Assembly (NCBI GenBank): GCA_021432655.1
Contig: MU271232.1
Span: 100,361-131,755, forward strand
DNA: 31,395 nucleotides
Source: Atractiella rhizophila
Lineage: Eukaryota
Direction: 5' to 3'
Shown here: positions 1 to 31,395 of the stretch, one piece after another
Numbering within the stretch: position 1 is the stretch's first letter
Layout: every line of letters begins with the position of its first letter
Position numbers and translations under genes: made by a program
The notes under the pieces: model-generated
Seen by the model: the letters and a program-made list of their open reading frames with translations, nothing else
The model's database searches: none
What the model was told of the DNA's origin: nothing

Positions 1-54
1 TCAGTTTTGCCTTCTCTCATTTCTTCGTGTCGGGCTAATACTGATGGAGAAAAG

Positions 55-782
55 ATACGTGATATTTGAGCTCCTCAAGAACTCTATAAGAGCTACGAGA
101 GAGAAACACCCGGAGCGTCCTGAAGACTTTCCCATCACTGCCACGGTGGTGATGGGCGAGCGCACGGTGACCATTCGAATATCGGATCAAGGTATGTACC
201 TCCCCTTTAGTCAGCCTCTGCTCAAAGACAATAGGTGGTGGCATCCCTCGACTCTCTCCCGAACCAGCAAGTATTCCAACAGATCCAGATAGCATTTCTT
301 CCTCTTCATCCTCCTCCCTTCTGACCCCACTGTTCTCGACCGCCGCTCGTCGGGAGATCTTTTCTTTCGGACACATGCATTCACGCACCAATCTCATGCC
401 GAACGACACAATGTTCGAAAAGGAGATGATTGCCAAAACATGGAGGGAGGCGAAGCTGGAAGGGACGGTGAAAGAGCAATTTCCAACGGAAAAATCCGAA
501 AAGGGGGAAAGGCGGAAGAGAGATGGAGCGAAGGAAAAGGAAAATGGAACTATGAGGGACTTTTTTGTTTGGGAGAAGAGGAGGTTGGGATTGGGATTGA
601 CATTGAGCAGAATATATGCAGAGTATTTTGGTTCGTTCTTTGGGTTCTTGCTCTGAAGGGGGAAGGCTGACCAGAGCATGGGAACAGGTGGATCGATAAA
701 AGTCTATTCGATGGACAATTATGGCAGTGATGCTTATTTCTCGGTACCAAGAGTTGGAGACACCGTTGAAGCGTCGTCTTAA
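55..782 (+). CDS. Mitochondrial pyruvate/branched-chain alpha-ketoacid dehydrogenase kinase family (GHKL), 3' exons only
   Basis: Spliced translation gives N-box ELLKNS, G1 IRISDQGGG, G2 RLGLGLTLSRIYAEYFGG and the end GSDAYFSVPRVGDTVEASS* (TAA 780-782). Exons about 55-190, 234-629, 689-782; the window starts inside an intron. Confidence 0.88.
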
Positions 783-1038
783 GCTGTCCGCGAACTCAAA
801 GAAAAGATGTATACATTTACACACTGTTTTGTTCCATTTATATCATCTGGTCTCTAACCCCTTTGTTAAATGTGAATGCACACTTGCAAGGGAGTCATTT
901 GCGGCCAAGTGGCTGACAAACGAAATGAGAGCTACACATGCAGGACAGGACGAATCATTCAATTCACAATAACGCTATTTCACAGCTTCCCAACATATAC
1001 ACAGCACAGAATCTCTCGAAATCCCCTTACGCACGCCA

Positions 1039-1923
1039 CTAAGTATAATGAACAGCATGTCCTCCTTTCCTTCCTTCAGTGACAGGATCGGGTCCAGAAG
1101 AACCGCCAAAGCCGTGCGAAGGCAGGACTCGTTTGTCAACCGATCCGTCCTTCTTCAATCCATCTATCCGAAACATGAGCACTTAAAGTGGTTGGGAGAG
1201 TGATAGTGTGAAGACGGACCATGCTCAGACGGCTTGTAAATTGGGCCTTTGCTTCCAGCTCTCCCAGTGGATTGCTCAGGTTCAGCAGTCTTATTTTCAC
1301 GGAAACGCATATCTGGGGCTCCATCCTTCTTGATATGTGCCTCGTGACCCACTTTTCAGGTATGATTAGCGTCGAAGACAGGAACAGAGCGAATACGAAC
1401 ACTCAGGTTCGTGGCTTTGCATCCTCTTATCAATCCCTCCATCTTTGGTCAGTCCCCCTATACCATATCTCCATTAGCTCACGCACGCAGAAGGAAAAAA
1501 GGACGAACCATGCTCGGAAGGCTTGTACTTAGCGCTCCCGCCTGCACTTTCCTCAGGCTCAGCAGTTTTGTTCTCTCTGAACCTTTGATCTGGTGCACCG
1601 TCCTTCCTCAAATGGCTAGACTTTCCCGTAGGAGATTCGGGTTCGGCAGTCTTGTTCTCTCGAAACCTGTGGTCTGGAGTACCGTCTTTCTTCAAGTGAC
1701 CGGATGGAGGCGTTGGCGACACAGGTTCAGCGGTTTTGTTCTCGCGGAATCTGTGATCGGGAGAACCGTCCTTCTTGAGATGTGCAGTTTGAGCTGAAGA
1801 TTCCTGATTCTCCCTAATCCAAATGAAAATACGTTAGTTTCCATATTTCAATTGAAGCTAGGCTTGAAAGAGAACGCACTTGTATCGCTTGTCAGGAGTT
1901 CCGTCTTTCTTGTAATGGGTCAT
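1039..1923 (-). CDS. Hydrophilic repeat protein with seven KxDGxxDxR motifs and a C-terminal GRKGG; probable stress/spore hydrophilin
   Basis: ATG at 1923 and four GT-AG introns give MTHYKKDGTPDKRYKEN...HLKKDGSPDHRFRENKTAEP (repeated)...YKPSEHDGLKKDGSVDKRVLPSHGFGG...EGRKGGHAVHYT* (TAG 1041-1039). Confidence 0.85.
1270..1790 (-). repeat. Coding repeat H(L/I)(K/R)KDGxPDxRFRENKTAEP: three tandem copies about 84 nt apart plus a fourth copy
   Basis: Near-identical peptide units with synonymous divergence at about 1730-1785, 1645-1700, 1560-1615 and 1278-1335. Confidence 0.9.
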
Positions 1924-2049
1924 TTTGGTAATGTTTTAATGTGTGCTTGAAGTGGTGGGTTCTGGGTTCTGATCTAGACGGAAAAAAGCAGATGGAAGAG
2001 TGGCTTTTATACCTTCACCAGTCTCGTTTGACTCCACGAATCAACCAAG

Positions 2050-2211
2050 AATGCATGACGCAAATGACGAAAAGATCTGCGATTTGCGACAATATTGATT
2101 GGTGACGTGGCTGGACGACGCGCTTCGACGCGTCGCCGTAATTGACTGCGGCCCTTCGGGTCCGGGTCAAACGACGAAACCCACAATTTCAACCCTGGCC
2201 AATATTACGCG
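2050..2211. promoter_or_regulatory. Short divergent promoter with CRE-like TGACG and MCB-like ACGCG(T) motifs
   Basis: TGACG at about 2056, 2065 and 2103; ACGCG 2118-2122, ACGCGT 2128-2133, ACGCG 2207-2211; lies between divergent ATGs at 1923 and 2212. Confidence 0.4.
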
Positions 2212-5137
2212 ATGGCTTCGTCTACCCCCTCGACATCTCGCACCAACTCTTCCACCAGCACCTCAACCTTAGATGGGGAAGAAAGTAAGAAGAAATACCC
2301 TATTGCAAGGTCGGCGTATCTTCGAGCTTTCCACTCACTCCTCGATCCCATACTCGCGAACGAGACTCACTTACTGTCACATGAGGAGCTAGTTCTTGCA
2401 ACAAGGTGGGCTTTACTGCCTATATGTGGAAATCACGTAAACAGAGTCATAAAGGTGGAGATCATTGGCCCACGAAGCGAGATATCTTTTCGTCCGTTTA
2501 TGGCTCCGAACTCGTGTCACTCTCCCTGCCGGTTCTGCGTCAGATGGATTGGAGGTAGAAGATGCAAAGACTAATTGGTTTAGGACGAGTGATATAGAGG
2601 CAAAGTACGGAAGTCAATTCGGGATGGAGCTTGAGGACGGAGGGAAGGAATTGGATATCCATCAGGCGCTAAAGGAACTCAAGGAAGCAGGTGAAGATAT
2701 TATTATTGACCTGGCAGAAGAAAAATTGCAGACAGTTCTTTGCATGCTTAGTCTGACAGAGCTGAGGGTATGTCCTTTTTCATGGCAGTGGGTTTGGAAG
2801 AGGAGCGATGGTTTGGCGTGATCGCGAAAAGATTTACGAGAATTTTGTCTCAGCTCTGGTTATACTTGCAGTTCCAACATTTCTTTCTGAAGTGCGAAGC
2901 TCTTATTGACACTTGTGCTCTGTGATGATGTAGGCACTAGCAAAAGACCTTCGAATAGCTAATCCTGGATCTACAGTACGTCTTGCCTCTTCGTGTGCGA
3001 TGTCTTACGTGAAATTGCAGACGGAAAAGATAATATCAAGTCTCATGCGTTCTTCGAGCGATCAAAGCACATTGTCATTCAGTCCCGTTCTCTCCCCTGC
3101 ATCCGCGAACAAAGCAAATGACAAAGGGAAAGGGAGGGAAGTTTCTACCTCAGCCCGTTCCCTTTCCCTCAATTTTGACGCCAAAGGAATAAAGCGAACT
3201 GGATGTTCTATCGTCCTTCGAAAGGCTCTTAACATCATTGGACCGTGCATCCGACTCTCGATGCAAATAATCAACCTTTTCTCTCGTATCCATCTCATTC
3301 ACAATCGCTCCACATCTCTTCCTTCACAAACCTCACCCAAGGACTCAATGACTCCTTCACTACTTCAACACTTTCACAAGCTTCATTTTCCTCCATACCG
3401 CGTTTGCCGGTCTTCACATTCCATCTTCAGGAGCCGAGAACAGCTTCTGGAGTATGAAGCTGCTCTGAGAGAGGTGAGAAGGCTGGAAGAGCTGCTGGGA
3501 GAGGAAAATGGGTGGGGAGATGATTGGCGGCAGATCAAGAAACGAAAGGAGGAGGAGGGTTGGAAGGAGAAAAAGTTGAAAGAAGGGAAGGAGATTTTTG
3601 ATCAAACTTATGAGAAGTGGAAAGATGTCATCAAGAGGGAAGACGCTAGACCTGTGGAAGAGAGTATTGGTTCGTTCGTTATTCTTTGCCTTGCAAGGAC
3701 AATTAAGCAACTAGAGTTGTTGATAGGGGTGTCCAACCTGCAGTACTACCATCTCCGGTTCCAACCAGGTCACCCTCTTACACGGATCCTCTACAAATGC
3801 GAGCAAGCCATCCTTTCACCTCTGAAGCTCCATTCGCTCTCTGTGGCTGTTCTCCGGGACCTTCTCTCTCAGCGCCACTTCCGGCGCGGAAAGCGTGGCG
3901 CATGGTACGAACGACTCGCCCTGATACTTATGACGTACTTTGGAAATTCTAATAAGAATGATGAGGCTGGAGTGCGGTTGAAGAGGAAGAAACGGGAGGA
4001 AGCATTACACGTTTTGAAAGAAGGATTACAGGATCCAGACACCCACGTTATTTATCGAAACGCACTCGAGAAGAGAAAGAAACGACTAGAAAAGCTTCTG
4101 GGTATCGAGTGCGAGAATGACGAAGAGGAACATGCGGAGCTAAGAGAAGCGTGCCAGAGAACTTTCAAAGGTGAACGCATTATCTCGGAAAAGACGAAGG
4201 AGTTAGCAGAGAAAAAGGCGAAGGAAGGCGAGGAAGTCAATATCTCAAACATTGGCAAGTCTGTATGGAGGATGTGTGACGGCGGTGAGGGGAGCGTGGA
4301 GGAGTTAGCTTTGGAGGGATACAAGAAGAAAGGCTGGAAAGGGTAGCTGCCCATTCCTTACTGAAGGTTTAGAGAGTTTACCCTGATTTACTCAGATTTC
4401 ATTCCGAAAACGGCATACTGACTACAGTATTTGCCATGCTCTTCTTCGACATCATCTTCGAAGATATTGAGGGAGTTTTCGAGACCTCCTTCCAGTCAGC
4501 TCCCTTGGATCTGGCGACTGATGCCTTCTGTATCAGTATGCACTTCATTCGAGCTGTTAGAGGCCGCTGAACGTTCTCCATAGCTCGTGCCGAATCGATA
4601 TCGAAGCGTTTGGCTGAGATTGGTCGCGGAGAGGCAGCTGTCATTCTTGAAGAGGTAGATGACCGAGAAAGAGAGAAGAAGACTTGCTGTGTTGGACTGC
4701 ATTGGGATCGCTATACCAAACAGGACTTGCTGGAAGTAGTGCAGGTAACGTTATCCTTTCGCTCGACCGCACAGCGCTCTGAACGTTGAAGGAAGTGCTT
4801 GGGGCCAAAAGCCTTAGTATGCATATGCAAGGTCTTTGCCGAAGAATGGGGCCATCGAGCGAGTGGCATGCCTGATCTCTGCTTATGGAAACCTGAAAAA
4901 GGCAAGCTCAAATTTGCAGAGGTCAAAGGTCCCGGCGACCGCTTGTCGGATACCCAACGAATATGGATTGATCTTTTGATTGGTGCAGGAGTGGAGGTCG
5001 AGTTGTGCAAAGTGATTGAGTTTGACCAGGAGGACGAAGACAAGAGCGTCAGCAAAGCGAAAAAGGCGAGAAAGAGAGCTAGGAAACAAGAAGAGCAAGA
5101 GGAGGAGCTAGAGCCTGTTGTTATTGTCCTCGATTAG
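2212..5137 (+). CDS. FAN1: Fanconi-associated nuclease 1 (VRR-NUC domain)
   Basis: Motifs RYLFVRLWLR, RGKRGAWYERLALIL, SVEELALEGY, WKGFHSENG, FETSFQSAPLDL and catalytic SGMPDLCLW...FAEVKGPGDRLSDTQRIW (PD-(D/E)xK); multiple GT-AG introns; stop TAG 5135-5137. Confidence 0.95.
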
Positions 5138-5598
5138 TATTGCGAATTCGTTTTTTCGTCAGTTCTGTATATGTTGGTTGTTACATCTTTCATGGAGTGT
5201 TTGCCTCTCATTTATTGTGCAAGAAGATGCCTCGAAGTATATCTACGAAGGAGGAGCATTGCTGTACCCCATTAACGATTTTCGAATTACTTTCGAGATC
5301 CGTAGCCTAACCATGAGTGCCCCACATCTTCGAATTTCAGCTAGTCTTCGCGAGGATCCGATACAACAGAAGCATGCCTAAGCAAAGCAGAACGACAATT
5401 ATCACCGCAAACTCAAGGACATCGAAGGGAGTCGAGAATTCCATCTCTCTGTCACAACCAAGACCACCTTCATTCATTGGAAGGGTAGTACCCGACTGGC
5501 GTTCTGATCGACTAGCGTCTTTAAAAGATAGATGGATCTCCTTCTGCGAGAACCATTGAATGAGAACATGATTAGAGGTAGGTCCTTCGGGTTCAGTT

Positions 5599-7124
5599 CT
5601 AGCGCTCCTTCGGTTTAGAAGATTGAATCGATTTGAAGTGAGGACGAGCCGTCTCAATCATGTGCGTAAGGACCCTTGGTTCTATACGCCGTTAATAATG
5701 CTCATCACGGTTCAAGCGGTAGAAAGGCAGAAGGACGAACCAACTGCATTTTCGCACACAATCAGAACATGGGTATCTTCCGTGAACGCATCCATCACGA
5801 GCGTGAAATCTGGTTCGCAAATCTGTATTGACTCAAACTGCGTACGTGCGCCTTTCCTGCTCTCCCACTCTATTATACACTCGACAAACAGAAAGCGTGA
5901 CAGGACTTACACACATGAATATTTGAAAGTCTTGATGACGGAACTAATGCGCTCGTACAATCTCTTTTGTTGTTGATCATGATCTTGCTCCTGCGCTCCA
6001 CCTTCGATGAAAGTACTGCCTTTTGATCTGTTGCTGACGCTGCAAACGACCAGCCAGGTATTGCTTTCGAAAATCACGACCTCGGTTGCGTTACAAGAGC
6101 GAGAGAAAATCATTAGGTCTTTCTTGATCCTCTCCAGATTGGGTATCAACGTTGAAACGATCATAGACCATGCCTAATGGTAACAAACGTCTGTTAGATA
6201 TCGTTCCTCGCGAAGGAAAGGGAGAAAATAATTACAGAATACAAGGAGTCATCCCAAATGGTCGTACAGAATGCACCCATAAAGAACTGCTTCAGATCTA
6301 CCCTCCGTCGTCCTCTCGACGCCTCATTCACTGAGCCAGCACTTCTCCGGTTGGCCAACTTTTGCACGGCCCTAGCTTCGACGTGATGTAGAGCTTCGTA
6401 AGTCCATTCCTCCACCATCCTCCGCTTAGACTCTGCTACTTCGGCACTGACGAGGTCCTTCTTGTGCATCAAGATGAAGACTTTCGGTCCATCGATTGTG
6501 ATTGGACCTGAGCTTGGAAGAGATGTGACCTCCTTGATACGCGGAGACACGAGAGCGCGTGAGCGCGGGCTAGAGCTCGTGGGAGTGAGAGTGGAATGTG
6601 ATGCAGTGGGAGGTGAGTCCTTGAATAGCTTCTCGAGGCATTGGAGGTAGAATTCTTTGTCGGTAGTCTCGAGAAAACGAGATTCGAGGTCGAAAATGTA
6701 AATGAGTGCAGAGACGAGCTTGAAGACGTTGTGACTATCAGTCGTCAGAAAGGATGTCATGATGTCTAACCACCCAAAGTAATGCTCAATATACATCTTC
6801 ATCAGGCTCCTACAGAGTTCCAGGTGCACAAAGGAGCAATGCGTACCTTCTTGCCCACCACAATCCCATACATCTAGTTTGACATCCGCCAGAAACCTCA
6901 CACCAGTATTACTGACTCCAACAGTCGGGCCAAACGTCCCCAGATCCTGAGCAACTCTCGAATCGAATATGAGTGTTTTCATCGACGACTTCCCAGCTCC
7001 TCCTTTCCCCATTAAAATGACCTTGATGTGCACAAACGCGAGATCAACAATGCATCCCAATGCCATCCGTTCAGCATCCCGATAACATCTTGGACAACGA
7101 AAGACATACCTTACGCTTAGACAT
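5599..7124 (-). CDS. GTR1: Gtr1/RagA-family small GTPase, divergent, with low-complexity insertions
   Basis: MSKRK|VILMGKGGAGKSSM (P-loop), WDCGGQ (G3), HKKD (G4), TTIWDDSLY (G5), roadblock region AWSMIVSTLIPN...EVVIFE...YERISSVIKTFKYSC; first exon 7124-7110; stop TAG 5601-5599. Confidence 0.85.
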
Positions 7125-8269
7125 GATTGCCGTTACAGACAATCGCGAAAGCACCCACAAGAGTATGGCACCCTCGAACTCCAAATGCCAAATGTGGATG
7201 CGTTCAGCAACACGATGACTCGTGTTTGCTCAGATTTGGGTGACGTGCCGAACCGCGAACCGGAATCGCGCACGATGAGTCTGGATGCTCTATATATTTC
7301 CTTCGTCCTCGTGGAGTGCAAAGAATCGCCGTTTTTGAGAATTCCCTTCACTATAAAAGCGCGCTGTCCTTCAGTCAAGGTGTCTCCCTCTTTCAAAGTA
7401 TTCAGTCTTAGAATTTTCTTCACGTGCACATATTCTGGAGCTGGGTACTGGAAACAATCAATGCATTATGAGGCGCGTTAGTGAGGAGGGATGGGAATGA
7501 AATGGAGCCATGCCCTGGAAAATGAGACTGAGGAAATCAGGATGAACAGCAATGCACTTAAGCAAGTAGGCCGTTTCTTGCTCGATTTGCAGAACTGTTT
7601 GTTCGTTCTGCTGGGTTATTTGTACTCTAGTGGACAGGATATCCTGCTCTTCTCCAGTGGCTTCATTCAATAGCAGGACTGCCACATTTGATTTGCTTTC
7701 GCTGTTTCCCTGTCAATCGCGACATCCACGCATTCTCCTCATCCCTTGACGCGGGGGTAAAACTAACGTCCGCGATTAGCTGCGTGCTTCGCTTCTTATC
7801 AGCGAACCATCTATCGTCTCATCCATCCATCTGATAGAACCCGAAAAGCTGGATTATCCCCTATCCTGACCTTAGAGAGGATAAGGATGCAGCAAAAGTG
7901 CGAACTTTGAAAGAGGCGAGCCAGGTGAAGCGTGTAATTCGGGGAGGTACGCGATGTGGACGCGTGAACGCGCCATATCTCCTACGCCTGAGCAACAGCT
8001 GCAAGGATTTCCCTTAGCCCTCATGTCCAACTCGCAGTTTACGAAAGTATACCTATTTGTGTCAATGCAAAGGATCTTCTGCGGCCCACGGATGGGTCTT
8101 GGTCTTGAGACCTCCTGCTGAGCTACGGCGAATGTAGCAATAATGCCAATAGATTGTTGGAGGCACGCCATGCTTATCGCGAATCGCGCTCATTCGAACG
8201 GTGTTTTCGAAATCCAACTTCGGGACACTCCTCGCTCATCAAAGCTTCTTATCAGAAAAAAACCCTGCC

Positions 8270-8279
8270 ATATATATAT
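8270..8279 (+). promoter_or_regulatory. TATA-like tract upstream of the OPT gene
   Basis: ATATATATAT about 100 nt upstream of ATG 8376. Confidence 0.35.
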
Positions 8280-8375
8280 GGCTATCCTCCCATTGAAAAG
8301 AAGCTAGTCTCTTTTTAGCGAGCCTCTTGGCCTTTGAGCTCTGTTTTCGACTTAGCTGCGCGCGAAGCAGTCAGG

Positions 8376-11300
8376 ATGTCAGCACAAGCAGCAAGAGACG
8401 CTGAAGACGTTCAGGCCAACATCGGCAACCTACCTGTCCTACCGGGTGGTAATTTGAACGACTTCATTGACGAGAAGCGATCTTTCGACGATGAAAAGAA
8501 GGATGCAGAAATCGCAGGCAGCGTCAAGATCCAGTGAGTAGACATAGGTCGGACCAGATTCCAGACTGAGCTAATTGTTTGAAGTGGCGACGATGTAAAC
8601 GACGCCAAAGGCTCAGATGACGATCCGGACTATGCCTCTCTCCCTCAAATCGTGCGAGAATTGGTCGAGTACGCAAAACATCTATAATCCATGATTCTCT
8701 TCCTTCATAATAACTTGATCTATGCAGTTTCGAAGACGACGAAACCGCTCCAGTGTTAACATGGCGTTTCTTCTTACTCTCCACAATTTTCACCGCGCTC
8801 GGAGCTTGGCTTCAACAAATGGGCTTTTTCCGAACCACCTACGTCCCCTACAGCATCTACTTTGTGCAGATTGCAAGTCTGTACCTTGGAAGATTGCTTG
8901 CTGCTAGCCTTCCTGTGAAGACTATTGGCTTTGGACGCTTTTCCTTTGAACTCAACCCAGGACCGTTCAGCGTTAAGGAGCATGTCGCCGTCGTTCTTGC
9001 CGCGAACACTGGAGGGGTTCGTTTTCATTGCTCGTTCTTCTCACCATTCTACGATACTAAATTCAATCATCTAGACGAATAATCTTGGAGATTATGTCTT
9101 GGCACCTTTGGATGTGAGTGCTGCTCCACTGAAAAGTTGATGATCTGACTCAAAATATGATTAATTCAAGATTTTTTACGGCAAAGTGAGGCTCTTACTT
9201 AACATTCTTTACGTGGACCTATCTGATATCAAAACAGCCTATGAATGGGTGGATTGCAATAATTTTCATGATCAGCGCTGTGTTCATTGGTTTCTCCCTG
9301 GCCTCCCTAGCTCGCGTGTTCTTGATCGGTAGGTTGTTCTATTATACACACAGGCAAACTGACAGTGCAAACAGAGAATCCCGTCACACTCTTCCCCCTG
9401 ACGCTGCAGCAAGTTTCAGTTTTCAAAGCAATGCGTCTTTCCGCTGAGAGCGGCAGCAACACCGCGAAGAAACAGATGAGAGTCTTCTGGTGGTCTATTC
9501 TGGCCGTCTTCCTTTACCAGACCCTTCCGGAATACGTACGAATCCCGTTTACTCAAATTATTTTGCTTGACGTTGTTTCGTTTCTTCAGGCTGCTCCATT
9601 CCTTTCGTCCCTCGCTTTCCTTTGTTGGGTGACAAAAAATCCAACGGTAAACGACTCTGCTTCCATCCTTCAGCCTAAAAGGCTAATGTGCTTTACAGGC
9701 ACAATTCTTGAGTTCTGGACTGGGAGGTGCAGGAATTTTGAATATTACCCTGGACTGGTCGAACATTGTTAGTCCTACTCAATTTTGAGCTCACTGGTGG
9801 TAGCCTCTCAACGGTGCCTATTTAGGGATCTACCTTCATCTATTATCCATACTGGGCCTTGGTCAACATATTCGTAGCCAGCGTCATTGGAGCATGGGTA
9901 CGTGAAATTTGAAAGGATGACCCGAAAAAGTTCTCATGTTTCCCTAGATCCTCTACCCCGTTGGAAAATTGACTGGTGCATGGCAAAGCGACCTCTATCC
10001 CATCAATTCACAAGCTCTGAGGCTCGCCAATGGCTCTTCGTATCCGACGGCTCGCTTGCTGAACGCTGACTACACTCTCAACGAAGAACTATTCGAGCAG
10101 TTTGGTCCTCCAAGAATGTCTGCAAACTTGCGATGGGCCTACTTCTTCAGCTGTTTGTGTCACATGTTCATCTAAATACCTTTCATTCTGACTGTGTTCC
10201 AGACGTCGCTTACATTGGAGCGTTTCTCTCCTGCGCTCTATTCGAGGGTCCAGCTATTGTCAGGAGTCTAAGGGCCGCATGGCGAGGAGATGCAGTCTAC
10301 AACGTGAGCAGTAACAGTCCAGGTGGATCAACTCCTTATGTTCTAGTAGAATATCCTCACAAAAATGATCCGAAAGTACCCTCAAGTTCCCATCTGGTGG
10401 AATATTGCCCTTTTCGCCGGATCCTTCTTTGCTCTCCTCGGACTTGTGCTCAAGAAGGATATCCTGTACATGCCAGCACGTAGTCTCTAGTATTTCTCCA
10501 TATATTCGCTAATGCTCTCGGACCAGATCTACAGTTATTTCGTTGGACTTGTCTTCGGTATCCTCATTGTCATTCCCATGGGGTGAACTCTCTTTTTGCA
10601 CATTCACCAGCACAAACTCACGTCAATCACAGTTACATCTACGCCATTTCAGGGTATCAAGTTCCAGTAGGATGTAAGCATTTCTGCCAACTAACTTCAG
10701 ATGTAACCACTGATTGTACACTTTCAGACTTTAACGAATTGTTCTACGGTTACCTTATCGATCTCGGAGGATCACGTCACCCTGTTGGATCTCTCTCCTA
10801 CCGTGTCATCTCCGGACAGTGTTGGTACGAGGTAAGATTTGGCACTGTAATCGACAATCCATCGCTAATACTAATGTTCTCGCAAGGCACAAGCAATGGT
10901 CAGCTCTCCCTTTTTTTATCAGAAGGATGAATATAACCGGACTTCCTGTAGTTGAGCGACATGAAGTTGGGTTACTACTTCCATATTCCACGTTCGTCTG
11001 TCCGAACTGAGCACCATTACTATTCTTATAACGCCTATCGCAGCTCGAGCGACCCTCCTCGCGCAGATCTGGGGAATTTGTGTTGGTGTTCCGGTCAATT
11101 ACGCGTACGTCACATATTGATACATCATGGCCTGCTTGCTGAATTTCAGCTAGGACTATATTATGGGTGTGCAACACCAAGCGCGGCTATTTGGAAGGAT
11201 CCATTGCTGATCCTAACAGGCAGTGTATGTGACTTTGCATCGTTGTTGATCGCCATTGACGAGAATTGTAGGGACTGGTCAAACCGTCATCTCCTTGAAC

Positions 11301-12122
11301 AATCAGGGTCAGTGCTACAATAATATTCACAGGAACTCGGACTGAAAGAAGTGTAAAGGTATTGCTTTTGGTCTTGTTGGACCAAAGAAACTTTTCTCAG
11401 ATCCCATGTACACACCATTGGCAAGTCAACATCCCGCTCGCATTCTTGACGTGCTGATTCTTCGTTGGTAGCCATACGGTTTTGTACTTGGAGCCGGCGC
11501 CTCCATTCTCCTTTATGTCGGTCACAGGCTCACTAAAGGACGAGTGCCTTTCCAGAAAGTCAATATCGCCATCTTTGGTAAGATTTTCATGGGTTCCACC
11601 GCTTTGATACTCAACCATTTTGGTTATCATAGGCACTACCATGGAGGTGAATTATTCTTTATTCTATAGCTTTATGTTTTGTTTATGTTGCCTTCTAGAA
11701 TTTCTACGGTAACATTTCCACCGGGTTCCTCATGACCTTCGTCTTGGGTTCCCTCAACCATCTCTACGTTAAAAAGTCAACTTTCCACTCCTATATTCGG
11801 GACCTCAAACTAAACTTTTGGTATTAGGTACAAATATGAGTGGTGGAAGAAGTATGCATATCTGACCGGTGCTGCGTTCGACACCGGGTTCAACCTGAAC
11901 ATGGTATGGCCTTCACATCCCTGGTATGAATTGTTGAGCTCACACGACGTGTCGACAGCTGTTCCTCTTTGTCGCTTTCTCAGCGTTCAAGGTCATCACG
12001 ATGGTACGTTCTTCTCCTCATCCTCCGGAGCTTTCTAGGTCTAACATGCACACGATGGATAATAGCCAAACTACTTTTTCAATAACGCAGATTCTGTCGA
12101 GAGGTGCTTCCACAGCGCCTAA
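8376..12122 (+). CDS. OPT-family oligopeptide transporter with about 25-28 introns
   Basis: Motifs PVLTWRFFLLS, ELNPGPFSVKEHV, GILNITLDWSNI, YPQVPIWWNI, LSDMKLGYYFHIP, GLVGPKKLF, WWKKYAYLTGAAFDTG; ends NADSVERCFHSA* (TAA 12120-12122). Confidence 0.93.
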
Positions 12123-12337
12123 GTTGAGCTCAACCTTTTCTTTGACGAGATGTTACGAGTGGGCGTCAGTGTGTACTTGTTGGGATTGTCGTTGACAATG
12201 TTGATGAGCAGTATTCTGGATGGGAAATGAAGCTTGTGCAACATGCAATAGATTTATCATCACTTATTTTTCCGGCACTCATCCACCCCAAGGGAGTTTT
12301 GGAAGTCTCATTCCATATGAAGGATGATAAGATAAAA

Positions 12338-13738
12338 TCACGCATTATTCTCCCTTTTCTTCTTCTTCTTCTTATGCTTCGGCGACGCCTCCCCCACACC
12401 GCTTCCCTTCAAGCTCGCCAAACTCGCACCCGTCACCTCCCTCTTCCGCTTCCCCGTATTCCTGACCGGTTCTGCCTTCCCCTCCGGGACAGACGACGCT
12501 GTCGCTGTTGGTAGCGGTTCTGTGTGTGGTTCCGAACCCGGTTGAGGATTTTGAGGATTGTCTGTAGGGATGAGTTCGCTCTCCGCTGCCTTCTCGTCCT
12601 CGTCCTCGACGGTTTCGACGGTCACGATTGTGGTGGTGAGTATGGGGGCGGAGATGACTCCTCGATAGGTTTGGCGGTTGGCAACTGTATTGTGAGAGCG
12701 TGTCAATGTCCGTGTCAGCTGGACGAGAGTGGATAGCTTACACCCTCGAAGGACTGCTTTGCGAGGGTTGTCGGAGACCGCTGCGCGAGCCTTCTCGCCA
12801 TTGAGGCCCATAGTTTCAAGACTGTCACGCAAAATCAAAATTGGGAAAGGAGGATGTCATATAGAATAGAGACGTACATGTTTATCAGGTCATGTGGAGC
12901 GCGGATGGTCTCCCACGATGCTGAATGGGAAGAAACGATGAGTCCCTTGCCATCAGTCAGGGCGGATATGGACTTGAGGAGTGCGGTGAAATTTCGACGT
13001 GCGTGAGGTATCAACGAGCTCTGCGAAGAGAGAAGGGGTGCATAACGAATCTACGTCCTCCGTTAGTTATATGGATGGGTGGTGGAACAAGTGGTAGAGT
13101 AGAGGACGACCTCGAAGAAACAGCCGGCTTTGATTGCAGCCCGTATGGTCGATCGCTTCGCTCCCCATAAGGGTGACTTTCCACCTGGTTGATCTGAGGC
13201 TTGTAGCACTATGACCTCGATGTGTGGAGCTAGGGTGAGGCAGGCGTAGGAGAGAGAGGCAGAGTCGGTTGGGAGGACTGAGAGGATGTTGTATGCTGCA
13301 AAGTGTGGGAGATTAGATGTGCTCTGTCAATGCACACACAATCAGTCATGCACCAAGGATAGAGAAGATGCGTACGAGCTGGTATATCTTTGACTCCTTC
13401 TTGCTCCCTCCTCCCGTTATGTGTTTTTGGTCGATTTCGATCGTCGCCCGACTCAGTTGGAGCAGTTTCCCGCTCGTCGTCCTCGGAACGGTCGATGGTC
13501 CTGCCTCGTCATTCGTTCGCGGATCTAGGTCAGGTAGAGGTGGTTTGGGAAGCGGTAGTTGAGCTGGATCGAACGTCTGAGGAATTTGAGTGTTGAGGGC
13601 GACGCATGTGTAGCCCACTGTCGGTTCGTCGTCAATCTACGCGTTTCTAATTTAAAAAAACATACATTTCTGAGCTATCCGAAGCTGTTTCTGCACAGAC
13701 TCAGCCTGGCTGGGCTGGGCGACGAGAGATAAATCCAT
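12338..13738 (-). CDS. RPP1: RNase P/MRP subunit p30 (Rpp1/RPP30) with acidic/basic C-terminal tail
   Basis: MDLSL...LGYTCVALN, LLQLSRATI, YNILSVLPTDSASLSYACL, IEVIV, IRAPHDLIN, MGLNGEKARAAVSDNPRKAVLRG; NLS-like KHKKKKKKR at the end. Confidence 0.85.
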
Positions 13739-13901
13739 ATTCGTGGTGGGCGATGCAGACTAAAGAAGAGACTAGAGACACTACGTCGCAGTCGCAGTGA
13801 GTCAGTCCCGACGCCAACTGACGAAGAGCAACAACGATGGCGACTCCCTCCGCTCAGCTCCGCAACCTCACGCCCTGCCCACCCCCAGCCTCCTCCCCGC
13901 C

Positions 13902-15529
13902 ATGCCGCACGTGCAGCCCCCGACGCCCGCCACGCCCGTGTCGAGGAACTCCATTTTTTCAACCGCCTTCGGGTCTGGCTTCACTGGGCCACACGTCTCC
14001 TCGCCCCCCTCCTCAGTCAGCGGCTCCAGTCCGTCCTCCTCCCCCCCGTCGAGCGAGAAGCATCTCTCGCCCCTCGCCAATCGCAAGGCGTACTCGCACA
14101 GCGACCTCAGGACCGCCATCAACAACCTCTCCTTGGCCAGCGCAGCAAAGAAGGAGAAACACTTCGCTGCGCTCGGATTCGGCTCTCCCGAGTTCCAACA
14201 CGGCTTCAGACCTCCGTCGCGTCTCCCTACCCTCGTCACCATCAGGGACTCAACTCCCCCGCCCAGTCCGAGTCCGACCACTTCGACGTTCAGGAATGCG
14301 GAGGCGACGACGGAAGACGCCGAGTCGATACCTGGCTTCGTCTTCTACCCTTCATCCCTCGCTTCCGAACTGTCCGTATCCCCGCCAGAGAGCCCTACGG
14401 AGATGGACGGGATGGAGCAGGGATTTGGGAGGGGAGCAGAGTGGGAATTCGAAGTGGTAAAGGTGCTGGGCGAGGGGAGCTTTTCGAAAGTTGTGGGCGC
14501 GAGGAAGAGGAGGAAAGGGAGCGGGAAGGAGGGAGAAATGGTCGCGATCAAGCTGATCAAGAAGAGGATGTGGCAAGAGAACGAACGGATGAAGGTGTCC
14601 GTCGTCCGTGAATTGGAGGTCTTGAAGGTATGCTGTCTTTTAAACGTGAGAGGGACTGGGTTCAATCTCTGTCTGCGTCGATAGCATATCCATCATCCTT
14701 CTCTCATCTCGCTCTCGGCGTCCTTTGACACTAGACACCACAATTGCCTCGTCCTCGAGTATGCGGAGGGCGGAGAACTTCTCGACTTCCTCCTCGATCA
14801 CCACAAGGAGATGTCCGCAGGATTAGCGCGTCGCATATTCTGCGAACTCGCCTCCGTGCTCGGATGGATGCACAGTATCTTCCTAGTGCATCGCGACATC
14901 AAGCTCGAGAGTAAGCATTCCTCATCCTGCCATCCTATCCTACCCACTCACGTTGCGTTGCGTCAGACGTCCTCTTGACCGCCCGTCCGTTCCCTCTCCA
15001 CGAACCCTTGCCAGACGAGACCCTACCGCCTCTCCCCGAACGCTTCGTCAAGCTGACCGACTTTGGACTCTCCCGCTTCATCGACCCCACCAATCCGATG
15101 CTCCAGACCCGCTGTGGATCAGAAGAGTACGCCGCTCCGGAGCTCATCATGTCGAAATCGTACGACGGACGGCAAACGGATTCCTGGGCCCTAGGCGTCG
15201 TCCTCTACGCCATCCTCACCGGCTCCCTCCCCTTCGCTCGACGGAAAGGAGAGGGAAAGAAACATCTGTTCCGCATCGCCAAAGGCGAGTTCGAGTGGCC
15301 CTCCGACCCTTCCTCGGAAGGAGCGAGACTTTGTAGTCCCGAGGCGAAGGAGGTCGTGAATAGGCTGCTCGTCAGGGACCCGTCGAAGAGAGCTACGGTG
15401 GCCGATTTGAGGTTTATGGATTGGATGAAGGGTTGGGGTGGACCGAAGAGGTTGACGTTTCGAGATGCGTGGATGAAGAGGGGGAGCGAGGAGGTCGATC
15501 GGGCGGTTAGAGCGGAGGTTCCTTTTTAG
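13902..15529 (+). CDS. Ser/Thr protein kinase, CAMK-like, with a long S/P-rich N-terminus
   Basis: LGEGSFSKV, VAIK, RELEVLK|HIHHP, LEYAEGGEL, HRDIKLENVLL, KLTDFGLS, TRCGSEEYAAPE, DSWALGVVLY; introns about 14628-14684 and 14910-14967. First in-frame ATG is 13902; true start may be 13837 (see findings). Confidence 0.93.
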
Positions 15530-15914
15530 ACGAACCGAGTTCTTTACATGGTTGAGTTGATTGGTTGAGAGTGTTGAGATTTGTGATTCAGTCCTCATTT
15601 TCTTGTCCTACCTACCTCTGTTGTAACATGCCTTGGGATCCGGATTGCCAACATCTTTCCTATTATTTTGCTCCCTCTTCTCCTAAACATTAAATACTCA
15701 TTTATCTTATTTGCCGTGTCGTTGTGCAGTCTGTGGACTACAAGAAACGATCAATAATGTTAATGTAGTGTCACATTCATCTTCATATGCATTGGGATCC
15801 TCATCATCAATTTGTCACTGTGTGTCGGTAAGCTCAGATAAATAGTGCATCAAACAGTCGTCAATCAATTCCTTTTACCTTTTAACCTCCCACTTGCTCT
15901 CCACGAGAGCCTGC

Positions 15915-18651
15915 CTACACGTATTCGATCTTGAAAGCCCAAGCATCGTCCACCTCGCTCAACTCCTCCTCGTTTCCGAAAACCTCAAACGTCCCATCCG
16001 GAGTCCACTGCCACTGGAGCGCGGTCTGGTTCTTCGTTGGACCGAGGAAGGTGACTTTGTCTCCCTTCTTCGCTGGCACAGGAAGCTTCGTCCGGATGGT
16101 ACCGTTGACGGGGTACGTCAGGGAGGTGATGTAGAACGCGTCCTCCTTCGTCGTCTACTTGCACATTCAGTGTTGTTCATGATGAATGGGAGCGTGTGAC
16201 ACTTACGAAACGTAAGTCTTCATCTTGCGAGGCGTAGAACCACCATTGTGTGTCGTATATAGCTTCTCCTCTGGTAGGAATATTCTGTCAGCTTTTTGCC
16301 GCCATCTTAGAATGGGATTGCTAACGCGAATTTGAGCCACGATCCTACTTTCAACAACGAGTTCTTAGAAGGAGGCACGATAGTTCCATTAGCCGTTGGA
16401 CCTGTACAATACTTCAATCTCTTGTCACGCAACGGAGAATACATCACATACCAACATCGATCAGGTAGTTCCCGCCTTTGGAGACGATATCGACGAGAGA
16501 ATGAAGAACGTAAGTAGCATTCCGGTAGTTTGCATCTAGGTATCAAATCAGCCGGCCCAACAAGGTAACGAAGCAGGTTTAGAGCCTGTCAGAGGCTTAC
16601 CAGGGGTGTCGCGATTGTACCCATAAGAGTATGGGTCGCTACCTTCGCTCGATTCCCACTTCCTCGTCTTCAGATGGGTGGTGGCAGAGTATTCAGGGTT
16701 CTATTCCGACACCTCAGAGAAATCATGGATGGTGAGGGGAAAGCGCCCAACGCCAAAGCAAAAGAAGTGGCACCCCAACCTGCCGTTGCCAACAACTGGC
16801 CGACCCGCCTTGCCGCCCAAGTGGAACAATTCGGGGCCGAAAAACAATAAGTTATATCGGTACTGTTACAGCAAGACTCACCGATTTCAGGATAAACAGT
16901 AGGTCCTCCAACATCGCACCTGTTAAACTGGTCACGCTGGGGAGATCATGGTCAAGGAGCTTTCTGACCAAAGAATATCGGTGTTGTATTTGTAAAACAG
17001 AGCCTCCATTTGAGGTTTCATGATATCTTCAAGAAAGTCGTCTACTTTGACGTAGCCAGTGTATGGCTCGAGCTCCGAGTTGTTATAGGCATTATGAGCG
17101 AGACCTGCAGTAAAATGAGGAACATTCACATGTAGAATTATAGCAAAGCTTACCCCCAGCAAAACCGGTTCCTGTCTCTAACGTAAGCTTTATACTGATA
17201 AAGGTAGAAATCTCACGTTGCAGAATATCGTACCCAGGAGTTCCAGGCACGCTTGACCTGCGATGATATAGATCGTCACCTGTCCCGATTGAGTGGCGTC
17301 CAACTGGGCAGAGAAGAAACAAACCTCCGCCGGCGTGTCCATATTTTGCAAAAGAAGGATTAAACCATTCCGGGAGCGAGAAGTATGTCTGTAACATAAT
17401 TAGTTTGTGAATATCAAGCACCGAACAACGAACACCGATTTTGATCTCTGGGCGATACTTCTTCGTAGCCTCGACAATTTCTCCTAGCAAATCGCGCCTG
17501 CAGGATTCTGCTTCAGATGTCGTAACAATCGGTGGAAATGTCTCACTTAGGACCATAGTTCAACGAATTGCGGTTGGAGTTGCCAGTGGTGTCGAACAGC
17601 GAGAATCCATCGTGATCTAGGGATATCTTCAGTCACAGCAGCTGTCAAGTCTTCTTGACCCACGTTTAGTGGTGAGGACCTAGACAGGTCTTAGCAAACT
17701 AGTGGCTGGTGAATGAAAATACTGACGTAGTACTTTGCGCCAATATCAGACACGAAATCAACAAAGTCCTTAGCGTTGAACTCGGAAGCAGTGAAGTGAG
17801 GAAAGAAATCGTCGTATAGAAAATCCTCGCCATAGACCTCACGATGGTGTGTCCAAACAGCGGATGATGAATTGGCAGGATTGTGTTGCCCTATAGAACA
17901 ATAATTGTCATTGCCTGTCTAAATTTTCGGCAGGGTATGCTTACAGTACCAATACCTGTTGGAACAGTCAAGCAATGCGGGACATTAGGAGAGACCACAT
18001 TACCATTCTGCATACTGGGTCCCTGAAACTGTCCAAGCAGGCACGGAGTAGATTCCTGTTCCTCAAGTTAATAAATGAGGCCATGGGTGCCGGGTATTTA
18101 CCCCAGTGCACAAACAACCCAAATTTGGCAGAATCAAACCATTCTGCGCTCTCGTGCGTCTTCAACGAGTCATCTCCAACGTAGTAGTCCGGGATTCCAG
18201 CCGTGATCTTCCAATTCTTACTGATTTGCTTCTCATTAGCGAGGATCGTGACACCATCCAGCGTTTTGCCTGCCTTCACACCATTACTGACGATTCCTAC
18301 AATGACCCGCACTTGGTCTCCTCCTCGAAGTCGCTTCAGGCTGCCTGGAATTACAGTCTTGATGTTTGGGTGCGACAAAGTGAAAGAGGTTGGATTAACG
18401 ATCCACCGGTCGGCGGAGTTGTTGGATGGTGCGAGATTTGTAATGGTCAGCTCAACAAGTTGTGCTTTCTCTTTCCCGTGCAACCTGAATCTAGAGAGTG
18501 GACAATTTTCAGTAAATGTGACCTAAGTAGCAAAAAATAAGCTGACTTGGTGGTACTTCGAGCGTTTTGCACATGAAGAACAGGCCCGTTTGAGTGATTG
18601 GAAATGTCTGACGAGATTAACGTTGCTGCAAACATGTGAATGTTCACCGTG
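15915..18651 (-). CDS. GH29 alpha-L-fucosidase, main part; runs into the gap, with its N-terminus in the mirrored segment
   Basis: HESAEWFDSAKFGLFVHWG, YYVLTTKHHDGFSLFD, YFSLPEWFNP, nucleophile motif DILWCD, KWESSEGSDPYSYGYN, GPTANGTI, EAIYDTQW; ends WAFKIEYV* (TAG 15917-15915). Confidence 0.93.
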
Positions 18652-19024
18652 NNNNNNNNNNNNNNNNNNNNNNNNNNNNNNNNNNNNNNNNNNNNNNNNN
18701 NNNNNNNNNNNNNNNNNNNNNNNNNNNNNNNNNNNNNNNNNNNNNNNNNNNNNNNNNNNNNNNNNNNNNNNNNNNNNNNNNNNNNNNNNNNNNNNNNNNN
18801 NNNNNNNNNNNNNNNNNNNNNNNNNNNNNNNNNNNNNNNNNNNNNNNNNNNNNNNNNNNNNNNNNNNNNNNNNNNNNNNNNNNNNNNNNNNNNNNNNNNN
18901 NNNNNNNNNNNNNNNNNNNNNNNNNNNNNNNNNNNNNNNNNNNNNNNNNNNNNNNNNNNNNNNNNNNNNNNNNNNNNNNNNNNNNNNNNNNNNNNNNNNN
19001 NNNNNNNNNNNNNNNNNNNNNNNN
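18652..19024. other. Assembly gap (N run)
   Basis: Run of N. Confidence 1.
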
Positions 19025-19969
19025 AGTTAGTAGACTATAGTCATTGCTTTCTAGGTTTCCTCTAAGTGCTACTTGAAGAGTTGTAAGAAGAGCCACGCAT
19101 TACGAAGAGAAACGGGTTAGGTCCTTTTGGTTGTTTATAACACATATCGCTCGTTTCTATGGTGCCGCAGAGAGGAGTGAAGACAACAAATACTTTACAC
19201 GGTGTTGGGCAGTACAACCTTTTTCGACGCTGTTCTCTAGTAGAGAAGGAAACCCTGTAGGAGTCTGCGCCATCCTCGCTTCCTTGATTGTAGTTTTTTA
19301 CACTCCCTCGAGTTTATAAACGCTTCGCACGAGTTGCTTACAGACTCCGATGTAGGCCAGTCAAAGGAAATGAAGGGGACGGTTGAACCTGAGTAAACTA
19401 TATTCGGACATGGGAAGTTACACTCCAGCACACACCTCCTTCTACACTAACGCTACTTGCTGCCCTTCGCTATGATACAGGGGCGCCCTAGTCGATAGTC
19501 GAATCCTGATACCGGTTACTACGCGGCTGTCCTAGAGACCCCAGGGCTGCGGTTCCACAAACTGGGACTTCATTCGTTCTCGAGCGTGCGGAAAAGGGAA
19601 GACGACTATTCGGACTATCGCTACCGAGCTGCTTGCTTAGGCAATGAACTGGAGCTTAGGGAAGTAGAAGGTCGCAAGCAAGGAGGTGAGAAAGAGGATG
19701 TTAGATTGACTTTGCTGTGCGCCTGTCGGAAGTCGCGACCGGGCGCTTAGACACAACCTGTTCGAATACCGATACTTCTTCGCAGCTAGACGTAGTAAGC
19801 GGAGCGAGTCTCTAAGTCGTTCGAGGTCGAACGCGGCCTACGAGTTGGAGTGGCCAGCAAGAAGTGGTTGCGTTTCCCCCTCTCCCTATAACGCTCCTCA
19901 ACGCGGGAGTAAGAAAGAAAGTTTCCTCCCAACACCCACGCTAAGTGTCTCCGTGTTCCACTATGAATC
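19025..19969. CDS. Cytochrome P450 C-terminal half, legible only as the complement read left to right
   Basis: LNHLISVTKDPKEIHDELLNILLASKDTTA (I helix), NECLRLHPPVPFNVR (ExxR), WGPDAKVFDPERW, PFSAGPRICVGQ (heme Cys codon 19751-19753), GGLWVRFTEAQGDT*; introns 19094-19148, 19358-19405, 19571-19619, 19675-19727. Confidence 0.95.
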
Positions 19970-20271
19970 GGCGAGGGGTTATTCATGCCCCGTGCCAGAT
20001 TTGGTAGGGCGGAATTAAAACTATGAAAACACTACTACTATTGCGCACCCCCTCGAACATTAGATGTACATGTTAGATCAAAACATAAAGAACCCCCTAC
20101 AGTACTAGAAGGTAGAAGCACGTGATGCCGCGGACACTGGCACAATGCACGGAACGAAAACTTTAATAGCCGACAAATAGAGTGCTGCGCAGAGCTACCT
20201 ATTTTTGTTTGGTGGGGCAGAGTCCCAGGTCGTAGAGGAGGCTCATGTTTGCGGCCATTCCGTGTCCGTCC

Positions 20272-20731
20272 TACTACGTGAAAACCCGAGAGAGGAATGA
20301 GCGGAGCTGTACCCCGAGCGGGTTGGTAATTGTGGAACTTAAGGCTGAAACGACGACTGGTTGATGAAAAGCGAGTTACCGCAACTCAGAGTCGTTATGC
20401 AGCTCGTCCAAGGAAACTTGGAAAGCAGGATAAAGTTGTTATTCCGCCGCCGCGAGAGACCCGTCCTTCTTTCGCGACTAAAGCTACCATCACCACCCTC
20501 GATGGGACGCCTTATAGATGGTTTCCTTCCTCTTACCACCCTAGTTCGCTAGTTCCACGGTTGGGAAAGGTACTTAAACGTAGCTTTGTGCCGACTACTA
20601 CAGCCAAAGTTTCATGTTGAACGGAAGAAAGGCAAGGAGCTTGATACTGTTGCAGTTAACAAGCCGAGTAGTCCTTCAGCACGGACAGGGAGGTCCGTCT
20701 ATGTGTAGGAAAGTGACCCAGCCGCGTTGTC
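20272..20731. CDS. Alpha-L-fucosidase N-terminal exons, legible only as the complement read left to right
   Basis: VPLNLSSYFNNKAAALSGQEESADFDGSGGSYPAEYLPKEGEWWDQAIK, intron 20556-20613, then YNLPSFRSSNYDNVNCSAHQEVVPVPPGRYTSFHWVGAT; resembles the N-terminal module of fungal GH29 enzymes. Start uncertain (20272 or 20310). Confidence 0.8.
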
Positions 20732-22165
20732 GGAAAACCTTCTCGTTGTTTGCGTGGGCCTTCTCATCAGAAAGCGCTTTCTGGATGATAGCATTGATGA
20801 GAGGCGATATTTCCTAGTCCATTATTAATTTATTTGAATCATAGCAATAAGAGACCTATTTATACAAACCTTCATGGCTTCTTTGACCGGATTTTTCCAC
20901 GAAAGGCCTAAAGTAGCAACAGGATCGCTCGACAATCTCCTGGCCGTCTCATACTCAGCACGATTGAAAGCCTGAAAGAATCCCCCAGCTTTGATCATTT
21001 GTTCGTCCTTATGTTCCTCATCCTTCGAAGGCGGGAACAGTTCTGCTAAGGACTCCTGAACCACCAATATCCGTCACGCTCTATAATGCTACCCATGAGG
21101 AAAGATTCTTACCACGGACCAGCCAAACAGGAATTCCGTCGCCGAGTCCAGGGTGAAGCGACTGGCGAGATCCTGGAAATCGAACGCAGTGGTACGATGG
21201 AGCTGTGGTTGAGGAGGGATGGATGAAGAGGTCGAGAGAGGCGAGAGAGAGAGGCGGCTGATTGTCGAGAGGATCCCTTGTGACTGCAGCGAAGACGTCA
21301 ATCTGTCCAGCGGCTCAGGTAGGAGAGAAACAAGCTCACGTGCTTGTCAAACACATCACAGTTTGAGATTTCTTCCTTGGAGAAGAAGGGTCGGGTCAAA
21401 GTCCTGTGAATGTGGATGAGTTGAAGGATATGCTGTCAGGTAGTGAACTATGTACCTGTGGTGTTTCCACTGAGCCCCTGTAGCATCATCACTCTCAATC
21501 CTCACGTAGATATAAAGAGGGAGCTCACCGTCCGAGTTAAAAATTCCCACGCCTTGTGGAAGATATCACTGCCAAACACATTGTGAAGAAAACCAGGCTG
21601 CACACCTAGAAAATCACGAGCTGCTGCCGTGAAGACATCTCCTTTGGGGAAATTGGTCCAGTTCTTTCCGGTGAGAATGTGCTTAAAAACCTGGGGGATC
21701 AGGCATGACACAATGAAATGAGTGAGTCAACTCTGTGGAGTTTGAATCGCAACGGATGCCTACCTCAGGATCTTCAGTCATGCCAACGAAGACGCCAAAA
21801 ACATTCAAGTTGATAGTCCTGCTGCCCATCCTTTCCTTGATGGCTGAACTGAACTGACCTGGGATAGGATCGGAGAGAAAACGTCTTGGACCAACGAGAG
21901 GGAAGTCCATGTTGAACGGTAACCAACCTTGAGCTTTTGGAATCAGGGAGGCATCATAAAGACGCGCTGCGCGCCGAGAGAAATAATATTGATTCCAGAG
22001 GAGGTGGATCTTGAGATTGATAGCTCCCAAAAGGAGAGAAGTCAGGAGTATGAGCGCACCACCGTTGACACCGCTTAGCGAAGCAGGAAGAGTGGGGAGC
22101 AAAAACTTTTGCTCCAAACAGATGAGAATCAGATGGACCAAAATGATCCGTTGGAGGCGAGACAT
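20732..22165 (-). CDS. Cytochrome P450, CYP63/CYP52-like, N-terminal half
   Basis: Hydrophobic N-terminal anchor, TEDPE|VFKHIL, FLG|GIFNSDG|AQWKHHRTLTRPFF, FDFQDLASRFTLDSATEFLFG, EISPLINAIIQKAL...KVF; continues in the mirrored segment from 19025. Confidence 0.93.
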
Positions 22166-22637
22166 GATTGCAATCAATCTCTAGTGTTGATGTCGAATAT
22201 TTGGCACCTTGAGAAAGTCTTTCAAGCAAAGAGTAACGAGAAAGTAGGACCGTTCATCCCCACCAGCTTTTATGCTGCTTCAAGAGCGGAACATCATATT
22301 CTGAGTCGCAAATCATTAACTATTGATAGTTAACTATTCGTCCAAAAGTCGCCGTTGTGAAAATGTGATTGTCAGCGGCAGCTCGCTTCGCAAGCTCGCG
22401 GTGCAATACTCTCCGCTGGAAGCAAATATACAGTTACTGCCACGTGACACGCGCCATGTTTGGCGGACGGAAAAGCTACAGTGTGCTGCGCTGTTTCAAC
22501 TTCCAATATCCAATTGCGGGAAACGACTTGAGAGGGCTTGAGGAGTCAAATATCCTGTCGATTCATTGGTGGGCATAATAAAAGTCATAGACATGAAACT
22601 TCTCCCCTCCAGACGAACCACCACAACAAAAGGAAGC

Positions 22638-25216
22638 ATGGCAGACCCTCTCCACTCTATCAACGGCGTTGCGCCAGCAACCCTGCTTGATGACCAGGAA
22701 ACATTCGAGGTGAAGGGAAGCAAGAATTCGAAACACACCATCAAAAGGACGGGTGACCATTACATTTGTTCCTGTAAGCATTGCCAACAGTATTTCAGAC
22801 GTAAATACTGGCTGACAGCATTCGCAAACAAGGTCCGGCATGGAAGATGCAGAAAGGTACCTCCATTCACATTCAAACAACTTGGGATCTGAATAAATAT
22901 TTATTTTCAGGTAAACTGCCGAACGAAAGGACTTGTAAACATCTCAAGCAGGTCCTCTCTGAAGCCTACGAAGAAGAACGTCTCAAGCAATACGCCGATA
23001 CGCATGCTCAGCGTCCGCCGGAGAAGAACGTTACCTCCAAACCTGCCTCTAAAGCGAAACCTGCCTCAAATCTGGTACAACGAAGCCAGTCTCAAAGACC
23101 ACTCGCACCACGCGCGGGAAAGTAAAGACTGAAGAGGACGAGGGAGAGGCTGAAGAAGAAGAGGAAGCTCCGAAGAAACCTACCTCGAGAACCACGAGAG
23201 CGACTCGCGGGAAAGCAAAAGTAGAAGAGGAAGAAGAAGAAGGCAGAATGGCCGCCGAAGCGGTCAAGGTCTAAGCCCCCATCGAAGTCAGAAAGCAAAC
23301 CTCCTTCAAAGTCGTCTAAACCTGCTTCAAAGACCGCGGCCACTCGAGTCCCGCGTGGGAAAACGCCAAAAGTCGAAGAAGAAGAGGAGCAGGCGGAAGA
23401 AGCGGCTGATGAGGCGATGGAAGTCGAAGAGGAGGATGGGGAAGATGATCCTGTGTGGAACATCAACGGCGTAAAGCCTTTGAAGAAGCTTAAGGATCAG
23501 GAATTTGTTGAAGTTGAAGGCTCTGGCTCGTCCAAATATAAAGTAAAGAGGATCAACGATCATTACAGCTGCACCTGCCCTGCATGGGCATTTTTGAAGG
23601 GTATCAATGTGGACTGTCGCTCATGCAAGCATTGTAAAGCCGTCTTAGGCGAAGAGTGGGTCGTGTTTCTGCTCCGTTTTACCTGACGGATGGCGCTGAA
23701 CATTTTTGTGGTGGGTTAAAGATACGAGAAAGTGCGATTGGAAGCGAAGGGAGTCGAGGTACCGACCTCGCCTGTGAAAGGGAAAGGGAAGAGGAAAGCT
23801 GCTGATTCGGATTCGCCATCGAAAAAGAAGAAAAAAACAAACGATGACGGGGACGACGACGATGACAGCGTTACTGTGCAGGTCTTGTTGGCCAATAAAT
23901 TTGATTTAGAGGGAAAACAAGACCCCACTGGTTGGTGGATTTCTGAAAAGCGTGAGTACTTTAGCTTCCCTTCCTTAGAATTGATTTCAAATCTTACGTT
24001 CAAACAGTCGACGGCCTGCGTTGCTTCTGGGATGGTAAATCTAAGTTACTCATAGACTGGGAAATAAGTTTGCTGCTCCCGACTGGTTTAAAGAGCGTAC
24101 GTTTTCTCAAATCTTACCGAGGAGTATGCAATCGACGGTGAACACGTATAGAACTCCCTCAAGGTACGACTCTGGATGGAGAGCTGTGGCACTCACGTGG
24201 AGGCTTCAATGAAGCTACTTCCATTGTCAGGTCGGGAGCTTCCAAGCGCTGGAACGAAATCAGATTCCATGGTCGGTGTTTGCATTGATGAGTCCTCTCG
24301 AGCTGCAAGCTGACTCTGTCTAATAGTGTTCGATGTACCATCTGAAGGAAGCTTATCATTCGAAGAACGAGTCGCATTTCTGGAGAAAACATTTCACAAC
24401 TCTCCCTCAGTCGCGGCACCTGTCCCCGTGGACGAAGACGAGGAAGAGTCTCAGACCACGCATGAGATCATCGGAAAAGGAACCGGGCTGGTCGACATTC
24501 ACGATGAGAGTGAACAAGGGAATAAAACTAAGAAAGCAGGGGTGGTGGTGGATCTAGTTCAACACACAAAGTGCGAGGGGAAAGATCACCTTCTCAGGGC
24601 TTTGAAGAGGGTTGAACAGCTTGGAGGTGAAGGGTTCGTCTCCTTCTCTTATGGTGGCTGGAGCGCTGAATTGACGCTGCATTAGGCTGATGCTGAGGAA
24701 ACCTGGATCTAAATATGAAGGACGGCGATCGTCCACACTTTTGAAAGTCAAGACCTTCTATGAAGCTGATGCCGAAGTTATTGGTCACGTCAACGGAAAG
24801 GTGTGCATTTTTTACAAAGGTTTTTCTAATTAACATTGCTGTATAGGGAAAGTATGCAGGAATGACAGGCTCCTTGAAATGTAAGATGGAATCCGGACAG
24901 GAATTCCAGGTTGGCTCTGGAATGAACGATGATCTGCGAAAGAAACCTCCCAAGGTCCGCATAACCTGTTCTCTCGTTTTCAGAAAAGGCTTACCGAGAA
25001 ATGCATAGATTGGAACCATTATCAATTACAGATTCCAGGAGATCACAAAGGTGTGTCGTGCTTCTTCACCCTTATATCACAGCAATGACAGCATAATAGG
25101 ATGGCGTTCCGAGATTCCCCACGTTCCTTGGGATTAGAATTGATATGAAGAAACCCAAAGACTACGTCTTTCCTGCGAAAAAGTCTTCCAACCAGAAGAA
25201 CGACGACTCGGATTGA
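22638..25216 (+). CDS. Minimal bacterial/viral-type ATP-dependent DNA ligase with two N-terminal SWIM zinc fingers; three apparent frameshifts
   Basis: SWIM1 YICSCPAWKMQKGKLPNERTCKH and SWIM2 YSCTCPAWAFLKGINVDCRSCKH; motif I WISEKLDGLR, III LDGELW, IIIa FHVFD, IV GGEGLMLR, V RSSTLLKVK, OB fold ending GVPRFPTFLGIR; stop TGA 25214-25216. Confidence 0.92.
23036..23400 (+). repeat. Coding repeat in the ligase linker: three KPxSK/R..TR..RGKxKxEEEE units
   Basis: KPVSKTTRTTRGKVKTEEDE, KPTSRTTRATRGKAKVEEEE, KPASKTAATRVPRGKTPKVEEEEE. Confidence 0.75.
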
Positions 25217-25650
25217 ACTGTTACAAATAAACTGTCATCGACACTCTTGCACATATGCGGTTCGCTTATAATGCTTTCCGAGTATCTTACTTCACAAGTT
25301 GCACTCTGATTTGTCTTTCGTAAAGGAGGCCAGGTTTCTTTTGTTACCCCGACTTGGAATTAATCTCTAAACAATGCATGATCTACATCTTCGCTCACGG
25401 TTTGAATAAACAGGAATGGTAATACAAATACAAGCTTGTGTTTTCATCGCAAAACAATTCCTTAGCAAACCGAGAACAAAACTAATAACTGATCAAGTAG
25501 ACACCGCAAACTAAGAATGAAAAAGATTACTGAAGTAGATTGTCACAAACGCGTTTAGACAGGAGAAGAATTGGGTTCAATTTGAGAAATGCGAAGATGT
25601 GTGACCATTAAGAACTGACTGATTGGAAGTTCATACTAGTAGAGCCGTGT

Positions 25651-27998
25651 TCACTTGTGCCTTCGTTGATGCCTGATTTTCGCGTCCTTACGAGAAAACT
25701 TGCCGCCGCAGACCTCGCATATCCATTCGGGCTTTTCAGCAGCGTGCAATGTCGCCTTATGCCTGTCGAGATCGTAAGGTCTACAGAATCAATGTCAGTT
25801 CCTGGTCAATGGGCAGAGGAAACAGGACGCAGACGTACCTCCTAAAGTGAGTCCCACATATCTGTCCGTTCGGCAATCTGACATCGCAGATGATCGCGCC
25901 AACAGGTGCTGACTTGGAAGTTCCTTCTCCAGCTTTCGATCTCTTCGTAGGACGCGACGTTCCTCCTTTAGCAGTCCGACCTCTTCTCGAACTTCCGCCA
26001 TCATATTCCTCCTCCTCCTCCTCCTCTTCATCAAAATCGGGATCGGCATCCGCGTCCTCATTATTCTCATCCTCATCATCCATCTCTGCTGCCGTTCGTT
26101 TCTTTGGCTGATTGAGCCACGACAAATCTTCGACGGGTTGTTCTCGGCGAGACGACGGAGCAGCTCGAGAGCTGGACGGCGTACGCGGGGGACGGGATTG
26201 GTGGGGAGGATCTGGGGCAGGGGCAGGTTGAACCGGCGAAGTGTGCTGTTCTCCTCGTTCCCCCTCCGCTTGCTCCTCAGCACCTTCCACGTCTCCCACC
26301 GCATCCGACTCTCCCATTTCAATATCTCCCTCCCAATCTTGCTCAACCACGCTATACTGACCCGCCTTCGTCTTCTTCATCCTCTTCCCCCTTGGTGTGG
26401 ACTTTGGAGTCCCCTTTGGAGTCCCCTTGCCTCTAGCTGTCGAAGTCGATGAAGGGGTTCCCAGCCTTCCACCCCAAAGATCTGGATCGATCTCCTCCCT
26501 CCTCGCTTCCGCATGCTCCTCCTCCTCCGCACCATCGCTGCTCTCCACAATTGAAGGAGTATCCAGCGCTTTCAGATCCGCCTCTTCCTCCTCCTCATTC
26601 TGCTCTTCTTCCCTCTCAATCGTCGAGAAGCTCGAAGCCGTATCCGCCGTCCCGTTACTGGAGAAGCTGCTTTTATCCTGCTTCTCCCCATTGTTAGGTC
26701 CTCCGCTCTTATCTTCCACCATCTCGGTTGGCATCGGGTCAGGGGACTGAGAATAAACTCTTTGTCGTGGGCTTTTGTCTCTGCTTCGTGACCCAGATCT
26801 CGAAGTTGGGGGGCCAAGAAACAGCCGAAGGAGGCATCGTTAGGAAGTCTTTCCTCTCCCCATCTTCTTTCGTGCCAATGACATCCTCCTCCTTCTCTTC
26901 CTTCTCTGATTTCTTCCCCTTCCCCTTCCCTTTCCCCTTGTTCAGAAGATGGTCGTACCTCGAGCTCGGCATGGGTGCGAAGAGTTTACCCACAATACGG
27001 TCGTGCCCTTCGTTTTCGCGAGTCACGTCGTCATAATCCACGAAAGCTTCTTTGGGAGAGACGGTGCGACGTTTCATTGCTTCCTCCTGTTCACGAGTGA
27101 TGGAGGACAGGACAATGCTTGCCGGAGAACTGGGGAGGGACGCAGCGGAGGTCGTGGGCACGGAACGATCGACTACGAAAGGGAAGGATGGGTATGGAGA
27201 AAGAGGAAGAGAGGAGGACCGACCTCCATGCCCGTCCACGACTTCCCCGTTGCTGATGATTGTGGGTTCGTACGAAAAGGAGGATAGCAGGGGTGACTTG
27301 AGTCGGGGCTGTCCGTGCGAGATCTTGTCCGCCAACAGTTGGAGAGCGGTGGGAGTCATCATTCTTCTGCCCCTCGCTTGACTCGTCATCTGTGTCGGAG
27401 TCATCGATTGCTCTCGCACCTCACTTTCCACATCGGAAGCTGCGTAAGTGGAAGGCGTGAACGTGCGAGGGGACGAGAGGGGATCGATGAAATGGTTGAA
27501 AGTTGGCTCGGGACGGAGAAGCGGAGCTGGAAAGACAGGGAAGACAGGGACGAGCCTGCAGGGACGTTGATTGTGTTGAGCTGAAGTTGAGGGGGTCTGT
27601 TGATTTGTTTAGGGATGGGCTGCTGAAAGGTGAACGAAGCGGGCATCGGGTCGTAGACTGTATTTGTGAATGAGTATGACTGTTGAGGAAGGGGTTGGAG
27701 TTCTTGAGGCTCGGCAACATCGGAGGCTACCGAAGAAGCGGAATGATCAGATATCATGGAGGAGGGCGTCGAGCCATCGGTGCATAGGGATTGATACGCC
27801 GTCGGCGGGGACATGAAGTCTCCACCGAAGCCTGGCAACATGACATCATTGTCAGTTCCGATCCCCATCTCACACCAGTCTTCTCGCTCAAGATGACGAA
27901 AACGTGAGCACTCACCTTCAGGATACACATCTTGTTCCCTTTGACCTTTTCCGAACCCTTGTTGTTGAAAAATAGTAAAAATCTCCCGCTCCCGCCAT
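25651..27998 (-). CDS. RPN4: Rpn4-like C2H2 zinc-finger transcription factor; three apparent frameshifts
   Basis: C-terminal fingers ICDVRLPNGQICGTHFRRPYDLDRHKATLH and ICEVCGGKFSRKDAKIRHQRRHK* match the Rpn4 RxYDLxRH...FSRxDA signature; long acidic and S/P-rich N-terminal region; start uncertain, possibly within the gap. Confidence 0.75.
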
Positions 27999-28116
27999 AC
28001 TTTCCTTTCCCTTGTGCTGTGAAGACTGGTAGTAAGGGCAATCAACTAGTTCTTGAGCGTCCTGATGGATTTTCAAGCAGTTTTCGTTGACGTGGAAGCA
28101 GAAAACTGGGTCTGTC

Positions 28117-28673
28117 NNNNNNNNNNNNNNNNNNNNNNNNNNNNNNNNNNNNNNNNNNNNNNNNNNNNNNNNNNNNNNNNNNNNNNNNNNNNNNNNNNNN
28201 NNNNNNNNNNNNNNNNNNNNNNNNNNNNNNNNNNNNNNNNNNNNNNNNNNNNNNNNNNNNNNNNNNNNNNNNNNNNNNNNNNNNNNNNNNNNNNNNNNNN
28301 NNNNNNNNNNNNNNNNNNNNNNNNNNNNNNNNNNNNNNNNNNNNNNNNNNNNNNNNNNNNNNNNNNNNNNNNNNNNNNNNNNNNNNNNNNNNNNNNNNNN
28401 NNNNNNNNNNNNNNNNNNNNNNNNNNNNNNNNNNNNNNNNNNNNNNNNNNNNNNNNNNNNNNNNNNNNNNNNNNNNNNNNNNNNNNNNNNNNNNNNNNNN
28501 NNNNNNNNNNNNNNNNNNNNNNNNNNNNNNNNNNNNNNNNNNNNNNNNNNNNNNNNNNNNNNNNNNNNNNNNNNNNNNNNNNNNNNNNNNNNNNNNNNNN
28601 NNNNNNNNNNNNNNNNNNNNNNNNNNNNNNNNNNNNNNNNNNNNNNNNNNNNNNNNNNNNNNNNNNNNNNNNN
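28117..28673. other. Assembly gap (N run)
   Basis: Run of N. Confidence 1.
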
Positions 28674-29628
28674 TGTGGGTGCCGAAAGTCCTTTTATGCT
28701 TAGGATGGCTTCAAGCTTCAAGGGGAGTCTGGCCGGCTTCTCGAAGGGTCGGGTAGCTTCGCCGCACTTCGCTTGGCCGAAGGGAAGGCGAACTCGGGTG
28801 CCTGCAATCAGCTTTTTATCTGAAGTGCCCCTACACGTCCCTCGCTGCTGCGTCGATTACGCGTCTTGCAAGTCGCGAAGACACTCCCAAAGACTCGAAT
28901 CGAGACCAACCCGTGGGCTTCGTGTAGCATCTCCGTCCGGGGTTTTGCTTTAGTCACGGAACTACGCATTTGGAGCACCAAGGCTGAGCTTAGTCTAGGT
29001 TGGCACGTTTCGCTTAAGCGGTGAGGGTGCTGTGTTGCTCAAGATTTTATAAGCCTCTGGTTGCTGCTACGTGGTCAGAAACGATTTAGAAATTTGGCAT
29101 TTGGATTGGTGAACTCGCGGGTTGAAGAATTTGGGGAAACAAGTAAGCGTTTCGTTTCCTAACTCGACACGTTGCAGTTCCATCTCCATCCCACTTTCGT
29201 TGTTGTTCCTCAGCGCATCAATTGAGGATGTATTATGCTTAAGAGAGGGATAAAGGGATCGATTTCTCTTGAGGGAGACTTATAGGACCTTGTTATGAGA
29301 GCTGTTCAGAAAAAAGTCATCGAACGGAGCAAAATGGATCCCCTTCAGTGGAGTGGGAGAGTGGTCTATAAGCTCACCCTCTGAGAATGCTTCAAACGTC
29401 AACTTGTGGATTAGAGATTGGTGTTTTCCAAATTTCTGTGATGTTATGCCAGCTTGAACAATTTCCGAAGAATACTTGCAGGTGTTGTGAGATCCTCGTT
29501 TCTTCTCGTTCACAGTCTGATGTCGATGAGCCACCATCAACTTCAGTCATTCCACTTTCATTTGATTTCTAACTCTAGAACACCACTAATCCTGTGTTTT
29601 TCTGCAGCCGTTCACATCAATAGTTATT

Positions 29629-30735
29629 ATGCGAAACCTACAACCGATCCCAGCCTTCCTTCTCCTTCTCTCCCTCATCCCCGTTGCCTTCTCTTCCGTC
29701 GGTGACCGCTCCATCGGCTACCGAAAATGTCACTACGACTGCGAGCGGTCCTGCCGAGACACACGCTTCCCTCGACAAGCGAAGATTCCACGGTTCTGGA
29801 GCTGCGACGATGATTGTCATTACGAGTGTCAGCAAAAGATGACCGAGATAGCTTTGATCTGGAAGAACCACGAGAGGGCCGGTCAGATCGTGGTCCAGGA
29901 GGATCACAAAATCGAAGGCCTGCCGCTGGGACGAATGACCCAGTTCTATGGCAAGTGGCCACTCAAGAGATGGCGCTTCGTTCAGGAACCCATGTCCACC
30001 TTGTTCTCGATTGGGAACCTCCTCGTCCACATCGCGGCTTTGATGAGGCTCAGGAGGACCTTGCCGGCGAGCAGCGAGAGCTTGAGGAGGCTCAGGAACA
30101 CGTATATCGGATTGAGCTACGTGGGAATCAACACTTGGGTCTGGTCCATCGTCTTCCACACCCGCGACACACGACGGACGGAGAGGCTCGACTACTTCTC
30201 TGCTTCCCTCGGAACCATCTACGCCTTCTACCTCTGCGTCAGCCGAACGAACCGATTCCACTTCCGCTCATCCCAACGAGTCGCCAACCTCTGGAAACTC
30301 GCCTGTCTCGTCCTCTTCGGAGTCCACACCTCCATCCTCACTTTCGCGCACCGATTCCCGTACGGATACAACATGAAGTTCAACCTCATCGTCGCCGGCC
30401 TCACCCTCGCTCGATACGTTTGGTGGTACCTCAGCCCCGCCGAAGACAAGAAGTTCTCCCTATACTCCAGACCCCGCTCCTCGCCCATGACTCCCGCCCC
30501 TCCTTCGCCTCTACCTCCCCTCCTCGTCCTCGCCGCCCTCACAGGTCTGGAGATGCTCGAATTCCAACCTTGGCCAACGAAACAAAGGCTTTTTGATGCC
30601 CATTCCCTGTGGCATCTTAGCACGATTCCAGTCGTCTGGTGGTGGGCTAGGTATTTGGAGAAGGATGCGGAGTGGGAATGGAGGTGGGAGGAAACGGAAG
30701 GCGGCGTGAGGGGACTGAGCAGGAGATCGAAATGA
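29629..30735 (+). CDS. PER1: Per1/PGAP3 GPI lipid-remodelling protein, intronless
   Basis: Signal peptide, SVGDR...C..C...C, WSCDDDCHYEC, QFYGKWP, QEPMSTLFS, WSIVFHTRD, TERLDYF, DAHSLWH. Confidence 0.95.
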   Translation: MRNLQPIPAFLLLLSLIPVAFSSVGDRSIGYRKCHYDCERSCRDTRFPRQAKIPRFWSCDDDCHYECQQKMTEIALIWKNHERAGQIVVQEDHKIEGLPLGRMTQFYGKWPLKRWRFVQEPMSTLFSIGNLLVHIAALMRLRRTLPASSESLRRLRNTYIGLSYVGINTWVWSIVFHTRDTRRTERLDYFSASLGTIYAFYLCVSRTNRFHFRSSQRVANLWKLACLVLFGVHTSILTFAHRFPYGYNMKFNLIVAGLTLARYVWWYLSPAEDKKFSLYSRPRSSPMTPAPPSPLPPLLVLAALTGLEMLEFQPWPTKQRLFDAHSLWHLSTIPVVWWWARYLEKDAEWEWRWEETEGGVRGLSRRSK

Positions 30736-30966
30736 GAGGGGAGATGAGTGGTACGGGAGGAGTGAAAAGTGTAATTATGATGAGTACGTCTAATGCGACA
30801 TTTCTTTCAATATGCATTGAGTTATCACGTCGTCTTGCCTTTCAAAGTACATAAAATTACTGGCCTATTGTTACATGGTAGACGACCCCATCCTGATAGG
30901 AAGTTAGCCATTTAGCAAATATAAACATTCCATAAACCATGAAGCACGAAAATTCAAGATATGAAT

Positions 30967-31395
30967 TCAAGAACCGTTGATGCCACTGGAACCCGATCCA
31001 CTCACACCTGAGCCAGACGACGCGCTCTCGATTTCAACCGACGTCCCACTCCCCCTTGGGCTGCCCAAAGAATCCCTCGTCTCGGCCACTTCCGCGTCTC
31101 CCAAAGTGGGAGACGACATTTCTTCTTCAACTCCTTCGTCCATAGGATCAGAGAAAAGCAAATTGAAATTGAATAAATCGTAGCCACCGCCCACTGAGGC
31201 GAGGGAGGAAGAGTCCTCTTCGAGATAGTCCCAATCGATCCCCATCAACCCGTAGAGAAATTCTTCGTTCTCTTGCATTTGAGCGGCATCGAGTTGGAAT
31301 ACTCTCGGCGGGGCAAAGCTCTGCAACTCTTCCTCTTCCTCTTCTTCTTCCACCCTTGGCGGAGGAGTGTAGTCCCCAGTGAAAGGGTCCAGTTT
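30967..31395 (-). CDS. 3' end of an unidentified gene with an acidic, Ser/Gly-rich tail
   Basis: Frame is open from the window edge to TGA at 30969-30967 and converges on PER1; no recognisable motif. Confidence 0.55.
   Translation of the reverse strand, partial: KLDPFTGDYTPPPRVEEEEEEEELQSFAPPRVFQLDAAQMQENEEFLYGLMGIDWDYLEEDSSSLASVGGGYDLFNFNLLFSDPMDEGVEEEMSSPTLGDAEVAETRDSLGSPRGSGTSVEIESASSGSGVSGSGSSGINGS

Follow-up and report, generated by a model that had tools for sequence, protein, structure and literature searches.

A 1.7-kb block beside an assembly gap, very probably written in reversed letter order, hides parts of a cytochrome P450 gene and a GH29 alpha-L-fucosidase gene

Introduction

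The question raised by this locus is why two minus-strand genes, a cytochrome P450 and a GH29 alpha-L-fucosidase, break off on either side of a 1.7-kb block that seems to belong to neither of them. The locus was analysed in a window of 31,395 nt, which has the character of ordinary fungal nuclear DNA with short introns. Open frames elsewhere in the window matched FAN1, Gtr1/RagA, an OPT transporter, a protein kinase and a Per1-like protein. An Rfam search of the window gave no matches. On the plus strand at 22542-23686, two neighbouring open frames carry a similar module, in which a Cys-x-Cys ... Cys-x-His arrangement follows a lysine-rich acidic low-complexity stretch. Neither frame had a Pfam match at E <= 0.001, and the module is a putative tandem zinc-finger-like domain.

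A chromosomal inversion yields the reverse complement of the inverted segment. No biological process is known to turn the polarity of a segment around and leave it uncomplemented. The two operations leave different traces in protein matches, in sequencing contigs and in oligonucleotide composition, and the block was compared in all three respects.

Results

Position and boundaries of the block

The block and the two runs of N in the window are as follows.

18652-19024: sized gap of 373 N; its expected content is about 92 fucosidase residues plus intron(s)
19025-20731: mirrored block of 1707 nt; its true order runs from 20731 to 19025, as the plain reverse, uncomplemented
28117-28673: second N run, 557 N

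The block starts at 19025, immediately behind the first N run. The right boundary, 20731/20732, is neither a gap nor a contig edge in the deposit. Short-read contigs run 345 nt past 20732, so the end of the block is no natural break in them. The initial annotation had placed the block at 19025-20731 with an adjoining N run, and these coordinates proved exact. It had also proposed an in-silico reversal that hides the C-terminal half of the P450, a spacer and the N-terminus of the fucosidase, and all of these parts were found.

Its description of the block as having no credible open reading frame was too loose, since the deposited block holds stop-free stretches of up to 115 codons; the rest of that observation stood. 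The length of open stretches was dropped as a discriminator in view of these stretches and of the count in the complement-only reading of the whole window, where 27 stretches reached at least 110 codons and only 3 of them lay inside the block.

The P450 gene continues in the reversed block

The part of the P450 gene to the right of the block is correctly written in the deposit.

20732-22165, minus strand: 5' part of the P450 gene, supported by the joints of the transcript contig from run X3, by the public protein P0025 and by homologues with PF00067
22165-21762, 21688-21605, 21551-21528, 21476-21455, 21402-21340, 21283-21112, 21054-20869 and 20812-20732, minus strand: exons of this part

The transcript contig from X3 defined eight exons between 22247 and 20732 by way of seven CT..AC skips. 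Homologues of this part were reached through P0025. The frame of exon 1 found nothing in the first homologue search, and Pfam gave no matches on five of the 5' exon pieces. A phmmer search with exon 1 against 1.84 billion representatives returned a single match, P0025. When P0025 was used as the query, 579 longer proteins were found at E <= 0.001, and PF00067 was present in all 120 of these that were listed.

Four versions of the window were compared by tblastn, namely as deposited, with the block reversed, with the block reverse-complemented and with the block complemented. Six full-length P450 homologues served as queries. All six gave HSPs in the block in the reversed version, and likewise in its complement-only mirror, whereas none did so in the deposited version (0/6) or in the reverse-complemented one (0/6). 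In the reversed version, five of the six had an HSP that spanned 20731/20732. For P0026, residues 44-471 formed one HSP with E 1.8e-84 after reversal, and in the deposited version only residues 44-198 were aligned, with E 5.9e-16. Judged from these alignments and from those of the GH29 queries described below, the pattern of homologue matches is far beyond chance.

The remaining part of the P450 was modelled in the block.

19025-19969: 3' part of the P450 gene, legible only as the plain complement read left to right; model guided by P0026 and P0034
19025-19093, 19149-19357, 19406-19570, 19620-19674 and 19728-19969: exons of this part, the last with the stop codon
19094-19148, 19358-19405, 19571-19619 and 19675-19727: GT..AG introns of 55, 48, 49 and 53 nt

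An earlier three-intron model of the block, obtained with a narrow beam search, contained no heme loop and was replaced by the present four-intron model from a wider beam.

The initial annotation had stated that the minus-strand P450 goes on in the plain complement from 20732 with no base lost. This was the case, and the peptide quoted there was recovered. The joined coding sequence measured 1036 + 740 = 1776 nt, which is divisible by three and corresponds to 591 aa; it opens with Met, ends at a stop and has no internal stop. In the deposited reading, a stop interrupts the P450 frame 18 codons beyond 20732. The 591-aa model aligned end to end with all nine relatives that were tried; in the case of P0034, residues 20-588 were aligned with 20-578 at E 3e-137. 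P0026 was 56% identical to the model across its whole 471 aa. In addition, FxxGxRxCxG, which we take to be the pattern of the cysteine heme-ligand loop, had a single occurrence in the tail model of 272 residues, at residue 194, within the mirrored block. The closest named relative of the P450 was a paralogue labelled Atractiella rhizophila, with 56% identity.

The minus strand in its true order is predicted to encode a complete 591-aa cytochrome P450 of CYP52/CYP63-like type, where the family is assigned through end-to-end similarity to relatives that carry PF00067.

A truncated public model of the P450

P0025, a protein of 178 aa in a public protein library, corresponded letter for letter to six exon pieces of the window and ended inside an intron. 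On this identity, P0025 is a truncated public model of this very P450 gene. A gene caller working on a record that bears the defect would yield a model like P0025. P0025, which is tied only indirectly to the deposited record, thus suggests that a public record already bore the defect at the time of its annotation. The initial annotation had predicted truncated annotation of both genes, and for the P450 the six exact exon pieces of P0025 and its end in an intron bore this out.

The block holds the start of a GH29 fucosidase

The other gene interrupted at the block is a GH29 alpha-L-fucosidase, whose larger part lies on the other side of the gap. The features of this gene and of the spacer are as follows.

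19970-20271: spacer of about 300 nt in the block, following the stop of the P450; its right bound is set by the probable start of the fucosidase
20272-20731: beginning of the GH29 fucosidase gene, in the complement-only reading; it runs into the gap in true order
about 20400-20552 and 20593-20731: fucosidase exon stretches in the block supported by homologues (tblastn with P0003, P0005, P0006, P0010, P0011 and P0016)
15918-18651, minus strand: remainder of the GH29 alpha-L-fucosidase gene, in correct letter order as far as the edge of the gap (PF01120, P0001)

The correctly written part was identified by PF01120 on two exon pieces, 17971-18522 (E 3.8e-07, 30.3 bits) and 17694-17918 (E 1.6e-11, 44.7 bits). 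Both passed the cut-off of 25.2 bits. Residues 31-611 of P0001 aligned from 18650 down to 15918. The best named relative of the fucosidase was 96% identical and was labelled Atractiella rhizophila.

Eight GH29 proteins were used as queries against the versions of the window. All six long-form proteins matched the block with residues of about 17-114, solely in the reversed or complement versions, and none of the eight matched the reverse-complemented block. The other two were short-form proteins with a later Met start, so they had no part to align in the block. In the long form, about 160 additional N-terminal residues precede the Met that both forms share. In the reversed version, its residues of about 17-114 lay at 19350 down to 19026, on the same strand as residues 194 onwards at 18647 and below and collinear with them. 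The spacer contained no HSPs of the P450 or GH29 queries.

Between 19026 of the reversed version and 18647, residues 102-193 of P0003 were left unaligned, which amounts to about 92 residues and fits the gap. The 373-N gap has the size expected for about 92 unplaced fucosidase residues with one or two short introns, and the geometry of the scaffold is therefore right. The length and placement of the block are correct, and the wrong part is the letter order only. In its true order, the block is predicted from these alignments to start a secreted long-form GH29 alpha-L-fucosidase, which would pass through the gap and resume at 18651. The fucosidase ATG is probably located at 20272, with a start that resembles a signal peptide.

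The first 30 residues of P0001 had no counterpart in the window and should fall in the 373-N gap. Their placement there implies that another public contig, of 76,432 nt, covers the gap region.

Contigs from sequencing runs contradict the deposited letters

Sequencing runs were searched with a query that consisted of the block and an equal length of its right flank, and eight runs were listed. The best runs contained 0.45, 0.44 and 0.25 of the sampled words. As the block made up half of the query, the two best shares are consistent with the present reading, and they were not counted as evidence. One contig was taken from each of three runs, of which X1 and X2 are DNA runs of one sample and X3 gave a spliced transcript contig.

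From 20732 to the right, the contigs of X1, X2 and X3 agreed with the window apart from a few differences. Their left ends were loose and did not fit the deposit over 345 (X1), 345 (X2) and 818 (X3) letters. The 30 letters before 20732 were the same in all three and agreed at 30 of 30 positions with the plain reverse of 19025-19054. The same letters differed from the reverse complement of 19025-19054 and from the deposited letters. In the transcript contig, the 740 spliced letters of the P450 tail can be accommodated within the 818 loose letters, which leaves 78 for the 3' UTR.

The interpretation in the initial annotation was supported in that contigs from three runs contradicted the letters left of 20732 and agreed with the plain reverse over 30 letters. 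These contigs are positive support from data independent of the assembly step, over 30 letters. The comparison at this level covers 30 of the 1707 block positions, and protein homology and composition cover the remainder. The runs may include the assembly's own sample, and the comparison is therefore a test of the assembly step, not of the biology of another isolate.

All four runs aligned to the window had a depth of 0 across 19025-20620, which was not counted because absence cannot be demonstrated from contigs. The soil metatranscriptome run X8 gave one 192-nt contig in exon 1 of the P450, from which no conclusion was drawn. In scans of metagenome contigs, exact 28-mers from the right of 29070 and from the right of 20732 gave no matches each.

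A separate observation was made at 22375-22438, where two 110-nt contigs, each at about half depth, overlay the same place in both DNA runs. The depths of the pairs were 115.9/90.7 and 139.4/124.2, and one contig differed at 22405. This looks like a heterozygous bubble, with two alleles in the sequenced material. Two alleles may account for P0001 being about 96%, not 100%, identical to the fucosidase of the window.

Composition locates the block from the window alone

Oligonucleotide frequencies are symmetric under reverse complementing and are not symmetric under plain reversal. Markov models were trained on the two strands of the window outside the block, and tiles of 400 nt were scored by the log-likelihood of the forward against the reversed reading. 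At k=4, all six tiles inside the block favoured the reversed reading, with values from -8.1 to -13.2. The 138 tiles outside the block had a mean of +8.6 (sd 4.1, minimum -2.4), and about 98% of them were positive. The same was seen from k=2 to 5, where the inside tiles were negative in 6/6 cases and the mean of the 138 outside tiles was between +7 and +9.

The boundaries were also recovered. The cumulative score changed direction at 18644 and 20740, and the cross-validated maximal mirror-like segment at k=4 was 18645-20740, with a score of 132. The cross-validated scores of the block were 82, 132 and 188 at k = 3, 4 and 5, compared with 11, 17 and 26 for the next best segments. This meant that the block is locatable to about 10 nt from the 31-kb window alone, without any database.

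The strongest background mirror-like excursion outside the block was found at 17034-17206, with a score of 17 at k=4. It lies in the part of the fucosidase that homologues showed to be correct, and it marks the noise level that the test has in a window of this size.

A candidate stretch at the second gap

The composition test also drew attention to the right side of the second N run.

28674-29070: weak candidate for a second mirrored stretch, 397 nt, directly right of the second gap, non-coding, from tile likelihood

With a tile log-likelihood of -5 to -7, this stretch scored lower than any of the 181 null tiles, and the signal came mainly from its last 120 nt. The cross-validated excursion score was 10-26, no higher than the excursions inside the correctly written fucosidase gene. 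The stretch had no protein support in either reading. Its neighbours are a minus-strand gene on the far side of the gap and, to the right, a Per1-like gene that starts near 29620. The stretch may be another mirrored piece, shorter than the first and likewise directly right of a gap, but we consider this reading doubtful.

Discussion

Origin of the reversed block

The results above led us to the view that 19025-20731 is almost certainly the real sequence of the locus, written 3' to 5' on the same strand and uncomplemented. We regard it as a software artefact and not as biology, and the extension of a contig end into the gap is its probable origin. An older contig would have begun at 20732 and would have been extended leftwards by 1707 nt into the gap. 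The extension may have been built on the opposite strand and returned with only one of the two operations required, the reversal or the complementing. A string-handling error when the extension was written back into the contig right of the gap would be the most likely origin. We infer that the responsible software step was scaffolding or gap extension.

Other explanations were weighed against this one. A real chromosomal inversion or rearrangement in the isolate could have separated the halves of the genes; it would explain the interruption of both genes and has nothing beyond this in its favour. The reverse-complemented block, however, matched 0/6 P450 and 0/8 GH29 queries, the loose ends of the contigs were not the reverse complement of the deposited letters, and the X3 transcript contig continued through the junction. 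As the reverse-complement control restored nothing, an inversion is excluded for practical purposes, and we give it a probability close to nil. It could also be argued that the deposited letters are right and that the match of the complement to P450 and GH29 proteins is a coincidence or a low-complexity similarity. The complement-only reading of ordinary coding DNA does give long open stretches, as the count above showed. However, the block matched six different P450s at E values from 1e-84 to 1e-34, collinear and in frame over the junction, the resulting 591-aa model was uninterrupted, and the contigs of three runs contradicted the deposit. A coincidence of this kind is vanishingly improbable.

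The remaining alternative accepts the in-silico reversal and gives it a later origin, in a finishing script, in the conversion of a submission file or in the preparation of the window, instead of in the assembler or gap closer. The sequence identifies no software step, and a block bounded exactly by an N run on one side could be produced by any contig-wise or coordinate-based script. On the other hand, a truncated model such as P0025 on exactly these exons suggests that the defect predates the annotation of a public record. The boundary at 20731/20732 fits an extension joined to the end of an older contig better than an operation on a whole contig. We consider a later origin unlikely, and a contig-end extension that was written back in the wrong letter order is the explanation that we prefer.

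The error might be systematic. In that case the extension step would have reversed many gap-adjacent contig ends in this assembly, and perhaps in other assemblies of the same pipeline, with 28674-29070 as a second instance. We put this forward as a speculative extension that we would not expect to hold. If it did hold, reversing the string would recover a class of gap-truncated genes and of "gene-free" flanks of gaps from public fungal drafts, and further cases would be findable genome-wide by the test of forward against reversed k-mer likelihood.

Consequences for the record

The block reveals no new biology. It is an error in the record of a kind that escapes ordinary quality control. A block that is plainly reversed keeps its length, base composition and position, and it passes as unremarkable non-coding DNA. 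The public library represents the 591-aa P450 by the 178-aa fragment P0025, and the secreted long-form fucosidase is deprived of its start in the record. Counts of P450s or CAZymes for this fungus would be off in any comparison. The repair consists of reversing 1707 letters, by which two gene models are restored. The composition test is cheap and could be used to scan whole assemblies for other cases.

Comparison with known systems

A full-text search gave no description of reversed, uncomplemented blocks in assemblies among the literature matches listed, and we could name no tool bug of this kind. The nearest counterparts are misoriented contigs and inversion misassemblies at scaffold gaps. 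Like the block, they are single orientation errors bounded by a gap, they break genes at their edges, and they are errors of assembly. However, a misoriented contig is still valid DNA, which aligners, gene callers and read mapping find on the other strand. In the block neither strand is valid. It matches nothing, appears gene-free and is recognisable only by reversing the string.

The same string operation is in deliberate use elsewhere. According to the RRE preprint, reversed, non-complemented copies of genomes serve as decoys that calibrate false-discovery rates in repeat and HMM searches (10.64898/2026.04.14.718546). Plain reversal keeps base composition and destroys all biological signal, which explains why the block has no matches as deposited. 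The decoys differ from the block in that they are made on purpose and are not deposited, whereas the present case is one block within a genome record.

The locus also resembles the gap-truncated genes that are found in draft fungal genomes. Two genes end early near an N run, and P0025 is a model of this type. The difference is that most of the sequence that seems to be missing is in the record. Only about 92 fucosidase residues are really inside the gap, and reversal recovers about 945 nt for the P450 gene (19025-19969) and, for the fucosidase gene, about 460 nt (20272-20731).

What the first reader, a model, noticed from the sequence alone, without database searches (positions are those of the whole stretch)
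22638..25216. Intron-bearing fungal gene for a bacterial-type minimal DNA ligase with a duplicated SWIM module
Seen: two copies of an (H/W)xINGVxP...EVxGS..K(H/Y)x(I/V)KR..DHYxCxCPAW...CKH...L.ExYE module precede a compact adenylation+OB ligase that lacks the DNA-binding domain and BRCT repeats of Lig1/Lig4, and carries a roughly 50-aa acidic insert between motifs IIIa and IV. Established: SEKLDGxR..WDG, DGELW and GVPRFP..L.IR wording is that of minimal bacterial/viral/kinetoplastid-type ATP ligases; CxCxnCxH is the SWIM signature. Inference: an ancient horizontally acquired repair ligase in which tandem SWIM fingers may act as damage sensors or partner adaptors, suggesting a little-studied fungal repair route. 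I cannot tell from sequence alone how novel the two-SWIM architecture is.
Basis: partly seen in the sequence, partly recalled or inferred. Interest (0 to 1): 0.7.

Follow-up and report, generated by a model that had tools for sequence, protein, structure and literature searches.

The report
Fungal ligase E with twin SWIMs
This is a real, spliced fungal gene for a compact DNA-sealing enzyme of a family already known in many fungi, carrying two copies of a small zinc-finger module whose job is untested and which is also doubled or tripled in many mushroom-forming fungi.

Summary
The gene is real: ATG 22638 to stop 25216, 11 exons, with all 10 introns skipped in a public run's contigs. A second haplotig in the same assembly is intact (676 aa, two SWIM modules in one frame), and the shifts are probably assembly errors.

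The enzyme has a Lig E/K-type core (PRK09125 292 bits, cut-off 200; best solved-structure matches are Lig E), not Lig1/3/4. That family is already reported from fungi, and its link to WGR-bearing ligases of myxobacteria and planctomycetes is in print.

One SWIM before the core is the shared state (80 of 80 bacterial relatives). Two or three copies occur in 27 of 119 closest relatives, nearly all Agaricomycetes, and these do not form one clade (p-AU 2e-5), so copy number is labile. The ligase tree follows fungal taxonomy, so any transfer is ancient; its direction is not resolved.

Most likely it is a nuclear nick-sealing repair ligase whose tethered SWIMs add DNA or partner avidity; this is untested. 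I found no paper describing the SWIMs.

The parts
22638..25216 (+). Whole gene, 11 exons; the intact allele (haplotig G000:C208:52877-50293) encodes 676 aa
22638..22990 (+). SWIM module 1 (aa 1-80; C44-x-C46 ... C62-x-H64), coded by exons 22638-22773, 22833-22856 and the start of 22911-23655
   Evidence: introns 1 and 2 skipped in X3
22991..23449 (+). Low-complexity linker of about 150 aa (32 K/R, 35 D/E) with three TR..RGK.K.EEEE-like repeats
23067..23068 (+). Frameshift 1 of the window copy (one base short in an A run); absent from C208 and C1172
   Evidence: not visible (table cut); two X3 contigs abut at 23070/23071
23241..23242 (+). Frameshift 2 (one extra G); absent from C208, C1172 and runs X1, X2, X3
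23450..23747 (+). SWIM module 2 (aa 233-311; C274-x-C276 ... C292-x-H294); intron 3 (23656-23721) lies in its last helix
23789..23836 (+). Basic stretch KRK-x8-KKKKK, resembling a bipartite nuclear localisation signal (pattern recalled, not tested)
23880..24800 (+). Adenylation domain: motif I SEKLDG (K377, codon 23948-23950), Ia SRLG, III LDGELW (24172-24189), IIIa FHVFD, IV EGLMLR, V LLKVK
24052..24053 (+). Frameshift 3 (one base short, inside motif Ia); absent from C208 and runs X1, X2, X3
24392..24541 (+). Acidic insert between motifs IIIa and IV, predicted disordered (pLDDT 31-51); an insert here is shared with Pucciniomycotina relatives (spacing 65-100 aa)
24795..25140 (+). OB-2 domain (PF14743) with the lysine fork GKGKY and FQVGSGMND, ending in PRFPTF
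22774..25099 (+). Ten GT-AG introns: 22774-22832, 22857-22910, 23656-23721, 23952-24007, 24097-24151, 24272-24326, 24634-24685, 24801-24846, 24955-25008, 25051-25099
   Evidence: 10 of 10 skipped in X3 contigs; conserved in C208

Best explanation
The gene encodes a working, vertically inherited fungal member of the Lig E/K (NT + OB-2) ATP-dependent DNA ligases, of the SWIM-bearing intracellular branch shared with Myxococcota and Planctomycetota. Chemistry (inferred from motif conservation and from solved Lig E): K377 is adenylated by ATP, AMP passes to the 5' phosphate of a nick, and the two core domains clamp the DNA partly, using the GKGKY lysine fork instead of a DNA-binding domain. Role (inferred): a nuclear accessory nick-sealing repair ligase beside the genome's own Lig1- and Lig4-like genes. 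The SWIM module is a separate zinc-binding unit on a flexible tether that brings the enzyme to damaged DNA or to a repair partner. The second copy, on a 150-aa disordered linker, adds avidity and is dispensable. Shown here: gene structure, splicing, an intact allele, family placement and copy-number counts. Not shown: activity, location, or the SWIM ligand. The window's three frameshifts are most likely assembly errors (about 85%).
For: Family: PRK09125/NF006592 292 bits against a cut-off of 200, while dnl1 (TIGR00574) gives 29 against 218. The top three PDB sequence hits (E 3e-55 to 5e-45) are the three entries that the fold search titles as Lig E or minimal-type ligases (fold TM-target 0.90 to 6gdr). 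All catalytic motifs are invariant across 28 homologues. Intact allele, with 26 synonymous against 5 non-synonymous differences between haplotigs. Spliced transcript. The tree puts it with Microbotryomycetes (97/97) and splits fungi from bacteria (100/100). 80 of 80 bacterial relatives have one SWIM. Of 26 scanned, 20 carry WGR and 4 carry BRCT over cut-off; 4 of 5 chosen chytrid proteins carry PBZ. Eukaryotic Lig E is radiation-induced in rotifers and Mortierella, and depleting it from rotifer extracts reduces nick sealing (PMC10665377 passages). In the model, SWIM2 and the core are confident (pLDDT mostly 85-97) and the linker is not (<50). 84 of 119 relatives have only one module.
Against: No functional data exist here for any SWIM-bearing member. 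The SWIM module has no structural match that would point to its ligand. No single RNA contig spans SWIM1 and SWIM2: two contigs abut at 23070/23071. Runs X1-X3 differ from the window at many sites, so they do not test the window's own allele. The nuclear location rests on a recalled sequence pattern.
Confidence: 0.65

Rival explanations
1. The SWIM modules are protein- or poly(ADP-ribose)-binding adaptors, not DNA binders. They recruit the ligase to a PARP-marked or partner-marked break, as PBZ is proposed to do in rotifer Lig E, and tandem copies act cooperatively.
For: The module travels with WGR, BRCT and PBZ in ligases and occurs three times with a WGR in non-ligase P0123. The genome has PARP catalytic-domain matches over cut-off. 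Tandem PBZ domains are reported to bind PAR far more tightly than single ones (PMC6264785 passage).
Against: Chytrid proteins carry both PBZ and SWIM, which suggests different jobs. The module is highly conserved between bacteria and fungi, which suits a universal ligand such as DNA better than a lineage-specific partner (inference).
Confidence: 0.25
2. The window's allele is a real, recently broken copy in one nucleus of a heterozygous strain, and only the C208 allele works.
For: Three frameshifts, one inside motif Ia. The third is not a homopolymer change. No run laid is clearly from the same individual.
Against: Two of the three are run-length changes. Four more one-base extras break the next gene's frame, which is open for 950 codons in C208. 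There are 36 one-base indels in 24,215 aligned bases. The 26:5 synonymous excess speaks against long decay. No contig of X1-X3 carries shifts 2 or 3.
Confidence: 0.15
3. The extra SWIM is a neutral product of internal duplication in a repeat-rich linker, and single-SWIM forms work equally well.
For: Most relatives have one copy (84 of 119). Multi-copy proteins are scattered over the tree (10 changes among 34 rows; one clade rejected, p-AU 2.15e-5). One recent duplication is visible (P0006, 94% identical copies).
Against: Both copies here keep all four metal ligands, PAW and the flanking strands and helices at only 52% protein and 54% cDNA identity, so both have long been under selection. Repeated retention in many genera suggests a benefit.
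Confidence: 0.3
4. It is an organellar (mitochondrial) ligase, like kinetoplastid ligase K.
For: It has the same NT + OB-2 core as ligase K (PMC10665377 section 7). The mitochondrial role of ligase K is recalled, not from a call.
Against: The N-terminus is the folded SWIM module, with no basic presequence, and there is a lysine-rich stretch resembling a nuclear signal.
Confidence: 0.07

Closest known systems
Bacterial Lig E (Alteromonas 6gdr, Psychromonas 4d05, Neisseria 8u6x; PMC6144786)
   Same: Minimal adenylation + OB-2 core with no DNA-binding domain or latch; GKGK-aromatic lysine fork; PRK09125 over cut-off; best sequence and fold matches.
   Different: No periplasmic signal peptide; two N-terminal SWIM modules, long charged linkers, a 44-aa longer IIIa-IV loop, ten introns; the second Lig E motif is only partly kept (FQVGSGMND against F-basic-I-G-S-G-F-x-D).
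Eukaryotic Lig E / 'ligase K' of bdelloid rotifers, Mortierella, many fungi and protists (PMC10665377, PMC6264785)
   Same: Same two Pfam core domains, which those papers use to define the group; both papers report it in fungi; accessory zinc fingers on disordered linkers with variable copy number.
   Different: The accessory finger is SWIM-type and N-terminal, not PBZ; 'SWIM' occurs 0 times in the main text of either paper. Rotifer and Mortierella sequences were not in my trees.
NT-OB_2-WGR ligases of delta-proteobacteria and Planctomycetia and their linked 'mostly fungal' group (PMC7470946)
   Same: This is the group the protein falls in. The best bacterial relatives are Myxococcota, Planctomycetota and Obscuribacterales at 37-43% identity over SWIM plus core, mostly with WGR.
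   Different: [quoted passage not shown] Bacterial members have exactly one SWIM (80 of 80); the fungal protein lacks WGR.
Multi-SWIM ligases of Agaricomycetes in public databases (e.g. P0004, P0007, P0009, P0011)
   Same: Same architecture: two or three modules on long charged linkers before the same core.
   Different: Different subphylum; not one clade with this protein; none characterised in the papers I found.
Eukaryotic Lig1, Lig3, Lig4
   Same: Same catalytic motifs and chemistry.
   Different: No DNA_ligase_A_N, BRCT or PF04679-type OB domain; dnl1 score far below cut-off. The genome has separate PF04675-bearing ligase genes.

Membership tests
Lig E/K in the broad sense (PF01068 + PF14743) | Adenylation domain plus OB-2 domain | tested here: met
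   PF14743 101.7 bits (cut-off 28), PF01068 38.2 (cut-off 26.2)
Lig E/K in the broad sense (PF01068 + PF14743) | PRK09125 equivalog score | tested here: met
   292.3 bits against 200
Lig E/K in the broad sense (PF01068 + PF14743) | No helical DNA-binding domain | tested here: met
   No PF04675 in P0002 or P0001; model shows only SWIM, adenylation and OB parts
Lig E in the strict sense (proteobacterial) | G-K-G-K-aromatic lysine fork | tested here: met
   GKGKY at aa 587; motif from PMC6144786
Lig E in the strict sense (proteobacterial) | F-basic-I-G-S-G-F-x-D motif | tested here: inconclusive
   FQVGSGMND at aa 608: F, GSG and D kept, basic residue and second F not
Lig E in the strict sense (proteobacterial) | N-terminal periplasmic signal, no appended domains | tested here: not met
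   The N-terminus is a SWIM module, so I do not file it under strict Lig E
Lig E/K in the broad sense (PF01068 + PF14743) | ATP-dependent nick sealing | not testable with these tools
   All motifs intact; no assay
SWIM zinc finger | CxCx(n)CxH pattern after beta strands and before a helix | tested here: met
   CxC-x15-CxH in both copies; four ligands invariant in 34 rows; three strands then helices, pLDDT 86
SWIM zinc finger | Pfam PF04434 score over cut-off | tested here: inconclusive
   10.5 bits against 19.6 for SWIM2; homologue P0123 with three copies reaches 29.3; Atlas top hit is SWIM-type at 0.90
SWIM zinc finger | Structural match to a solved SWIM domain | tested here: inconclusive
   No informative match
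SWIM zinc finger | Zinc binding | not testable with these tools
   Inferred from the ligand pattern
Lig1/Lig3/Lig4 | DNA_ligase_A_N domain; dnl1 family score | tested here: not met
   (29.3 bits against 217.8)

The most novel reading that the evidence does not exclude
The roughly 70-residue SWIM module is an unrecognised strand-break (or PAR) sensing domain with no solved structural relative found. It defines an intracellular Lig E subfamily, and basidiomycetes have duplicated it several times independently, including once in this Pucciniomycotina lineage (0 of 18 named relatives have two). The enzyme would then be a third nuclear ligase filling the role of the Lig3 that fungi lost, in single-strand-break repair or Lig4-independent end joining.
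Probability: 0.3. Interest if true: 0.6.

Novelty: new member of a known kind. Interest (0 to 1): 0.35.

Why it matters
Basidiomycetes and chytrids carry an extra ATP ligase that budding and fission yeast lack (PMC6264785 passage), and I found no test of what it does in them. If its SWIM modules sense breaks, this would name a new damage-sensing domain and a Lig3-like repair route that could bear on stress tolerance and on gene targeting in mushrooms. The locus also shows an annotation trap. The public model of the intact allele (P0002) omits SWIM1, and the model of the window allele (P0302) splices around the frameshifts and loses motif Ia. Database counts of SWIM copies are therefore probably too low. 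On its own, this gene is one more member of a widespread group.

Tried and rejected
SWIM1 as a separate gene: rejected, since the frame is open through both modules in C208 and through the linker in C1172. Small introns as the cause of the frame changes: rejected, since they are one-base indels against the other haplotigs. Recent horizontal transfer or contamination: rejected (ten introns, spliced RNA, tree follows taxonomy). Two-SWIM layout as unique: rejected.

Fold searches with the SWIM model found nothing informative (best Z 2.3, no Foldseek hit at E<=0.001); this shows neither a new fold nor a difference. The SWIM-module tree (71 columns, 3 of 57 branches starred) could not tell whether SWIM1 arose in this lineage; its own partner ranked 32 of 222 by pairwise score. 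Rooting with four proteobacterial Lig E removed deep resolution (fungi one group in 28% of bootstrap trees), so donor and direction are open. Eukaryote monophyly including Pigoraptor was not rejected (p-AU 0.21).

The first genome-contig scan with a single protein found 0 relatives in 112 stretches. PF11411 rang nowhere, controls included, so the Lig4 label for C93 rests on recalled motifs. No RNA holder was listed as such; X3 is taken as RNA because it skips the introns. X4 (small share) was not used. No SWIM-SWIM complex prediction was obtained. No functional cluster was seen around the gene.

Eight literature searches listed no paper on SWIM-bearing ligases. I did not see figures or supplements, including the domain drawings of PMC10665377 Fig. 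2, which might show SWIM, and most subscription papers are not in the library.

Full report
Observation. Three-frame translation gave an 11-exon gene from ATG 22638 to TGA 25216 with ten GT-AG introns of 46-66 bases (intron 4 corrected to 23952-24007). Contigs of run X3 skip all 10 of them, so the gene is transcribed and spliced as modelled. Near-identical public proteins are named Atractiella rhizophila; its placement in Pucciniomycotina is my own knowledge.

Frameshifts. Read as written, the window's spliced sequence stops after 124 codons. The own genome holds the gene at three places, C53 (the window), C208 and C1172. Against C208 the window lacks one base after 23067, has one extra after 23241, and lacks one after 24052; C1172 agrees with C208 at the first two and has a gap over the third. 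C208 encodes an unbroken 676-aa protein with CxC-x15-CxH at 44-64 and 274-294. Runs X1, X2 and X3 all lack shifts 2 and 3 at full depth. Shift 1 is not in the shown part of that table, and two X3 contigs abut there without bridging it. Of 31 differing codons between the alleles, 26 are synonymous. The window contig differs from C208 by 36 one-base indels in 24,215 aligned bases, four of which break the next gene's frame, open for 950 codons in C208. I therefore read the shifts as consensus errors (about 85%). The runs differ from the window at many sites, so a real null allele is not excluded. The public models are both flawed: P0002 is aa 223-676 of the C208 product and omits SWIM1; P0302 has both modules but splices around the shifts and loses SRLG.

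Family. P0002 scores 292 bits on PRK09125 (cut-off 200) and 29 on dnl1 (cut-off 218), and carries PF01068 and PF14743 only. The best PDB matches by sequence and by fold (TM-target 0.90, rmsd 2.3 to 6gdr) are the bacterial Lig E structures; human Lig1, 3 and 4 come far lower. The Lig E lysine fork is present as GKGKY, and the second Lig E motif is partly kept. The genome has four other loci with PF04675 matches. By recalled motifs these are Lig1-like (C291, C182/C619) and Lig4-like (C93), so this ligase is an accessory one.

Distribution. The best 80 are mostly Myxococcota and Planctomycetota, with some Obscuribacterales, and match across SWIM and core; 80 of 80 have exactly one module. Of 26 scanned, 20 carry WGR and 4 BRCT over cut-off; 4 of 5 chosen chytrid proteins carry PBZ. 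Among the 120 best hits of the whole protein, 28 have two or three motif matches, a set biased towards multi-copy proteins. Ranking by the core alone gave 84 with one module, 24 with two, 3 with three and 8 with none among 119. By group this is 26 of 79 Agaricomycete-named, 0 of 18 Pucciniomycotina-named, 0 of 11 chytrid-named and 1 of 11 unnamed (groups assigned by me from genus names; the counting profile was built from these same families). Both searches listed only 120 of about 3,000 hits and only proteins of 249-795 aa. A search of 1.84 billion representatives with the module found 1,325 proteins. Among the 52 longer ones scanned, ligase and WGR domains were the commonest Pfam hits and many had none. 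Tandem copies also occur in non-ligases (P0123, P0251, P0188), and a PBZ-SWIM-ligase occurs in Pigoraptor.

Trees. On the ligase core (89 hand-picked rows, FastTree) the protein groups with Microbotryomycetes (99), and fungi and bacteria are separate (97, 98). A careful tree without distant outgroups (38 rows) gave 97/97 and 100/100 for the same splits. With four proteobacterial Lig E added, deep branches collapsed. So inheritance within fungi is vertical and older than the chytrid-Dikarya split, but the donor and direction are not shown. Multi-SWIM proteins do not form one clade (14 against 20 rows, p-AU 2.15e-5, at least 10 changes). That means repeated gain, repeated loss, or missed exons; the module tree cannot decide.

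Structure. The AlphaFold model of P0002 has a confident SWIM (three strands, then helices) and a confident core, joined by a linker of pLDDT under 50; the acidic insert is also low-confidence. An insert at that site is shared with Pucciniomycotina relatives (spacing 65-100 aa, against 50-57 in bacteria), so it looks like a lineage-specific loop.

Mechanism. Established for the family: three-step adenylation chemistry, and partial clamping of nicked DNA by basic OB residues (PMC6144786 passages); damage induction in rotifers and Mortierella, and a contribution to nick sealing in rotifer extracts (PMC10665377 passages and section 7). Inferred for this protein: a nuclear accessory repair ligase whose tethered SWIMs supply the targeting that a minimal core lacks, with the second copy adding avidity. 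DNA is my first guess for the ligand, because the module is conserved from bacteria to fungi. PAR or a protein partner is the main rival, since the module keeps company with WGR, BRCT and PBZ and the genome has PARP domains.

Literature. PMC6264785 (passages) reports ligase K in many fungi but not in Saccharomyces, Schizosaccharomycetes or Neurospora. PMC7470946 (passages) describes the delta-proteobacterial and planctomycete NT-OB_2-WGR cluster and its attached mostly fungal group. PMC2806865 (passages) notes the repeated loss of ligase III in fungi. 'SWIM' occurs 0 times in the main text of these three and of PMC10665377, and eight searches listed no paper on the architecture. Figures and supplements were not seen, and UniRef already names many relatives 'SWIM-type domain-containing'.

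Verdict. The enzyme family and its bacterial kinship are known, and the tandem SWIM layout is widespread but unstudied. New member of a known kind; interest 0.35.

Noticed in passing
L017:54-4425 and 17 other bacterial loci (L014, L023-L027, L029-L031, L035-L037, L041, L047, L048, L067, L084): In 18 of 80 bacterial loci a retron-type reverse transcriptase lies just upstream of the SWIM ligase on the same strand. In L017 the order is SWIM_XIII, RT_XIII (E 2.8e-152), a WGR protein, then the SWIM-LigE-WGR gene. The type XIII retron paper PMC7736814 has 0 occurrences of 'ligase'. The loci are mostly related myxobacteria (Kofleriaceae, Haliangiales), so this may be inherited gene order, but a ligase serving a type XIII retron is worth a test.
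   Followed up: partly
L101:801-1826: A 485-kb uncultured phage record encodes a SWIM ligase of the same architecture, in a 360-codon open frame.
   Followed up: no
window 25781-28116, minus strand: The neighbouring gene is broken in the window by four one-base extras (26808, 27468, 27530, 27976) but open for 950 codons in C208; no Pfam hit on the two window pieces scanned. Other apparent pseudogenes on this contig may be artefacts.
   Followed up: partly
window 2934-4346 (+), 6194-7132 (-), 8714-9772 (+), 13776-15529 (+), 17968-18522 (-), 29590-30735 (+): Ordinary neighbours by Pfam: FAN1-type nuclease, Gtr1/RagA GTPase, OPT transporter, protein kinase, alpha-L-fucosidase, Per1. No sign of a repair cluster.
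   Followed up: partly
P0123, P0251, P0188: Non-ligase proteins with tandem copies of the same module: A20 finger + three SWIM + WGR; two SWIM + long basic tail; cyclin + two SWIM.
   Followed up: no
P0257: The Pigoraptor PBZ-SWIM-ligase falls on the bacterial side of the fungi-bacteria split, which could be a separate transfer; grouping it with fungi is not rejected (p-AU 0.21).
   Followed up: partly
G000:C182:3440-4000 and C619:2523-3083: A second Lig1-like gene besides the one on C291 (label from recalled motifs).
   Followed up: no
window 20825-21346, minus strand: Short frames with wording that recalls a cytochrome P450 (recalled); no Pfam hit on the two pieces scanned.
   Followed up: no
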